Part shown: positions 1 to 64,000 of the stretch, piece by piece
Position numbering within the stretch: position 1 is the stretch's first letter
Layout of the letters: every line of letters starts with the position of its first letter
Translations under genes and position numbers: made by a program
The notes under the pieces: model-generated
Database searches by the model: none
The model's input: the letters and a program-made list of their open reading frames with translations, nothing else
What the model was told of the DNA's origin: nothing
Sequence record: MW822008.1
Length of the DNA stretch: 64,000 nucleotides
Strand: one strand, 5' to 3'
Origin: Escherichia phage BF17

Positions 1-138
1 AAGTACTACACCGTGAATCTCATCAAGAATGGGTATAAATTCAATGGCACACATGAAGAAAATGCTGAAGCTGCAATGGCTTTGCAAATTGATTTGAATA
101 AAAACAACACAGTTGATAAAAATAAAGATCCTGAATAA
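1..138 (+). CDS. 3' end of a gene starting upstream of the window (partial), hypothetical protein
   Basis: Open frame from position 1 to TAA at 136-138; no start inside window. Confidence 0.3.
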   Translation, partial: KYYTVNLIKNGYKFNGTHEENAEAAMALQIDLNKNNTVDKNKDPE

Positions 139-357
139 ATGGAAAAATACGATATAATTTACGATTATTATGGTAAGGCTTATATGAAGTGTGGGCGTTA
201 TGTTGAACTCTCTAATAGAGAATCAATAGACCCCCACACTCTTATAACAATTCATAATTCGTACTATAAAAAAGTTACAATAGCTAATTTTGCAACATAC
301 GTAAATAATCCTTTATTTCCTTACATTATTCAGTACTACTGTAGAGTTATCAAATAA
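139..357 (+). CDS. hypothetical protein (72 aa)
   Basis: ORF track; ATG start directly after upstream stop; no recognisable motif. Confidence 0.4.
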   Translation: MEKYDIIYDYYGKAYMKCGRYVELSNRESIDPHTLITIHNSYYKKVTIANFATYVNNPLFPYIIQYYCRVIK

Positions 358-368
358 GGTAAAAAGAA

Positions 369-779
369 ATGTTAGCTGATGAATTTATGTCACTAAGTAT
401 CAAGATATTTGATATACTAGGTGATGAAACAGATTTCAATCTAAGCGACAAAGATATTCCATTGGAAGATGGTGGATACTTTTTTGCGATTGGAACTACG
501 TATAATCTGGATCTTTCAAAGCCTATCAGTGATGATAGTGATTATAATGCAACAACATATTTTGATTTCCAGCTTGATGGACATAAAGAGCGTTTACTAA
601 CGTACAGACGTAAAGGTAGTTTCAATAGAACCGAGATTACAATAATGGATTTTGAAAAACGCATTGAACTAGCTAAGAAACATCCATTCATCAGTACTCA
701 TACATTTAATAGACTAATCGATCTATTAGATAATTATCCATATACAATCCGAGGGTCGTTACGTTTAAATGCAGAATGA
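369..779 (+). CDS. hypothetical protein (136 aa)
   Basis: ORF track; ATG start; compact spacing with neighbours. Confidence 0.45.
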   Translation: MLADEFMSLSIKIFDILGDETDFNLSDKDIPLEDGGYFFAIGTTYNLDLSKPISDDSDYNATTYFDFQLDGHKERLLTYRRKGSFNRTEITIMDFEKRIELAKKHPFISTHTFNRLIDLLDNYPYTIRGSLRLNAE

Positions 780-954
780 AATCTTCAAAAAAGAATACGA
801 TGGTGAAAGTCTCTATGATATTCAAAGAGACGTACATGAAGCATTCGATTCAAGATTTAACCCATTAGCTGAACAAATCCCACAAGATGAGTTTGGTTTT
901 CAGGAAGGCACTTTCACAGTGACTATTACATGGAGTCCAGATGAGACTAGCTAA
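769..954 (+). CDS. hypothetical protein (61 aa)
   Basis: ORF track; ATG overlaps upstream stop (ATG..TGA coupling). Confidence 0.4.
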   Translation: MQNEIFKKEYDGESLYDIQRDVHEAFDSRFNPLAEQIPQDEFGFQEGTFTVTITWSPDETS

Positions 955-1057
955 ACTTGTCATAGGTTGTAGTGCACTTGCTGCATATATGCTTTTTTCC
1001 GCACCAACCAATGTATTACTGTTAATTTGGGCAGTTGTTATATTAGCAGTACTTTAA

Positions 1058-1080
1058 AGCACCCTAGTGGTGCTTTTTCT
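1058..1080 (+). terminator. intrinsic terminator
   Basis: Hairpin GCACC-ctagt-GGTGC followed by TTTTT. Confidence 0.55.
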
Positions 1081-1216
1081 ATTTGTGCAAATAAAAACCA
1101 ATGTGACTTTTCCTTGATATAGGTCAAGAGAAATAACCTGTTCTGACGCTATAATGTTGTCTGGTGATATTAAATATCTTCACCCCCAGATGATTTCAAA
1201 ATACAAGGAATGTACA

Positions 1217-3022
1217 ATGCAATTAGATAAATTATATACTGACGTAACGAATTTCCTCAATCAGAGCAATACTGATCTTACCAACGAAAATGCGAACAAA
1301 GATGCGAAATGCGTCAATACACACAGGGATTTACTTGCAGGTATCCTATCTAAGCATTATTCACAAGATGTTATTCCAAATGAGCTAATGCAGTGGCATA
1401 ATGATGGTTATGGTCATATTCATGATTTAGACTACTATATCAGCCCATTAACCAACTGTTGCTTAGTTAACTACCCAGATATGCTAAAAAATGGATTTAC
1501 CATTGGTTGTGCCAAAATTGAAGAACCAAAGAGTTTTAGTGTAGCATGTACAGTACTGACACAGATTGTACAAGCTGTAGCTAGTTCCCAATACGGCGGT
1601 CAATCGTTGGCTCACATTGATGTCGGTTTAGAACCTTACGTTCAAAAGTCATGGGATAAGCTGTTAGAAAAACAAAAGAAATATAATCTAAGTGATGAGT
1701 TCATTGAAGAAGAATTACGAAAAGAAGTATACGATGGATGTCAAACATTACTTTACCAGACTAATTCAATGATTAGCACTAATGGACAAGCTGCATTCAT
1801 TTCTCTTAGTTTAGGGCTTAATACTTCTAAATTTGGTAAATTAATCACTGAACAGTACTTAAAAGTTCATGAGAATGGTTTAGGTAAAGATAAGATTACT
1901 CCAGTGTTTCCTAAAGTAATTTTCTTTTTACAAGATGGTATAAACATGAATACCAATGATAGTAATTATGACCTTAAACAGTTAGCTATGCGTTGTGCAT
2001 CAAAACGAATCTACCCAGACTTTGTTTCAGTTCCATTAAATCACAAAGTGACGGGAAGTAGTAGTACTGCTGTAACACCGATGGGATGTCGTTCATTCTT
2101 AGGAAAATGGGAAGATTCAAATGGAAATGAACAATACAACGGTCGTTTCAATTTAGGTGTGGTTTCTATCAATTTACCTCTAATTGCTCTTGAGAGTGAT
2201 TCTGATGGAGAGTTTTTTGATAAGATAGACGAGCATATGAATATTGCATATCGTGCTCAGATGAACCGTGTGGAGCGTTTAAAAGGCACTAAAGCGAAGC
2301 AGAATCCAATTTTGTTCATGGAAGGTGCATTAGCACGTTTAGGTGCAGAAGAAACCATTGACAAGCTATTTTACAATGGTTATGCTAGTATTAGTATTGG
2401 TTATGTTGGTCTTGTTGAATGTTCAGAAATCCTCACTGGTTCTATCAGTAAGGAGTTTTGTATGTCAGTACTGAATTATATGAAAGTAAAATGTGATGAG
2501 TTCAAAAAAGAAAGTAATATTGCTTTTAGTCTATATGGAACTCCAGCAGAGTCGCTTTGTTATAAATTTGCACGTTGCATTGAAGCAAAATATCCTTCAG
2601 TACTAAAACGTGATTACATCACAAATTCCTTCCATCAACCAGTATGGGTAGAAAGTTCTCCATTTGATAAATGGAGTTATGAAGAAGGGTTTGCTTACCT
2701 AAGTAACGGTGGAAACATCAGTTATGTTGAATCTCCAAACTTAGCAAACAACATTCAAGCACTTGAAACATTAGTTAACTATGCGTACACTAAGATACCA
2801 TATTTTGGTATTAACCAACCAGTTGACCATTGTTATGAATGTGGCTTCCAGGGTGAGTTCAGTGTAGATAAACATGGTTTCCACTGTCCTGTATGTGATA
2901 ATCGTAATGAGAAGACAATCTCAGTGATTCGTCGTGTTTCTGGGTACTTGGGTAATCCTTCTTCGCGTGGCTTCAATAAAGGCAAGCAACAAGAGTGTTG
3001 TGAGCGTATTCAGCACAAATAA
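1217..3022 (+). CDS. nrdD: anaerobic ribonucleoside-triphosphate reductase (class III RNR) large subunit
   Basis: N-terminal NENANKD..RDLLAGILSKHY and DLDYY as in T4 NrdD; C-terminal glycyl-radical motif RVSGYLG and CxxC...CxxC zinc ribbon. Start moved to ATG 1217 (AAGGAA RBS 8 nt upstream); ORF track gives 1154. Confidence 0.9.
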   Translation: MQLDKLYTDVTNFLNQSNTDLTNENANKDAKCVNTHRDLLAGILSKHYSQDVIPNELMQWHNDGYGHIHDLDYYISPLTNCCLVNYPDMLKNGFTIGCAKIEEPKSFSVACTVLTQIVQAVASSQYGGQSLAHIDVGLEPYVQKSWDKLLEKQKKYNLSDEFIEEELRKEVYDGCQTLLYQTNSMISTNGQAAFISLSLGLNTSKFGKLITEQYLKVHENGLGKDKITPVFPKVIFFLQDGINMNTNDSNYDLKQLAMRCASKRIYPDFVSVPLNHKVTGSSSTAVTPMGCRSFLGKWEDSNGNEQYNGRFNLGVVSINLPLIALESDSDGEFFDKIDEHMNIAYRAQMNRVERLKGTKAKQNPILFMEGALARLGAEETIDKLFYNGYASISIGYVGLVECSEILTGSISKEFCMSVLNYMKVKCDEFKKESNIAFSLYGTPAESLCYKFARCIEAKYPSVLKRDYITNSFHQPVWVESSPFDKWSYEEGFAYLSNGGNISYVESPNLANNIQALETLVNYAYTKIPYFGINQPVDHCYECGFQGEFSVDKHGFHCPVCDNRNEKTISVIRRVSGYLGNPSSRGFNKGKQQECCERIQHK

Positions 3023-3030
3023 GGTAAATT

Positions 3031-3363
3031 ATGGATTTAAAGCCAATTGTGGTTAACAAATACAAAGAACCGTATGATGTGTATATTGGACGTGGGTCTA
3101 AATGGGGAAACCCATTTACCCATATTAAAGATAAACAAACCAAAGCCGAGTTCATTGTTAGTACAAGAGAAGAATCAATTGAAAAATTCAGAGAATACAT
3201 TATTGAACGTATTTCTTGTGGAGAAGTTAAGATTGATGAATTACTTGAACTCGCAGGGAAACGCCTTGGTTGTTTCTGTAAACCAAAATCATGTCACGGC
3301 GATGTTCTTGTCGAAATAGTGAGTGCAATATTAGATGAATTACCAGACGATAATCAAGGATGA
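3031..3363 (+). CDS. DUF4326-like conserved phage protein
   Basis: Motif YDVYIGRGSKWGNPF near N-terminus recalled as DUF4326 signature; wedged between nrdD and nrdG. Confidence 0.45.
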   Translation: MDLKPIVVNKYKEPYDVYIGRGSKWGNPFTHIKDKQTKAEFIVSTREESIEKFREYIIERISCGEVKIDELLELAGKRLGCFCKPKSCHGDVLVEIVSAILDELPDDNQG

Positions 3364-3805
3364 TTTAGTAAATGGAGAGGGCGTTCGCTGCTCTTTATTT
3401 GTTAGTGGGTGTTCGCACGGATGTGATGGTTGCTTCAATGAAGAAGCATGGGATTACAGAAGTGGTCAATTGTTCAGTACTGAAACAGTTGAGATTATAC
3501 TACAGGAACTAAAAAAACCATATGTTAGTGGTTTGTCACTTCTAGGCGGCGATCCATTAATGAAAAAGAATATAGATGAAGTTTTAAATCTATGCAAAGT
3601 AGTTAAAGAAACTTATCCTAGTAAAACTATTTGGTGCTGGAGTGGGTATACTTTAGATGAGATTATGAAAAATCATGCTAAAGATATACTTCAGTACTTA
3701 GATGTATTAGTTGATGGTAAGTTTATTGAGTCCGAAAAGAATTTAAAATTACCTTTCCGTGGTTCAAATAATCAAAGAATACTATATAAAAATAAAGATT
3801 TTTAG
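3335..3805 (+). CDS. nrdG: anaerobic RNR activating protein (radical SAM)
   Basis: N-terminus MNY...DLVNGEGVRCSLFVSGCSHGCDGCFN parallels T4 NrdG including the cysteine cluster. Confidence 0.85.
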   Translation: MNYQTIIKDDLVNGEGVRCSLFVSGCSHGCDGCFNEEAWDYRSGQLFSTETVEIILQELKKPYVSGLSLLGGDPLMKKNIDEVLNLCKVVKETYPSKTIWCWSGYTLDEIMKNHAKDILQYLDVLVDGKFIESEKNLKLPFRGSNNQRILYKNKDF

Positions 3806-3809
3806 CATA

Positions 3810-3831
3810 AGCACCCGTTGGGTGCTTTTTT
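3810..3831 (+). terminator. intrinsic terminator after nrdG
   Basis: Hairpin AGCACCC-gtt-GGGTGCT followed by TTTTTT. Confidence 0.65.
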
Positions 3832-3881
3832 ATTATGTATATAAATACATTAACTAATATCTAATTTATAAGGGATATATA

Positions 3882-6578
3882 ATGTCAAAGAAAATATATG
3901 GTGGCTTAGATGTCACACATAATGTGACAGTTAATGGTAAAAGAACAATTCAAGGAATAAATGAACAAGTTTTTGATTCCAACGGTAACTTGGAATTAGA
4001 TACTTATTCCAGAGATGAAGTACTAGATATAGTAAGTATGATGCCAATCTCCCATTATGGTTCACAAAACTATCTACCTGCGGGTGTTTCTGGGGATTTC
4101 AATGGTGCATCAGAAAACCAGTCACAACGTAGAAATAAAATTTTATTAGAAAACGATGGTACACTAGTACTTTTACGTAGTGGGACAAACGGTAGTGTTG
4201 AGGGATTATTTTATTCATATTTGGCTAACGCATTATCAGTTGATGACATGAGCCGTACAATTAACACTAGTCGTCAATACAAGCCTGGGTTTTTTGGTTC
4301 AAATAGAGTTGCGATTGGTTTATACAATACTGATCCAAATATTTTACTCGGTAGATATATTGATACTTCTAACAGTACTAATGGTTTGTTCATATCAATT
4401 ACCAATGGTACATTAGATGATAAATTGCATACTGGTTTTTTCGTTAACCAAGCAGATATATCACCTGAAGGTGGTATTGAATATGCTATGATGGCAGAAG
4501 ATGGTTCTATATATGTTTTTAACGTACTTAATGAAAATAACCAACTACAATTAGTTGTTGTAAAAGTTGTTTATAATATAAGCAATGGTACTTATACTGC
4601 AACTCGAATTACTGGATGGACTACTAAAACATTTTATAACACGACATATTCTGCACAAAATAATATGGTTATTACTAATCAGGTAACATCAACAAATATT
4701 GCTGATAAACCTTATGTGTATGTTCCACAAAATCTACGTGGTATTGGGATTTACATGACATCAATTGATTTATATGTTGCACAGCAGCCAGGAACGCAGA
4801 ATTTCCGCTTTAGAATGAACGGGGACGCTTGGTTTACAATGGCAACATATAATACACGTCCACAGCATAGTTACAGTTTTGTGTTCAATATGAGTACTAA
4901 ACAATGTACATTAGATGCGGGTAACGATATTGGTTCATATCAAGCACCATTAGTTATAACTAATACTGGTTCGGCATTAGTTCCTACTGGTAACGTTTTA
5001 AATAACGATCCATTGTATAACCATGCAAATGCAAGAAACATTTATAGTTCATATTTTTATTTGAATTCTGGTGAAGCTTTTTGTACTACATGTCCAAACT
5101 TAGCAGAACCATTACTTATGCAAAAAGCTAAGTTTCCTATTCAAATAGTTTATAGTATGCTGAATGTCCGTGCTGTACTTTCTACTGACTTCAAAGGTGG
5201 TATAGTTCGCCCGTCTTTTGGTTCAGCGGTTGGTTCATTTATTAATGGTGTAGAATTACTACCAGATAACAGTACTAAACAATATTCACGTGCATCAGGT
5301 AGTGGTGGATTTAGACCATCATATGCAGTTCATAAAAGTACTCCTAATTTTACATTTAAATCATTATCTTTAGGAACAATACAAGGTTATGAACCTACAG
5401 TTGAACGTGCTAATGTTGATGATAATGCAAATAATAGAATTTTTATTAGTAGTATTTCTGGGTCAACTGTCACAACCAATGGTGGTATTTTTATGGTTGG
5501 GCAACGTTATTCACAATCATTATCCTATGATAAAAACTTAAATGGCACAGGAATTATAAGCGTTACACAATCAGTACTGGACAATTTTAGAAATACTGAA
5601 TATGCCAAAGTTCTAAGTGATTGGAATTTATCAGCACAAGCATACCGTGATATGACACTATTTGTTCCACAACAAACAGACATTCCAGCTTTTGTTATGT
5701 TGAGTACAATTACTAATGATTATAGAAACTATATTAGAATTGCTGAAGTTAATGTCAATACTAGAGTTGGTAATATTACATCTATTACATTTAAGCGTTT
5801 AGTACTTGAGAATACGTATGGTGATAACTTTACACCAACTGGGAATGGTTCGATTGCATCTTCTTCTGTTGGTTTGACCATATATGATGGTGGTTCATTC
5901 TACTTCATTGGTGGTTCTGACCCATTATCACATCCAACAATAGGTAATACTGCAACTCATCAATTTAGAGCATATGTAACTAAATCAACTGCACAATTTA
6001 CAAGTTTTATAATTACTGGATCTCATGCCAGTTATGAACAAGGAAGTCAACCAGCAGCATTACCTGGTATTGGTTTTGGAATTTTTGAACCAATGGATTA
6101 CTCAAATAAAATGACATTCAAAAAATATGGAACAACGATTGCAGACTATAATAACTGGACTGCACAAGGTAGCCCAATTAACGTAGTATCCCAGGACGTT
6201 GCTCAAGGGTTTATTGTATATTTTACAGAGGAAACACCAGTTATTCTTTCAGGTAAGTCATTTTCACTACCAGTTTCAAATATTGATTTGAGAACTATTA
6301 AGTCTAATCCAGCAAATACAACATTTTATGTATATGTTAAATTGGAACAAGGATTGGCAAACTATTACATAACTACTGATGTTATTTCTGAAACAGGGAC
6401 AACTGCATATAATATTTTTTGGATAGGTACAATTCAAACTAATGCAATTCAAATCGAAACAATTAATATACAAAAACGTTCCCGTTTAGATATATTTGGT
6501 GCTTCACTTGAATCAGCAGGTTCATCGTTCCCAGTTAGCTACGGTCTACCATCACAAACAGGAACCATAAACTGGTAA
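3882..6578 (+). CDS. large fibre-like protein, paralog 1 of 3 (putative tail fibre/receptor-binding protein)
   Basis: 898 aa; shares N-terminal (PISHYG..LVLLRSGTNGS) and C-terminal (VVSQDVAQGF..KSNPANTTFY...SSFPVSYGLPSQTGTINW) modules with 7194-9923; function inferred. Confidence 0.5.
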   Translation: MSKKIYGGLDVTHNVTVNGKRTIQGINEQVFDSNGNLELDTYSRDEVLDIVSMMPISHYGSQNYLPAGVSGDFNGASENQSQRRNKILLENDGTLVLLRSGTNGSVEGLFYSYLANALSVDDMSRTINTSRQYKPGFFGSNRVAIGLYNTDPNILLGRYIDTSNSTNGLFISITNGTLDDKLHTGFFVNQADISPEGGIEYAMMAEDGSIYVFNVLNENNQLQLVVVKVVYNISNGTYTATRITGWTTKTFYNTTYSAQNNMVITNQVTSTNIADKPYVYVPQNLRGIGIYMTSIDLYVAQQPGTQNFRFRMNGDAWFTMATYNTRPQHSYSFVFNMSTKQCTLDAGNDIGSYQAPLVITNTGSALVPTGNVLNNDPLYNHANARNIYSSYFYLNSGEAFCTTCPNLAEPLLMQKAKFPIQIVYSMLNVRAVLSTDFKGGIVRPSFGSAVGSFINGVELLPDNSTKQYSRASGSGGFRPSYAVHKSTPNFTFKSLSLGTIQGYEPTVERANVDDNANNRIFISSISGSTVTTNGGIFMVGQRYSQSLSYDKNLNGTGIISVTQSVLDNFRNTEYAKVLSDWNLSAQAYRDMTLFVPQQTDIPAFVMLSTITNDYRNYIRIAEVNVNTRVGNITSITFKRLVLENTYGDNFTPTGNGSIASSSVGLTIYDGGSFYFIGGSDPLSHPTIGNTATHQFRAYVTKSTAQFTSFIITGSHASYEQGSQPAALPGIGFGIFEPMDYSNKMTFKKYGTTIADYNNWTAQGSPINVVSQDVAQGFIVYFTEETPVILSGKSFSLPVSNIDLRTIKSNPANTTFYVYVKLEQGLANYYITTDVISETGTTAYNIFWIGTIQTNAIQIETINIQKRSRLDIFGASLESAGSSFPVSYGLPSQTGTINW

Positions 6579-6589
6579 AGGATTACATA

Positions 6590-7177
6590 ATGGCATATAA
6601 AATAAGAGCAGACCTTAAGGCAATGCAACAAGTTACAGTTCAGGGTAAAAGTACTGGTCTTGGTGTATTAGGTAATAATATGACTTATTACCCAACAAAT
6701 TCAAATGGGGAATGTACATTCCCCTCTATTACCAAAGATGAAGTTAACTTTATTGTCAATGGATTACCACTTACACAATACGGAGAATTGTATGATGACG
6801 CTAGTCTAAATATTACTTCATCAGGCTATAGTCTTACATTTAATAGACAGATACCATCATTTATTGGTGGTTATCTTTATAAATTTCCAGCAGTTTCTAT
6901 TTTTGCTTCAACTGTTTCATCTGGAACACAAACACAATACGTATATGCAACGTTAGTTCTCGGTGAACCAATTTATAAAATATCACCAACACAAATACAA
7001 GAATCTGAAATTATAATGTTTATTGGAACACTGACCGTTGGTACAAGTGGTATTACAAATATAAACATTAATAAAGTATCCAGATTTAGTACATATAGAC
7101 CTAGTGTTACACAAAAAGGTTCTTCATTCCCAGTCAGTACTGGAAAACCATCAGAAACTGGTACAATTGGTTGGTAA
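6590..7177 (+). CDS. short paralog (195 aa) carrying only the shared N- and C-terminal modules of the flanking fibre-like proteins
   Basis: C-terminus ...SSFPVSTGKPSETGTIGW matches the C-terminal motif of both neighbours; N-terminus MxYKI...VTVQGK resembles theirs. Confidence 0.5.
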   Translation: MAYKIRADLKAMQQVTVQGKSTGLGVLGNNMTYYPTNSNGECTFPSITKDEVNFIVNGLPLTQYGELYDDASLNITSSGYSLTFNRQIPSFIGGYLYKFPAVSIFASTVSSGTQTQYVYATLVLGEPIYKISPTQIQESEIIMFIGTLTVGTSGITNININKVSRFSTYRPSVTQKGSSFPVSTGKPSETGTIGW

Positions 7178-7193
7178 ATTAAGGAAAAGAAAG

Positions 7194-9923
7194 ATGTCAT
7201 CAAAACGAATTATAGGAAGTGCCGAGATCCTTGGGAACTTGGCAATTGGACAAAGGTACGCTATGCGTACTTTTAATGGAACCTCACCGAATGCCAATAC
7301 TGGAATTGTTCAATATCCAATATATAAGCGTTCAGAAGTTCAAAGTATTTTAGATATGTTGCCTATATCACGTGTAGGAGAAATGGATTACTTACCATTA
7401 AACGTAAGTGGGTCGTATGAAGGTGCTACACCTATGTCAAGTGACCAAGTAGTTCAGCCAACAATTATTGAAGATGATGGAACCGCCGTTGTTCTGCGTA
7501 GCGGAACCAATGGTAGTACTAAAGGTTTTTATTATTCATTTATACGAGAACTCCGAAATATAACTATGATTTCACAAGAAAGTGTTATTTCAACCAATTC
7601 AATGTATAAACCTTCAATTATGAGTAGTACTGAAAATATTAAGTATTTTATTGGCTCTAATGGTTATGAGATGCTTGGATGTTTAAGTACTGAAGATAAT
7701 TATATTTTTACTATAACCAATGGCACATTTAACGAAATATCACATATTCATGCTAAAGTGCCAAGTACTTCTTTTGGTAATGATATGCCAATATATACAC
7801 ATATTGTTGGGACAAAGGTTTATATTTGGTGTAAAGATAAAAGTGTTTCTAATTTAGGATTAGCACTTTCAATTTATACAGTAGAGCTAAGTGATGTGAA
7901 AGCAAGCTCAATGGCATCATTAACAAAAGTTACTGGGTTATCAGGTCAAACTGTTCGAAACACAAGTTATTCTGCATCTAATAACATAAGAGTGTTCGAT
8001 AAATTATATAGTGTTGGTACTAGCTCGGATTCATTATTCGAAGTTACATCACCAGTATCACGTGTAGAATTTTCAGACTATACAGACTTTAACATTCAAG
8101 CCAACGTTAGTCCTGATTTATCAAAAATACGTGTAACTTTATATCCAACACATCGAATGGTTACACCTTTGTATATTTCAACAGTTTATGGTACTGGAAT
8201 AAGTTTTGTTTATAATATAAACTCAAAATCTATGTCACTAGATGGTAGTGCTCGTGCACCTGCAACTGTTTCATATAATAATGGATTTCAAGTTTCTAAC
8301 CCATTTGAAATTAATATGGTCAACTTCACAGGGACAACTGCTGCTGGTGTATTAGGAAACGCAGGTGGTTTATGTCAAACTAAAGATGGTTTGGTATTTG
8401 CATCTAAATTTAGATGGAGTTCAACTGAATTTTATGGTCTACAACGATATAAGGTTAGTGGTACACCGTTTGATTCATGGGTTGCCAGTACTAGAACCGC
8501 AAGTAACGTTATAAATGCAAACGTTTTACCAGTTTTTGGTAGTGCTGTTGGTGCAAACCTTTTAGGTGTACGTTTCATCGATAATAGAAAAATATTATTA
8601 GCATGTTCTGGTACGTATGATGATGTAACATATAATTATAATAATACTGTTTTTTCTGAAATAGGTTCACAACCAACATATCAATATAACTCAGTTCAAA
8701 ATAATACTACATTAAATGGTTTTGCACCACAATCTAATCGTAAACAAATAGGCGATGATTTTACATACACTGCTATGATTTCTCTTGTTGATACCGATGG
8801 TAGTGTTAGATGCTATGGAACATCATTCATTGAAGGTGTATATAAAACAAGTGGTGGATTATTAAACCCAGATACTTTAGAATTTGATGAAACATATACA
8901 ATAGAACCAACGGTATTAGAATCATTAAAACAAGATATTTTTGCTAATATAGGAAACTCTGGCATTGTTGGCACACTATCTGGACAAATTGTATTATATT
9001 ATGTACCTGATAATACTTTTTCTAAATCCATCGCAGTAGTTTCAGCATATAATCTTAACAATAACCAAGGTTATGCAATCTATGCCGAAGTTGATGTTGT
9101 ATTATCTGGAACTAACATAACTTCAGCTACATTGGTGAGTACTAGATATGAGACACTTAGTTCTGTTACAGGAATTATTACTGAAGCATATATGAAACGT
9201 TGTACTGGTCTAACAGTTGCAAAATATTCAGGATTTGGTTACATTGGTGTTGATGCTGTTCATCAATTTTCACAACCAGGTAATGCACAATTTAAGATGA
9301 TGATAGCTAAAACAGTAGATGGTGTCATAACATCAAATCGTTTTTTATCATCTAGTTACATCCAACTTGGTGCAGCATATCAACATGGTGTTATTCCTGG
9401 TGTTGGTTTTGGATATTACAATTTTCAAGATTCTGACTATCAAACCAAATCTGTATTCAGCGTTTTTGGTACAACATCTGCTGAAATGGATGGTTTAATT
9501 AGTGGAAATGGTAGCGTTAAAGAAAAGATTGTGGTAGTATCACAAGACGTTGCACAAGGATTCTCAGTGTACTTTACACGTGAAGTTCCGGTGTTTTTAG
9601 GTGGAATTTTCGACAGACTACCTATACAAAGTGTTGATTTAAGTACTGTAAAAAGTAACCCAGCTAATACTACGTTCTATTTGTATATACAAATGAACAG
9701 GAATACTAAGAAAGCGTCATATGTTATTAGTACTGAAACAATTGATGAATCTTTAACTAGCACTTACATTGGTAAGATAGTTACTGGAACTTCAGGAATA
9801 ACTTCAATTGATACAGAAAAAGTAACTCGTTTTTTGACATATCGTCCAAGTACAACGAAACGTGGTTCAGCGATACCTGCCAGTACTGGTGTACCATCAG
9901 GTCCAGGTACACGTTGGAAATAA
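7194..9923 (+). CDS. large fibre-like protein, paralog 3 of 3 (putative tail fibre/receptor-binding protein)
   Basis: Start set to ATG 7194 (AAGGAAAAG RBS); ORF track start 7104 is an in-frame non-ATG extension. Shared N- and C-terminal blocks with 3882-6578. Confidence 0.5.
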   Translation: MSSKRIIGSAEILGNLAIGQRYAMRTFNGTSPNANTGIVQYPIYKRSEVQSILDMLPISRVGEMDYLPLNVSGSYEGATPMSSDQVVQPTIIEDDGTAVVLRSGTNGSTKGFYYSFIRELRNITMISQESVISTNSMYKPSIMSSTENIKYFIGSNGYEMLGCLSTEDNYIFTITNGTFNEISHIHAKVPSTSFGNDMPIYTHIVGTKVYIWCKDKSVSNLGLALSIYTVELSDVKASSMASLTKVTGLSGQTVRNTSYSASNNIRVFDKLYSVGTSSDSLFEVTSPVSRVEFSDYTDFNIQANVSPDLSKIRVTLYPTHRMVTPLYISTVYGTGISFVYNINSKSMSLDGSARAPATVSYNNGFQVSNPFEINMVNFTGTTAAGVLGNAGGLCQTKDGLVFASKFRWSSTEFYGLQRYKVSGTPFDSWVASTRTASNVINANVLPVFGSAVGANLLGVRFIDNRKILLACSGTYDDVTYNYNNTVFSEIGSQPTYQYNSVQNNTTLNGFAPQSNRKQIGDDFTYTAMISLVDTDGSVRCYGTSFIEGVYKTSGGLLNPDTLEFDETYTIEPTVLESLKQDIFANIGNSGIVGTLSGQIVLYYVPDNTFSKSIAVVSAYNLNNNQGYAIYAEVDVVLSGTNITSATLVSTRYETLSSVTGIITEAYMKRCTGLTVAKYSGFGYIGVDAVHQFSQPGNAQFKMMIAKTVDGVITSNRFLSSSYIQLGAAYQHGVIPGVGFGYYNFQDSDYQTKSVFSVFGTTSAEMDGLISGNGSVKEKIVVVSQDVAQGFSVYFTREVPVFLGGIFDRLPIQSVDLSTVKSNPANTTFYLYIQMNRNTKKASYVISTETIDESLTSTYIGKIVTGTSGITSIDTEKVTRFLTYRPSTTKRGSAIPASTGVPSGPGTRWK

Positions 9924-9929
9924 ATTTAA

Positions 9930-9957
9930 AGCTCGTCTATTGACGGGCTTTTCTTTT
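9930..9957 (+). terminator. intrinsic terminator
   Basis: Hairpin AGCTCGTC-tatt-GACGGGCT followed by T-rich run. Confidence 0.55.
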
Positions 9958-9968
9958 ATGTGTATAAT
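9940..9968 (+). promoter_or_regulatory. sigma70-type promoter overlapping the terminator hairpin
   Basis: TTGACG (9940-9945), 17-nt spacer, TATAAT (9963-9968); about 22 nt upstream of the 9991 start. Confidence 0.45.
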
Positions 9969-9990
9969 TGAATAAAAATAGGAGGAAATT

Positions 9991-19399: not shown

Positions 19400-19920
19400 G
19401 TATATAGAAAATGACAACGGACATTGAAAAATGGACACTGAGAACCTACTTCTCTTGAAAATGTAAAGGATAGATGAGCTTTACCGTTGTAGCGAACAGC
19501 AGAAGAAACCTGTTAGAGTACTGGCATTCAAACAAACACGATGTAAGACCACGAATCACGGCGACACGGCTGTATAAAGAACTCCGATAAGCATACAGAG
19601 AGTTCCTAGATAGATGTATAAGGTTCGCACCTTACCAGATTTGCTAAGGGAGTTCAAGAATAGCGGACGCAATTTTTACAAGAAAGTTGCGTCCAAAATT
19701 TGAGAACAAGTACTACTTTGATCGAATAGAGTTAGTACTGAGTGCTGTTGATGAAAAGACCAGCGACCGTTGCATATGACTGCGATAGAGAGAAACCGAG
19801 CAACCCGCTTTCGCTCTCTAAATTTTGGTACAAGAAAGATCCGTCCAAAATTTGAGAAATTCGCAATTCGATAATATCCGATGCCATCATCGTCAAGAGA
19901 GACTTAATTGTCTCTTTTTT
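19400..19920 (+). ncRNA. candidate non-coding RNA locus (GC-richer island, no long ORF)
   Basis: About 0.5 kb with no ORF of 60 aa or more, visibly higher GC, 8-bp perfect hairpin GGACGCAA/TTGCGTCC at 19665-19694, direct repeat at 19690 and 19841, terminator at 19898-19920. Confidence 0.3.
19898..19920 (+). terminator. intrinsic terminator
   Basis: AGAGAC-ttaatt-GTCTCT followed by TTTTTT. Confidence 0.5.
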
Positions 19921-20060
19921 ATTACCTTCATTCCCCTGCGGGGGGATGTAATAGTCCTCAACAAATCCCGTCAAGTTTTTAAAGTACATTATCATTTTCA
20001 GAAGGAACTAGTTTACGAAGTAAACGCAGTGACTTCTTGAGTTACGAGAGAACGAAGTGA

Positions 20061-20489
20061 ATGAGTAACACAACGAAAATATCCGATAAATCCGAATTAA
20101 CACAAATGTTATTCAAAGAATATTTTGAGTTTCAGATAAAAGACGAACATCAATTACCACAGCAATATTTGAAAAGAATTAAAGATCCGTCAGTAATTAC
20201 TAAAGAAACTAATTTTTATAATAGTATTTTGGATTTCGTTAAATCAGTTCATACAACAAGACCTATTGTAGTTTTGTTTTTTGATAAATCTATTCCTTTA
20301 GTAGTTCCTGAAAATGTATTTTTTATTTCAGAAACTGATTTAAATAATCAAAGTACTGTAAGTAGATTAAGAAATTGCTTACTTGTAGTATGTGATTCTT
20401 CTTTGTATAATAACAGAATACTATGGGATAGAAGTAAACGCAATGCAGTTTCGGAAATGAATCCTGAAATTACCTTTATTATTAACTAA
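20061..20489 (+). CDS. hypothetical protein (142 aa)
   Basis: ORF track; ATG start. Confidence 0.5.
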   Translation: MSNTTKISDKSELTQMLFKEYFEFQIKDEHQLPQQYLKRIKDPSVITKETNFYNSILDFVKSVHTTRPIVVLFFDKSIPLVVPENVFFISETDLNNQSTVSRLRNCLLVVCDSSLYNNRILWDRSKRNAVSEMNPEITFIIN

Positions 20490-20521
20490 ATAATAAGAGA
20501 ATAACTCTAAGGAGAGATATT

Positions 20522-20962
20522 ATGGAAGATATTAATGATTTACGACACGTAATGGACTTTATCGGAAGTACTGAAGAAGATAATTCATATGATGAAGTAC
20601 TATTAACTTTTATTGAAAATAGTTTGTTTTTAAGTTCTGCTGCACATAACTGGCACTTACAATGTCATTTTTATACAAAGCATTTACAATTAGATGAACT
20701 ATATAAAGAATTACCAGAATATGTAGACGCATTTGTTGAAGGTATCATGAATAATCGTGGTGCTTTGCAAGTTGGGACTGGTAATAGTTATCGTTTTACA
20801 CCAATTGAAGATTGTGTACCAATTCTTGAAGAATATGTTGAGCAATGCAGAGCAATTCATGATATGCTTGAAGAATCGGGTGATTACGGCAGTGTAAACA
20901 CATTAGAAGATATTATGAGTTTTGTTGAAGGAACACTTTACAAACTTAAAGTTTTACAATAA
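20522..20962 (+). CDS. hypothetical protein (146 aa, acidic)
   Basis: ORF track; GGAGAG RBS upstream. Confidence 0.5.
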   Translation: MEDINDLRHVMDFIGSTEEDNSYDEVLLTFIENSLFLSSAAHNWHLQCHFYTKHLQLDELYKELPEYVDAFVEGIMNNRGALQVGTGNSYRFTPIEDCVPILEEYVEQCRAIHDMLEESGDYGSVNTLEDIMSFVEGTLYKLKVLQ

Positions 20963-21010
20963 ACTATATGGTGAGTCGCTATGACTCTCCTTTTCTTTTG
21001 GAGAAATAAT

Positions 21011-21628
21011 ATGAAATCGCATGAGTTAGCAAAATTACTACTATCTCAACCAAATCTAGAAATTTATCATTATGATGCAGAGAGTGACTTGCATTATCAG
21101 AATTTTGATAATAGATTAATGGTTACACCATCTGGTATTTTCACAACGGTAAAACCTACATCAGTTTCTGAAAATGTACTTACACCATACGAAACCCCCC
21201 TCTTGGGTCATGTGCAAATTTTCTTTAAGGATGGTACTATTACTCCAAAATTGGAGGGTTCACATATTCAAACTGTTCTTAGCTTAGAATATGGGTTGGT
21301 ATTTAACATTCCTTATGAAAAGCCAATTGTTTTATTAGGTAAAAATAAATCAACACAATTCTCTAATCAACATGCTGTTTGTTATACATCTGATGATATT
21401 GATTTCATTTCAGTACTGACAGAATATGATCCTAATACTTGGCATGAAACATGGGAAAATATGTCATATGATGAAGCAATTGAATGTGGTAAAAATTTAG
21501 CCAAAATGTTATTTCCACCGAAAAAAGAACTTTCACAAGAACAAAATGAATCATTTTCTAAAGATTTTCCTGATTCTGAATTCAATGTTAAAGTATCACC
21601 TTCTATGATTGATAAAATTGAAAAATAA
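21011..21628 (+). CDS. hypothetical protein, paralog family B member 1
   Basis: Start set to ATG 21011 (GGAG RBS; ORF track start 20981 lies inside a hairpin). N-terminus MKSHELAKLLLSQPNLEIYH parallels MKAKDLAALLLQNPEMEVYH at 22364. Confidence 0.5.
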   Translation: MKSHELAKLLLSQPNLEIYHYDAESDLHYQNFDNRLMVTPSGIFTTVKPTSVSENVLTPYETPLLGHVQIFFKDGTITPKLEGSHIQTVLSLEYGLVFNIPYEKPIVLLGKNKSTQFSNQHAVCYTSDDIDFISVLTEYDPNTWHETWENMSYDEAIECGKNLAKMLFPPKKELSQEQNESFSKDFPDSEFNVKVSPSMIDKIEK

Positions 21629-21634
21629 AAGAGG

Positions 21635-21994
21635 TTGAACATGAGTGATTACCGCGTAACATCTGGACTAATGGCACGTCTTATTGAAGCAGTTCCTGAA
21701 GATGATTATGAAGCTATTTCAGATCGTCTTTTTGACGCAGATTCTAAACTCCATATTACATATGATGGTGCATTGATTTACAGTACTGATATTGATATGT
21801 CTAGTTATGAATTTGAGATTTCTTTTGGTAACAAACTAACTACTGAAGAATTCGCTCGAAAATGTGAGCGTGAAGGATTCTGTATTGATATTAGTTCAGT
21901 TCAGCCATATACATCACTGTGGTATGATGGTGCTGATAGTCCAATGTCTACTACATCTTTACAGGATTTTCTAAATGCAAATCAAAAAGATTAA
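21635..21994 (+). CDS. hypothetical protein (119 aa)
   Basis: ORF track; GAGG RBS. Confidence 0.5.
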   Translation: MNMSDYRVTSGLMARLIEAVPEDDYEAISDRLFDADSKLHITYDGALIYSTDIDMSSYEFEISFGNKLTTEEFARKCEREGFCIDISSVQPYTSLWYDGADSPMSTTSLQDFLNANQKD

Positions 21995-22367
21995 ATTCCA
22001 CCAGCATTGTTCTATACATGAATGTGATGATTGTGGTATACAAATGAGTGACATTTATACAGTTTCCTGTAAAGGTTTCAAATTCACTCACGGTGAACCT
22101 GCTTATTGTTATGGTACAGAAGAAGGTGATATCGAAGTAGTACTGAAAGAATTGTTCCAGTACTTGCAAAGTGTAGGTCATGATGTTACAATACCCACAT
22201 ATTATGAAGATGATTATGATGCACATGTAGAAGAAAATACATATTATAATCAATTCGTTTATGGTAATGGTTTTATCACATACCTACATGAGAATGGTAT
22301 TGAGGTAAAAACTAAGTACACCAGTGATGATTATGATGATGATAATTCTATGGAGATTGTAGATTGA
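21975..22367 (+). CDS. hypothetical protein (130 aa, Cys-containing N-terminus)
   Basis: ORF track; HQHCSIHECDDCG possible metal-binding cluster. Confidence 0.45.
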   Translation: MQIKKIKFHQHCSIHECDDCGIQMSDIYTVSCKGFKFTHGEPAYCYGTEEGDIEVVLKELFQYLQSVGHDVTIPTYYEDDYDAHVEENTYYNQFVYGNGFITYLHENGIEVKTKYTSDDYDDDNSMEIVD

Positions 22368-22951
22368 AAGCAAAAGACTTAGCAGCACTGTTGTTGCAGA
22401 ATCCTGAAATGGAAGTGTATCATGAGCACATGCACATTGATGACATGTGTGACGCTTACTATTCACCAGAAAATGTGTCTGGTATTGAAATTACCCCTAG
22501 TGGAGTATTCATCAGTACTGAACATATTGATTTCGATTCCCAGCAAGAAATCAAAACTCCACATAATAAGCCTCGCATTGGTGCTATTGACCTAGTATTT
22601 CATCAGGACCGTTTGGTGGAATATGATGAAGACGATGGTACTACCCGAACTGATGTTGAGAACATTGTTTTTCCTTTTTATAATGCATACGGAGACTCAA
22701 CAACAGGTGAAGATTTCTTCAGTGAACTATTAAATGATGGGGAAGTTTATGGTCAGAATGGAACAGTTTTTGTACTAGATCCTAATTATGAGCCAGACCA
22801 TAATACATGGCAATTCTACACACCTGAAGATGTAATGGAAGTTAAAGTACTTACAGATCTTGACGATAATTGGAACCCAGTATATACTTCAATGACATTT
22901 GAAGAAGCAAAAAACCATTTCGTTTCTAAACTAAACATTACAAAAGAATAA
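22364..22951 (+). CDS. hypothetical protein, paralog family B member 2
   Basis: Paralog of 21011-21628 (N-terminal block and TPSG(I/V)F motif). Confidence 0.5.
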   Translation: MKAKDLAALLLQNPEMEVYHEHMHIDDMCDAYYSPENVSGIEITPSGVFISTEHIDFDSQQEIKTPHNKPRIGAIDLVFHQDRLVEYDEDDGTTRTDVENIVFPFYNAYGDSTTGEDFFSELLNDGEVYGQNGTVFVLDPNYEPDHNTWQFYTPEDVMEVKVLTDLDDNWNPVYTSMTFEEAKNHFVSKLNITKE

Positions 22952-22964
22952 GGATTTGAAATTT

Positions 22965-23246
22965 ATGAAAATTGTCGCAAGTGCATGGATGAAACTACAA
23001 GATGGTACTACTGCTTTTGAAGAGTATGGTTTTGTTGAAAGTGTAGAAGAATTAAATCGTTTTAAACGTGAAAATGATGATGATGTATTTGACATTGTAT
23101 TCACCTATCACCATATTCCAAATGATACAGATTATGAACATTATTATTACAATCCAGATCTGCTGGAAACTCTAGTTTGCGACAATCAACATGAAATTGA
23201 TGAAAACACTGCTCTACTAATGCTGAGTACCGTATCTCCGGTATAA
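22965..23246 (+). CDS. hypothetical protein
   Basis: ATG 22965 with AAGGA RBS 9 nt upstream (ORF track TTG start 22956). Confidence 0.45.
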   Translation: MKIVASAWMKLQDGTTAFEEYGFVESVEELNRFKRENDDDVFDIVFTYHHIPNDTDYEHYYYNPDLLETLVCDNQHEIDENTALLMLSTVSPV

Positions 23247-23254
23247 GGAGTTAT

Positions 23255-23734
23255 ATGTATAACCTTACAATTATCCGCGAACCAAATGATTATGAAGGTA
23301 ATACAATCTATGGTGAAGTTTTGGTATTTCAAAGTACTGAACAAAGTGGTATTGAACATAAATTAAAAGATTATTTACGTGATCATTTATATCTGCACCG
23401 TACTGATGCAAATTGTAATTATGGTGATATAATGTTTATTGTAACGCACAATGGTGCGGTAATTGAACATGTGAACATGACAAATGTAATGGATTTTTAT
23501 AATTACACTGACACTTCTTTTCCATTGGATAACTATTTCAGTACTGTTTTTGATGCGTTACGTAAGAACGTTGCTAAAAATGATAGATTCTGTACTAATT
23601 TTAGATTATTAGAAACAAATACAAGAAAGAATCTTTCTAAGAAGTATGATGAAGAACATAAGAAAAATCAGGAAATTCAACGTTTACATGAGTTAATGAA
23701 GAAATATCCCAACGAGGTCAAATATGGCTCTTAG
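23255..23734 (+). CDS. hypothetical protein (159 aa)
   Basis: ORF track. Confidence 0.5.
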   Translation: MYNLTIIREPNDYEGNTIYGEVLVFQSTEQSGIEHKLKDYLRDHLYLHRTDANCNYGDIMFIVTHNGAVIEHVNMTNVMDFYNYTDTSFPLDNYFSTVFDALRKNVAKNDRFCTNFRLLETNTRKNLSKKYDEEHKKNQEIQRLHELMKKYPNEVKYGS

Positions 23735-24062
23735 AGGACAAACTCAATATAAGTGTATTGAAGAAATCAGAAAGAAAGATGGAACACTTTTTGACAGGAA
23801 ATTAAAACAAGAATATAAAGACCTAAGAGATGTTATCCGAAATGAAAGTTTCGGTGGGAAGCGTAGGCAGAAGATTTATGAATTTCTGAAGAATGGTGTA
23901 GAAATTCAAGTCAATGGTCTTCATTGTGTACAAACCAAAAACGATCCAGATATTTTACGTCTTTTAAAAGAGGGTAAAATAGAAATGTTCAATATCCCAA
24001 TTTCATCCTATGGTAATAGATTAAAATGTAAGCACACGTACTTAAGGATTAAAAATGGGTAA
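23724..24062 (+). CDS. hypothetical protein (112 aa, basic)
   Basis: ORF track; short overlap with neighbours. Confidence 0.45.
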   Translation: MALRGQTQYKCIEEIRKKDGTLFDRKLKQEYKDLRDVIRNESFGGKRRQKIYEFLKNGVEIQVNGLHCVQTKNDPDILRLLKEGKIEMFNIPISSYGNRLKCKHTYLRIKNG

Positions 24063-24639
24063 ATTAGTATATTACTATGGTAGTATGTCTAGTGGTAAAA
24101 GTACTCATCTTTTACAAAAAGCATATAACCATAAGAAAAATGGAATGAAGGTAATTTACTTAACCAGTGCACTTGATGATCGTTATGGAACAGGAAAGAT
24201 TACTTCAAGAATTGGCATCGAAGCTGTGGCTGAAGTAATTCCAAAAAATGACATTAGTGTTCTTCTTAAAGTTAAAGAAACACTCAAAAATGACGTTGAC
24301 ATTAACAGTATCTATGTTGATGAATGTCAATTTTTAAACAGAGAACAGATTGACCATTTAGCTGATATAGCAGATAATTATGGTGTTGATGTTTCCTGTT
24401 ATGGAATACGAACAGATTTTGAATCCAATCTATTTGAAGGTTCACAAAGACTGTTCGAAATAGCTGATGACATACATGAACTTAAGAACGTGTGTGAGAA
24501 TCAGAAGTGTGGCAAAGAAGCCACGATGAATGCCCGTATAGTTGAAAGTACTGATAAAGTCTTTATTGGTGGTGATGAATCATACAAGAGTCTATGCAGA
24601 ACTTGCTATATGGATTATATGAGGAATAAAAATGGTTGA
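24055..24639 (+). CDS. tdk: thymidine kinase
   Basis: P-loop GSMSSGKST near N-terminus, conserved DECQF, C-terminal Cys pair (CxxC...CRTC) typical of type II thymidine kinases. Confidence 0.85.
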   Translation: MGKLVYYYGSMSSGKSTHLLQKAYNHKKNGMKVIYLTSALDDRYGTGKITSRIGIEAVAEVIPKNDISVLLKVKETLKNDVDINSIYVDECQFLNREQIDHLADIADNYGVDVSCYGIRTDFESNLFEGSQRLFEIADDIHELKNVCENQKCGKEATMNARIVESTDKVFIGGDESYKSLCRTCYMDYMRNKNG

Positions 24640-24856
24640 TTCATTTATGAAACGCGTTTTGAATGATGTACTATCTGGATTTAAAAAAGCGACTAGTCTT
24701 ATTTTTAGTTCAGTAGTGATGGTTATTACCGTAATGGCATTTGCACTTGTACTGCATTTTGTACCATTCTGGTTAGTATTCATTGTACTCATTGTTCTTC
24801 TAGGTACGCATGTTTATTATGTTTACCGTGAAGCTTTGGATGATGATAACGTTTAA
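24632..24856 (+). CDS. small membrane protein with two predicted TM helices (holin-like topology, function unknown)
   Basis: Two hydrophobic stretches (SSVVMVITVMAFALVL; VPFWLVFIVLIVLLG) and charged C-terminus. Confidence 0.4.
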   Translation: MVDSFMKRVLNDVLSGFKKATSLIFSSVVMVITVMAFALVLHFVPFWLVFIVLIVLLGTHVYYVYREALDDDNV

Positions 24857-24863
24857 AAGTGTT

Positions 24864-24888
24864 TGACCTCACTATGTGGGGTCTTTTT
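24864..24888 (+). terminator. intrinsic terminator
   Basis: GACCTCAC-tatg-TGGGGTC followed by TTTTT. Confidence 0.55.
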
Positions 24889-24899
24889 AAGGTATCTAT

Positions 24900-25343
24900 A
24901 TGCATAACGAAACTGAAGTCTTCAAACGTTTCATTGATATTTGTTTACACACGAATTTGGTATATTTGGGTCCAGGAGCAAACTTCAGAACTTTATCTTC
25001 AATTTTAGGATACACTGAACCATCATGCTTATATTGCGATGGGAACATGATCCATCTCACTGATGGTGATTTTAATGTTCAGTACATTTCACAATGTGAT
25101 ATGTATGTGTTTAATACGCCAGAATATAATATTATTATTGAAGAACGTACTAAAGATAATTACCCAACCCAATATGTAAGTTGGGATAGAACAGATTGCG
25201 TATATGCCACTGGTCCAGTACAGAAACCTATGAACTATCCTACTATTCATTTGAATGTTATCCATGATGAATTGAAAGATTACTGTAACAGTATTTCAGA
25301 TTCGGAAACAAAATACTTTCCTATTATATTTTTTAAGGTTTGA
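24900..25343 (+). CDS. hypothetical protein (147 aa)
   Basis: ORF track. Confidence 0.5.
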   Translation: MHNETEVFKRFIDICLHTNLVYLGPGANFRTLSSILGYTEPSCLYCDGNMIHLTDGDFNVQYISQCDMYVFNTPEYNIIIEERTKDNYPTQYVSWDRTDCVYATGPVQKPMNYPTIHLNVIHDELKDYCNSISDSETKYFPIIFFKV

Positions 25344-25735
25344 TTATGAGATGGCGTAAACGACATGTAACAAGATTTAATAAAATAATCAAAAAGTATT
25401 TCTCGCATAAGTTAGATCCAATCATACTTCAACTAAGAAGTAGTATGTTTGATAGACGTTTCCCACAGTGTTTAGAATCGTACAGTCGTAGACGTTCCAA
25501 GAATGAATACCTGGTATATCGTTATGATTTATCAGAATTCTTTTTGAATACTCGTGTATCTGTACCCATAAAACTGTACTCAAGGGTAAAACGAAGTAGG
25601 ATTCAAGATATCACGTATGGTTATCTTATGCTTGAAATCAGCGAACTAAATGAAAAAACAGGTAGAAATTTCAGTACTTTATGTCTGGAAAACAATGATA
25701 CCATAAAAAGAATTATAGAAGATTTGGGCAAGTAG
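25340..25735 (+). CDS. hypothetical basic protein (131 aa)
   Basis: ORF track; ATGA overlap. Confidence 0.45.
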   Translation: MIMRWRKRHVTRFNKIIKKYFSHKLDPIILQLRSSMFDRRFPQCLESYSRRRSKNEYLVYRYDLSEFFLNTRVSVPIKLYSRVKRSRIQDITYGYLMLEISELNEKTGRNFSTLCLENNDTIKRIIEDLGK

Positions 25736-25764
25736 GATTTTTTATGCTATAATTGGAGATGAGT

Positions 25765-26109
25765 ATGAAATACATCGACAAAGGTACAGTTGAAACGCAG
25801 TACTGGAATATTCATATTGCTGGTGATATCCAAACAGCAAGAGAGTACACAAGAAAGTTCACATTCAATCTTGGTTTTTGTGTACAATTGATTCCGTGTG
25901 AATACATCTACACGGGTGGTCTTGAAAGTGGAATGTGTGCTCGTATTATTCAGTACCCACGCTTTCCAAAAGAAGAAGTATATCTCAACCGAGATGTATT
26001 AAACTATGCTAAGGGTTTAGCTGAAGAGTTGTGTCAAAAGAGTTTTACTATTGAGCGAAACAATGATACAATCTATTATGAAAGTGCCAACCCTTTACAC
26101 AAGAAATGA
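25765..26109 (+). CDS. hypothetical protein
   Basis: ATG 25765 with GGAG RBS (ORF track TTG start 25753). Confidence 0.45.
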   Translation: MKYIDKGTVETQYWNIHIAGDIQTAREYTRKFTFNLGFCVQLIPCEYIYTGGLESGMCARIIQYPRFPKEEVYLNRDVLNYAKGLAEELCQKSFTIERNNDTIYYESANPLHKK

Positions 26110-26120
26110 AAGGAAAATAT

Positions 26121-26252
26121 ATGAATGGACTAAAAAAGTTTGGTAAAGATTTTCTAAAGTGCATCCGTTATACATACGATGCCAACCCTGAAATGACTGC
26201 CATCGTGGGTGTGTTTATTACACTCGTTGTATTAAGCTTTATTGTGGTGTAA
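26121..26252 (+). CDS. small membrane protein (43 aa), below the ORF-track size cutoff
   Basis: ATG 26121 preceded by AAAGGAAAA; encodes MNGLKKFGKDFLKCIRYTYDANPEMTAIVGVFITLVVLSFIVV with a C-terminal TM helix; fills the gap between annotated ORFs. Confidence 0.4.
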   Translation: MNGLKKFGKDFLKCIRYTYDANPEMTAIVGVFITLVVLSFIVV

Positions 26253-26255
26253 AAT

Positions 26256-26459
26256 ATGATTGAAATTAATGCTGATGTATATTGTAGTGCATCACCCAAC
26301 TACTTCATTTATGCACTAAGTACATTTGGGGAAACTGAAGGTGAAACTTTTGTTTTAGTAGATAATACTACATGGTACAAAACAAGTAATAAAATTCCGA
26401 AAGATGTTTTGGAAACTTATGTTCGTATTGAAAATAAAAACATATATGTAAATTTATAG
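26256..26459 (+). CDS. hypothetical protein (67 aa)
   Basis: ORF track. Confidence 0.4.
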   Translation: MIEINADVYCSASPNYFIYALSTFGETEGETFVLVDNTTWYKTSNKIPKDVLETYVRIENKNIYVNL

Positions 26460-26466
26460 GTAAAAT

Positions 26467-26877
26467 ATGATTGAAATGGAAGGAACTCTGGTGTATGATC
26501 CAGATCGTGGCACTATGAAAAAGAAGAAGGACTTCTGGTTAGTACTACAACTTCCATTGCAGTTGGTTCGATACTACCAGTACTTCATCAGAACTAACTT
26601 ACATATTGATATTAAAGACCCACAATGGGGAGCACATGTCAGTATCGTTCGTGGTGAAGTGCCACCAAATCCAGAGTACTGGAAAAAGTACGATGGAATG
26701 AAAGTTAAGATTAAGTTCGATCCTTTCATCGAAGAAGTAAAAGACAATAAGAAACCTGGGTCATTCTTTATCATAGAGTTTGAAGATGATTTCATTGCAC
26801 AAATTCGTGATGAACTTGGTTTAGCATCTAAATATTTCAAATATCACATCACCATTGGTAGAACATACTACGATTAG
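26467..26877 (+). CDS. hypothetical protein (136 aa)
   Basis: ORF track. Confidence 0.5.
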   Translation: MIEMEGTLVYDPDRGTMKKKKDFWLVLQLPLQLVRYYQYFIRTNLHIDIKDPQWGAHVSIVRGEVPPNPEYWKKYDGMKVKIKFDPFIEEVKDNKKPGSFFIIEFEDDFIAQIRDELGLASKYFKYHITIGRTYYD

Positions 26878-27044
26878 TGTGGATATTTGGTAAATAGGTC
26901 TTGATATAACTAAAAAGTATGCTATACTACTTAAATGTTCCAAAGAACAACTGAGTACTGTAGAAAGTCCAATGAGGCTTTTGCAAATGGCCTCTTTGCC
27001 CTCTTTGTGATTGCTCATTGTTAACAACCAACAAAGGAGGCGTT

Positions 27045-27971
27045 TTGAAAAAAGCGAAAAAAGCACTGAAAACTAAAATTGCCATAGGCGTGTTAGTTTC
27101 ATCAGCCCTATTCGCTGCGATTGGATTTTATGGTTTTTCTCAAAGTGATCGTGCATCATCATTAGACGAAAGTCAGGTGCATAATTTAAAACCACAAGTT
27201 ACGCAAATTCAAAAGCAGGAACTACCACAGGTATCAGTACCAAAAGCAGTTCCAAGCAGCGAGAAACATTATACGGTTCAACCTGGAGATAGTTATTATT
27301 CTATTGCACAGAAATTTAAACCTAAAAATGTACAGATTGAAGATTATGTCATTTTGTTGAAGAACATCAACTTAAATGCAACTCTTCATACTTCTCAGGG
27401 TATCTTTATCCCAACAAAAGAGGATTTGAAGAACGTATTGTTACCAGATGTGACTGTACTGTTTGATTATAAAGATCCAGAAATTGTCAATCACATCAAA
27501 GAAGCTGAAGGTTCTATTGAATTTCAGTCCAAGAACAAACGACGTTTACTTGGTGGGAAAGTTGGAGTTCCTTTCCACAATTCTAAATTTCATCCCTATA
27601 AGGACATGAAAGGTAATTATACAATTGGTTATGGGCATTATTTGGGTAAGAAAGATTCTGATGCAATGAAGTACAGAAACGGGATTACCAAAGCACAGGC
27701 CAACAAACTTTTAATGCAAGATATGAAAAGGACTTACGAGGACTTTACACTATTGATGCAGAAGAAAGATGCAGTTAATCTGACAAAAGAACAGCAGCGT
27801 ATCCTGTTTGAAATGTCATACACAATGGGCGTTGATAAGTTGGCAACATTTAACAAACTATGGAAAAGTGTTAAAATGGATAACCCTAAGAAATTCAAGA
27901 AAGAAATCATGAATTCCTTGTGGTATCGCCAAGTTACAAACAGAGCGGATTTGTTGTTAAGCTCACTCTAA
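27045..27971 (+). CDS. T4-type lysozyme (GH24-like) with N-terminal membrane anchor and LysM domain
   Basis: TM segment IAIGVLVSSALFAAIGFYGF; LysM-like YTVQPGDSYYSIAQKF; C-terminal YKDMKGNYTIGYGHYL parallels T4 lysozyme YKDTEGYYTIGIGHLL, with candidate catalytic Glu in EAEGS upstream. Start taken as TTG 27045 after AAAGGAGG (ORF track 27018, also TTG). Confidence 0.6.
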   Translation: MKKAKKALKTKIAIGVLVSSALFAAIGFYGFSQSDRASSLDESQVHNLKPQVTQIQKQELPQVSVPKAVPSSEKHYTVQPGDSYYSIAQKFKPKNVQIEDYVILLKNINLNATLHTSQGIFIPTKEDLKNVLLPDVTVLFDYKDPEIVNHIKEAEGSIEFQSKNKRRLLGGKVGVPFHNSKFHPYKDMKGNYTIGYGHYLGKKDSDAMKYRNGITKAQANKLLMQDMKRTYEDFTLLMQKKDAVNLTKEQQRILFEMSYTMGVDKLATFNKLWKSVKMDNPKKFKKEIMNSLWYRQVTNRADLLLSSL

Positions 27972-27986
27972 AAAGGTAGGTAAATT

Positions 27987-28319
27987 ATGCTAAATCTAGT
28001 TATCCAAGGTAATGTTGATATTACTCCAGCAATCAATGACGCAATTCATGCTGAAGCAAATGCACTAACGAAGTTTAGTGATTCTTCAGTACTGCATATT
28101 GGTGTTCATGTGAAGAAAGAGCATAAGAATCAATATTTCGTAACTTTAACATCAGGCGGTAAGAGTGTTACAGCCGATGATGCAGATTTATACAAAGCAA
28201 TTGGTGATTCATTTGAAAAAATGGAAACTGTCTTAGGTAAAGACAAAAGCATCAAATTGTATCGCCGTAACCACCCCGAACATCCAGTTCAAGAAGACTT
28301 GACTGAAGACGAAGAGTAA
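27987..28319 (+). CDS. ribosome hibernation factor homolog (HPF/RaiA/YfiA family)
   Basis: LVIQGNVDITPAINDAIHAE...VHVKKEH...ADDADLYKAIGDSFEKME parallels E. coli HPF/RaiA (NITG.NVEITPAL...VEK..H...DMYAAIDGLIDKL). Confidence 0.55.
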   Translation: MLNLVIQGNVDITPAINDAIHAEANALTKFSDSSVLHIGVHVKKEHKNQYFVTLTSGGKSVTADDADLYKAIGDSFEKMETVLGKDKSIKLYRRNHPEHPVQEDLTEDEE

Positions 28320-28330
28320 GATATAATAAA

Positions 28331-28358
28331 GGGACAGAGATTATTCTGTCCCTTTTCT
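28331..28358 (+). terminator. intrinsic terminator
   Basis: Perfect hairpin GGGACAGA-gattat-TCTGTCCC followed by TTTTCTT. Confidence 0.7.
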
Positions 28359-28373
28359 TATGGAGTTTTAATT

Positions 28374-47025: not shown

Positions 47026-47053
47026 TTGACAAGCCTGAACGATGTGATATAAT
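47026..47053 (+). promoter_or_regulatory. strong sigma70-type promoter P2 (TTGACA-N16-TGnTATAAT)
   Basis: TTGACA 47026-47031; TGaTATAAT ending 47053; about 92 bp downstream of P1 with similar flanks. Confidence 0.6.
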
Positions 47054-47115
47054 GACCACATCAAGACGGCAAAGAGAAATGCCTTTTTAAATACATGGAT
47101 GATTCATGAAGTAAC

Positions 47116-47159
47116 AAAGGAACTGATAAGTTAAAAATTCTTTTAACACAGTTCCTTTA
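47116..47159. promoter_or_regulatory. perfect 10-bp inverted repeat (AAAGGAACTG ... CAGTTCCTTT)
   Basis: Arms at 47116-47125 and 47150-47159 with 24-nt spacer; overlaps the -35 of P3. Confidence 0.5.
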
Positions 47160-47184
47160 CTTTTGCCCACGGATTGGCTATAAT
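47156..47184 (+). promoter_or_regulatory. sigma70-type promoter P3 (TTTACT-N17-TATAAT)
   Basis: TTTACT 47156-47161; TATAAT 47179-47184; about 40 nt upstream of the ATPase ATG. Confidence 0.5.
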
Positions 47185-47224
47185 AGAAACCTAAACGATT
47201 TTATCCAACAAAAGGAAAATATAC

Positions 47225-48553
47225 ATGTCTACTCAAAACAACGATATCCTGAACGTAAAACTGACTCCTAAGAAAGCTAAAGAAGCAATGGCACTGGCTG
47301 ACATGATTCAAGATAGCCTGATGATTTGGGGTAGCCCTGGTATCGGTAAATCTGCTATCGCACGTCAATACGCTGATGAGAACTACCCACTGCGTAAAGA
47401 TAACGTGGCAAAAATTGAGTTCATGAAACAACAAATCGAAGCTGATACTGAAAATGCTGATCAACTTCGCCGTGAACTGGCAGCGTTTGAAGCCAAACTA
47501 ATCGACCAAGACACTAACTTTATCGATTTCCGTTTGTCTCAGATTGAACCAAGTGACCTTCGCGGTATTCCAGTTCCAGAGAAAGTGTTCCTTGATATGG
47601 ATGGTAAGCAACTGATTGAATCTGAACTGGCTAGTGCACAAGATTACATCGCTGAAACAGCAGTTGTGTGGGCAGCACCTAAAGTACTGAAACTGTCTCC
47701 AGATTGGAAAGGTGTTATTCTGTTTGACGAAATCAACTCTGCAATGCCGATTGTACAGGCAGCGTCTTATCAGCTAATCCTCGACCGTTGTGTTGGTGAG
47801 ATGAAGCTACCTAAGACTGCACTGATTCTCGCAGCAGGTAACCGTGAAACTGATGGCGGTGTAACGTTCTCTCTAGCTACACCACTGCGTGACCGTATGA
47901 CCCACATCGAAATGATTCCTTATCATCAAGATTGGATTAACGATTATGCGATTGGTAAGCGTTTGAACCCAGCAACTGTAGCGTTCATCAACAACACTGG
48001 TGCTAAACACTTCAACACCCTTAGCCCACAAGATCCTTCTCACTGTGGTGGTACTTCTCCACGTTCATGGGAAGCAGTAGCACGCTACGAAGATCTGAAG
48101 AAAGTTAAGAACATTGATAAAGAAGTGTTCCGTGCGATGATTGCAGGTCGTGTTGGTGAAGGCGTAGCAACTGAATACATCGAGTATGTTGATAACGTAG
48201 CTAAACTACCAGATACCATGTCCATCCTACAGGGTGAGATTAAAGAGATTGATGCTTCGCTTGATATTTCCGCGAACTACTTCATCACTCTGAATCTGGT
48301 TTACAAAATTATCGACCTCTACAATGAGAAGCAAGAACAACGTCTACCAGTGGAAGATTGGGGTAAGCTGTGCAACAACTTCATCACCTTCCTAGACCAT
48401 AACTTCTCTGCAACTCAAGCAGAACTGGCAGTACTGGCGATTCGTACCATCACGCTTCATAAAGTAGCGATTACGATTAAAGATGTACCAGCGTTTAAAG
48501 ACTTCGTTATGAAGTACTCTGACCTAGTACGTAAAGCACGCTCTCTTGGTTAA
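47225..48553 (+). CDS. AAA+ ATPase, MoxR-like
   Basis: Walker A GSPGIGKSAIA, Walker B VILFDEINSA, single AAA module of about 440 aa. Confidence 0.7.
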   Translation: MSTQNNDILNVKLTPKKAKEAMALADMIQDSLMIWGSPGIGKSAIARQYADENYPLRKDNVAKIEFMKQQIEADTENADQLRRELAAFEAKLIDQDTNFIDFRLSQIEPSDLRGIPVPEKVFLDMDGKQLIESELASAQDYIAETAVVWAAPKVLKLSPDWKGVILFDEINSAMPIVQAASYQLILDRCVGEMKLPKTALILAAGNRETDGGVTFSLATPLRDRMTHIEMIPYHQDWINDYAIGKRLNPATVAFINNTGAKHFNTLSPQDPSHCGGTSPRSWEAVARYEDLKKVKNIDKEVFRAMIAGRVGEGVATEYIEYVDNVAKLPDTMSILQGEIKEIDASLDISANYFITLNLVYKIIDLYNEKQEQRLPVEDWGKLCNNFITFLDHNFSATQAELAVLAIRTITLHKVAITIKDVPAFKDFVMKYSDLVRKARSLG

Positions 48554-48574
48554 TAATTAAAAAGAGTGTTGACA

Positions 48575-48605
48575 AGAAGGATACCACATGGTATCCTTCT
48601 TTTAT
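48575..48605 (+). terminator. intrinsic terminator
   Basis: Perfect 11-bp hairpin AGAAGGATACC-acat-GGTATCCTTCT followed by T-rich run; TTGACA hexamer directly upstream. Confidence 0.65.
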
Positions 48606-48628
48606 CTTAACTAAACGAGGAAATACAA

Positions 48629-50038
48629 ATGTCAGATAAACGTTTCAGTGATGTTACTCCGGCTCTCCAGAAAGAATGTCAAGATCGTCTGATCTTAGCT
48701 CGCACATCTTTAATGCTAACATTCCCATTCTTTGGTGTACTGGCTTCTCGTCTGCGTCCAGTTGCAAACAATACATGGTGTCGTACTTTGGCAGTAGATG
48801 GTAAGCATTTATTCTACAACGTAGAATTCATCATGGGTATTCAGGACCAATCCAAAAAGACCGCATACGAAGAAGCAATTCGTGAGAAACATCCTGAAGT
48901 AACTGAAGAACAACTTAAAGAAATGACAGAAGGTTTGACTGATGAAAACCTGATTGCAGTTATCTGTCATGAGATTCTTCACTGTGCATATGACCACTTC
49001 TTGCGTCGTGGTATGCGTGACCCGCAGCGTTATAACCGTGCTGCTGACTATGCAATTAACCAGATTCTTGTTCGTGATAAAATTGGTAAAATCCAAAGCC
49101 AATGGCTGTACGATAAAAAGTACGATGGCATGACTGCTGAAGAGATTTATAACATTCTCGAAGAAGAAGATAAGCAGGATCAAGACGGAGAAGGTGAAGG
49201 TAACCCACAGGCTGGTAGTGGTGAGGGCGAAGGTAAATCACGTGGTACTTTTGGCGATATCAAAGATGGTAAAGGCAAAGGTACAACAATTGACCAGCAT
49301 GACGTTCCACAAGAAGGTCAAGAGGGTGGTTCAAGTGAGAAACAAAAACGTGATTATATGGATGATTTCAAAACAGCAATGATGAATGCTGCTCGTGCAG
49401 GTGGTACTCCTGCTGAAATCGCACGTATGATTAACAACTTCAAAGAACCAAAGATCGACTGGCGTTCTAAACTTCACCGCACGCTACGTAGCTGGTTGAA
49501 GTCTGACGCAACTTATCAAAGTCCTAATCGTCGTTCATGGGGTGCTGGTTTTGGTAGTACTGGTTCATTCTACGGGAATCCAATCTTCCCTGGCATGAAA
49601 CCTGATGATGATATTGATATTGCAATTGCACTAGATGCATCCGGTTCTATCTCTGAAGATATGCTCCGTGATTTCATCAGTGAAGTACTGGGTATCACTA
49701 AGCAGTTTAAACAATTTAAAATCCGTATCATGACGTTCGATACTGAAGTTTATACTGTAAAAGATTACAAAACTGGTGAAGAGAGTAAGATTCTTGAATA
49801 TCCAGTGAAAGGTGGTGGTGGTACTGACTTTGAAGCAGTATGGGTTCATATGAAGCATGACAACTATAAGCCAAAACAGCTTATTATGTTTACTGATGGT
49901 GAGCCGTGGCAGTCATGGGGCGATCCTGATTACTGTAAGACACTGTTTGTTATCCACAGTAATCCTAACAAACAAGCACCATTTGGTGAAACTGTACACT
50001 ACGAATATGAAGCTGACAAAAAGCGTCAACGTAGCTAA
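48629..50038 (+). CDS. VWA-domain protein with N-terminal HExxH metallopeptidase-like motif (DUF2201-like)
   Basis: HEILHCAYDH zinc-binding-like motif; MIDAS motif in DIAIALDASGSIS; immediately downstream of the MoxR-like ATPase. Confidence 0.65.
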   Translation: MSDKRFSDVTPALQKECQDRLILARTSLMLTFPFFGVLASRLRPVANNTWCRTLAVDGKHLFYNVEFIMGIQDQSKKTAYEEAIREKHPEVTEEQLKEMTEGLTDENLIAVICHEILHCAYDHFLRRGMRDPQRYNRAADYAINQILVRDKIGKIQSQWLYDKKYDGMTAEEIYNILEEEDKQDQDGEGEGNPQAGSGEGEGKSRGTFGDIKDGKGKGTTIDQHDVPQEGQEGGSSEKQKRDYMDDFKTAMMNAARAGGTPAEIARMINNFKEPKIDWRSKLHRTLRSWLKSDATYQSPNRRSWGAGFGSTGSFYGNPIFPGMKPDDDIDIAIALDASGSISEDMLRDFISEVLGITKQFKQFKIRIMTFDTEVYTVKDYKTGEESKILEYPVKGGGGTDFEAVWVHMKHDNYKPKQLIMFTDGEPWQSWGDPDYCKTLFVIHSNPNKQAPFGETVHYEYEADKKRQRS

Positions 50039-50050
50039 GTACTAAATAAT

Positions 50051-50081
50051 GAGAACGGAAAATTCCGTTCTCTACTTTTTT
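50051..50081 (+). terminator. intrinsic terminator
   Basis: Perfect hairpin GAGAACGG-aaaatt-CCGTTCTC followed by TTTTTT. Confidence 0.7.
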
Positions 50082-50147
50082 CAGCGGGACAGCTTGGAAA
50101 AAGGTGATATAATTATATTTGTAACAACATACATGGAGAGTATTAAA

Positions 50148-50378
50148 ATGGAACAAGAACCAGAAAAAATTCAACTAACACTAATCGACCTAATCAACGC
50201 TGCTAAAATCATGGAAGCTGCTGTGGCTCGTAATTCATTTAAAGTCGAAGAACTTGTTGATGTTGCTCCAGTCGTATCTAAGTTTGTTGAGTTTGCTAAC
50301 TCTGCACTCGAAGATATCAAAGCACAAGAAGAAGCTGAAGCTGCACAAGCTGCTGCTGAACAAAATAAAGGAGAATAA
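50148..50378 (+). CDS. small acidic protein (76 aa)
   Basis: ATG 50148 with GGAGAG RBS; extended -10 TGATATAAT at 50105-50113; ORF track start 50049 lies inside the terminator. Confidence 0.5.
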   Translation: MEQEPEKIQLTLIDLINAAKIMEAAVARNSFKVEELVDVAPVVSKFVEFANSALEDIKAQEEAEAAQAAAEQNKGE

Positions 50379-50380
50379 TA

Positions 50381-51034
50381 ATGGCTATTCGTCACGTTGG
50401 TGTAGTACGTAATACAGGTTCACGTGTATTTGTGGTATGGCGTTCACTCCCTGATGATCCAGAACATTGTCTCATTGTTTATCGCGATTCACTTCCTGAA
50501 GCATATGCTCAATCTGTTGCAGATTTAGTAATGAATCAAGGTCAATCGAATGTAGATTTGTGGGAAGTTATGCATAAGATTGGTCATCTAGACGGTCGCA
50601 AAATGCTAGATGTGCTTCATAATCTACAACATTTGCGTCGTGCACGTACTTGTGATATTGATATGCATGTTGGTGGCAACAGTAAGATTTCTCTTGATGT
50701 TCTAAACACCGCAATCAATGATAATGATGCTAAAAAACATGAAGATGGTAAAGTTAAAGAATACAACCCATTCAAGCCACAAGAAGTTGATACTTCTGTT
50801 GAAGAAGCTACCATTGTTGAGCAACTACTTAAAGATGCACAACGTTATGAGCAGTTGGCTAAAGAGCACTTTGAACGTGCTTACAACTTAGAACCATCTC
50901 TACGTCCACAAGTTCAAGCAACACCTGTAGCACCTGATAGCAAAACTTTCTATATTGAAATCCCAGAAGGAATTTCACAAACCAAAGCAATTGAGAAAGT
51001 TAAACAGGCATTTGCTGAACGTAAAGCAAAATAA
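50381..51034 (+). CDS. hypothetical protein (217 aa)
   Basis: ORF track. Confidence 0.5.
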   Translation: MAIRHVGVVRNTGSRVFVVWRSLPDDPEHCLIVYRDSLPEAYAQSVADLVMNQGQSNVDLWEVMHKIGHLDGRKMLDVLHNLQHLRRARTCDIDMHVGGNSKISLDVLNTAINDNDAKKHEDGKVKEYNPFKPQEVDTSVEEATIVEQLLKDAQRYEQLAKEHFERAYNLEPSLRPQVQATPVAPDSKTFYIEIPEGISQTKAIEKVKQAFAERKAK

Positions 51035-51039
51035 TATAA

Positions 51040-51633
51040 ATGAATAAAATAGAATTAGATGAAGCAATCAATGGTTTATCTAATGTATGTTTCAGTGGCG
51101 GGGCAGCAGGTGCTGACCGCCTTTTTTCTATCTATGCAAAAGACAATGGATTTGAAGTAATAAATTTTTCATTCAAGGGTCACCAAAGCAGTGTAGATGA
51201 AAATACTATATTAGAAATTCCATCCAATATCCTTTGTGATAGTTCAATATTAAAACAATTAAACATTGCATGTTACTCTTTACGCCGTAAAGTTCCTAAG
51301 CCTGGTTCGTATGTATATAACTTACTTGCAAGGAATAGTTACCAGATACTTAATACTAAAAGAGTATATTGTATTGCAAATATTACATCACCCACGCAAG
51401 TTTCAGGTGGAACTGCATGGGCAGTACAGATGTATATGGATTCAGTTGACAATCCAGAAATATATTGTTATGATATGAACACTCGCTCTGTATTTTATTA
51501 TGATACAGTACTGAAAGAGTTTACTGAAACATTCTCAATACCAGCACCACACGGTAACTGGACTGGGATTGGTTCACGTAATGCTACACAAAAACACATG
51601 GAACACTTTATTACATTTTTCAAGGACGTATAA
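51040..51633 (+). CDS. hypothetical protein, possibly a Rossmann-like nucleotide-binding protein (SLOG/DprA-like)
   Basis: Gly-rich SGGAAGADRLF and later GGTAWAVQ motifs; family assignment is a guess. Confidence 0.3.
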   Translation: MNKIELDEAINGLSNVCFSGGAAGADRLFSIYAKDNGFEVINFSFKGHQSSVDENTILEIPSNILCDSSILKQLNIACYSLRRKVPKPGSYVYNLLARNSYQILNTKRVYCIANITSPTQVSGGTAWAVQMYMDSVDNPEIYCYDMNTRSVFYYDTVLKEFTETFSIPAPHGNWTGIGSRNATQKHMEHFITFFKDV

Positions 51634-52562
51634 TGAAACAACTACAAGAACTATATCAAAGAATTCTGGATCAAGGTGTCGAAAGCGTTGATCGTACTGG
51701 TGTTGGCACTATCAAGCTAATCGGACAACAAATGCGTTTTGACCTAAAAGAAGGTTTCCCAGCAGTAACTACTAAACGTTTAGCTTGGAAAGCAATGACT
51801 TCAGAATTGTTATGGTTTATTGAAGGTTCTCACGATGAGCGTCGTCTGTGTGAAATTTTACACGGGACACGTGATGTAGAAAAGAAAACAATTTGGACAG
51901 ACAACTACCTTAATCAAGGTGTAAGCCTTGGGTATTCTGATGGTGAGCTTGGCCCAGTTTATGGTAAACAATGGCGTGAATGGGAAGATTATAAATTCAG
52001 TTCCAGTACTGAAGAAATTCAAGAACTAAAAGATAAAGGGTATAAAGTTATTGATTATACTGGTTCACATGGTGTTATTATGCGTCGTGTAACTGACCAG
52101 CTAAAACAAGTTATTGAAGGTATCAATACTGATCCATACGGTCGTCGTCACATTCTAAGTGCATGGAACGTTGGTGAGCTTGATGCTATGACTTTGCCAC
52201 CCTGTCATAGCTTTGTGCAGTTTTGTGTTGTACAGGGTAAACTAAGTTGTATTCTTCATCAACGTAGTGCTGATCTATTCCTTGGTGTGCCATTTAATAT
52301 TAGTAGTTACTCACTACTAACTCATATGATTGCACAAATTACAGGGTTAGATGTTGGTGAATTTATTTGGAATGGTGGCGACTGCCATATCTATCAAAAC
52401 CATATTGAACAAGTAAAAGAGCAACTCCAACGTGAACCACGTACATTACCAGAATTATGGTTAGATCCTACTATTACTGATATTGAAGATTTCACTATGG
52501 ATTCTTTCAAATTAGTTAATTACGATCCAATGCCATCAATCAAAGCACCAATGGCTGTATAA
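51633..52562 (+). CDS. thyA: thymidylate synthase
   Basis: DRTGVGT..G.QMRFDL..GFP.VTTKR, LLWF, GPVYGKQWR, PCHSF.QF, QRSADLFLGVPFNISSY (Asn conserved, indicating dUMP substrate) as in E. coli ThyA; about 35-aa insertion after WREW. Confidence 0.9.
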   Translation: MKQLQELYQRILDQGVESVDRTGVGTIKLIGQQMRFDLKEGFPAVTTKRLAWKAMTSELLWFIEGSHDERRLCEILHGTRDVEKKTIWTDNYLNQGVSLGYSDGELGPVYGKQWREWEDYKFSSSTEEIQELKDKGYKVIDYTGSHGVIMRRVTDQLKQVIEGINTDPYGRRHILSAWNVGELDAMTLPPCHSFVQFCVVQGKLSCILHQRSADLFLGVPFNISSYSLLTHMIAQITGLDVGEFIWNGGDCHIYQNHIEQVKEQLQREPRTLPELWLDPTITDIEDFTMDSFKLVNYDPMPSIKAPMAV

Positions 52563-52569
52563 AAGAAAA

Positions 52570-52593
52570 GGGAGACATAAGTCTCCCTTTTTT
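52570..52593. terminator. bidirectional intrinsic terminator between convergent + and - blocks
   Basis: GGGAGAC-ataa-GTCTCCC flanked by A-run upstream and T-run downstream. Confidence 0.7.
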
Positions 52594-52594
52594 A

Positions 52595-54559
52595 TTATCT
52601 TAATGTAACCAGTGTACGTCCGGCAAATCTCACATCAGGAGTTGCAGGGATACTGAACACTACGCTTGTTCCATTGAATGTAACACTATCAACTTCAACA
52701 CGAGTGTAAACACCAGTACTTACGAGTTCTTGAATTTCAGCAGTTACTATGTTACTAGCAGTTACTGTTAATGTGTAATATGAGCCGTTTAAAACCCACG
52801 CTGACGCAACAAACGGGTCAGTACGAACAGAACCAGAACCAATTGGAACCCATTGTCCTTGAACCTTCTGCATCGATGTACGTTCGGTATTTGAGTATGC
52901 AATCATACCATCAACACCAACCGAGTTATCAATTGTAGCCAGTACTGGTAATTGAATACCATATCGGTTGAAACGAGTACGAATAACACCGTTATCATAT
53001 ATACTTACATCAGCATAACTTCCCATAGTGAAACGTAAGTCTGCACCAAGTAGTTTTATATCACTTTGGTTAGTAGTACTTTCTAATGTGAATACACCAT
53101 TCTCTAGTAAGTTTATGTTTTTGAATTTGTTATTAGTTCCATTGAAATTAGTATTTGCATTATAAGTACTAACACCATTAACTGTAATAGTGTCACCAGT
53201 AGTGTCACCTAGTGTTGTATTACCTTTAACAACTAAATTCCCGCTGGCATTGATGTTACCTGCGTCTAAATCACCAGTTAGTGATGTTGAACCATCTACA
53301 ATAATATTTCCATGAAAATGTGATTCACCATTTTTAAATTCAACTTGAACTTTATTCATTGAACTCAAAGAAATAATATTACTACTTGCACTTATCCCTA
53401 CGTTTGTGTTTGATGCATTATCAAAACGTATTACTGGCGTAGCTGCTGGTGTAGCGGTAGTTTGGAATAATGTTAGTGTTCCATTATTAATTCGAACACG
53501 TTCTGTGCCAGCAGTGCTGAACCCAATTGCGTCATCGGATGGATGAAATATACCAGTATTAGCATCGGACCACTTAGTTGGGTCATTACCTGGGTTATTC
53601 GTTGGGTCAAACGGATTATTATTAAATGTCAATGCTGGTGCTGCTGCACTGCCATACACCACCCCAAAACGCCCAGAGCCGTCTGTTCCATCATTATACA
53701 TGGAATCACCAGTTCTACGTAAACACTCAATCACAACGTTATCTATGGATGTTTGAACGGTCCCTGCGTTTGTTCTAAATTGACGATGATTTGCAATCAT
53801 TACAGTATTGTCATATAATACTGAAGCAGCGGAAATGCTTGTTCTTGACTGACGAAGACGTATATTCTTATCTTCAGTTATAATAATCCAATCGCCATCT
53901 GAAAGTGCAGTTTGGTTCATTGGAACACCAGATGCAAATGGTTTGGTCAAGTCAGTATCTGTTGCTAAATTTTCAAGGCCATCATGACCAGTACTAGGAA
54001 TAGATGCAGTAATAATTCTAGCAAAAGCGTATGTTACTAGTTTAGCACCAGATATATTTGGATTAGAGTCAACATAATATAAAATTTCAATCCAATTACC
54101 TTGTCCAGTTGGATTTGTAGGTGTAAATGTAACAGGACTTGTTTGTGGATTATTTGCTTCATAATGTGCTTGTGCGGCATCCATTATACCACGCACGACA
54201 TAATAATCACCATTAAGCGATGGTGATGGTGCTGGTAGTGGAGTTTGTGCTAAAGGTGGATCAATATCATCTGGGATGGGATTATATGTACCAACAAATT
54301 GTAAACCACTAGTTACTGAATCTGGTAATTGGGAAGTAAGAAGTTTACCGTTTGCATCTAGGTTTGCAAAACGTCTATATGCCATTGAACCATCTTCAAA
54401 GTCTAGTACACCTTCAAATGCTTTCCATCCTTTATTGTATCTAATCATCCCTGATCTAACCACATCAGCGGTTTCTTTAGTCGGTGCTTTAGGTAATTCT
54501 AGAAATGCCTGACTATCTATAATTACACCACCATCACCTCTAATTCGATTTATACTCAT
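52595..54559 (-). CDS. tail fibre protein (distal, putative receptor-binding)
   Basis: 654 aa, Thr/Asn/Gly/Ser-rich; GAGGAAA RBS; last gene of the - strand fibre block. Confidence 0.5.
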   Translation of the reverse strand: MSINRIRGDGGVIIDSQAFLELPKAPTKETADVVRSGMIRYNKGWKAFEGVLDFEDGSMAYRRFANLDANGKLLTSQLPDSVTSGLQFVGTYNPIPDDIDPPLAQTPLPAPSPSLNGDYYVVRGIMDAAQAHYEANNPQTSPVTFTPTNPTGQGNWIEILYYVDSNPNISGAKLVTYAFARIITASIPSTGHDGLENLATDTDLTKPFASGVPMNQTALSDGDWIIITEDKNIRLRQSRTSISAASVLYDNTVMIANHRQFRTNAGTVQTSIDNVVIECLRRTGDSMYNDGTDGSGRFGVVYGSAAAPALTFNNNPFDPTNNPGNDPTKWSDANTGIFHPSDDAIGFSTAGTERVRINNGTLTLFQTTATPAATPVIRFDNASNTNVGISASSNIISLSSMNKVQVEFKNGESHFHGNIIVDGSTSLTGDLDAGNINASGNLVVKGNTTLGDTTGDTITVNGVSTYNANTNFNGTNNKFKNINLLENGVFTLESTTNQSDIKLLGADLRFTMGSYADVSIYDNGVIRTRFNRYGIQLPVLATIDNSVGVDGMIAYSNTERTSMQKVQGQWVPIGSGSVRTDPFVASAWVLNGSYYTLTVTASNIVTAEIQELVSTGVYTRVEVDSVTFNGTSVVFSIPATPDVRFAGRTLVTLR

Positions 54560-54605
54560 TTAAATATTTCCTCAGAATAGATTATATATTAAGTATTTAT
54601 TTTAG

Positions 54606-54637
54606 ATAAAAGAAAAGGCCAACCATAGTTGACCTTT
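54606..54637 (-). terminator. intrinsic terminator (- strand)
   Basis: Hairpin AAAGGTCAAC-tatg-GTTGGCCTTT followed by TTTCTTTT on the - strand. Confidence 0.5.
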
Positions 54638-54649
54638 AAAAAATATAAA

Positions 54650-55429
54650 TTAACGAGTACGCTCAGGAATATCAATACCTTCATATACCCATACAGCCGC
54701 CTGTTGTGCTTTATAAATTGCATCTTCATCAGCATCAGGAACTGCATCAATGTCAGCACATTGCTTATCACACTCTGCAAATAGGGATTCAACCATAGCA
54801 AATGCTTCAGTGTATAGTTGAGTCATTTCAGCAGCAGATAGTTTTACAATTGCGTCATCAAGGAAAATAGAAACACTATCAGCACCTGAAGTTACTTGAG
54901 TGTAATAGTTAAGAAGCATTTGACGACCAGCTAGATCAGTACTATAACGATGACCGTTAAACATATAACCAGCATTAATACGGTCACTACGAGATGATAC
55001 TGTGCGTGCTTTCAGATCAGATTTAACTGATGCAATGTCCATATCAACATAATTATAAGTTTTCAGTACTGTTAACTCTTTATATTCACCTTCTGCTTCT
55101 TCTAAGAATGTGATGACTGGTTGATTACTATCTAGTAGTTTAATATATTCCAAATTCTCATTAATTGCGTTCACGTTACCAACATTCTTATATTCCAACC
55201 ACCAGAAACCCTCTTCTTTACGAACAGCGTTATTAGGTTCAATTTCAGAACCATCTTTACTTGAAATACCATAAAGTGCACGAATATCGCTGTACAAATA
55301 ACGATATGTTTGTTCATCATCTGGAGTTGCTCCAGGGCGTTCTTTTAAACCCTTAACACCAACTGGGTTGGAGATGATGTTACCCAATTCATAATTTTCT
55401 TTAGAACTACCTTTTACATATGTAAACAT
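54650..55429 (-). CDS. hypothetical fibre-associated protein (259 aa)
   Basis: Sits between two fibre genes on the - strand; GAGGTAG RBS; globular composition. Confidence 0.45.
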   Translation of the reverse strand: MFTYVKGSSKENYELGNIISNPVGVKGLKERPGATPDDEQTYRYLYSDIRALYGISSKDGSEIEPNNAVRKEEGFWWLEYKNVGNVNAINENLEYIKLLDSNQPVITFLEEAEGEYKELTVLKTYNYVDMDIASVKSDLKARTVSSRSDRINAGYMFNGHRYSTDLAGRQMLLNYYTQVTSGADSVSIFLDDAIVKLSAAEMTQLYTEAFAMVESLFAECDKQCADIDAVPDADEDAIYKAQQAAVWVYEGIDIPERTR

Positions 55430-55452
55430 ATAACTACCTCACTTGTTAAGAT

Positions 55453-55486
55453 GGTGTCACCATAATTGATGACACCGTTTTTTTTA
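55453..55486 (+). terminator. hairpin plus T-run oriented for the + strand inside the - strand fibre block
   Basis: GGTGTCA-(10 nt)-TGACACC followed by GTTTTTTTTTT on the + strand. Confidence 0.4.
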
Positions 55487-55495
55487 TTTTAATTA

Positions 55496-64000: not shown

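What the first reader, a model, noticed from the sequence alone, without database searches (positions are those of the whole stretch)
3031..3363. DUF4326-like gene inserted between nrdD and nrdG
nrdD and nrdG normally act as a unit, yet a 110-aa ORF with the YDVYIGR..KWGNPF motif sits between them and overlaps the nrdG start by 29 nt. DUF4326 proteins are widespread in phages with no settled function. The tight embedding suggests co-expression with anaerobic RNR.
Basis: partly seen in the sequence, partly recalled or inferred. Interest (0 to 1): 0.4.

Follow-up and report, generated by a model that had tools for sequence, protein, structure and literature searches.

The report
DUF4326 gene within phage nrdD–nrdG operon
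A small, well-conserved phage gene of a very large family of unknown function (the family of T4 NrdA.1) sits inside the anaerobic ribonucleotide reductase operon of an E. coli jumbo phage, but comparison with other phages suggests it is a passenger in a variable slot rather than a part of the reductase.

Summary
Window 3031-3363(+) is a 110-aa ORF 8 nt after nrdD that overlaps the nrdG start by 29 nt. It matches Pfam DUF4326 (E 6e-24) and PHROG 464. The window is Escherichia phage phAPEC6 (Asteriusvirus), where the ORF is already deposited as a hypothetical protein.

The gene is real: dN/dS is 0.13 against phage K64-1. Two terminator hairpins bracket nrdD-ORF-nrdG, so co-transcription is likely.

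It is a homologue of T4 NrdA.1 (44% identity), which overlaps the nrdA start in T4-like phages.

A specific link to the reductase is not supported. The nrdD|nrdG slot holds different genes in different phages:
- a homing endonuclease in T4;
- a GrcA-like gene in fENko-Kae01;
- four other genes in Eneladusvirus, whose DUF4326 lies about 11 kb away.

None of 79 metagenomic viral loci with close homologues has an RNR gene within 10 kb.

The family is huge (17,615 cluster representatives). [quoted passage not shown] R21, C81, C83, C88 and H89 are invariant.

The best guess, following published predictions, is a Cys/His enzyme acting on ribose-linked phosphates. This is untested, and no solved structure matches.

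The finding is already known and of low to moderate interest.

The parts
1056..1076 (+). Terminator-like hairpin (AAAGCACCCTAGTGGTGCTTT plus a T run) upstream of nrdD. It marks the left edge of the cassette.
   Evidence: It and its near-twin at 3809 are the only two copies of AGCACC..GGTGCTT in the 64 kb window. A terminator is annotated at the same place in phage UE-S1.
1217..3022 (+). nrdD, the class III (anaerobic) ribonucleoside-triphosphate reductase. The mechanical ORF opens at 1154, but the likely start is 1217.
   Evidence: Pfam NRDD E 1.6e-166 and Gly_radical E 1.3e-22. An AAGGA Shine-Dalgarno precedes 1217. The K64-1 and GenBank starts align to 1217.
3020..3025 (+). Shine-Dalgarno (TAAGGT) of the DUF4326 gene, overlapping the nrdD stop codon.
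   Evidence: Read directly from the sequence.
3031..3363 (+). The finding: a 110-aa stand-alone DUF4326 protein of the T4 NrdA.1 family (phAPEC6 gp325c).
   Evidence: Pfam PF14216 E 6e-24. PHROG 464 E 1e-43. 44% identity to T4 NrdA.1, E 5e-25. AF2 model with pLDDT 91.3. dN/dS 0.13.
3082..3117 (+). Codons for the N-terminal motif Y18-I-G-R21-G-S-K-W-G-N27-P-F29.
   Evidence: R21 is 100% and N27 99% conserved over 163 diverse family members.
3271..3303 (+). Codons for the invariant C81-x-C83-x-P85-x-x-C88-H89-G-D91 loop. It lies between the last strand (78-81) and the last helix (89-103).
   Evidence: C81, C83, C88 and H89 are 100% conserved over 163 sequences. Secondary structure comes from the model.
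3335..3363 (+). The 29-nt overlap of the DUF4326 3' end with the nrdG start. It encodes the low-confidence tail of DUF4326 and the conserved MNYQTIIKD start of NrdG.
   Evidence: pLDDT below 50 for residues 108-110. An equivalent 23-nt overlap occurs in K64-1.
3335..3805 (+). nrdG, the radical-SAM activase of NrdD (156 aa).
   Evidence: Pfam Fer4_12 E 2.9e-53 and Radical_SAM E 6.3e-09. PHROG 626.
3809..3827 (+). Terminator hairpin (AAGCACCCGTTGGGTGCTT plus TTTTT) directly after nrdG. It marks the right edge of the cassette.
   Evidence: A terminator is annotated at the same place in UE-S1.

Best explanation
The ORF is a genuine, strongly constrained gene for a stand-alone DUF4326 domain, the family of phage T4 NrdA.1.

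Expression. It is transcribed together with nrdD and nrdG as the middle gene of a three-gene cassette bounded by two terminator hairpins. Its own good ribosome-binding site, and the fact that its reading frame runs 29 nt into nrdG, probably help ribosomes reach the weakly signalled nrdG start. This step is inferred.

Relation to the reductase. It is not a component of the reductase. It is a passenger in a slot between nrdD and nrdG that different phages fill with different genes.

Biochemistry. It is most likely a small enzyme that uses the invariant Cys/His loop (C81-x-C83-x4-C88-H89) together with R21 and N27. The likely substrate is a phosphate attached to a ribose, in ADP-ribose/NAD-derived nucleotides or at nucleic-acid ends. 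In that role it would serve the phage's nucleotide-metabolism and counter-defence toolkit. The biochemical step rests on domain fusions and on the published prediction by Iyer, Burroughs and Aravind, and nobody has tested it.

Rough confidence by step:
- real gene and family membership: 0.97;
- co-transcription: 0.8;
- passenger rather than RNR-specific partner: 0.7;
- ribose-phosphate-processing enzyme: 0.3.
For: Family: Pfam and PHROG matches and homology to T4 NrdA.1.

Constraint: dN/dS 0.13. The protein is identical in 21 genomes whose DNA differs by up to about 3.6%.

Cassette: terminators on both flanks and an 8-nt gap plus a 29-nt overlap inside.

Variable slot:
- T4: nrdD-mobC-nrdG.
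- fENko-Kae01: nrdD-GrcA-like-nrdG.
- K64-1 and UE-S1: nrdD-GrcA-like-DUF4326-nrdG.
- Eneladusvirus: four other genes in the slot, with DUF4326 about 11 kb downstream.
- XaC1: a 78%-identical copy beside a Thg1-like gene.

No general RNR link:
- 0 of 79 IMG/VR loci have an NrdA, NrdB, NrdD or NrdG homologue within 10 kb, even at E<0.01.
- There is no conserved neighbour.
- Kuttervirus, Pollock, Ceto, D480, SeKF_13 and YuA copies lie elsewhere.
- Aeromonas phage 44RR2.8t.2 keeps the gene between td and denA with no nrdA beside it.

Neighbours are mostly replication and nucleotide-metabolism genes.

Enzyme inference:
- R21, C81, C83, C88 and H89 are invariant over 163 diverse members.
- The model shows a strand-loop-helix around the Cys loop.
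- Of 46 longer relatives, at least four carry a SLOG-type domain (YAcAr 4, YpsA 2, DprA 2 family hits), 3 carry Macro and 1-2 carry NADAR. BFVD shows similar fusions.
- Published predictions appear in PMC7824862 and PMC9503650.
Against: - Profile comparison with E. coli YeaO (DUF488) is insignificant, with hhalign probability 0.2%.
- The loop is not a canonical CX5R phosphatase loop. Three invariant Cys plus a His could equally be a metal site.
- The gene sits directly upstream of, and overlapping, an RNR gene in two different settings: nrdG here and nrdA in Straboviridae. That leaves room for a real RNR or dNTP link.
- Co-transcription is inferred from sequence only.
- The phage's Sir2-Nudix-cREC_REC genes are about 11 kb away, not adjacent.
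Confidence: 0.45

Rival explanations
1. Dedicated accessory of ribonucleotide reductase or dNTP synthesis. The protein would assist the reductase it is co-translated with, for example by adjusting substrate or effector nucleotides, supplying reducing equivalents through its cysteines, or helping load or repair the metal or radical cofactor. It would assist NrdG/NrdD here and NrdA in T4-like phages.
For: - It lies directly upstream of an RNR gene and overlaps its start in two different RNR classes: nrdG here and in K64-1, and nrdA in T4, G4507 and Henu6.
- It is kept in all 35 Asteriusvirus and 7 Alcyoneusvirus records.
- It shares the slot with a GrcA-like glycyl-radical spare part, which is functionally tied to glycyl-radical enzymes.
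- It has invariant cysteines.
Against: - It is absent from the slot in fENko-Kae01, Eneladusvirus and T4.
- A 78%-identical copy in XaC1 lies away from nrd genes.
- 44RR2.8t.2 keeps it without an adjacent nrdA.
- 0 of 79 viral metagenome loci have an RNR gene within 10 kb.
- YuA has an RNR, but the gene lies about 11 kb away, beside the DNA polymerase.
- A rough estimate (inference): with about 80 independent contexts and about a 1% chance each of abutting an RNR gene, 0.4-0.8 adjacencies are expected and 2 are seen, which is not significant.
- The fusion partners are SLOG, Macro and NADAR, never RNR domains.
Confidence: 0.15
2. Non-catalytic metal-binding module. C81, C83, C88 and H89 would ligate Zn (or an Fe-S centre), and the protein would act by binding a nucleic acid or a host or phage protein, as a regulator or inhibitor, rather than as an enzyme.
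For: - Four potential ligands are 100% conserved within nine residues.
- There is no canonical CX5R loop.
- No significant structural match to any enzyme was found.
- The protein is small, and some copies occupy early-gene positions: it is the second gene of phage Pollock.
Against: - Additional invariant polar residues far away in the sequence (R21, N27, and R46 at 90%) look like a substrate pocket.
- Repeated fusion to enzymatic ADP-ribose- and nucleotide-processing domains is typical of an enzyme in a pathway.
- C88 and H89 are adjacent, which is awkward for joint ligation of one ion (inference).
Confidence: 0.15
3. Enzyme of deoxynucleotide or DNA modification or end processing. It would act on modified dNMP/dNTP pools or on DNA ends during replication or recombination of phages with altered DNA.
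For: - Neighbours include td, frd, dCMP deaminase, a dUMP hydroxymethylase-like gene, DNA polymerase, gp46/47, polynucleotide kinase and a DNA methylase.
- Iyer et al. note fusions to replication and R-M components.
- From memory, the 2023 Burroughs and Aravind abstract predicts DNA-end processing for part of this clade. The paper could not be read here.
Against: No modification gene is consistently adjacent. Nothing was found here about DNA modification in Asteriusvirus. The fusions seen here are mostly ADP-ribose-related.
Confidence: 0.15
4. Selfish mobile insert, like the free-standing homing endonuclease mobC that occupies the same slot in T4.
For: The same intergenic slot holds an HNH homing endonuclease in T4. 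The gene has a patchy, context-free distribution across very different phages.
Against: - No nuclease family matches.
- There is no presence/absence polymorphism among 35 Asteriusvirus genomes, and purifying selection is strong.
- The fold is a small alpha/beta domain, not an HNH or GIY-YIG fold.
Confidence: 0.03

Closest known systems
Phage T4 NrdA.1 (NP_049846, 108 aa), PHROG 464
   Same: Homologous: 44% identity, E 5e-25. It has the same size and the same C-x-C-x-P-x-x-C-H-G-D loop. It also lies immediately upstream of a ribonucleotide reductase gene and overlaps its start, by 10 nt with nrdA. It too has no known function.
   Different: T4 NrdA.1 sits in the aerobic frd-td-nrdA.2-nrdA.1-nrdA-nrdB cluster, not in nrdD-nrdG, where T4 has mobC instead. 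Its N-terminal motif is altered: NIHRG..WGNYV instead of YIGRG..WGNPF, and it lacks the THIKDKQTKAEFIV insert.
Pfam PF14216 DUF4326, placed by Iyer, Burroughs and Aravind in the rhodanese-phosphatase superfamily (RapZ-C/DUF488/DUF4326 group)
   Same: Clear member of PF14216. The fusions to SLOG, Macro and NADAR that those authors report were reproduced here. Weak hints support the DUF488 and RapZ link.
Other occupants of the nrdD|nrdG slot: T4 mobC and GrcA/YfiD-like glycyl-radical proteins
   Same: They occupy the same intergenic position within the same operon, also with overlapping or abutting reading frames.
   Different: They are unrelated proteins. mobC is an HNH homing endonuclease. The GrcA-like protein matches Pfam Gly_radical and has an obvious link to glycyl-radical enzymes. 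DUF4326 has neither feature.
NADAR (YbiA) domain
   Different: The scores are below significance. None of 62 members gives a Pfam NADAR hit. Fusion of the two domains in one protein argues that they do different jobs.

Membership tests
Pfam DUF4326 (PF14216) | Profile match above the curated gathering score | tested here: met
   84.9 bits against a cut-off of 25, E 6e-24, residues 8-95 on profile positions 4-82 of 82.
Pfam DUF4326 (PF14216) | Family-wide invariant residues (R in IGR, N in WGN, C-x-C...C-H loop) | tested here: met
   R21, C81, C83, C88 and H89 are 100% and N27 99% conserved over 163 diverse members. All are present in the window protein.
T4 NrdA.1 / PHROG 464 | Sequence homology to T4 NrdA.1 and a match to the PHROG profile | tested here: met
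   BLASTP 44% identity, E 5e-25. phrog_464 E 1e-43.
T4 NrdA.1 / PHROG 464 | Synteny: between td and nrdA in the aerobic nucleotide-precursor cluster | tested here: not met
   Here the gene lies between nrdD and nrdG. T4, G4507, Bp7 and Henu6 have it before nrdA.
Rhodanese-phosphatase superfamily, RapZ-C/DUF488/DUF4326 group | Detectable sequence or profile relationship to DUF488 | tested here: inconclusive
   Sub-threshold PF22751 (DUF488-N3a) hits occur in 44 of 62 members, best E 2e-4, 16-19 bits against a cut-off of 27, over the C-terminal half. However, hhalign and HMMER against an E. coli YeaO alignment are insignificant, and both alignments are shallow.
Rhodanese-phosphatase superfamily, RapZ-C/DUF488/DUF4326 group | Fold similarity to RapZ C-terminal domain, rhodanese or PTP structures | tested here: inconclusive
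Rhodanese-phosphatase superfamily, RapZ-C/DUF488/DUF4326 group | Catalytic Cys in a strand-loop-helix (CX5R-type) active site | tested here: inconclusive
   Invariant Cys residues sit in the loop between strand 78-81 and helix 89-103. The spacing C83-x5-H89 has His where Arg is expected.
Rhodanese-phosphatase superfamily, RapZ-C/DUF488/DUF4326 group | Phosphate-transfer or phosphoesterase activity | not testable with these tools
   Needs biochemistry. No experimental report was found.
NADAR (PF08719) | Profile match or significant fold match | tested here: not met
Class III RNR system (NrdD, NrdG, GrcA-like) | Homology to a known component | tested here: not met
   Only DUF4326 is matched.
Class III RNR system (NrdD, NrdG, GrcA-like) | Conserved co-occurrence with nrdD-nrdG across phages | tested here: not met
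   It is present in the slot only in Asteriusvirus and Alcyoneusvirus. It is absent from the slot in fENko-Kae01, Eneladusvirus and T4. 0 of 79 IMG/VR loci have an nrd gene nearby.
Free-standing homing endonucleases (as T4 mobC in the same slot) | Nuclease domain, and presence/absence polymorphism among close relatives | tested here: not met
   No HNH, GIY-YIG or LAGLIDADG match. The gene is present in every Asteriusvirus record.

The most novel reading that the evidence does not exclude
DUF4326/NrdA.1 proteins are nucleotide-processing enzymes that feed or tune ribonucleotide reduction. One possibility is that they convert NAD/ADP-ribose breakdown products or phosphorylated ribonucleotides into RNR substrates or effectors. 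Under this reading, selection has twice placed them in translational register with an RNR gene: nrdA in Straboviridae and nrdG in Asteriusvirus and Alcyoneusvirus. This would link phage NAD/ADP-ribose conflict systems to dNTP supply.
Probability: 0.1. Interest if true: 0.6.

Novelty: already known. Interest (0 to 1): 0.25.

Why it matters
DUF4326 is one of the larger phage-borne families without a tested function: 17,615 cluster representatives at 50% identity and 2,278 deposited phage genomes, T4 among them. Any clue to its substrate would be useful.

This case adds little new. The gene is already deposited, and the family is already classified and has a published predicted function.

The comparative result does have practical value:
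- It argues against reading operon position as evidence of function here.
- It shows that the nrdD|nrdG junction is a recurrent landing site for unrelated genes.
- It flags T4 nrdA.1 as a tractable model for testing the family.
- It exposes some annotation errors, namely a truncated nrdG and "NrdA-like ribonucleotide reductase" labels on DUF4326 proteins.

Tried and rejected
Dead ends:
It was redone with A2.
- The afdb50 library was not available.
- PDB sequence searches with the protein and with the profile found nothing. Foldseek against PDB found nothing.
- The Burroughs and Aravind 2023 paper (NAR Genom Bioinform lqad029) is cited but could not be read. What I say about its "RapZ-C-DUF488-DUF4326 clade" is from memory.
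- Literature searches for nrdA.1 and rhodanese-phosphatase gave nothing experimental.
- The test of DUF488 kinship through E. coli YeaO gave no significant signal by hhalign in the tool, or by HMMER and hhalign in the sandbox.
- The window has no tRNA genes or Rfam families.

Explanations considered and rejected:
- Chance ORF: rejected on the Pfam E-value and on dN/dS.
- Homing endonuclease: rejected because there is no nuclease domain and no presence/absence polymorphism.
- NADAR membership: rejected because there is no profile hit.
- A DUF4326-bearing phage with no RNR at all, tested with YuA: YuA does encode an RNR (gp07), but about 11 kb from its DUF4326 gene.

I looked for a sigma-70 promoter before nrdD. 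There is only a lone TATAAT at 1150-1155 with no usable -35.

Full report
**1. What is there**

The window is 100% identical to Escherichia phage vB_EcoM_phAPEC6 (MK817115), a 352-kb Asteriusvirus of the 121Q/PBECO4 group.

ORF 3031-3363(+) encodes 110 aa. It starts 8 nt after the nrdD stop and has an AAGG Shine-Dalgarno 6 nt before its ATG. It ends 29 nt inside nrdG, whose ORF starts at 3335.

The nrdG start at 3335 is the true one. The product begins MNYQTI, carries the C-x3-C-x2-C radical-SAM motif at residues 26-33, and matches Fer4_12 over residues 12-149. Phage K64-1 has the same N-terminus. The GenBank record begins nrdG at an internal Met (window 3470), which would remove that motif.

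The middle ORF matches Pfam DUF4326 at E 6e-24 (84.9 bits, cut-off 25) and PHROG 464 at E 1e-43.

**2. It is a real, constrained gene in a three-gene cassette**

- Against the Alcyoneusvirus K64-1 orthologue, dN/dS is 0.13. The values for nrdD and nrdG are both 0.10. dS is saturated, so these are rough.
- At 79% amino-acid identity the protein is slightly more conserved than NrdD (73%) or NrdG (74%).
- The protein is identical in 21 deposited genomes, although their DNA differs by up to about 3.6% over this region.
- Two terminator-like hairpins with nearly the same stem lie at 1056-1076 and 3809-3827. They are the only two copies of that motif in the 64 kb window, and they bracket exactly nrdD-ORF-nrdG.
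- The UE-S1 record independently annotates terminators at both positions.

Co-transcription is therefore likely, but it is inferred. The nrdG start has only a weak GAG upstream, so the overlapping upstream frame may help its translation. That is also inferred.

**3. Identity: the T4 NrdA.1 family**

tblastn finds homologues in 2,278 of 50,697 phage records. Phage T4 NrdA.1 is 44% identical (E 5e-25).

In T4, G4507, Bp7 and the distant Acinetobacter phage Henu6 the gene lies in the frd-td-(nrdA.2)-nrdA.1-nrdA-nrdB cluster. In T4, G4507 and Henu6 it overlaps the nrdA start by 4-10 nt. In Bp7 it ends 66 nt before nrdA.

An exhaustive profile search gives 17,615 cluster representatives at E<=1e-3.

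**4. Is the position between nrdD and nrdG meaningful?**

Occupants of the nrdD|nrdG slot in different phages:

| Phage or group | Genes between nrdD and nrdG |
|---|---|
| phAPEC6 / 121Q type | DUF4326 |
| UE-S1 (Asteriusvirus), K64-1 / RaK2 (Alcyoneusvirus) | GrcA-like (Pfam Gly_radical) + DUF4326 |
| fENko-Kae01 | GrcA-like only |
| fHe-Yen9-04 (Eneladusvirus) | four other genes; DUF4326 lies about 11 kb downstream, beside a Thg1-like gene |
| T4 | mobC, an HNH homing endonuclease that overlaps both neighbours |

Xanthomonas phage XaC1 has a 78%-identical copy, again beside a Thg1-like gene and not beside nrd genes.

Positions of DUF4326 in other phages:

| Phage | Position |
|---|---|
| Kuttervirus | next to gp46/47 and regB |
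| Pollock (N4-like) | second gene of the genome |
| Vibrio phage Ceto | among tRNA genes |
| Vibrio phage D480 | among small genes, near a dCMP deaminase |
| SeKF_13 | after rIIB, near polynucleotide kinase |
| YuA | between DNA polymerase and a dCMP-deaminase-like gene, about 11 kb from its RNR |
| Phapecoctavirus Mt1B1_P17 | 3.3 kb from RNR genes |
| Aeromonas phage 44RR2.8t.2 | between td and denA, with no nrdA beside it |

Metagenomic viral loci:
- Of the 80 IMG/VR loci returned as best hits (46-65% identity), 79 are not 121Q itself. None of these has an NrdA, NrdB, NrdD or NrdG homologue within 10 kb, even at E<0.01.
- No neighbour family recurs in more than 5 loci.
- Pfam on the flanking genes shows clamp loader, 5'-3' exonuclease, Pol III alpha, PhoH, dUTPase, NAMPT and DNA methylase.

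The consistent theme is therefore the replication and nucleotide-metabolism module, not RNR.

A rough estimate (inference): about 80 independent contexts, each with roughly a 1% chance of abutting an RNR gene, predict 0.4-0.8 adjacencies. Two are seen, in Straboviridae and in Asteriusvirus/Alcyoneusvirus. That is not significant.

**5. What the protein may do**

Structure:
- The AF2 model is confident (pLDDT 91.3). It is a small alpha/beta domain with short strands at 6-9 and 78-81 and helices at 46-62, 68-72 and 89-103.
- Over 163 diverse members, R21, C81, C83, C88 and H89 are 100% conserved and N27 is 99% conserved.
- The Cys/His cluster lies in the loop between the last strand and the last helix. 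That is the position of the catalytic loop in Cys-phosphatase/rhodanese-type Rossmannoid domains, but the spacing is not CX5R.

Domain fusions:
- Among 46 longer relatives, YAcAr matched 4 members, YpsA 2, DprA 2, Macro 3, NADAR 1 (plus 1 hit to DarT1-associated NADAR) and RNase H 1.
- BFVD shows the same kinds of fusions in phages and giant viruses.

Published predictions:
- Iyer, Anantharaman, Krishnan, Burroughs and Aravind (PMC7824862) call DUF4326 a probable enzyme that bridges NAD-utilising signalling with DNA-modification, replication and R-M systems.
- Iyer, Burroughs, Anantharaman and Aravind (PMC9503650) place it in the rhodanese-phosphatase superfamily. They propose that it processes terminal phosphates on the ribose of ADP-ribose or its breakdown products.
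- From memory, Burroughs and Aravind 2023 define a RapZ-C/DUF488/DUF4326 clade. The paper is cited but could not be read.

My own checks give weak, convergent but non-significant support for that clade:
- Sub-threshold PF22751 (DUF488-N3a) hits in 44 of 62 members.
- A BFVD DUF488 hit at E 0.25.
- Against this, profile comparison with E. coli YeaO is insignificant.

I therefore adopt "Cys/His enzyme acting on ribose-linked phosphate" as the most likely mechanism, at about 0.3. The main alternatives are a structural metal site, a role in dNTP or DNA modification, and a true RNR accessory.

**6. Context in this phage**

Outside the window, 11 kb upstream of the ORF, phAPEC6 has a Sir2 / Nudix (Nudt16-like) / cREC_REC trio. 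A WGR-domain protein lies 5.6 kb upstream and a dCMP-deaminase-like protein about 3.5 kb upstream. The phage therefore does carry NAD/ADP-ribose-type genes, but they are not adjacent to the ORF.

**7. Verdict**

Co-expression is plausible. The suggested functional coupling to anaerobic RNR is not borne out by comparison.

The gene and family are already known: deposited, labelled DUF4326 in several records, and computationally classified. Interest is low to moderate. The residual value lies in the unexplained function of a very large family and in the repeated, though statistically unimpressive, placement in front of RNR genes.

Noticed in passing
window 3335-3805 (GenBank MK817115 gp324c = window 3470-3805): The deposited phAPEC6 record starts nrdG at an internal Met. 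This gives a 111-aa product without the C-x3-C-x2-C radical-SAM cluster motif. The 156-aa ORF from 3335 matches Fer4_12 over residues 12-149 and begins MNYQTI, as its K64-1 counterpart does.
   Followed up: yes
window 1154-1217: The mechanical nrdD ORF opens at 1154. The start supported by homology and by a Shine-Dalgarno is 1217 (601 aa), as in the K64-1 and GenBank annotations.
   Followed up: partly
window 1056-1076 and 3809-3827: Two near-identical hairpins (AAGCACCC..GGGTGCTT plus a T run) are the only copies of this motif in 64 kb. They bracket exactly the nrdD-DUF4326-nrdG cassette. Both are palindromic enough to match on either strand.
   Followed up: partly
L086 3577-3972 (K64-1); L101 2842-3201 (UE-S1); L089 3236-3598 (fENko-Kae01); L090 4634-4996 (fHe-Yen9-04): A GrcA/YfiD-like autonomous glycyl-radical protein (Pfam Gly_radical, E 2.2e-16) sits between nrdD and nrdG in many related jumbo phages. 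It is missing from phAPEC6 and 121Q, so there is presence/absence polymorphism within Asteriusvirus. It could be a spare part for oxygen-damaged NrdD.
   Followed up: partly
L004 4950-5318 (Mt1B1_P17); L094 3958-4527 (SeKF_13); records vB_Ec-M-J, pW2, Sophrita, CR9, W22: Small DUF4326 proteins are labelled "ribonucleotide reductase NrdA-like" in several records (phrog_24867). This looks like carry-over from the gene name nrdA.1. The Mt1B1_P17 protein matches only DUF4326 in Pfam.
   Followed up: partly
L085 9799-11429, 15408-16379, 18183-18551 (phAPEC6, upstream of the window): A Sir2 / Nudix (Nudt16-like) / cREC_REC (cyclic-phosphate-processing receiver) gene trio, a WGR-domain protein and a dCMP-deaminase-like protein lie 3.5-12 kb upstream of nrdD. 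This is an NAD/ADP-ribose-type gene set in the same genome region.
   Followed up: partly
L087 2753-4303 (fHe-Yen9-04); L099 2493-4303 (XaC1): In Eneladusvirus-type jumbo phages the DUF4326 gene lies one or two genes downstream of a tRNA-His guanylyltransferase (Thg1-like) gene. This neighbour recurs in two genomes and was not examined further.
   Followed up: no
window 3882-6578, 6590-7177, 7104-9923: The 898-aa and 195-aa proteins after nrdG share N- and C-terminal segments (36% identity over 125 aa, both ending ..SSFPVS.G.PS.TGTI.W). The short one looks like the long one without its central ~700 aa. They are probably fibre-type paralogues. The GenBank record annotates no CDS across window ~6579-9385, although ORFs of 195 and 939 aa lie there.
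   Followed up: partly
L096 3001-3267 (Aeromonas phage 44RR2.8t.2); L086 3977-4324 (K64-1, AB897757): The DUF4326 ORFs are present but not annotated in these records.
   Followed up: no
L100 7507-7827 (T4 gene 49.2): The RefSeq T4 record names the 106-aa gp49.2 "ribonucleotide reductase". This may be another name carried over from neighbouring genes. It was not checked.
   Followed up: no
window 1-64000: The whole window has no tRNA or tmRNA genes and no Rfam family at gathering threshold.
   Followed up: yes

Follow-up and report, generated by a model that had tools for sequence, protein, structure and literature searches.

Three tandem genes on the + strand adjoin nrdG in the window (the whole 64-kb stretch of DNA that was analysed), in agreement with the reading frames listed in an earlier note on this DNA. 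They encode paralog A (3882-6578, 898 aa; gp323c, QDF13947.1), paralog B (6590-7177, 195 aa), which has no body, and paralog C (7194-9923, 909 aa), with an architecture like that of A. Phage phAPEC6 (vB_EcoM_phAPEC6) is an Escherichia Rak2-like jumbo myovirus, and two of the three genes, B and C, are absent from its GenBank annotation (MK817115), which in the paralog C region has solely a 114-nt 'gp322c' inside the gene. Translation of C most likely starts at ATG 7194, which has AAGGA 12 nt upstream and agrees with the annotated start of the WPEC5 orthologue; an alternative reading frame from GTG 7104 corresponds to 939 aa and overlaps the 3' end of the 195-aa gene. No fourth paralog was found in the 64-kb window, as the module HMMs recover only these three genes, apart from a weak N-module match to the 42-aa gp315c (E 0.004). 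The genes had been described as far from the sheath/tube and long-fibre genes, which holds for the sheath gene, about 26 kb away, but another tail-fibre gene pair (13393-16720), of which gp314c is part, lies only 3.5 kb downstream.

Boundaries and transcription signals

Intrinsic-terminator-like hairpins flank the unit. The first (3809..3827, + strand), with an 8-bp stem containing 5 GC pairs and a T-run (TTTTATTATG tail), is directly after nrdG, forms the upstream boundary, and is conserved in WPEC5 and CBB. The second (9928..9951, + strand; 10-bp stem) is 5 nt past the C stop codon at the downstream boundary, and a hairpin with a T-run is found at the equivalent position in WPEC5, CBB, and a metagenomic contig. 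A late-promoter-like motif, TATAAATAC with the core ATAAATAC (3840..3848, + strand), starts 42 nt upstream of the ATG at 3882; WPEC5, CBB, and a metagenomic relative have the core in the same position, and each of the four copies of ATAAATAC in the window is in the sense orientation and precedes an ORF start by 37-50 nt. The motif is the only TATAAATA in the 64 kb, where 8.3 would be expected; as TATAAATA is the late promoter of T4, the motif is by analogy a putative late promoter, and expression of the three genes would then be late. The terminators on both sides together with the conserved upstream core argue for a single operon. A sigma-70-like promoter (TTGACG-17-TATAAT, 9940..9968, + strand; 11 of 12 matches) overlaps the downstream terminator and is identical in sequence in WPEC5; transcription would restart from it into the downstream array of small genes.

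Shared modules and conservation

The three proteins are paralogous. A and C align over their full lengths with 28% identity (BLASTP, E 3e-64), and B matches both in the C module (43% identity over 120 aa to C, E 7e-24; 36% to A, E 1e-16) and matches A in the N module (34% over 85 aa, E 5e-7). These E-values are composition-adjusted, so the shared blocks are not compositional, and the alternative that they are so is contradicted. In A the N module (aa 1-60) is followed by a central beta-rich, propeller-like body (about aa 85-772, nt 4134-6197), a shoulder-like C module (aa 773-870, nt 6198-6491), and a conserved C-terminal tail (aa 871-898, nt 6492-6575) that has no confident model. B passes from its N module (aa 1-66, nt 6590-6787) through a linker to its C module (aa 77-167, nt 6818-7090) and tail (aa 168-195, nt 7091-7174), such that about 710 residues are absent relative to the large paralogs and the 195-aa protein is, as first described, an N plus C module form. 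The 909-aa C has its C module at about aa 785-881 (nt 9546-9836) and its tail at aa 882-909.

Conservation between A and C is uneven, identity being 30% for the N module, 22-23% for the centre, 49% for the C module, and 41% for the tail. The centres are thus divergent in the sense of evolving faster, but they are homologous and of one fold rather than of different kinds. A common anchor was proposed in the earlier note, and shared modules do exist, but the anchor is not simply N-terminal, the best-conserved shared part being C-terminal. The LRSGTNGS block is likewise not common to all three proteins; the first strands of the central body contain it, and only the two large ones carry it, whereas the 195-aa protein retains PLTQYG and the C block SFPVSTGKPSETGTIGW. 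The 28-residue tail has the deeply conserved pattern GS(S/A)(F/I)P(V/A)SxGxPSxxG..W.

The N and C modules are also recovered in orthologues from other genera, and the ends are better conserved than the centres between orthologues as well as between paralogs. Orthologues of A, B, and C are CBB_147, CBB_148, and CBB_149, respectively (C and CBB_149 share 35% identity, E 7e-172), and the trio lies beside nrdG in several Rak2-like lineages. Comparison across relatives reveals an old, fixed orthologous set next to nrdG, contrary to the suggestion that the proteins are interchangeable; the three are probably used together and not as alternatives. Cassettes are 99.5% identical in phages with E. coli and with Salmonella as recorded hosts, so the cassette is no obvious host-range switch. 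At least one Klebsiella record is among the listed BLAST matches to the 195-aa query. Relative to WPEC5 the three genes show 72-86% identity and their neighbours about 92%; their dS is 1.1-1.5, whereas four neighbouring genes have 0.1-0.5. The dN/dS ratios are 0.09, 0.20, and 0.13 for A, B, and C, and judging from these substitution rates B, like the others, is under purifying selection. The family falls into 588 clusters at 50% identity, among which are several forms of 191-199 aa with no body, and extends to GAP32 and to chimalliviruses (Erwinia Agricanvirus, EL, and Goslar).

Predicted folds and known adsorption proteins

A and C match phrog_3573 (E 1.7e-274 and 7.7e-267), and B matches phrog_26864 (E 4.4e-115), both labelled 'unknown function'. 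A Pfam scan of the three proteins gave no match at E up to 1, a sequence search of PDB chains gave none for A, C, or the family profile, and we found no published structure or function for the family in the literature. The AF2 model of A (pLDDT 86.3, pTM 0.80) suggests two resemblances. The C module is predicted to adopt the beta-sandwich plus helix of the shoulder domain of receptor-binding proteins (RBPs) and TssK, and fold searches with the predicted bodies give propeller lectins and glycosidases as neighbours. The two centres share one fold, with a resemblance to lectin and glycosidase propellers; lectin and glycosidase folds were among those that the earlier note named for checking.

The shoulder fold in RBPs and TssK is a baseplate-docking trimer domain (PMC7291167), and in myophage A-1(L) a shoulder anchors a fibre on the baseplate wedge (PMC10966104). 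The RBPs of p2 and 1358 and TssK are shoulder-neck-head trimers from N to C terminus, and SPP1 gp22 is a stand-alone shoulder protein. The trio has no sequence similarity to the p2/1358 RBPs or TssK, and its order is reversed or split, the body preceding the shoulder-like module or inserting into it. A does not run from an N-terminal shoulder through a neck to a C-terminal head, as its module lies at residues 773-870 of 898 and is followed by the 28-residue tail, and its body is propeller-like rather than the small beta-barrel of a p2/1358-type head. The A-1(L) long tail fibre gp34 also differs, with an N-terminal shoulder, then a T4 gp37-like arm, and no propeller. In the phi11 RBP Gp45 (PDB 5EFV), a stem is followed by a five-bladed propeller platform that binds cell-wall sugar and by a tower. 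The modelled large paralogs would resemble it in having an N-terminal segment, a propeller, and a further C-terminal domain, and the full-length model matches Gp45 in Foldseek (E 2e-4) with a low TM-score, the match being driven by the propeller alone; Gp45, however, differs in its C-terminal tower and comes from a siphovirus that infects Gram-positive hosts.

The phiKZ proteins gp131-gp135 (Sycheva et al. 2012; PMC13250141) are likewise tandem virion paralogs with a shared attachment module and differing remainders. Both families include a very short member (the 110-aa gp132 and B), and a phiKZ fibre protein and the large phAPEC6 paralogs both carry a propeller; in phiKZ the gp131-type N domains make up the base of the fibre, which is docked at the periphery of the baseplate and has a propeller at its distal end (PMC13250141). 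The phiKZ proteins nevertheless lack the phAPEC6-type body and C module, and their shared module is N-terminal, whereas the best-conserved one of the trio is C-terminal. Direct homology to phiKZ gp130-135, gp145, and gp146 was rejected, as the family HMM matches none of them. KZ131-135 give no match to the A1 profile (E above 0.5), aligning the N module of phAPEC6 with the gp131 165-300 element by hhalign is negative (probability 2.4%), and no gp131-type N domain (phrog_2163/13857) was found in the trio by N-module HMM or hhalign. A gp131 match to phrog_3573 (profile positions 3-110) was also rejected as homology of the trio; it arises because phrog_3573 includes chimallivirus members with a gp131-type N domain.

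Those members are fusions. Erwinia Deimos-Minion (DM) gp19 and two EL-like 'minor tail proteins' have a phiKZ gp131/133/134/135-type N domain followed by the body and C module, and DM gp18 consists of a gp131-type N domain and the C module only, an independent body-less form. The gp131-type N domain presumably anchors these fusions to the baseplate, in which case the shoulder-like module may have a role in oligomerisation and not in docking. Erwinia DM gp20 has about 150 extra residues beyond the tail, and giant homologues have tail-fibre PHROG modules added after the C module; their extra domains have no Pfam match, and PHROGs yield only virion, tail, and tail-fibre modules.

A proposed role at the virion surface

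Paralog A (gp323c) is present in the phAPEC6 virion proteome as determined by ESI-MS/MS, with a weak signal of 4 peptides and 5.6% coverage (PMC7247149), and the cryo-EM analysis of phAPEC6 assigned it to no density (PMC7247149). B and C were undetectable in the published proteomics because they are unannotated. In Erwinia phages, mass spectrometry of a crude lysate picked up the homologues DM gp19 and RAY gp18. We do not count the CBB 'structural protein' labels as proteomic support, as CBB_147-149 are missing from the CBB virion mass-spectrometry table (PMC5259590); the labels of CBB_148/149 appear to rest on homology to proteomic data of other Rak2-like phages, which the CBB paper states that it used (PMC5259590). 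The first suggestion, of receptor-binding or host-range proteins, is supported in part: gp323c is in the virion, the shoulder and propeller resemblances are of a structural and host-interaction type, and homologues are fused to gp131-type anchors. Interchangeability is not supported.

On balance, the trio probably constitutes one late operon for virion-surface proteins, most likely adhesins on or beside the baseplate fibres. A and C would share a conserved docking and oligomerisation element formed by the C module, probably together with the helix and first strand of the N module, and of the shoulder type by which RBPs and TssK trimerise and grip a loop of a baseplate protein; trimer formation and a baseplate location are predictions. 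The propeller-like body (about 690 aa) would point towards the host, its target being a surface glycan that it would bind or possibly cleave, and the 28-residue tail would probably gain order only on assembly, either as a neck-like strand or as a docking peptide. B, the middle paralog, would have lost its entire body cleanly and in frame while keeping the docking element and tail. Selection retains it, probably in the role of a subunit, adaptor, or spacer that lacks a body and occupies the same sites, where it may assemble with A and C.

A role in decoration is an unlikely alternative, with the trio providing structural parts that do not bind receptors, such as hair-fibre bases or knobs, or collar or distal-tail decoration. 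The hairs and decoration densities of phAPEC6 and CBB have no assigned genes, the hair fibres ring the sheath and capsid, gp323c occurs in the virion at low abundance and has not been placed in it, and a trimeric docking domain could equally sit on sheath or capsid. However, the family is present in GAP32, for which hairs are not reported (PMC5259590), and in chimalliviruses of a different virion design, where it is fused to the gp131-type baseplate-fibre anchor, and a body of ~100 kDa is too compact to make up a 119-nm hair shaft; we therefore judge these unlikely to be the hair-fibre genes. Somewhat less probable still is that the bodies are not passive binders but virion-borne glycosidases, sialidases, or depolymerases acting on the glycans of capsule, LPS, or biofilm. 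Propeller glycoside hydrolases or phosphorylases and sialidases make up most of the fold neighbours of the bodies, the endosialidase of phage phi92 among them, and a set of polar residues (E90, D92, R99, Y111, H183, R309, D345, R509, E622, and D739) is invariant or nearly so across paralogs and orthologues. Regular-expression searches find no Asp-box or FRIP motif in the trio, and the Pfam BNR and GH models do not match. An enzymatic body would alter its activity alone and leave the virion and fibre placement unchanged.

That B is not a virion subunit at all, being an assembly chaperone that mimics the docking domain of A and C or the decaying remnant of a deleted paralog, seems to us very unlikely. 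Its gene lies between two fibre-like genes, a frequent site of fibre chaperone genes, and it lacks any body and, never annotated in phAPEC6, has no proteomic support. Decay is nonetheless at odds with a dN/dS of 0.20 at a dS of 1.1 and with a length kept at 195-202 aa (with one 151-aa entry) in 12 clusters down to 46% identity; a deeper search yields seven 50%-identity clusters of the 191-199-aa N-plus-C form, and there are independent analogues in DM gp18 (N anchor and C module) and phiKZ gp132 (a fragment-like gp131 paralog). Retention of the conserved C-terminal tail argues that B makes the same interactions as A and C, though it may yet be a chaperone.

A more specific version of the adhesin reading, which we regard as doubtful, is that the N and C modules are halves of one shoulder-type domain split by the ~690-residue body, and that B joins A and C in mixed trimers or a mixed ring and so sets the number of host-binding bodies shown at each attachment site. 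If true, this insertion topology would be new among receptor-binding proteins, chimalliviruses would have arrived at the same logic independently (DM gp18 and phiKZ gp132), body-less paralogs would be a general device for valency or spacing in jumbo-phage adsorption organelles, and the 588-cluster family would be a major unrecognised class of jumbo-phage adhesins.

The Rak2-group jumbo phages (phAPEC6, 121Q, PBECO4, CBB, and GAP32) are therapy candidates whose adsorption apparatus is largely unassigned. The adhesin reading is the first working function proposed for a widespread jumbo-phage family that has no Pfam model and only PHROGs of 'unknown function', and the shoulder fold and phiKZ-type fusions make its members candidates both for tail densities that await assignment and for the engineering of receptor binding. 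How these fibres are assembled becomes a specific, testable question through the body-less paralogs, which recur and are under selection, and the family ties together the adsorption modules of two jumbo lineages, the Rak2-like phages and the nucleus-forming chimalliviruses.

Three tandem paralogs with common end modules

Three tandem plus-strand ORFs lie beside nrdG and are referred to here as A (3882–6578, 898 aa; gp323c), B (6590–7177, 195 aa), and C (7194–9923, 909 aa counted from the ATG preceded by AAGGA). A and C align end-to-end with 28% identity (E 3e-64), the final 120 residues of B match the C-termini of both C (43%, E 7e-24) and A (36%, E 1e-16), and at the other end its initial 85 residues align with the start of A (34%, E 5e-7). 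The earlier note described a paralog pattern with shared end modules, and these pairwise alignments show it to be real and not compositional. Multiple alignment with orthologues resolves B into an N module (aa 1–66, to PLTQYGEL), a 10-residue linker, and a C module plus tail (aa 77–195), with ~710 residues missing relative to the large paralogs. The N and C modules are common to all three as proposed, but LRSGTNGS, listed among the shared blocks, is part of the central body, and B lacks it. Identity between A and C is 30% in the N module, 22–23% in the center, 49% in the C module, and 41% in the tail, and 32 orthologues of A display the same gradient (61% in the N module, 47–53% in the center, and 72–79% in the C module and tail). 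We reject the reading of the divergent centers as different domains, as those of A and C are one homologous fold. No further paralogs were detectable in the 64-kb window with module HMMs.

A Pfam scan of A, B, and C identified no domain, PHROGs assigns A and C to phrog_3573 and B to phrog_26864 (both 'unknown function'), and sequence searches hit no PDB chain, including one that used a 40-sequence profile. The AlphaFold2 model of A, for which the alignment behind that profile was the input, is confident and nearly all beta (mean pLDDT 86.3, pTM 0.80; below 50 only at aa 1–24, 50–53, and 872–898), with ~51 strands within aa 85–772; we estimate that this body forms two tandem propeller-like domains, the domain and blade numbers being approximate. 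In the model of B the C module is confident (aa 70–165, pLDDT ~90), aa 15–64 are weaker (pLDDT 50–70) with four short strands (aa 15–36) and a helix (aa 49–58), and pLDDT is below 50 at aa 1–14 and 168–195. Only monomers were predicted, and domain boundaries, N–C packing, and pockets were deduced from secondary structure, model confidence, and the lengths of the alignments. The C module resembles in fold the RBP/TssK-type 'shoulder', a beta-sandwich with a long helix that trimerizes and clamps a baseplate-protein loop (of Dit in p2 and 1358, of TssG for TssK), and which is a stand-alone protein in SPP1 gp22 (PMC7291167). In myophage A-1(L) a shoulder domain holds the long fiber on the baseplate wedge (PMC10966104).

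Orthology, divergence, and the origin of B

The segment from 3000 to 10600 is 100% identical to vB_EcoM_phAPEC6 (MK817115.1), a 352 kb Rak2-like jumbo myovirus of the genus Asteriusvirus, and 95–99.6% identical to 121Q, PBECO4, G17, UB, JP4, and others, some of the matches being phages recorded on Salmonella. Only A among the trio is annotated in MK817115.1 (gp323c, QDF13947.1); B and C are absent from the record, and a 114-nt 'gp322c' is placed within the C gene. A 178-aa 'tail fiber protein' gene (13393–13929; phrog_32568, E 1e-119) is also absent, and the products of these three unannotated genes are therefore undetectable in the published virion proteomics. The records of 121Q, PBECO4, and the related phage WPEC5 (L006) do annotate them.

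Each of the three has a one-to-one orthologue in phage CBB: A pairs with CBB_147 (46% identity), C with CBB_149 (35%), and B with CBB_148, whose two ends it matches at 45% and 32%. In CBB and a metagenomic contig the order nrdG, ~902 aa, ~914 aa, ~912 aa is kept with a full-length middle gene, and the trio is therefore older than the split of these genera. These comparisons indicate that B derives from a full-length gene whose body was lost in frame, on the branch that gave rise to Asteriusvirus and the related phages of Salmonella and Klebsiella. Across 12 clusters, with identities as low as 46%, the length of B stays at 195–202 aa apart from a single entry of 151 aa. When 1.84 billion cluster representatives were searched with a profile, 588 clusters matched (252 at E <1e-30), mostly of 870–990 aa but including ~1150-aa fusion types, giants, and several body-less forms of 191–199 aa.

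Relative to WPEC5, dN/dS is 0.09 for A, 0.20 for B, and 0.13 for C, and amino acid identities are 86%, 72%, and 73%, compared with 90–99% for most neighboring genes. The trio has dS of 1.1–1.5, near saturation, versus 0.1–0.5 in four neighboring genes, which suggests that trio alleles were exchanged by recombination. Across 1154–13224, dS is 0.1–0.5 in nrdD and a set of small paralogs, 1.1–1.5 in the trio, and 2.6 in an RlaP-type nucleotidyltransferase gene, indicating a mosaic history of recombination among Asteriusvirus genomes.

Putative transcription signals and neighboring genes

Intrinsic-terminator-like hairpins flank the trio upstream (3809–3827) and downstream (9928–9951). The sequence TATAAATAC starts 42 nt upstream of the ATG at 3882, and the copy of TATAAATA there is the only one in the window, with 8.3 expected by chance. 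WPEC5, CBB, and the metagenomic relative all carry the core, ATAAATAC, in the equivalent place, within flanks that have diverged. This 8-mer is not enriched (four copies versus 6.4 expected) but its placement is striking, as all four copies, at 3841, 13266, and 43001 (+) and 54600 (-), are sense-oriented and sit 37–50 nt before the start of an ORF, preceding the trio, gp315c and a fiber pair, a 181-aa ORF at 43051, and a 654-aa ORF ending at 54559. It is a candidate late-promoter core for this phage group and, taking the T4 late promoter as the model, we infer that the trio is a late unit among nucleotide-metabolism genes. Within 9928–9968, a near-consensus sigma-70-like promoter (11/12 matches) overlaps the downstream hairpin, its -35 hexamer TTGACG lying within the descending arm of the terminator stem; this layout recurs unchanged in WPEC5 and in similar form in CBB, and is a putative compact switch from the late unit to a host-polymerase unit.

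Behind this promoter (9940–9968) and directly downstream of the trio is a second tandem paralog array (9991–11591) of three genes (188, 173, and 169 aa), each of which matches phrog_18641 and phrog_7868 (unknown function) and lacks a Pfam domain. A DUF4326 protein gene (3031–3363; Pfam E 6e-24) lies between nrdD and nrdG, its 3' end overlapping the nrdG start; DUF4326 genes occupy other positions in the corresponding neighborhoods of CBB and the metagenomic relative. The tail-fiber pair (~13239–16720) comprises the 178-aa protein and the 929-aa 'tail protein' gp314c (phrog_2871), which was found by mass spectrometry in phAPEC6. The 42-aa ORF gp315c (13302–13430; MAQQIFTDIHTTGVIKFQNNFSGATGVDIKNDGFNIVSTRIY), with 69% coverage in the virion proteome, weakly resembles the trio N module at its start (HMM E 0.004) and runs, in a different frame, into the first part of the 178-aa ORF; a frameshift may join them, or they may be a split gene.

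The tail-fiber pair is missing from WPEC5, where a homologue of 16796–17215 comes immediately after the nucleotidyltransferase gene, and its presence or absence makes it a better candidate than the trio for a swappable host-range cassette. The earlier proposal of host-interaction proteins with conserved attachment modules is partly supported, but 'interchangeable' finds no support, as the three genes form a fixed set of orthologues shared between genera.

Virion association and possible roles

The structural proteome of phAPEC6 includes gp323c (98.6 kDa) with four unique peptides and 5.6% coverage, and gives no location (PMC7247149). The family profile identifies full-length homologues in the Rak2-like phages CBB, GAP32, Serratia BF, Erwinia SNUABM phages, Yersinia fHe-Yen9-04, and Salmonella Munch and 7t3. 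The CBB 'structural' labels were discounted as proteomic support, CBB_147–149 being missing from the CBB mass-spectrometry table. The profile also matches 'virion structural' or 'minor tail' proteins of nucleus-forming chimalliviruses, which are fusions: Erwinia phage Deimos-Minion gp19 (1163 aa) and two EL-like proteins (1193 and 1184 aa) begin with a ~270-residue domain that shares homology with the N-terminal domains of phiKZ gp131, gp133, gp134, and gp135 (best E 2e-18 to 4e-19), after which they are phAPEC6-type and cover the rest of the profile, starting at position 52. Deimos-Minion gp18 (420 aa) joins a gp131-type N domain to the C module alone and is an independent body-less form. Deimos-Minion gp19 and RAY gp18 were seen by mass spectrometry in crude lysates (PMC6690015). 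In the phiKZ virion gp131-type N domains form a hetero-hexameric fiber base docked on the outer baseplate, with the gp131 propeller at the distal, host-facing end (PMC13250141); in these relatives the phAPEC6-type body therefore sits where a known distal fiber domain does. Giant homologues (1400–2488 aa) likewise have added gp131-type N modules and, C-terminal to the C module, a PHROG module labeled 'tail fiber protein'. The C-terminal tail motif is also kept in Erwinia and EL homologues, with 150 more residues beyond it in Deimos-Minion gp20.

The fold neighbors of the body would fit A and C being enzymes, but family signatures are absent, with no sialidase Asp-boxes or FRIP motifs, and we regard this as quite unlikely. 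The virion evidence could also reflect decoration or hair-associated components; the gp131-type fusions and the occurrence of the family in hairless phages speak against this, and it seems unlikely. A chaperone or remnant status for B is improbable, and the selection on B and its conservation contradict a remnant. We modestly favor the trio being a late operon for tail-associated adhesins, with A and C oligomeric and B body-less. The oligomers of A and C would be held together, and probably also docked, by the shoulder-type domain, the conserved C-terminal tail would be ordered only within the assembly, and B would be a selected, body-less subunit or adaptor, with the fast-evolving propeller bodies of A and C exposed to the host surface.

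Follow-up and report, generated by a model that had tools for sequence, protein, structure and literature searches.

A predicted membrane-anchored LysM-GH24 lysozyme with a weak start codon and a conserved leader in RaK2-like jumbo phages

The window, i.e. the whole stretch of 64,000 nucleotides analysed here, belongs to an Asteriusvirus, a RaK2-like jumbo coliphage. Its positions 26000-29000 are 99.2% identical to Escherichia phage vB_Ec-M-J; with about 30 other Asteriusvirus genomes (348-386 kb) the identity is 84-98%. The gene under study encodes a protein in five parts, consisting of a basic N-terminus, a hydrophobic helix, a disordered linker, a LysM-like module and a GH24 domain with T4-lysozyme fold. 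The coding features of the locus are as follows.

27045-27971, plus strand: coding sequence of the 308-aa lysozyme (predicted membrane anchor, LysM and GH24 domain), TTG start, stop codon at 27969-27971
27033-27047, plus strand: Shine-Dalgarno (SD) sequence AAAGGAGG (27033-27040), a 4-nt spacer and the TTG start; GGAGG, 4 nt and TTG or GTG are also found in other genera
27045-27077, plus strand: basic N-terminal tail, residues 1-11, with six Lys; predicted to be cytoplasmic from its sequence (positive-inside rule)
27078-27137, plus strand: hydrophobic helix, residues 12-31; candidate uncleaved signal-anchor, possibly similar to signal-anchor-release (SAR) domains
27138-27260, plus strand: linker rich in Q, P, S and V, residues 32-72; predicted to be disordered, variable in length in the alignment, proposed periplasmic tether
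27267-27413, plus strand: predicted LysM-like peptidoglycan-binding module, residues 75-123
27471-27968, plus strand: GH24 catalytic domain (T4-lysozyme fold), residues about 143-308
27507-27509, plus strand: codon of the putative general acid, Glu155, which corresponds to Glu11 of T4 lysozyme; E155-G156 is invariant and aligned by MAFFT to E11-G12 of T4 lysozyme
27516-27584, plus strand: 23-residue insertion, residues 158-180 (IEFQSKNKRRLLGGKVGVPFHNS), between the putative catalytic Glu and Asp
27603-27623, plus strand: Asp187 to Thr193 (DMKGNYT), equivalent to Asp20 to Thr26 of T4 lysozyme
27987-28319, plus strand: gene for an HPF/RaiA ribosome hibernation factor (PF02482), 15 nt past the lysozyme stop

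The longest frame for this gene in the ORF listing spans 27018-27971. In-frame starts 5' of the hydrophobic segment are confined to TTG codons at 27018 and 27045, with neither ATG nor GTG in this part of the frame, in agreement with a preliminary description that had found only TTG starts. Since both TTGs retain the hydrophobic segment, no upstream start leads to the conventional soluble enzyme which that description had considered. The N-termini in an alignment of 32 homologues line up with the start at 27045, and the gene is annotated from the matching TTG in vB_Ec-M-J (EcMJ_264, "lysozyme"), phAPEC6 (gp293c) and UE-S1 (UES1_480, "LysM peptidoglycan-binding domain-containing protein"). The ORF is real.

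Over the 19 residues 12-30 (IAIGVLVSSALFAAIGFYG), Kyte-Doolittle hydropathy averages 2.0, which bears out the N-terminal hydrophobic segment noticed earlier, and six Lys are found in residues 1-11; by sequence-based prediction, helix and flank have the N-in topology of SAR endolysins. The orthologues are annotated with one transmembrane segment, for which the annotators of GAP32 and CBB cite TMHMM/Phobius. AlphaFold2, run on the 32-sequence alignment, models the helix at residues 4-22 with low pLDDT; pLDDT is below 50 across residues 1-72 and about 88-95 across residues 81-300. The summed Hessa values of the helix amount to +0.86 on a crude scale that ignores position, with 47% Gly, Ala, Ser and Thr, compared with +0.78 and +0.46 for what we take to be the SAR domains of phage 21 R21 and P1 Lyz. 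Within the family, the helices have a median Gly/Ala/Ser/Thr content of 37% and Hessa sums from -3 to about +5 in intact Rak2-like orthologues; many are Leu-rich and clearly hydrophobic (down to -3.0), and several members tolerate a Glu within the hydrophobic segment. Two distant relatives, P0074 and P0077, have a homologous domain of 80-95 aa N-terminal to the helix (E 6e-10), so the helix there should be an internal signal-anchor. For the N-terminal extension of a third relative (P0076), no similarity to that of P0074 was detectable.

The linker of about 40 residues could, if extended, span roughly 14-15 nm, which by our own estimate would allow the anchored enzyme to reach the peptidoglycan. 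The LysM-like block that had been placed in front of the lysozyme domain corresponds to a beta-alpha-alpha-beta unit at residues 75-121 of the model, i.e. to the LysM fold, and the Pfam LysM match (PF01476) is partial, covering residues 76-92 and profile positions 1-17 of 43 only (22.3 bits versus a cut-off of 20.9). The 308-aa protein contains no Cys.

The assignment of the C-terminal domain as T4-lysozyme-like held up: the Phage_lysozyme family (PF00959) matches residues 182-288 with 44.5 bits versus a cut-off of 22.3, and the model has a helical/beta lysozyme domain with the T4-lysozyme fold from residue 145. E155, which was suggested as the catalytic Glu, lies at the end of a predicted helix (145-156) and is followed by Gly; it is invariant and aligned to E11 of T4 lysozyme, so the Glu is not absent. 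The equivalents of Asp20 and Thr26 in the motif Y-x-D-x2-G-x2-T-I-G-x-G-H are present as D187 and T193. Invariant among 32 sequences with 45-90% identity to the window protein are E155, G156, D187, T193, G197 and H198. Alignment and structure prediction together show a GH24 domain of the T4-lysozyme fold with an intact Glu-Asp-Thr set. In predicted fold and catalytic residues it matches T4 lysozyme (gene e), which in contrast is soluble, cytoplasmic, holin-dependent and translated from ATG, whereas the window enzyme is predicted to be anchored and has a TTG start.

Between E155 and D187 there are 31 residues, versus 8 in T4 lysozyme with its canonical E-8-D-5-T spacing. Local alignments to T4 lysozyme begin only at residue 182-183 because a gap of 23 residues has to be crossed; neither hhalign nor phmmer bridged the insertion. 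Residues 158-161 of the insertion are modelled as a short helix, followed by extra strands at 166-168, 173-174 and 177-178 (pLDDT 83-93), which are predicted to extend the beta sheet of the T4-lysozyme fold. Q161, R166, L168 and G171 are invariant in the 32-sequence alignment. We measured the Glu-Asp spacing in 216 relatives pooled from two protein searches and found discrete classes: 8 residues (T4 type) in 73 sequences, 21 residues in 18 and 30-31 residues in 74, the latter being the anchored family. A MAFFT alignment with all three classes showed that 13 residues of the insertion are common to the 21-residue class, with the shared pattern EGxxxYQ...G.[YF][RK]N.KF.PY.D, and that the remaining 10 (KRRLLGGKVG region) are specific to the anchored family. 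The 21-residue class consists of a 162-aa lysozyme of the CBB_239 type and the C-terminal domain of a tail lysozyme of about 890 aa that resembles gp5; both occur in the same 70-74 genomes as the anchored lysozyme, giving three GH24 lysozymes per phage (anchored, soluble 162-aa and tail). These "EG-x3-YQ" enzymes (CBB_239/LysUE1 type and tail lysozymes) are paralogues of the anchored protein that have the catalytic motif and 13 of the 23 inserted residues in common with it, but they lack anchor and LysM, and their spacing is 21 residues without the additional 10. Muralytic activity in vitro has been demonstrated for LysUE1, the representative of the 162-aa type in UE-S1 (PMC12805682), so an enlarged Glu-Asp segment does not preclude activity. 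The insertion, which the preliminary description put at about 20 aa, is thus present with 23 residues (158-180), but it is a family trait and not specific to this gene, with 13 of its 23 residues common to a wider GH24 subfamily. As judged from these sequence comparisons, it is a subfamily hallmark with no hint of a defect.

The whole protein (residues 1-308) is matched by phrog_15410, a family of unknown function (E 1.5e-163), and residues 127-304 by the C-terminal part of the tail-lysozyme family phrog_13211. We found 66 full-length homologues with identities down to 43%; all of them keep the features of the ORF described above, including hydrophobic segment and insertion, which argues against chance. 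Matches covering at least 80% of the protein occur in 70 phage records, all from RaK2-like jumbo phages of about 310-386 kb except for one 86-kb Klebsiella phage record, with the hosts Escherichia, Klebsiella, Salmonella, Erwinia, Yersinia, Serratia, Pectobacterium, Cronobacter and Xanthomonas. More distant members with matching layout and the 30-31 spacing turned up among 1.84 billion representative proteins, and a fold search of BFVD returned nothing beyond orthologues. The best sequence match in the PDB is the C-terminal lysozyme domain of an internal virion protein of 898 aa, and some records label the anchored enzyme a "tail lysozyme".

The gene is the lysozyme of "CBB_187 / gp180 type" of the RaK2-like jumbo phages, with 48-91% identity to CBB_187, GAP32 gp180, 121Q gp532, RaK2 gp506 and phAPEC6 gp293. 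Buttimer et al. described the first four in 2017 as predicted endolysins in which an N-terminal transmembrane domain precedes a weak LysM-like domain for wall binding and a lysozyme domain at the C-terminus; the resemblance of these proteins to SAR endolysins was already pointed out, and induction of CBB_187 was stated to be toxic and to inhibit growth of E. coli, data not being shown there (PMC5259590). The architecture itself had therefore been reported before: the CBB_187 family and the window protein have transmembrane, LysM-like and lysozyme domains as well as the gene neighbourhood in common, with no essential difference. That publication makes no mention of the Glu-Asp insertion, of a conserved non-ATG start, of the leader or of the HPF link; the conserved weak start, the gene-specific leader and the close HPF gene downstream appear to be unreported.

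In the window, the lysozyme gene lies between a 2H-phosphoesterase-like gene and the HPF gene, with which it is probably co-transcribed. The HPF gene follows closely in nearly all lineages, and directly in the window, EJP2, Hallingskeid, fHe-Yen9-03, CBB, XbC2, L062 and the distant L010. HPF is followed by genes for a CCA-adding enzyme and for a Nudix hydrolase, while relatives also have an RNA ligase gene upstream; synteny with the 2H-like, HPF and CCA-enzyme genes is conserved across the phrog_15410 / CBB_187 family. A spanin pair is encoded 9 kb upstream of the lysozyme (17269-17948), and no holin-like family or pinholin was found among seven neighbouring ORFs. The gene of the soluble 162-aa paralogue is part of the baseplate module, beside the gp5-like hub.

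TTG or GTG serves as the start codon in about 20 of 22 distinct orthologues. TTG is used in the window, phAPEC6, UE-S1, fHe-Yen9-03, Serratia BF, GAP32, CBB, XbC2 and several metagenomic relatives, GTG in EJP2, Hallingskeid, SE_PL and the lineages L017, L055 and L064, and ATG only in RaK2 and the extended P0074. By comparison, non-ATG starts are present in 3 of 81 neighbouring annotated genes of vB_Ec-M-J, the other 78 having ATG. Upstream of the weak start we identified the following elements.

26901-26928, plus strand: sigma-70-like promoter candidate (TTGATA, 16 nt, TG-n-TATACT), a consensus match only
26959-27007, plus strand: conserved leader
26959-26970, plus strand: invariant box of the leader, TGTAGAAAGTCC
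26974-26994, plus strand: leader hairpin GAGGC/GCCTC
26976-26984, plus strand: leader segment complementary to the box, GGCTTTTGC
26991-26998 and 27000-27007, plus strand: two copies of CCTCTTTG in the leader, complementary to the SD region

In the 110-170 nt upstream of the gene, conservation exceeds that of the protein. The invariant box GTAGAAAGTCC and its likewise invariant complement GRCTTT(G)TGC form a helix of 9 pairs according to RNAalifold, and the stem of the overlapping hairpin covaries (GAGGC/GCCTC, GCGAC/GTCGC and GTGGC/GCCAC). In IMG/VR, jumbo genomes contain the combined leader motif a single time, invariably 73-105 nt ahead of the lysozyme gene; 14 of 46 matches precede a lysozyme gene, and the other 32, on smaller contigs that lack a lysozyme homologue in the vicinity, are probably due to chance. 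In 14 of 17 lineages, leader and ribosome-binding site (RBS) form a duplex that is stronger than those of dinucleotide shuffles (z -2.6 to -6.1), whereas the pairing in the window itself has z = -1.0, no better than 15% of the shuffles. The folding energy of the whole leader is unremarkable in the window (z = -0.30), and Rfam yielded no credible family for the leader. An RNA switch of five elements (box, HP2 5' arm, HP2 3' arm, anti-RBS and RBS) was also considered and is unsupported; with the box helix forced versus the box blocked, predicted RBS accessibility changed without consistent direction (8/18 lineages; means 0.29 and 0.32).

As to transcription, the box is not a general promoter motif, having one exact copy in the window and 10 matches with at most two mismatches versus 5.5 expected, which is no enrichment. 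Better sigma-70 matches than that of the window, again by consensus only, are found at the equivalent place in UE-S1 (TTGACT/TATAAT), RaK2 (TTGACA-17-TAAAAT) and L061 (TTGACA-17-TATAAT); L063 also has a sigma-70-type match directly upstream (consensus only), and in L061 and L063 a terminator is located ahead of the promoter match. In T4, e mRNA made early is silenced because its ribosome-binding site is buried in a helix (PMC3014915). A comparable pairing of leader and RBS is predicted here for most lineages, whereas in the window itself it is statistically indistinct; the T4 late-promoter arrangement is absent: neither TATAAATA nor ATAAATA occurs in 26929-27044 or in the leaders of the other lineages.

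On the basis of these data we prefer to regard the protein as an endolysin that would act independently of a holin, or as a co-endolysin beside the soluble 162-aa paralogue, with optional release from the membrane and throttled synthesis; our confidence in this proposal is about even. The helix would be an uncleaved signal-anchor (N-in, C-out), through which the host Sec machinery would place LysM and lysozyme domain in the periplasm without a holin. With its roughly 40 residues, the tether would let the anchored enzyme reach the peptidoglycan, where LysM might keep it on the glycan strands while the muramidase cuts them, and the insertion would form an enlarged lip of the beta sheet, probably with extra substrate contacts. 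As an exported muramidase is dangerous, its synthesis would be held down, namely by the weak TTG or GTG 4 nt past the SD sequence and by a leader predicted to pair with the RBS. Together with the spanin pair, the enzyme would act at the end of infection; release from the membrane is possible in this scheme, though not required.

Several observations are consistent with this proposal. E155, G156, D187 and T193 are invariant, and the insertion class is compatible with activity, as exemplified by LysUE1 (PMC12805682). The N-terminal domains of P0074 and P0077 argue for an internal signal-anchor, induction of CBB_187 inhibits growth of E. coli (PMC5259590), phAPEC6 gp293 was not detected in virions (PMC7247149), and spanins are encoded within the window. 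Throttled synthesis is suggested by the non-ATG starts and by the leader-RBS duplex in most lineages. On the other hand, the gene is not adjacent to holin or spanin genes but is placed among genes for RNA repair and translation; the sigma-70-type matches upstream would fit early expression better than lysis timing, the soluble T4-type lysozyme of the phage could be the true endolysin, and the leader-RBS pairing of the window itself is weak. Export, topology, activity and lysis role of the family are predictions from sequence and structure models. Only tentatively, and with far more doubt, we raise the possibility of a distinct lysis type, in which a tethered, LysM-targeted and holin-independent muramidase that fits neither SAR mechanism would be controlled at synthesis by its non-AUG start and a structured leader, and maybe co-regulated with HPF; such a leader would combine the invariant GUAGAAAGUCC box pairing with GRCUUUGUGC, a competing hairpin and the pairing with the RBS.

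The preliminary description left the choice between a SAR endolysin and a membrane-tethered lysin. Similar to SAR endolysins (P1 Lyz, phage 21 R21, phiKMV gp45), an N-terminal hydrophobic helix is predicted here to export a phage muramidase with no holin; P1 Lyz and R21 are, like the window protein, of GH24 type, and their helices are of similar hydrophobicity on the crude scale. A true SAR endolysin would leave the membrane when its weakly hydrophobic helix exits upon depolarisation, which may be spontaneous or caused by a pinholin, and the wall would be destroyed solely by the soluble enzyme thus set free. The Hessa sum and the Gly/Ala/Ser/Thr content of the window helix, close to those assumed for R21 and P1 Lyz, as well as the Glu inside the segment of several family members agree with this idea, which was also put forward by the CBB authors (PMC5259590). 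In SAR endolysins, however, the helix abuts and controls the catalytic domain, through disulfide caging or refolding, and the E-to-D spacing is 8, whereas here a 40-residue linker and LysM intervene and the spacing is 31. Disulfide caging of the P1 Lyz type is excluded by the lack of Cys, and refolding of the R21 type is unlikely, as the catalytic domain, 120 residues away from the helix, is predicted to be complete without it, with the putative catalytic Glu 125 residues past the helix. Moreover, the helices of many family members are Leu-rich, the N-terminal domain of 80-95 aa in distant relatives would need to cross the membrane, and no pinholin was identified among seven neighbouring ORFs. 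We therefore consider a true SAR endolysin unlikely: the anchor, LysM and GH24 domains of the earlier proposal stand, but neither known SAR activation mechanism fits, and the lack of Cys, the distance of the Glu from the helix and the reach of the linker favour a signal-anchored enzyme with optional release. A further comparison is with the endolysin gp22 of phage Mu, which is membrane-anchored and whose release is not spontaneous but helped by a releasin; the window protein differs from it in domain content, and we found no partner resembling a releasin.

The protein might also be expressed early and stay tethered permanently as a wall-remodelling enzyme, e.g. for local loosening of the peptidoglycan in the enlarged infected cell, DNA entry or exclusion, or turnover, the 162-aa lysozyme then being the endolysin. 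Such a function would be in line with the sigma-70-type promoters directly upstream in several lineages, with the terminator in front of them in L061 and L063, with non-lysis neighbours (RNA ligase, 2H phosphoesterase, HPF, CCA-adding enzyme and Nudix hydrolase), with a tether and LysM that restrict the reach of the enzyme, and with the presence of a separate active soluble lysozyme. The promoters are consensus matches only, however, and early transcription does not preclude late action, as illustrated by T4 gene e (PMC3014915); the 162-aa paralogue, encoded in the baseplate module beside the gp5-like hub, may be tail-associated, and the CBB orthologue is toxic when induced (PMC5259590). We thus regard a remodelling function as improbable.

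Quite improbable, in our opinion, is a cleavable Sec signal peptide that would set the mature LysM-lysozyme free in the periplasm. The N-terminus does have an n-region, an h-region and a polar stretch, with small residues at possible -3/-1 positions past the helix (AIG/F, GFS/Q and SQS/D), but the hydrophobic run of 17-20 residues is long, no AXA motif is conserved in the 32-homologue alignment, orthologues were called transmembrane by TMHMM/Phobius (GAP32 and CBB annotators), and relatives carry large N-terminal extensions.

A virion-borne or a non-catalytic wall-binding protein, finally, is highly improbable, because, despite the PDB match to an internal virion protein, the phrog_13211 profile and some "tail lysozyme" labels, mass spectrometry of phAPEC6 virions found the 95.9-kDa lysozyme gp241 but not gp293 (Wagemans et al. 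2020; PMC7247149) and the part of the table of CBB virion proteins that we covered does not list CBB_187 (PMC5259590), so that these published proteomes speak against a virion lysin, and because Glu, Asp and Thr are invariant.

Taken together, the earlier interpretation of this gene was reasonable, with its domain reading right and the insertion turning out, by sequence comparison, to be a trait of the family. The family is already described and its layout is unusual rather than new; the weak start, the leader and the HPF linkage are small additions. The gene is of interest for the lysis route of RaK2-like jumbo phages, which carry three GH24 candidates for the endolysin. If the anchored enzyme is the endolysin, holin-independent lysis would extend beyond the two known SAR mechanisms, and a LysM-bearing lysin against Gram-negative bacteria would be at hand for enzyme engineering. 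The conserved weak start and the dedicated leader may serve as handles on how an exported wall-degrading enzyme is kept harmless until it is needed.

The features around the lysozyme gene (a membrane-anchored LysM-GH24 protein encoded at 27045-27971) are, in window coordinates:

17269-17643, Rz-like i-spanin (phrog_1152), the first of an overlapping spanin pair
17640-17948, o-spanin candidate of 102 aa with a lipobox-like IISGC, the second of the pair
26121-26252, 43-aa protein (phrog_37784) with a single, C-terminal hydrophobic helix
26467-26877, 2H-phosphoesterase-like protein, a member of the conserved block around the lysozyme gene
26935-27044, gene-specific conserved leader, with a box at 26959-26970 and a hairpin at 26974-26994
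27987-28319, ribosome hibernation factor gene (HPF/RaiA, PF02482), starting 15 nt past the lysozyme stop
28299-28355, sigma-70 promoter match and terminator-like hairpin, directly 3' of the HPF gene

Across genera, the leader immediately 5' of the lysozyme gene is more conserved than the lysozyme coding sequence itself, and it is found once per genome. Its box, GTAGAAAGTCC, is invariant and complementary to a likewise invariant GRCTTT(G)TGC. The second element is a hairpin whose stem covaries and which overlaps the pairing between the box and its complement. A comparison of the leader with Rfam gave no match.

Within the hydrophobic helix of the lysozyme, several orthologues (P0019, P0024, P0034, P0040, P0045 and P0054) carry a Glu, e.g. 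in AAAFEFIGF, and two distant relatives, P0074 and P0077, share a homologous domain of 80-95 aa N-terminal to the helix. A candidate for a small membrane partner is the 43-aa phrog_37784 protein, encoded two genes 5' of the lysozyme in the window and two to three genes upstream of it in the phages GAP32, CBB, Hallingskeid and fHe-Yen9-03.

With 9 kb between the lysozyme gene and the spanin pair upstream of it, the lysis genes of the window are scattered, as they are in T4. Coordinates transferred from the 99% identical phage vB_Ec-M-J (OQ718158.1) were exact at the lysozyme but about 627 nt off at the spanins; the interval between these loci (17.9-26 kb) therefore contains an indel that distinguishes the window phage from vB_Ec-M-J.

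Around the lysozyme, genes for RNA repair and translation form a conserved block (about 26467-30500 in the window), which also occurs at loci L061-L063 of relatives. Besides the 2H-phosphoesterase-like protein, this block comprises HPF, a CCA-adding tRNA nucleotidyltransferase and a Nudix hydrolase, with an RNA ligase in relatives; such surroundings are odd for a lysis gene.

Just past the HPF gene, a near-consensus sigma-70 promoter match (TTGACT-17-TATAAT, 11/12) adjoins a terminator-like hairpin on the minus strand (28355-28328), and the two probably form the boundary at which the lysozyme-HPF unit ends and the following one begins. The adjacency of lysozyme and HPF is kept in most genera and is present even in the metagenomic relative L010, which shares just 40% identity in the catalytic domain. 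This conservation suggests that the gene for a ribosome silencer is expressed along with that for a wall hydrolase.

Follow-up and report, generated by a model that had tools for sequence, protein, structure and literature searches.

A gene of the HPF/RaiA hibernation-factor family in jumbo coliphages of the genus Asteriusvirus

The gene at 27987-28319 of the window, by which we mean the whole 64,000-nucleotide stretch of Escherichia phage BF17 (MW822008.1), encodes a 110-residue protein that almost certainly belongs to the HPF/RaiA (Ribosomal_S30AE, PF02482) family. By megablast the source phage is an Asteriusvirus jumbo coliphage of the ~350-380 kb group, the region sharing 97% identity with vB_Ec-M-J and 86-89% with PBECO4 and 121Q; the phage origin attributed to the gene in an earlier sequence-only reading of the window therefore stands. 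Phages that carry a ribosome-silencing factor of their own raise the question of whether they silence, protect or re-awaken the ribosomes of the host, and the present lineage offers a tractable E. coli system in which to ask it.

The gene and its family assignment are already known from public annotation and the literature. Asteriusvirus orthologues occupy the same slot in 121Q (gp533, YP_009102120.1), PBECO4 (L7TII8), vB_Ec-M-J (EcMJ_265) and Sharanji (WNN14706.1), are 75-99% identical and show no material difference from the protein described here. Their annotations read variously 'HPF/RaiA family ribosome-associated protein' (the RefSeq name of the 121Q and PBECO4 proteins), 'ribosomal subunit interface protein' (the UniProt name of the PBECO4 protein), 'sigma 54 modulation protein/S30EA' and 'ribosome-associated inhibitor A', and the paper describing the Sharanji genome counts its orthologue as a translation factor; an IF3 homologue has also been reported in that phage. 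Outside the genus, PF02482 proteins were reported in rV5-like coliphages and in the Cronobacter jumbo phage GAP32 (Mizuno et al., 2019). The rV5 homologue was present in cell extracts but missing from ribosomes washed with salt, and it left 100S formation unchanged (Mizuno et al., 2019). Because the orthologues were already annotated and phage HPF was reported in 2019, the finding is not new. What is added here is the old vertical inheritance of the gene, the loss of half of the basic residues that typically contact rRNA, and a promoter overlap that accounts for part of the conservation of the C-terminal tail.

The rV5 protein is the only phage HPF that has been tested experimentally, and its lineage differs from that of the Asteriusvirus gene. 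While the rV5-like and GAP32 homologues are likewise phage-encoded PF02482 proteins of similar size (105-111 aa), the rV5-type proteins cluster with gammaproteobacterial HPF, and both the rV5 and the GAP32 lineages are distinct from the one studied here. The GAP32 protein (K4F6Q6) is nevertheless a structural match to the Asteriusvirus protein (22% identity, E = 3e-7). The HPF/RaiA family is also represented in the Xanthomonas jumbo phage XaC1.

The gene and the elements upstream of it are arranged as follows.

26901-26928, plus strand: candidate sigma-70-like promoter, TTGATA-16-TATACT with TG (10/12 in a consensus scan, a pattern match)
27045-27971, plus strand: LysM + phage-lysozyme gene (Pfam Phage_lysozyme 2.4e-11, LysM 1.4e-4)
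27974-27981, plus strand: Shine-Dalgarno-like element AGGTAGGT, 5 nt 5' of the ATG of the HPF-like gene
27987-28319, plus strand: HPF/RaiA-family (Ribosomal_S30AE) gene, 110 aa, with a folded core of about residues 1-89 and a disordered tail (90-110) ending DLTEDEE

The open reading frame, which starts with ATG, is a genuine gene. GGAGG/GAGGT elements equivalent to AGGTAGGT precede it in 8/8 lineages, and it is under purifying selection, with pairwise dN/dS values of 0.17-0.27 at dS of 0.44-1.8 among five Asteriusvirus orthologues. The three motifs on which the sequence-only reading had based its proposal are all present in the product (NVDITPAI at residues 9-16, VHVKKEH at 40-46 and ADDADLYKAIG at 63-73), and the placement that it gave, directly behind a lysozyme gene, is likewise correct: the gene starts 15 nt past the lysozyme stop codon (27969-27971), and the upstream product carries both LysM and Phage_lysozyme domains. 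Since no terminator-like hairpin lies between them, the lysozyme and HPF-like genes are probably co-transcribed on one transcript. The promoter candidate at 26901-26928 falls in the 167-nt gap 5' of the lysozyme gene, and it is possible that it drives the two as a transcription unit. The lysozyme start is placed at TTG 27045, with AAAGGAGG before it, in agreement with the 927-nt annotation in vB_Ec-M-J and 121Q; the longer mechanical ORF begins at TTG 27018 (27018-27971). The lysozyme product has a basic, hydrophobic N-terminus followed by the LysM and lysozyme domains, and its PHROG profile matches include both endolysin and tail-lysozyme families.

Assignment of the 110-residue protein to the HPF/RaiA family, the central claim of the sequence-only reading, holds at the level of both profile and fold. 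The protein matches the Pfam profile PF02482 over positions 5-84 of 88 with 41 bits (E = 3.2e-10) against a gathering score of 23.7 bits, and the same match is carried by 12/12 full-length relatives, though not by a truncated 74-aa copy. A second Pfam domain was not found in the protein. The more stringent NCBIfam equivalog cutoffs are not reached, the scores being 32.2 against 40.9 bits for TIGR00741 (HPF/YfiA) and 18.8 against 125 bits for NF007780 (HPF). Sequence searches of the PDB gave significant matches that are all HPF, YfiA/RaiA or pY, whether the query was the protein by itself or a profile built from 13 orthologues.

The AlphaFold2 model (mean pLDDT 76) predicts four β-strands (residues 2-8, 36-46, 49-56 and 59-65) and two helices (14-30 and 68-85), followed by a disordered segment (90-110). 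The order of these elements is exactly that of the HPF/RaiA fold. In a Foldseek comparison of the model with the PDB the top 36 chains are all hibernation factors (HPF, RaiA or pY) before the first unrelated protein is encountered, with RaiA (8rd8_D, 1e-6) and V. cholerae HPF (4hei, TM 0.76) as examples. The predicted structure is thus consistent with the HPF fold that had been expected of the product.

Within the family the predicted architecture is that of RaiA/YfiA, with a single S30AE domain and a disordered, acidic C-terminal extension of ~20 residues. E. coli RaiA/YfiA (protein Y) has the same fold and the same arrangement of one S30AE domain with a ~20-residue tail and an acidic end, and is of similar length (113 aa, ending EEVEEE, compared with 110 aa, ending DLTEDEE); the likeness of the tails is one of composition and architecture only. 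The E. coli short HPF (YhbH) shares the fold but is tail-less (95 aa) and acts with RMF to form 100S particles, while the phage protein carries the 20-residue extension. Comparisons with the two E. coli factors, whose reference sequences were verified against PDB chains, do not agree on which is closer. BLASTP aligns the phage protein with YfiA (27% identity over 81 residues, E = 7e-5) and finds no similarity to HPF, whereas in the profile search HPF scores above YfiA (29.9 against 23.5 bits) and is the better-scoring E. coli factor. The RaiA subtype thus rests on architecture and not on phylogeny.

The third class, the long HPF of Firmicutes, Thermus and other bacteria (~180-190 aa), has an N-terminal domain homologous to the phage protein and accounts for several of the best PDB sequence matches, but additionally contains a C-terminal dimerisation domain that the phage protein lacks, its residues 90-110 being predicted to be disordered. 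With no dimerisation domain and a disordered tail, self-sufficient 100S formation by the phage protein would be unexpected, and the formation of 100S dimers is not favoured on the model. On the ribosome the tail of bacterial YfiA extends in the direction of the RMF site, with no order in its final ~12 residues (2025 structural preprint). By analogy the phage tail would point towards the RMF site.

The surface through which the bacterial factors contact rRNA is only partly retained. The rRNA-contacting residues common to E. coli HPF and YfiA are K80, R83, K87 and K91, of which Arg83 is the single essential arginine and contacts m4C1402 (2025 structural preprint). When the phage clade was aligned with the two E. 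coli factors and 46 diverse representatives, ten columns proved typically basic, Lys or Arg accounting for 55% or more of the residues in the reference set. Five of the ten are kept by the phage protein (K29, K78, K85, K87 and R94), and all five are invariant in the clade; the other five are lost (R17 to N, K23 to E, K26 to A, R83 to T81 and K91 to I89). Relative to E. coli YfiA, equivalents of K80, K87 and R95/R96 are kept, whereas R17, R23, K26, R83 and K91 have no basic equivalents. No variation is seen across the phage clade at the positions corresponding to K80, K87 and K89, residues through which bacterial factors contact 16S rRNA, nor in the D-L-Y-x-A-I motif. Also invariant is a VHVKKEHK patch on the hairpin, which is not common to the bacterial factors. 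Overall the phage protein is acidic (net charge -7, pI 5.3), compared with net charges of -1 and -2 for the E. coli factors (YfiA, -2). Ribosome-contact positions, taken from an incomplete list in the text of one preprint, show no extra conservation within the clade (11/20 compared with 35/71 other positions, p = 0.8).

Comparison of genomes argues that the gene is an old, vertically inherited component of jumbo phages and not a recent capture from the host. When the orthologue profile was run in full against 1.84 billion representative proteins, only 59 matches reached E <= 0.001. The nearest relatives outside the genus (~105 residues, ~32% identical) are found in Salmonella phages Munch, 7t3 and SE_PL, in Klebsiella phage fENko-Kae01 and on metagenomic contigs. 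In the window the conserved neighbours of the lysozyme and HPF-like genes include the following.

26467-26877: 2H-phosphoesterase-like (2H-SAK) gene (Pfam match under the cutoff)
29960-31075: CCA-adding tRNA nucleotidyltransferase
31182-31595: Nudix gene
31585-31833: glutaredoxin gene
32415-32891: macro-domain gene (Pfam match under the cutoff)

The order of 2H-SAK, lysozyme, S30AE, variable small ORFs, CCA-adding enzyme, Nudix, glutaredoxin and gp13-like neck protein is kept, and this 2H-SAK-to-neck arrangement recurs in the genomes of the ~32% identical relatives and in Erwinia phage Hallingskeid. The syntenic fENko-Kae01 orthologue was detected by mass spectrometry of phage preparations (6 spectra), which establishes its translation. 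The same preparation also yielded thymidine kinase, RNA ligase and the CCA-adding enzyme, so the detection is no proof of packaging in the virion; the main text of the phAPEC6 virion paper makes no mention of the protein.

That the ORF was acquired from the host in recent times, as an auxiliary or moron gene, or else is spurious, is a reading that we reject as having almost no chance of being correct. E. coli does possess two paralogues of the HPF/RaiA family, yet BLASTP finds nothing to E. coli HPF and merely 27% identity to YfiA, and the closest relatives are jumbo-phage proteins at the same genomic slot. The dN/dS of ~0.2, the conserved ribosome-binding site and terminator and the detection of a syntenic orthologue by mass spectrometry stand against it as well.

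Several more distant or aberrant copies were set aside. In Salmonella phages SD-15_S21 and SD-1_S14, whose genomes are 20-40 kb shorter than those of relatives, the HPF-like gene encodes 74 aa or fewer. Gene decay in SD-1, SD-2, SD-6 and SD-15, to which truncated copies found by tblastn might point, was rejected because the lysozyme gene is split too, into several short ORFs, making sequencing or assembly indels likelier; the truncated copies come from what are likely indel-rich assemblies and are thus not used as evidence of dispensability. A 1605-aa protein from outside the window (P0014) matched positions 45-82 of the phage HPF profile with E = 1e-31, but consists of ~29 near-identical repeats of ~53 residues, is probably a tandem-repeat or assembly oddity and was treated as a repeat artefact. 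A further candidate (P0019) was rejected as a GAP32 orthologue, there being no close match to any phage record, and a survey of IMG/VR for further relatives recovered only 121Q itself.

The 3' end of the gene is overlaid by two transcription signals.

28299-28327, plus strand: sigma-70-like promoter, TTGACT-17-TATAAT (11/12 in the consensus scan)
28328-28359, plus strand: intrinsic-terminator hairpin with an 11-bp stem, a 6-nt loop and arms AAAGGGACAGA/TCTGTCCCTTT (28328-28355), then TTTTCTT

The sequence-only reading had assigned the gene a terminator of its own, and a GC-rich hairpin with a T-run is indeed found at the same place, directly past the stop codon, in 8/8 lineages. The stem sequences differ (GGGACAGA in most Asteriusvirus, GGAAGCC in EJP2, GGGCAGCC in Erwinia phage Hallingskeid and GGACATTCC in a metagenomic relative). 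That the arms have changed and yet remain complementary at a fixed position is good evidence for a functional plus-strand terminator and supports the view that the element is real. The consensus scanner called the 28328-28355 hairpin on the minus strand only, owing to its tail rule.

The promoter reaches into the coding sequence. Its -35 box (28299-28304) coincides with the codons of Leu105-Thr106, while its -10 box (28322-28327) follows closely on the stop codon and abuts the terminator stem. The arrangement TTGACT/TTGACA-17-TATAAT, or a near match to it, is present in 7/8 lineages. In phage A4 the -35 box has been lost and the Leu replaced by Val, and in the P0016 lineage the tail has no Leu-Thr and a TTGACA-17-TATCCT promoter is entirely intergenic. 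Conservation in the disordered tail is highest at DLTEDEE, but because the Leu-Thr codons form the conserved -35 box, conservation of these two residues is confounded and probably reflects constraint at the level of the DNA. In the 5 lineages with the promoter overlap Leu105 is encoded by TTG alone, whereas 25/33 other invariant residues use more than one codon; given the small numbers this is suggestive of a promoter constraint. An interpretation of the tail as a purely protein-level linear motif is weakened by the identity of TTG ACA/ACT with the conserved -35 box. The tail still ends in acidic residues in the lineage with the intergenic promoter, so that we ascribe this acidity alone to the protein.

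From the position of the -10 box we infer a start site ~7 nt downstream (~28334), inside the 5' arm of the hairpin. Transcripts from the embedded promoter would accordingly lack a complete stem, while those arriving from upstream would terminate. A similar promoter-abutting-terminator layout is seen at 16722-16783, where TTGACA-17-TATAAT (12/12) is followed after 1 nt by AGAGAACTTC/GGAGTTCTCT + T8, and a weaker case occurs at 18573 (18540-18604). In all, 3/23 plus-strand hairpin + T-run sites show the layout, against a shifted-control mean of 0.27. A T4-type late promoter for the gene was considered and rejected: a search of both strands of the 64 kb finds TATAAATA a single time, away from the gene, whereas shuffled sequences lead one to expect 8.3 +/- 2.8 occurrences. 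The motif appears depleted in the window rather than used.

Turning to function, we give a slightly better than even chance to the reading, drawn by analogy with the bacterial factors, that the phage protein binds the decoding channel of the 30S subunit. It would dock as RaiA does in the channel between the head and body of the host 30S, using the retained α2 basic stripe (K78, K85, K87, R93 and R94) together with the β-sheet, and would occlude the positions of A- and P-site tRNA and of mRNA on vacant ribosomes. Ribosomes would thereby be held as inactive, protected 70S monomers and not as 100S dimers. With the α1 basic stripe gone, along with the residues corresponding to Arg83 and Lys91, binding is predicted to be weaker, more reversible or otherwise altered relative to that of the host factors. 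Ribosome binding as such is plausible, and manipulation of host translation by the protein is a further step that we infer. Against ribosome binding stand the sub-cutoff TIGR00741 score, the five lost basic columns, the charge of -7, the lack of extra conservation at contact positions and the result for the rV5 homologue of a different lineage. Several of these features bear on a reading that we consider quite improbable, namely that the HPF fold has been kept while ribosome binding has been lost, the protein now engaging some other RNA or protein partner through the VHVKKEHK hairpin and the acidic tail. Half of the typical basic positions are gone, the Arg83 equivalent among them; the protein is acidic overall; the invariant VHVKKEHK is absent from the bacterial factors; the contact positions show no extra conservation; and the rV5 homologue was not ribosome-associated. 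However, K78, K85 and K87 of α2 and the D-L-Y-x-A-I motif are still invariant and no search points to an alternative partner. The YfiA of A. baumannii, moreover, is also substantially different in sequence while its ribosomal interaction pattern is unchanged.

Two other readings retain an action at the ribosome but alter its purpose. The phage protein may be a competitor of hibernation that, by weak and reversible occupation or perturbation of the HPF/RaiA/RMF sites, prevents the host factors from trapping ribosomes as 100S or RaiA-70S particles, in which case the ribosomes of slow-growing or stationary hosts would remain recruitable for phage mRNAs. The idea was proposed for viral HPF by Mizuno et al. 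(2019), and the weakened basic surface is compatible with a low-affinity, readily displaced binder; a YfiA-type tail heads for the RMF site in the bacterial factor. The gene is also preceded by a sigma-70-like promoter and by no T4-type late motif, which would fit early expression, but the promoter assignment is a pattern match only, and a search for literature on Asteriusvirus transcriptomes or expression timing found none. A weak binder would, moreover, be a poor rival to abundant host factors, and we regard this reading as unlikely. Lower still, and very unlikely in our estimation, is a role as a shield that covers the decoding centre and the 3' end of 16S rRNA against nucleases activated by infection, with neighbouring genes repairing or detoxifying RNA damage. 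E. coli RMF, HPF and RaiA block the entry of ribonucleases into the ribosome, according to one report (PMC7913689), which makes shielding variants reasonable. The conserved neighbours include the 2H-phosphoesterase-like, CCA-adding enzyme, Nudix and macro-domain genes, and two related lineages encode an RNA ligase a few kb upstream. The neighbourhood is not a dedicated island, though, as it also holds lysozyme, thymidine kinase, neck and tail genes; the 2H-SAK and macro matches in the window fall under the Pfam cutoffs, and the gene order may simply be inherited.

Binding in the 30S decoding channel remains the reading that we prefer. A wider conjecture, which we offer as doubtful, is that the jumbo-phage HPF clade represents a re-tuned hibernation factor, a low-affinity shield or competitor that would keep ribosomes from RMF/HPF/RaiA hibernation or guard the decoding centre against nucleases triggered by infection. 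It would be expressed early from a host-type promoter, and its conserved C-terminal Leu-Thr would at the same time supply the -35 box of a promoter that starts inside the gene's own terminator stem and so escapes termination.

Some further features of the surroundings may be recorded. The conserved neighbours of the HPF-like gene have a flavour of RNA-end repair and de-ADP-ribosylation, and the 64-kb window contains no tRNA genes. Small ORFs separate the HPF-like gene from the CCA-adding enzyme (28374-29958 in the window), their number varying between lineages from 0 in L004 and 2 in L002 to 5 here and 7 in Hallingskeid. Two of those in the window, at 29002-29415 and 29402-29824, overlap and are related to each other as tandem paralogues (43% identity over 42 aa, E = 5e-9). 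Finally, ~7 kb upstream of the HPF-like gene lies a second starvation-themed gene (20522-20962), which encodes a 146-aa product with a DUF5856 match (1.9e-28) and a weak ferritin-like match, and whose orthologues in 121Q and vB_Ec-M-J bear the annotation 'starvation-inducible transcriptional regulator / DNA-binding protein'.

Follow-up and report, generated by a model that had tools for sequence, protein, structure and literature searches.

In phage lambda, the pR' promoter is followed within 100-200 nt by the intrinsic terminator tR', and the short 6S RNA is produced unless the polymerase reads through under Q antitermination. In phage T4, transcription enters the middle genes in two ways, through elongation of early transcripts and through initiation at promoters that these genes possess themselves (PMC2988021). 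High-affinity sites for CsrA/RsmA consist of a short stem (about 5 bp or fewer) that presents an A(N)GGA(N) hexaloop, and in examples such as the glgC leader and hcnA a second site is located at the Shine-Dalgarno sequence (PMC7652899). The closest described elements are orthologous hairpins in two related phages: the GenBank record of G17 (MK327931) annotates a putative terminator called by ARNOLD (-9.2), and Table S8 of the CBB paper lists the rho-independent terminator Torf215 (-10.9) (PMC5259590). Both share with the element described here its locus (g307 homologue 5', ATPase gene 3'), a homologous stem and a U-run, but they stand as software predictions without comment, and neither source mentions an upstream promoter, the use of the U-run as a -35 element, or pairing across genera.

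The element lies in a window of 64,000 nucleotides (the whole stretch of DNA analysed) from Escherichia phage BF17. Region 46500-48600 of this window matches the jumbo coliphages EC.P1, Ecwhy_1 and fEgEco12 at 99.9% identity and the 121Q/PBECO4/G17 group (Asteriusvirus) at 88%, with Klebsiella phage RaK2 more distant. The inverted repeat under study falls within a 316-nt gap (46909-47224) that has a late operon on its 5' side and an early/middle-looking operon on its 3' side, both on the + strand. In the fEgEco12 annotation, the upstream block encodes the tail sheath, the tail tube and other structural proteins and ends with g307, all on the + strand. The downstream block, likewise all on the + strand, encodes an AAA+ ATPase (N4 gp24-like), a DUF2201/VWA protein, several small ORFs and thymidylate synthase; the ATPase gene is annotated as N4 gp24-like in RaK2 and as MoxR-like in phiKp_21 and Turkey3. 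A Pfam scan of the g307 homologue found no domain, DNA-binding domains included, and the 'HdfR' label given to this homologue in fEgEco12 is therefore unsupported. The features of the locus are as follows.

46531-46908, + strand: g307 homologue, which closes the late (virion structural) operon on the 5' side
46934-46961, + strand: P1, sigma-70 consensus promoter (TTGACA, 16-nt spacer, TATAAT; 12 of 12 positions matched)
47026-47053, + strand: P2, second sigma-70 consensus promoter (12 of 12 positions matched, extended -10)
47093-47102, + strand: A-N-GGA motif in the P2 leader (ACATGGATGA), 14 nt upstream of the hairpin
47116-47158, + strand: predicted terminator/attenuator hairpin with an outer 10-bp stem (AAAGGAACTG/CAGTTCCTTT)
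47156-47164, + strand: U-rich tract (UUUACUUUU), directly 3' of the G/C core of the stem
47156-47184, + strand: P3, promoter with TTTACT (47156-47161), a 17-nt spacer and TATAAT (47179-47184); 10 of 12 positions matched
47165-47178, + strand: hairpin 2, GCC(C)A-CGGA-T(T)GGC (GCCCACGGATTGGC), inside the P3 spacer and right after the U-run
47210-47219, + strand: Shine-Dalgarno sequence of the ATPase gene (AAAAGGAAAA)
47225-48553, + strand: AAA+ ATPase gene, first gene of the operon 3' of the predicted terminator

P1 also carries a TG (extended -10) and an A-rich upstream tract, and together with P2 it forms a 55-nt direct repeat. A search for TTGACA-N11-TGTGNTATAAT allowing at most two mismatches returns P1 and P2 as the sole matches within the 64 kb, and no P2-type promoter-plus-leader cassette was found elsewhere in the window. 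P2 is kept in all Asteriusvirus relatives. The P3 -10 is kept in the Asteriusvirus relatives and in Hallingskeid, with TATCAT in RaK2, and no P3 equivalent is evident in the pEa50, Yen9, GAP32, CBB and XbC2 lineages. Judged from the -10 positions, transcription would start near 46968 (P1), 47060 (P2) and 47190 (P3). Several other motifs were considered in this segment and set aside. The conserved block in the P3 spacer, ACGGATTGG, does not behave as a general promoter motif (6 matches with at most one mismatch against 7 expected). The stem and loop rules of N4-type DNA hairpin promoters differ from what is present here; a TGCTT-like match to the T4 MotA box is misplaced relative to the -10 in RaK2 and Munch and is absent in the window; and a DnaA box was likewise discarded.

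The arrangement parallels that of T4 in that strong sigma-70 early-type promoters lie upstream of a termination signal, a second promoter precedes the next block of genes, and two routes lead to one gene set. It differs in that the barriers discussed for T4 are mainly Rho-dependent whereas the terminator predicted here is intrinsic, and in that the second promoters of T4 need MotA/AsiA whereas P3 looks like a plain sigma-70 promoter in which no MotA box was identified. Similarly, the locus shares with lambda pR'-6S RNA-tR' a promoter followed by a terminator within 100-200 nt and a downstream operon that would be reached by read-through. Unlike in lambda, no Q-like or N-like factor and no qut or nut site was identified here, and the window lineage has a bypass promoter, P3.

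The initial annotation had drawn attention to this gap through a perfect 10-bp inverted repeat. The repeat is present, and its left arm, AAAGGAACTG, occupies 47116-47125 as described. The right arm, CAGTTCCTTT, had been placed at 47150-47159 and actually lies one base to the left, at 47149-47158; the spacer, described as AT-rich and 24 nt long, is indeed AT-rich (87% A+T) but measures 23 nt. An overlap between the right arm and the P3 -35 does exist, limited to three nucleotides (TTT, 47156-47158). The spacer is itself structured, with a 7-bp inner stem (GTTAAAA, 47130-47136, paired with TTTTAAC, 47141-47147) closed by the loop ATTC. The full hairpin therefore consists of the outer 10-bp stem, a 4x1 internal loop, the inner 7-bp stem and the ATTC tetraloop. 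The RNA of segment 47105-47172 folds at -17.8 kcal/mol (z = -4.7; none of 200 shuffles is as stable), the hairpin alone at -14.6 kcal/mol, and GG/CC pairs adjoin the U-run, where seven of the nine nucleotides after the G/C core are U in the window. In the window lineage the minimum-energy fold reaches about 22 bp with internal loops.

A functionless repeat arising by chance in A+T-rich intergenic DNA is not an idle concern, given that about five perfect 10-bp repeat matches with spacers of 3-40 nt are expected at the composition of the window. The number actually seen is 22, against 4.9 +/- 2.9 in dinucleotide shuffles; these 22 matches represent about 15 distinct repeats, several of which are AAAGG...CCTTT hairpins followed by a T-run and hence terminator-like. 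For the repeat studied here we regard chance as having negligible probability, because the fold is far more stable than its shuffles (z = -4.7), the pairing is kept by compensatory changes across 22 sequences, and the hairpin is 93-98% conserved in close relatives with changes in the loop only. It is these comparative data that refute a chance origin. The same cannot be said of a second, smaller hairpin followed by a T-run that had been proposed just after P2. It comprises only 4 bp (GGCA, 47068-47071, with TGCC, 47080-47083, followed by T5 at 47084-47088), and the pairing is absent in G17, JNE01 and A4; G17, for example, has AGCA/TACC. We regard this small hairpin as a chance occurrence, unsupported as a feature.

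The orthologous intergenic region was compared among relatives, 22 of them distinct, from at least five genera. The sequences were drawn from the Asteriusvirus relatives G17, ph0011, JNE01, A4 and CMSTMSU; RaK2, KP13-7, Salmonella phage Munch, Erwinia phage Hallingskeid and Escherichia phage EJP2; Erwinia phage pEa_SNUABM_50 (pEa50), Yersinia phage fHe-Yen9-03 (Yen9) and Cronobacter phage GAP32; Pectobacterium phage CBB, Xanthomonas phage XbC2 and Erwinia phage Kaldavass; and seven more distinct IMG/VR contigs. A hairpin followed by a T-rich run is found at the equivalent position in every relative compared. In all 16 GenBank relatives examined, the folding energy of the hairpin lies between -11.7 and -17.9 kcal/mol and six to eight of the 9 nt past the G/C core are U, and the T columns of the U-tract are invariant in the alignments. 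Within Asteriusvirus, all differences in the 43-nt hairpin are confined to the apical loop. Hairpin identity to G17, JNE01 and A4 is 93-98%, compared with 56-100%, mostly 71-89%, for upstream intergenic segments, and no other part of the intergenic region is conserved as consistently.

Beyond Asteriusvirus, it is the pairing that is conserved rather than the sequence. In a structure-fitted alignment of the 22 distinct sequences, 99.4% of the outer-stem cells are paired and both partners are substituted at three pairs (GC13/AU9, GC20/AU2 and CG16/AU5/GC1); in a plain MAFFT alignment, 91% are paired and two pairs are compensatory. These changes represent few independent events on the phage tree, all of them in the direction expected of a stem. 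RNAalifold, run on the plain MAFFT alignment, independently predicts the same 9-bp stem. For example, the GGAACTG/CAGTTCC of the window lacks one base in each arm in RaK2 (GGACTG/CAGTCC), and the corresponding arms are GGCACTG/CAGTGCC in Munch and pEa50, GACACTG/CAGTGTC in the sequences L022 and L024, and AGCACTG/CAGTGCT in GAP32, CBB and XbC2. Similarly, the top A-U pair is replaced by G-C in L033. The loop of the outer stem ranges from 6 nt (pEa50, GAP32, CBB) to 26 nt (EJP2), and the long-looped forms each carry an inner stem of their own. The apical loop is 4-6 nt in pEa50, Yen9, GAP32, CBB and XbC2, and pEa50 shows the canonical short-loop terminator form, AAGGCACTGA-GAAA-TCAGTGCCTT followed by CTCTTTTG.

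These patterns bear directly on whether the repeat acts as DNA. It had been described as an operator-like dyad on P3, and a dimeric phage or host repressor bound to the two 10-bp half-sites could in principle occlude the P3 -35 or block elongation from P1 and P2; in favour of this, the dyad has no mismatch and does touch the -35, and the window contains somewhat more half-sites with at most one mismatch than expected (12 against 5.3). However, these additional matches lie dispersed, none of them forms a pair, and in sequence they look like purine-rich Shine-Dalgarno or coding stretches. A dimeric protein would require an operator whose half-sites keep both their sequence and their separation. 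In the relatives the half-sites vary while their complementarity is retained, and 6 to 26 nt separate the arms, with neither distance nor helical phase conserved. A search for the dyad elsewhere, as the initial annotation had suggested, found one copy per genome and no paired half-sites, both in the window and, by BLAST, in complete genomes of the clade. No Pfam DNA-binding domain is present in the gene next to it, and neither conserved half-sites at fixed spacing nor a cognate regulator gene nearby or further copies were found. The association with P3 is also not general: in EJP2 a P3-like promoter lies about 170 nt from the hairpin, and the GAP32, CBB, pEa50, Yen9 and XbC2 lineages keep the hairpin with no recognisable P3. 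Finally, an operator offers no function for a U-run that is conserved on just one side. Since the half-sites drift, the spacing varies more than fourfold and the T-run is conserved on one side, we reject the operator, which appears largely refuted by the comparative data and to which we assign only a slight residual probability.

We consider it probable that the repeat is the stem of a Rho-independent (intrinsic) terminator acting in the + strand RNA. This reading is supported by the stable fold, the covariation, the conserved U-run, the conserved position and the published predictions for the orthologue. Indeed, the stem-loop is stable and has G-C pairs near its base, a U-rich tract follows directly 3' on the strand of the flanking genes, and pairing rather than sequence is conserved. 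The further suggestion in the initial annotation, that the RNA from P1 and P2 would form a hairpin followed by U-rich sequence and serve as a terminator or attenuator, is thus well borne out by structure, covariation, the conserved U-run and position. In sequence terms the element is of a known kind, a conserved putative intrinsic terminator that was predicted before in two related genomes, and over the 75 nt that surround the hairpin the identity to G17 is 96%. The hairpin is unannotated in the window's own clade (fEgEco12, Ecwhy_1), which gives its recognition some value for annotation. The dyad would accordingly represent no new operator but a predicted terminator at the border between late structural genes and an ATPase and nucleotide-metabolism operon in a 375-kb coliphage, and it is relevant to the mapping of transcription units in RaK2/121Q-like phages.

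The length of the hairpin raises a further possibility, that it serves RNA processing or stability as an RNase III-type site or as a protective 3' stem. RNase III substrates, such as the sites in the early region of phage T7, typically have about the length of the 22-bp fold with internal loops seen in the window lineage. In distant relatives, however, the stem is 9-13 bp with an apical loop of 4-6 nt, too short for such a substrate, and the U-run is retained; its conservation would be left unexplained. We therefore consider a processing site improbable, if marginally less so than an operator.

In the window lineage the predicted terminator departs from the strongest examples of its class. A short apical loop of about 3-8 nt on a continuous stem, which is a typical rather than strictly defining feature of terminators, is not present in the window, where the outer stem encloses 23 nt, and a generic terminator scan with a 3-8 nt loop limit makes no call at this hairpin. 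Only four of the ten outer pairs are G-C, the U-run is broken by AC, and the 23-nt spacer must form an A/U-rich inner stem, all of which is atypical for a strong terminator. Partial termination is plausible in the window lineage because the loop is long and structured, the pairs are A/U-rich, the U-run is interrupted and a simple scan misses the element. No 5'/3' end mapping or RNA-seq for Asteriusvirus, RaK2 or related phages was found in the searched literature; that termination occurs and with what efficiency, where transcripts start and whether read-through is regulated are matters of inference from the DNA.

As a terminator, the hairpin would stop late-operon transcripts at the border with the operon for the ATPase, the VWA-like (DUF2201) protein and thymidylate synthase. 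It is the first hairpin-plus-U-run after the stop codon of the g307 homologue and therefore the natural end of the late operon. Because P1 and P2 lie 5' of the hairpin, a share of their transcripts would also be stopped. The hairpin begins 56 nt past the predicted P2 start and 148 nt past the predicted P1 start, and the terminated RNAs would measure about 197 nt from P1 and about 105 nt from P2. The ATPase gene would be reached by P1 and P2 transcripts only through read-through, which amounts to attenuation, and the predicted terminator does have the position of an attenuator, 3' of a promoter and 5' of the gene that opens the operon. P3, by contrast, would start about 25 nt past the U-run and so escape the terminator, giving a transcript with a 5' UTR of about 35 nt that begins beyond both the terminator and hairpin 2. 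The DNA of the U-tract doubles as the P3 -35 hexamer (TTTACT, 47156-47161), an overlap that would reflect compact packing of terminator and promoter rather than an operator. At this border, two consensus promoters thus face a predicted terminator and a third re-uses its U-run as a -35.

The order of promoter and hairpin is itself conserved. Every relative has a promoter in the stretch from the upstream stop codon to the hairpin, of the TTGACA/TATAAT kind in the E. coli and Klebsiella phages and of the TGAAACG...TGGTATAAT type in the GAP32, CBB, pEa50, Yen9 and XbC2 lineages. The latter type has been described for CBB and GAP32 (PMC5259590). That the order persists suggests that stopping transcripts close to their promoter is of use in its own right. 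In lineages without an evident P3, expression of the ATPase requires a terminator that leaks or is relieved. More generally, a consensus promoter placed just 5' of an efficient terminator would be odd, and either the terminator is leaky or regulated, or the short RNAs are the product. EJP2 shows a different layout: its P3-like promoter consists of TTGACT, a 17-nt spacer and TAAACT, and a P2-like promoter cassette lies 3' of the hairpin.

No relief device was found in the leader. When the P2 leader is folded in full, the minimum-energy structure retains the terminator hairpin and shows no competing antiterminator fold, and complementarity to the left arm, judged by eye, extends to only 5 bp (CCUUU/AAAGG). 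There is no conserved leader ORF, the AUG of a mini-ORF being lost in the 121Q-type phages, Yen9 and Munch. A permissive Rfam search of 46800-47300 returned sub-threshold noise only (best 23 bits against a gathering threshold of 60). Conserved A-N-GGA motifs flank the terminator on both sides and could be candidate sites for a factor.

The alternative that the small RNAs are the main product, with P2 (about 105 nt) and P1 (about 197 nt) yielding abundant non-coding RNAs and attenuation of the ATPase operon being secondary, refines rather than replaces the terminator reading, since the hairpin would then act as terminator and as stabilising 3' stem-loop. The P1/P2 unit shares the layout of many bacterial sRNAs, in which a terminator with a U-tail follows a single-stranded 5' region. 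The only full-consensus extended -10 matches in the 64 kb (at most two mismatches) face the terminator, the promoter-then-terminator order is conserved across genera, with units of about 55-60 nt in pEa50 and GAP32, and the leader motifs TTAAGA, near +1, and A-N-GGA are kept in most examined relatives. Yet the leader diverges fast outside these motifs, it has no Rfam match (the best hit again scoring 23 bits against 60) and no similarity to E. coli genomes, and no transcript data for this phage group were found in the searched literature. The P2-like cassette 3' of the hairpin in EJP2 further indicates that such promoters can feed the ATPase gene directly. We consider it unlikely, though the least so of these alternatives, that the small RNAs are the main product. 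Host mimicry by the leader was also considered and dropped, as it has no matches in E. coli genomes.

Just downstream of the U-run lies a second conserved element, a putative RNA stem-loop. Hairpin 2 recurs across the relatives as a small stem-loop with covarying arms of 4-5 bp and a conserved A-N-GGA-U loop, and its GGA is invariant in 21-22 sequences. Variants include CAA[AYGGAU]UUG, CCAA[ACGGAU]UUGG and UCAG[AUGGAU]CUGA, as well as GCUU[AUGGAU]AAGC, GCUU[ACGGAA]AAGC and CUCA[AGGAU]UGAG. In a plain MAFFT alignment of 21 sequences, 84.9% of its cells are paired compared with 66.8% in shuffles (reached in none of 500), and its two central pairs occur as AU/CG/UA/UG and AU/GC/UA. The loop reads A-[C/U/A]-GGA-[U/A] in 20 of the 21, with G-U-GGA-U in Hallingskeid. 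In the window itself the stem has one C.U mismatch. The combination of a conserved loop with variable arms is, on the alignments, the signature of a putative RNA stem-loop read by a factor and not of palindromic DNA. Hairpin 2 would be confined to RNAs that read through the terminator, and transcripts from P3 would be without it.

In its 4-5 bp stem and A-N-GGA-U loop, hairpin 2 has the stem-loop shape of a CsrA/RsmA site and resembles a candidate CsrA-like site. The window also has a second GGA within the Shine-Dalgarno sequence (47214-47216, 43 nt downstream), a feature shared with RaK2, Munch, Hallingskeid and EJP2. The likeness is incomplete, however, as the Shine-Dalgarno sequence has no GGA in the GAP32, CBB, XbC2 and pEa50 lineages and the C.U mismatch interrupts the stem in the window's own clade. 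Upstream of the terminator, a counterpart of the leader A-N-GGA occupies the equivalent position in the relatives examined, L033/L036 and EJP2 being the only exceptions. Taken in order, strong host-type promoter(s), an A-N-GGA, a terminator, an A-N-GGA-U stem-loop and the Shine-Dalgarno sequence would make up a conserved, factor-controlled leader module of RaK2/121Q-like jumbo phages, with the terminator hairpin at its centre.

The promoter-before-terminator order together with the covarying GGA stem-loop hints at regulated read-through or short regulatory RNAs. In one such scheme, which we put forward as distinctly speculative, a GGA-binding protein would gate read-through or translation of the ATPase operon, or abundant terminated RNAs of about 105 and 197 nt would titrate it in the early phase of infection. 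The host global regulator CsrA would be the most plausible candidate for this role, a protein encoded by the phage being the alternative. Across the window as a whole, WCANGGANGW is not enriched (8 against 6.2 expected), and ANGGAN hexaloops on a 4-bp stem are unconvincing in number on the + strand (7 against 3.3 +/- 1.9). Searched with a covariance model that joins the terminator to hairpin 2, the window yields no further copy. The next matches, at 28325 and 32371, are other terminator-like hairpins followed by GGAG, which we read as the Shine-Dalgarno sequence of the next gene.

Directly 3' of the terminator U-run, and within the spacer of promoter P3, we find a small stem-loop with orthologues in L001-L033, the corresponding loci of related phages:

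47165-47178, small stem-loop with GGA at 47171-47173

The arms of this stem-loop (4-5 bp) covary across the orthologues, and its A-N-GGA-U loop is kept in 20 out of 21 sequences, with Erwinia phage Hallingskeid carrying G-U-GGA-U. In shape, this candidate site matches a high-affinity CsrA/RsmA site. It is carried only by RNAs that read through the terminator.

An A-N-GGA motif is also found on the other side of the terminator, in the leader of promoter P2:

47093-47102, ACATGGATGA, matching WCANGGANGW

The 121Q-type phages have ACACGGATGA at this place, and A-N-GGA lies 10-20 nt 5' of the terminator in all of the examined relatives, except at loci L033 and L036 and in Escherichia phage EJP2. 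WCANGGANGW shows no overall enrichment across the window (8 occurrences versus 6.2 expected).

The two promoters upstream of the terminator lie in a tandem duplication:

46913-46967 and 47005-47059, 55-nt copies, 82% identical, containing P1 and P2

Besides TTGACA and an extended -10, each copy holds a UP-like tract rich in A and the initial bases of the transcript. With as many as two mismatches allowed, P1 and P2 are the sole sites in the 64 kb that fit a full-consensus pattern including an extended -10. Despite this uniqueness, both promoters are directed into the terminator.

The module is rearranged in EJP2 (locus L011):

L011 680-1003, rearranged module

Here, an extended -10 promoter is followed by the terminator hairpin, an inserted TTGACA/TATAAT promoter that shares the leader start CATCAAGACG with P2, a TTGACT-17-TAAACT promoter whose spacer holds the ACGGATT stem-loop, and the ATPase gene. 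This rearrangement shows that the P3-like promoter can be separated from the terminator.

Two further inverted repeats are found near the locus:

46979-47009, imperfect hairpin with 14-nt arms TTTTCAAAATCACA and TGTGAGATTGAAAA, roughly at +11 to +41 in RNA from P1
46888-46920, inverted repeat with 13-nt arms (92% complementary), across the TAG (46906-46908) that ends the last late gene

The former, kept with some changes among Asteriusvirus relatives, precedes a run rich in A instead of T; the latter is likewise followed by A-rich sequence and has no terminator-like form on either strand.

Elsewhere in the window, the following hairpins and repeats are present:

28328-28355, 32374-32397, 34667-34697, 48574-48601, 52566-52591 and 61323-61347, canonical terminator-like hairpins (AAAGG...CCTTT plus T-run)
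13233-13263 and 17014-17038, perfect 10-bp inverted repeats, fold energies about -15 kcal/mol

Neither perfect repeat is followed by a T-run; their predicted stems are 12 bp (extended) and 10 bp, respectively. Among the terminator-like hairpins, the T-run of 61323-61347 is weaker, an extended -10 promoter-like site lies directly 3' of 34667-34697, and 48574-48601 falls within a presumed operon, between the ATPase and DUF2201/VWA genes.

Public annotations of two neighboring genes appear to be wrong. The 125-aa protein encoded at 46531-46908, named 'transcriptional regulator HdfR' in the near-identical phage fEgEco12, has no Pfam match, and the gene at 48629-50038, labelled 'HNH endonuclease' or 'Zn-dependent hydrolase', encodes DUF2201_N and DUF2201 (VWA-like) domains.

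Follow-up and report, generated by a model that had tools for sequence, protein, structure and literature searches.

Stem-loops located between cistrons set differential mRNA stability within operons, as described for the puf operon of Rhodobacter, the REP element between malE and malF of Escherichia coli and the intergenic hairpins of phage T4. Stabilising stem-loops of the ompA type act at the 5’ terminus of the messenger and are defined by an RNA 5’ end lying within a few bases of the stem. Intrinsic terminators oriented antisense to genes have been mapped by ONT-cappable-seq in Pseudomonas phages (PMC10914365). The hairpin analysed here belongs to known kinds of element, whether it is read as part of the messenger or as a terminator facing the genes. 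With the puf, REP and T4 elements it shares a stable G+C-rich hairpin between two cistrons, the absence of a U tract and a conserved structure; it differs from them in being single-copy rather than repeated and in having a loop, AUUA, which is outside the class of unusually stable tetraloops. Like the ompA-type stem-loops, it is positioned a few bases upstream of a leader and a Shine-Dalgarno sequence and follows an A/U-only stretch where cleavage or initiation is possible, but there is no late-promoter box nearby and a 5’ end at the stem is hypothetical. Its likeness to the terminators of the Pseudomonas phages (PMC10914365) lies in a hairpin with a direct T-run, set opposite to both neighbouring genes within a structural block; here, however, no plus-strand transcript is predictable, the strong tail is present in one subclade and the stem is weaker on the plus strand.

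The window, i.e. the whole 64,000-nucleotide stretch of Escherichia phage BF17 that was analysed, derives from an Asteriusvirus (121Q-like jumbo coliphage). Over 2 kb around the hairpin, the identity to Escherichia phage Turkey3 is 99.4%; it is 95-98% for eight further coliphages and about 79% for the 121Q/PBECO4 group. All these relatives are Asteriusvirus jumbo phages of about 350 kb. A plus-strand gene block reaches position 52562, its final two genes encoding a DprA-like protein and thymidylate synthase. From 52595 on, the genes lie on the minus strand; their products are a protein of 654 aa, a virion structural protein of 259 aa, a tail fibre protein of 1906 aa and a further fibre protein. 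The 66-nt gap that contains the hairpin is bounded by the stop codon of the 1906-aa gene (55496-55498) and by the 259-aa gene, whose start codon is at 55427-55429. For every intergenic region in the window, we computed the d’Aubenton-Carafa discriminant (d), values above 0 being considered positive. The features of the locus are as follows.

52564-52593 (plus-strand score taken at 52570-52587), either strand: bidirectional terminator where the thymidylate synthase operon and the fibre block meet, d = +37.0 on the plus and +29.5 on the minus strand.
54614-54637, minus strand: co-directional intrinsic terminator after the 259-aa gene, d = +7.8, putative end of a two-gene transcription unit.
54650-55429, minus strand: gene for the 259-aa virion structural protein (PHROG virion structural protein), downstream cistron.
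55430-55452, minus strand: leader of the 259-aa gene, AUCUUAACAAGUGAGGUAGUUAU, with a GAGG Shine-Dalgarno sequence at 55437-55440.
55453-55476, either strand: stem-loop with invariant 7-nt arms (55453-55459 and 55470-55476), identified from sequence, folding and alignment.
55477-55490, plus strand: T tail made of G (55477), T8 (55478-55485), A (55486) and T4 (55487-55490), an A-rich spacer (A8) on the gene strand.
55486-55491, minus strand: -10-like hexamer TAAAAT, 4-9 nt upstream of the hairpin, TATAAT in 11 of 13 relatives, with a weak -35 match, TGCACA, at 17 nt.
55496-61216, minus strand: gene for the 1906-aa long tail fibre proximal subunit (PHROG tail fibre), upstream cistron, ending in a double stop, TAATAA.
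61277-61284, minus strand: late-promoter-like box CTAAATAT upstream of the fibre gene, putative start of the two-gene unit.
61323-61347, minus strand: co-directional intrinsic terminator closing the preceding fibre gene, d = +21.4.

An earlier note had reported this hairpin, its T tail on the plus strand and two minus-strand flanking genes, all of which are real in the sequence and at the position given. On the plus strand, the element reads GGTGTCA (55453-55459), the 10 nt CCATAATTGA and TGACACC (55470-55476). The tail, described in that note as about 10 T, is indeed T-rich (12 T in 13 positions) but is not a single run: a G is found between stem and tract, and an A separates T8 from T4. The note had also placed the hairpin just upstream of the ribosome-binding site of the 259-aa gene on the minus strand, without a T-tail, and this holds: the GAGG sequence is 12 nt downstream of the hairpin, and the sequence following the stem is AUCUUAACAAGUGAGG, where a U tract is absent. 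In the plus-strand RNA, the stem has 7 perfect pairs, a C.A mismatch and 2 further pairs (-10.8 kcal/mol, or -13.1 kcal/mol once the basal A-U and U.G pairs into the tail are included), while in the minus-strand RNA it has 10 contiguous pairs including one U.G, closed by the AUUA loop (-14.0 kcal/mol). Folding z-scores are -2.99 and -3.54 for the plus and minus strands, respectively. Shuffles give an expectation of 0.00 for the arm pattern, which the window contains once, and the element is present in a single copy per genome. The 8-nt loop limit of the built-in terminator scan is the sole reason why that scan missed it.

Scored as a terminator, the hairpin gives opposite results on the two strands. 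On the plus strand, a T-rich tract within 2 nt of the stem and a modest G+C-rich stem, the sequence features of an intrinsic terminator, result in d = +30.8 (rank 4 of about 18 in the window), as good as the phage’s own terminators. On the gene strand, d is -40.5 (-37.7 to -42.3 over all seven variants scored) with AUCUUAAC as the tail, and the hairpin cannot terminate gene-strand transcription. Sixteen same-strand gaps in the window have a co-directional terminator (d > 0) and one convergent gap has a bidirectional one; the only other reverse scores above 0 come from weaker partners of co-directional terminators (+4.9 and +11.8). A further 50 kb of Turkey3 contains four co-directional terminators, two convergent ones and one weak reverse candidate (d = +9.8) inside an 838-nt unannotated gap. 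The hairpin is therefore a real outlier, the sole site in the 114 kb surveyed, bar that one weak candidate, with a tail directed only against genes. It is not a bidirectional terminator either, having a terminator-grade tail on one side only and co-directional flanking genes. It resembles the co-directional terminators of this phage (about 20 in 114 kb) in the A-rich spacer after the stop codon, in the G+C-rich stem of 7-10 bp and in the G.U pairs on the transcribed strand; yet those terminators have d values of +5.0 to +40.3, and the hairpin alone has no gene-strand U tract. The UE-S1 database record annotates the homologous site as a gene-opposed terminator, and in phage G17 no terminator is called by ARNold at the homologous site. 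The 838-nt gap of Turkey3 (196059-196896, segment 40060-40897) is between two minus-strand genes, with its plus-strand terminator-like hairpin at segment 40619-40634, and may hold an unannotated small plus-strand gene or RNA. Elsewhere in Turkey3, UUCG tetraloops with a C-G closing pair cap two co-directional terminators (segment 24884-24901 and 28449-28464); extra-stable hairpins of this type were first described in T4 intergenic regions.

A G.U pair in the RNA of one strand corresponds to a C.A mismatch in that of the other, so that wobble pairs show which of the two RNAs matters. We calibrated this logic on 19 co-directional terminators of this phage: G.U pairs were found on the transcribed strand in nine cases and on the opposite strand in none, and the transcribed strand was the more stable one in 12, equally stable in 4 and less stable in 3 (by at most 0.6 kcal/mol). 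In the hairpin, the gene strand has a G.U at pair 8 in the window clade, at pair 9 in the 121Q clade and at pair 10 in UE-S1. On the plus strand there is no G.U within the stem, where C.A mismatches occur in three lineages; the basal U.G pair of the window is present on that strand only. The gene-strand hairpin is more stable than its plus-strand counterpart by 3.2, 3.9, 2.3 and 0.6 kcal/mol. In the upper stem, pair 10 shows one compensatory change, A-T to C-G, and the arms are 10 or 11 nt apart depending on the clade. The shift in spacing fits an RNA structure better than a DNA operator. The G.U polarity amounts to three events (P = 0.125 under neutrality), and a mutational push towards T on the sense strand could contribute to it, since 4-fold sites on that strand are T-rich (T 0.50 vs A 0.39). 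Polarised substitution counts at 4-fold sites, considered as a test of mutational bias, were dropped because events were too few.

Comparison of relatives separates an invariant core from a variable tail. In an alignment of 13 genomes, none of the 14 arm bases varies, against an identity of 76-82% between clades for the flanking genes. Of the 26 bases that make up the leader and ATG, one position differs in this alignment, and 25 are the same as in 121Q. Variation among the 13 genomes is otherwise found in the upper stem, in the loop, which has 4-7 nt, and in the gene-strand A-run. The latter is A6, A7, A8 or A9 in genomes 96-99% identical at the hairpin locus, and its counterpart is AATAAA in 121Q, AAAA in ph0011 and AATAAAA in UE-S1. 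On the plus strand, every lineage with the hairpin retains at least 3 T directly after the stem; the long T-run is confined to the window’s subclade, with a length of 6-9, and 121Q-type genomes have TTTATT or TTTTATT in its place. Plus-strand d values are correspondingly spread: +35.9 in Turkey3, +30.8 in the window, +25.5 in EC.P1 and +10.8 in CMSTMSU, and, in other lineages, +16.2 in ph0011, +14.3 in UE-S1 and -1.8 in the 121Q clade. We therefore asked how much of the tail is spacer composition. Spacers between stop codons and terminator hairpins in this phage have a pooled A/(A+T) of 0.60; that of the hairpin spacer is 0.62-0.65 in the 121Q, UE-S1 and ph0011 versions and 0.78 in the window. 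Under spacer composition, the tail scores of 121Q, UE-S1 and ph0011 have chance probabilities of P = 0.11-0.16, while that of the window is better than predicted (P about 0.016-0.03). These compositions and P values point to a conserved design made of the usual A-rich spacer and a hairpin minus the U tract, the strong T-run being a recent, length-unstable addition of one subclade. The comparison weakens the antisense terminator proposed in the earlier note: the long T-run is confined to that subclade, and in the other lineages the tail is no richer than an ordinary A-rich spacer would make it.

At the same intergenic position, unrelated hairpins with a gene-strand T tail are found in Turkey5 and JNE01 (d = +9.6 and +16.0, respectively), in A4 (d = -7.9) and in Erwinia phage Kaldavass (d = +36.2). 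The hairpin thus occupies a spot where sister phages bear true co-directional terminators, and hairpins in the gap between the fibre and 259-aa genes, where present, would normally serve the gene strand. In XaC1, in Hallingskeid and before the first Kaldavass paralogue, the fibre gene and its partner are just 12-17 nt apart with no hairpin between them, and because of these short gaps co-transcription of the two genes looks ancestral. Searches of IMG/VR and of a metagenome collection with a single 259-aa protein query and a six-sequence profile returned solely 121Q-type copies with an identical intergenic sequence. A scan of IMG/VR with the arm pattern was uninformative, as it matched more than 80 unrelated contigs, the 14-base palindromic pattern being too common. 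Two further observations were made in these relatives. Turkey5 (segment about 1415-1443) and JNE01 (about 1413-1441) have, in the gap between fibre gene and 259-aa homologue, terminator hairpins that are exact reverse complements of each other, with flanks unchanged except for the length of the C-run before the hairpin. The difference between the two phages is a small inversion between the arms, i.e. a hairpin flip, and it turns a G.U pair into a C.A mismatch at a cost of 4.1 kcal/mol. In Kaldavass (segment 684-2157), two successive genes annotated as virion structural protein are located behind the fibre gene, of which tblastn matched the second only. The first is 12 nt past the fibre gene, the second is behind an 82-nt gap with a strong terminator and an ATAAATA box, and both are possibly paralogues of the 259-aa protein.

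The promoters of the region bear on which transcripts cross the hairpin. A late-promoter-like motif, (C/A)TAAATA(A/T), precedes many structural genes of this phage, the fibre gene included. It occurs 14 times in sense and once in antisense orientation in the window (10 and 0 for CTAAATA) and is similar to a motif, ATAAATA, that has been proposed for phages CBB and GAP32 (PMC5259590). The gap at 55430-55495 contains no copy of this box and no gene-strand terminator, and the 259-aa gene is without such a motif. An ATAAATA is present at 54594-54600, beyond the 54614-54637 terminator. The simplest reading of this layout is one late transcript that would span the fibre and 259-aa genes and include the hairpin. 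The full T4 late consensus, TATAAATA, was found once in the window (3840-3847) against 8.3 expected, and the motif counts fit a T4-like late promoter that is avoided elsewhere. In the head genes of Turkey3, the late box is often preceded by TTTCAGTAC (segment about 29390, 46400, 47965 and 49150). Elsewhere in the window, a terminator hairpin (16752-16775) followed by T8 (to 16783) comes directly after a perfect TTGACA-17-TATAAT promoter (16722-16750). The predicted start of this promoter is inside the 5’ arm of the hairpin, such that its own transcripts would escape the terminator which stops upstream transcription; comparable layouts of box and hairpin are present at about 28325 and 32368. 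A search of the literature returned no Asteriusvirus transcriptome.

A second tail-less hairpin was found elsewhere in the window, in the leader of a small gene (about 32122-32363, roughly 80 aa).

32066-32124, plus strand: late-promoter-like box CCCTAAATAAT, 5 nt, tail-less hairpin (32080-32097) and TAACAATTTGGGAG-N8-ATG, from the sequence layout.

This hairpin is on the gene strand, without a tail, and its leader is similar to that of the 259-aa gene (TAACAA, then the Shine-Dalgarno sequence). The layout is kept in 121Q, RaK2, Serratia phage BF, CBB and GAP32, spanning four genera, and the inner hairpin shows two compensatory pairs. Thus, this phage group does keep hairpins without a U tract in mRNA leaders. 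In 5 of 6 sequences, RNAalifold also predicts pairing between the promoter box (CCUAAAU) and the Shine-Dalgarno region (AUUUGGG). The layout resembles that of T4 lysozyme and soc, where the ribosome-binding site is masked in read-through RNA but accessible in RNA begun at the late promoter. TAACAA itself was not retained as a shared leader motif: it occurs 44 times in sense and 32 times in antisense orientation in the window, mostly in coding sequence, and is unenriched.

We next weighed what the hairpin could be. A gene-strand intercistronic stem-loop in a read-through fibre operon has, in our judgement, about an even chance of being the correct reading, and a hairpin acting in the gene-strand RNA, the variant with its own promoter included, is better supported than a dedicated antisense terminator. 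The structure is stable, conserved and kept on the gene strand, with neither a terminator nor a late box between the genes; the G.U polarity, the conserved leader and the positional homologues in relatives all back the suggestion of the earlier note that the hairpin acts in the minus-strand mRNA. The particular role named there, a 5’ stabiliser, would call for an RNA 5’ end at the hairpin, where the late-promoter motif is absent and the one sigma-70-like match is weak. The main alternative, also put forward in that note, is a genuine one-way plus-strand intrinsic terminator, which would let the late fibre transcript pass and stop polymerases running against the fibre genes; we consider it possible, though doubtful. 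Such polymerases might come from read-through of the converging thymidylate synthase operon or from stray antisense starts, and their termination would spare the 5.7-kb fibre gene collisions and antisense RNA. The terminator signature is real: d = +30.8 ranks fourth, and the site is the only gene-opposed one in 64 kb, with at most one weak candidate (+9.8) in a further 50 kb. A hairpin with a T tail is the usual form of terminator in this phage, the UE-S1 record carries the same call, and among the experimentally mapped terminators of six Pseudomonas phages 9% lie antisense to genes (PMC10914365). What is missing is a substrate. Scans for tRNAs and short plus-strand ORFs found none ending at the hairpin, and Rfam gave no match with E ≤ 1 overlapping it (52000-62000 searched). 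There is no late box on the plus strand within the minus-strand block, and sigma-70-like matches are not enriched (33 vs 40.7 in shuffles). The 10/12 sigma-70-like match in antisense orientation at 53791-53819 was not taken as evidence of a promoter, being in coding sequence and kept equally in relatives with and without the plus-strand tail. The nearest plus-strand operon ends at 52562, behind the d = +37.0 terminator at the convergence point; 2.9 kb ahead of the hairpin, this terminator is the first that read-through would meet. (Sub-threshold Rfam sraA matches on both strands at 52510-52655, which score 42.5 and 34.3 bits where the gathering score is 56, are most likely just the hairpin of this bidirectional terminator.) Moreover, d falls to -1.8 in the 121Q clade, to which most known genomes belong, G17 has no ARNold call, the T-run is polymorphic in length, and C.A mismatches weaken the plus-strand stem in three lineages. 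That the palindrome is selected on both strands, as a one-way valve which would protect the sense RNA and terminate antisense polymerases, is in our view rather unlikely; a possible source in that case is an antisense RNA of about 0.9 kb over the 259-aa gene, starting near a plus-strand TAAATA at 54561.

The remaining explanations are less probable still. With a promoter of its own within the gap, the 259-aa gene would have transcripts starting at the hairpin or a few bases from it, and the hairpin would be the 5’-terminal stabiliser of a monocistronic mRNA. TATAAT is found 4-9 nt upstream in 11 of 13 aligned genomes, with TTGcac or TGCACA 17-18 nt further up, and the order is the same at the 32080 locus, where a clear late box is followed after 5 nt by the hairpin, TAACAA and the Shine-Dalgarno sequence. 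Yet a TAAATA late box is absent from the gap before this late structural gene, the -35 match is weak, in coding sequence and shifted out of spacing by a 3-nt insertion in UE-S1, the consensus hexamer is lost in the window and Turkey3, and the TAAAAT/TGCACA match is without statistical support in a region where promoter-like matches are not above shuffles; we regard this promoter as unlikely. A decaying relic, i.e. an ancestral co-directional or bidirectional terminator which lost its U tract and is functionless on either strand, would account for the working-looking co-directional terminators at the same spot in sister lineages, for an A-run that behaves as a drifting homopolymer and for the structural lability of gap hairpins seen in the Turkey5/JNE01 flip. 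It is nevertheless quite improbable, given 14 arm bases unchanged across clades whose neighbouring genes are 18-24% divergent (chance about 0.04 per single pairwise comparison) and an upper-stem pairing that survives one compensatory and three wobble changes. A DNA operator for a dimeric regulator would suit a perfect 7-bp inverted repeat of invariant sequence, but is scarcely credible with a half-site spacing of 10 bp in some clades and 11 bp in others, a spacer that is itself self-complementary, a single copy in the 164 kb examined and only 3, 3 and 2 isolated half-sites. Three further ideas were discarded. Pairing of the last codons of the fibre gene with the Shine-Dalgarno region, as a translational switch, is contradicted by natural variants, which break rather than compensate the pairs. 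Inversion of the whole terminator module, as an origin of the reversed tail, is unsupported: the window has no more than a 4-bp TTAA palindrome flanking the module, and 121Q lacks even that. Finally, RNase III processing requires around two helical turns (about 20 bp) of duplex RNA, and the stem has at most 10 bp.

Returning to the intercistronic stem-loop, the late minus-strand messenger running from the fibre gene into the 259-aa gene would include the hairpin, whose 5’ side appears to be built like the phage’s standard terminator, with an A-rich spacer and a G+C-rich stem, minus the U tract. Since the U tract is absent, RNA polymerase would read through and the stem-loop would remain inside the bicistronic mRNA. 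There, it may serve as a decay or processing barrier separating the two cistrons: once the A/U-only spacer is cut, it would protect the 259-aa cistron on its 5’ side; alternatively, or additionally, it may keep exonucleases off the 3’ side of the fibre cistron. The plus-strand T-run would then be the mirror image of the A-rich spacer, lengthened in this subclade. With such a tail, the site in the window’s subclade probably also stops a polymerase travelling the wrong way, for example in vitro, which we view as a side effect and not as the selected function.

For annotation, these results imply that terminator predictors, and at least one GenBank record, will place a terminator here on the strand opposite to the genes. 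Such calls can be checked by the polarity of G.U against C.A in the stem, calibrated on the genome’s own terminators, together with the background composition of the spacer. Beyond annotation, the significance of the hairpin is very small. However, if it tunes the ratio of the long fibre to the 259-aa protein, it would provide a handle on fibre stoichiometry in Asteriusvirus phages, which are being collected for therapy and biocontrol.
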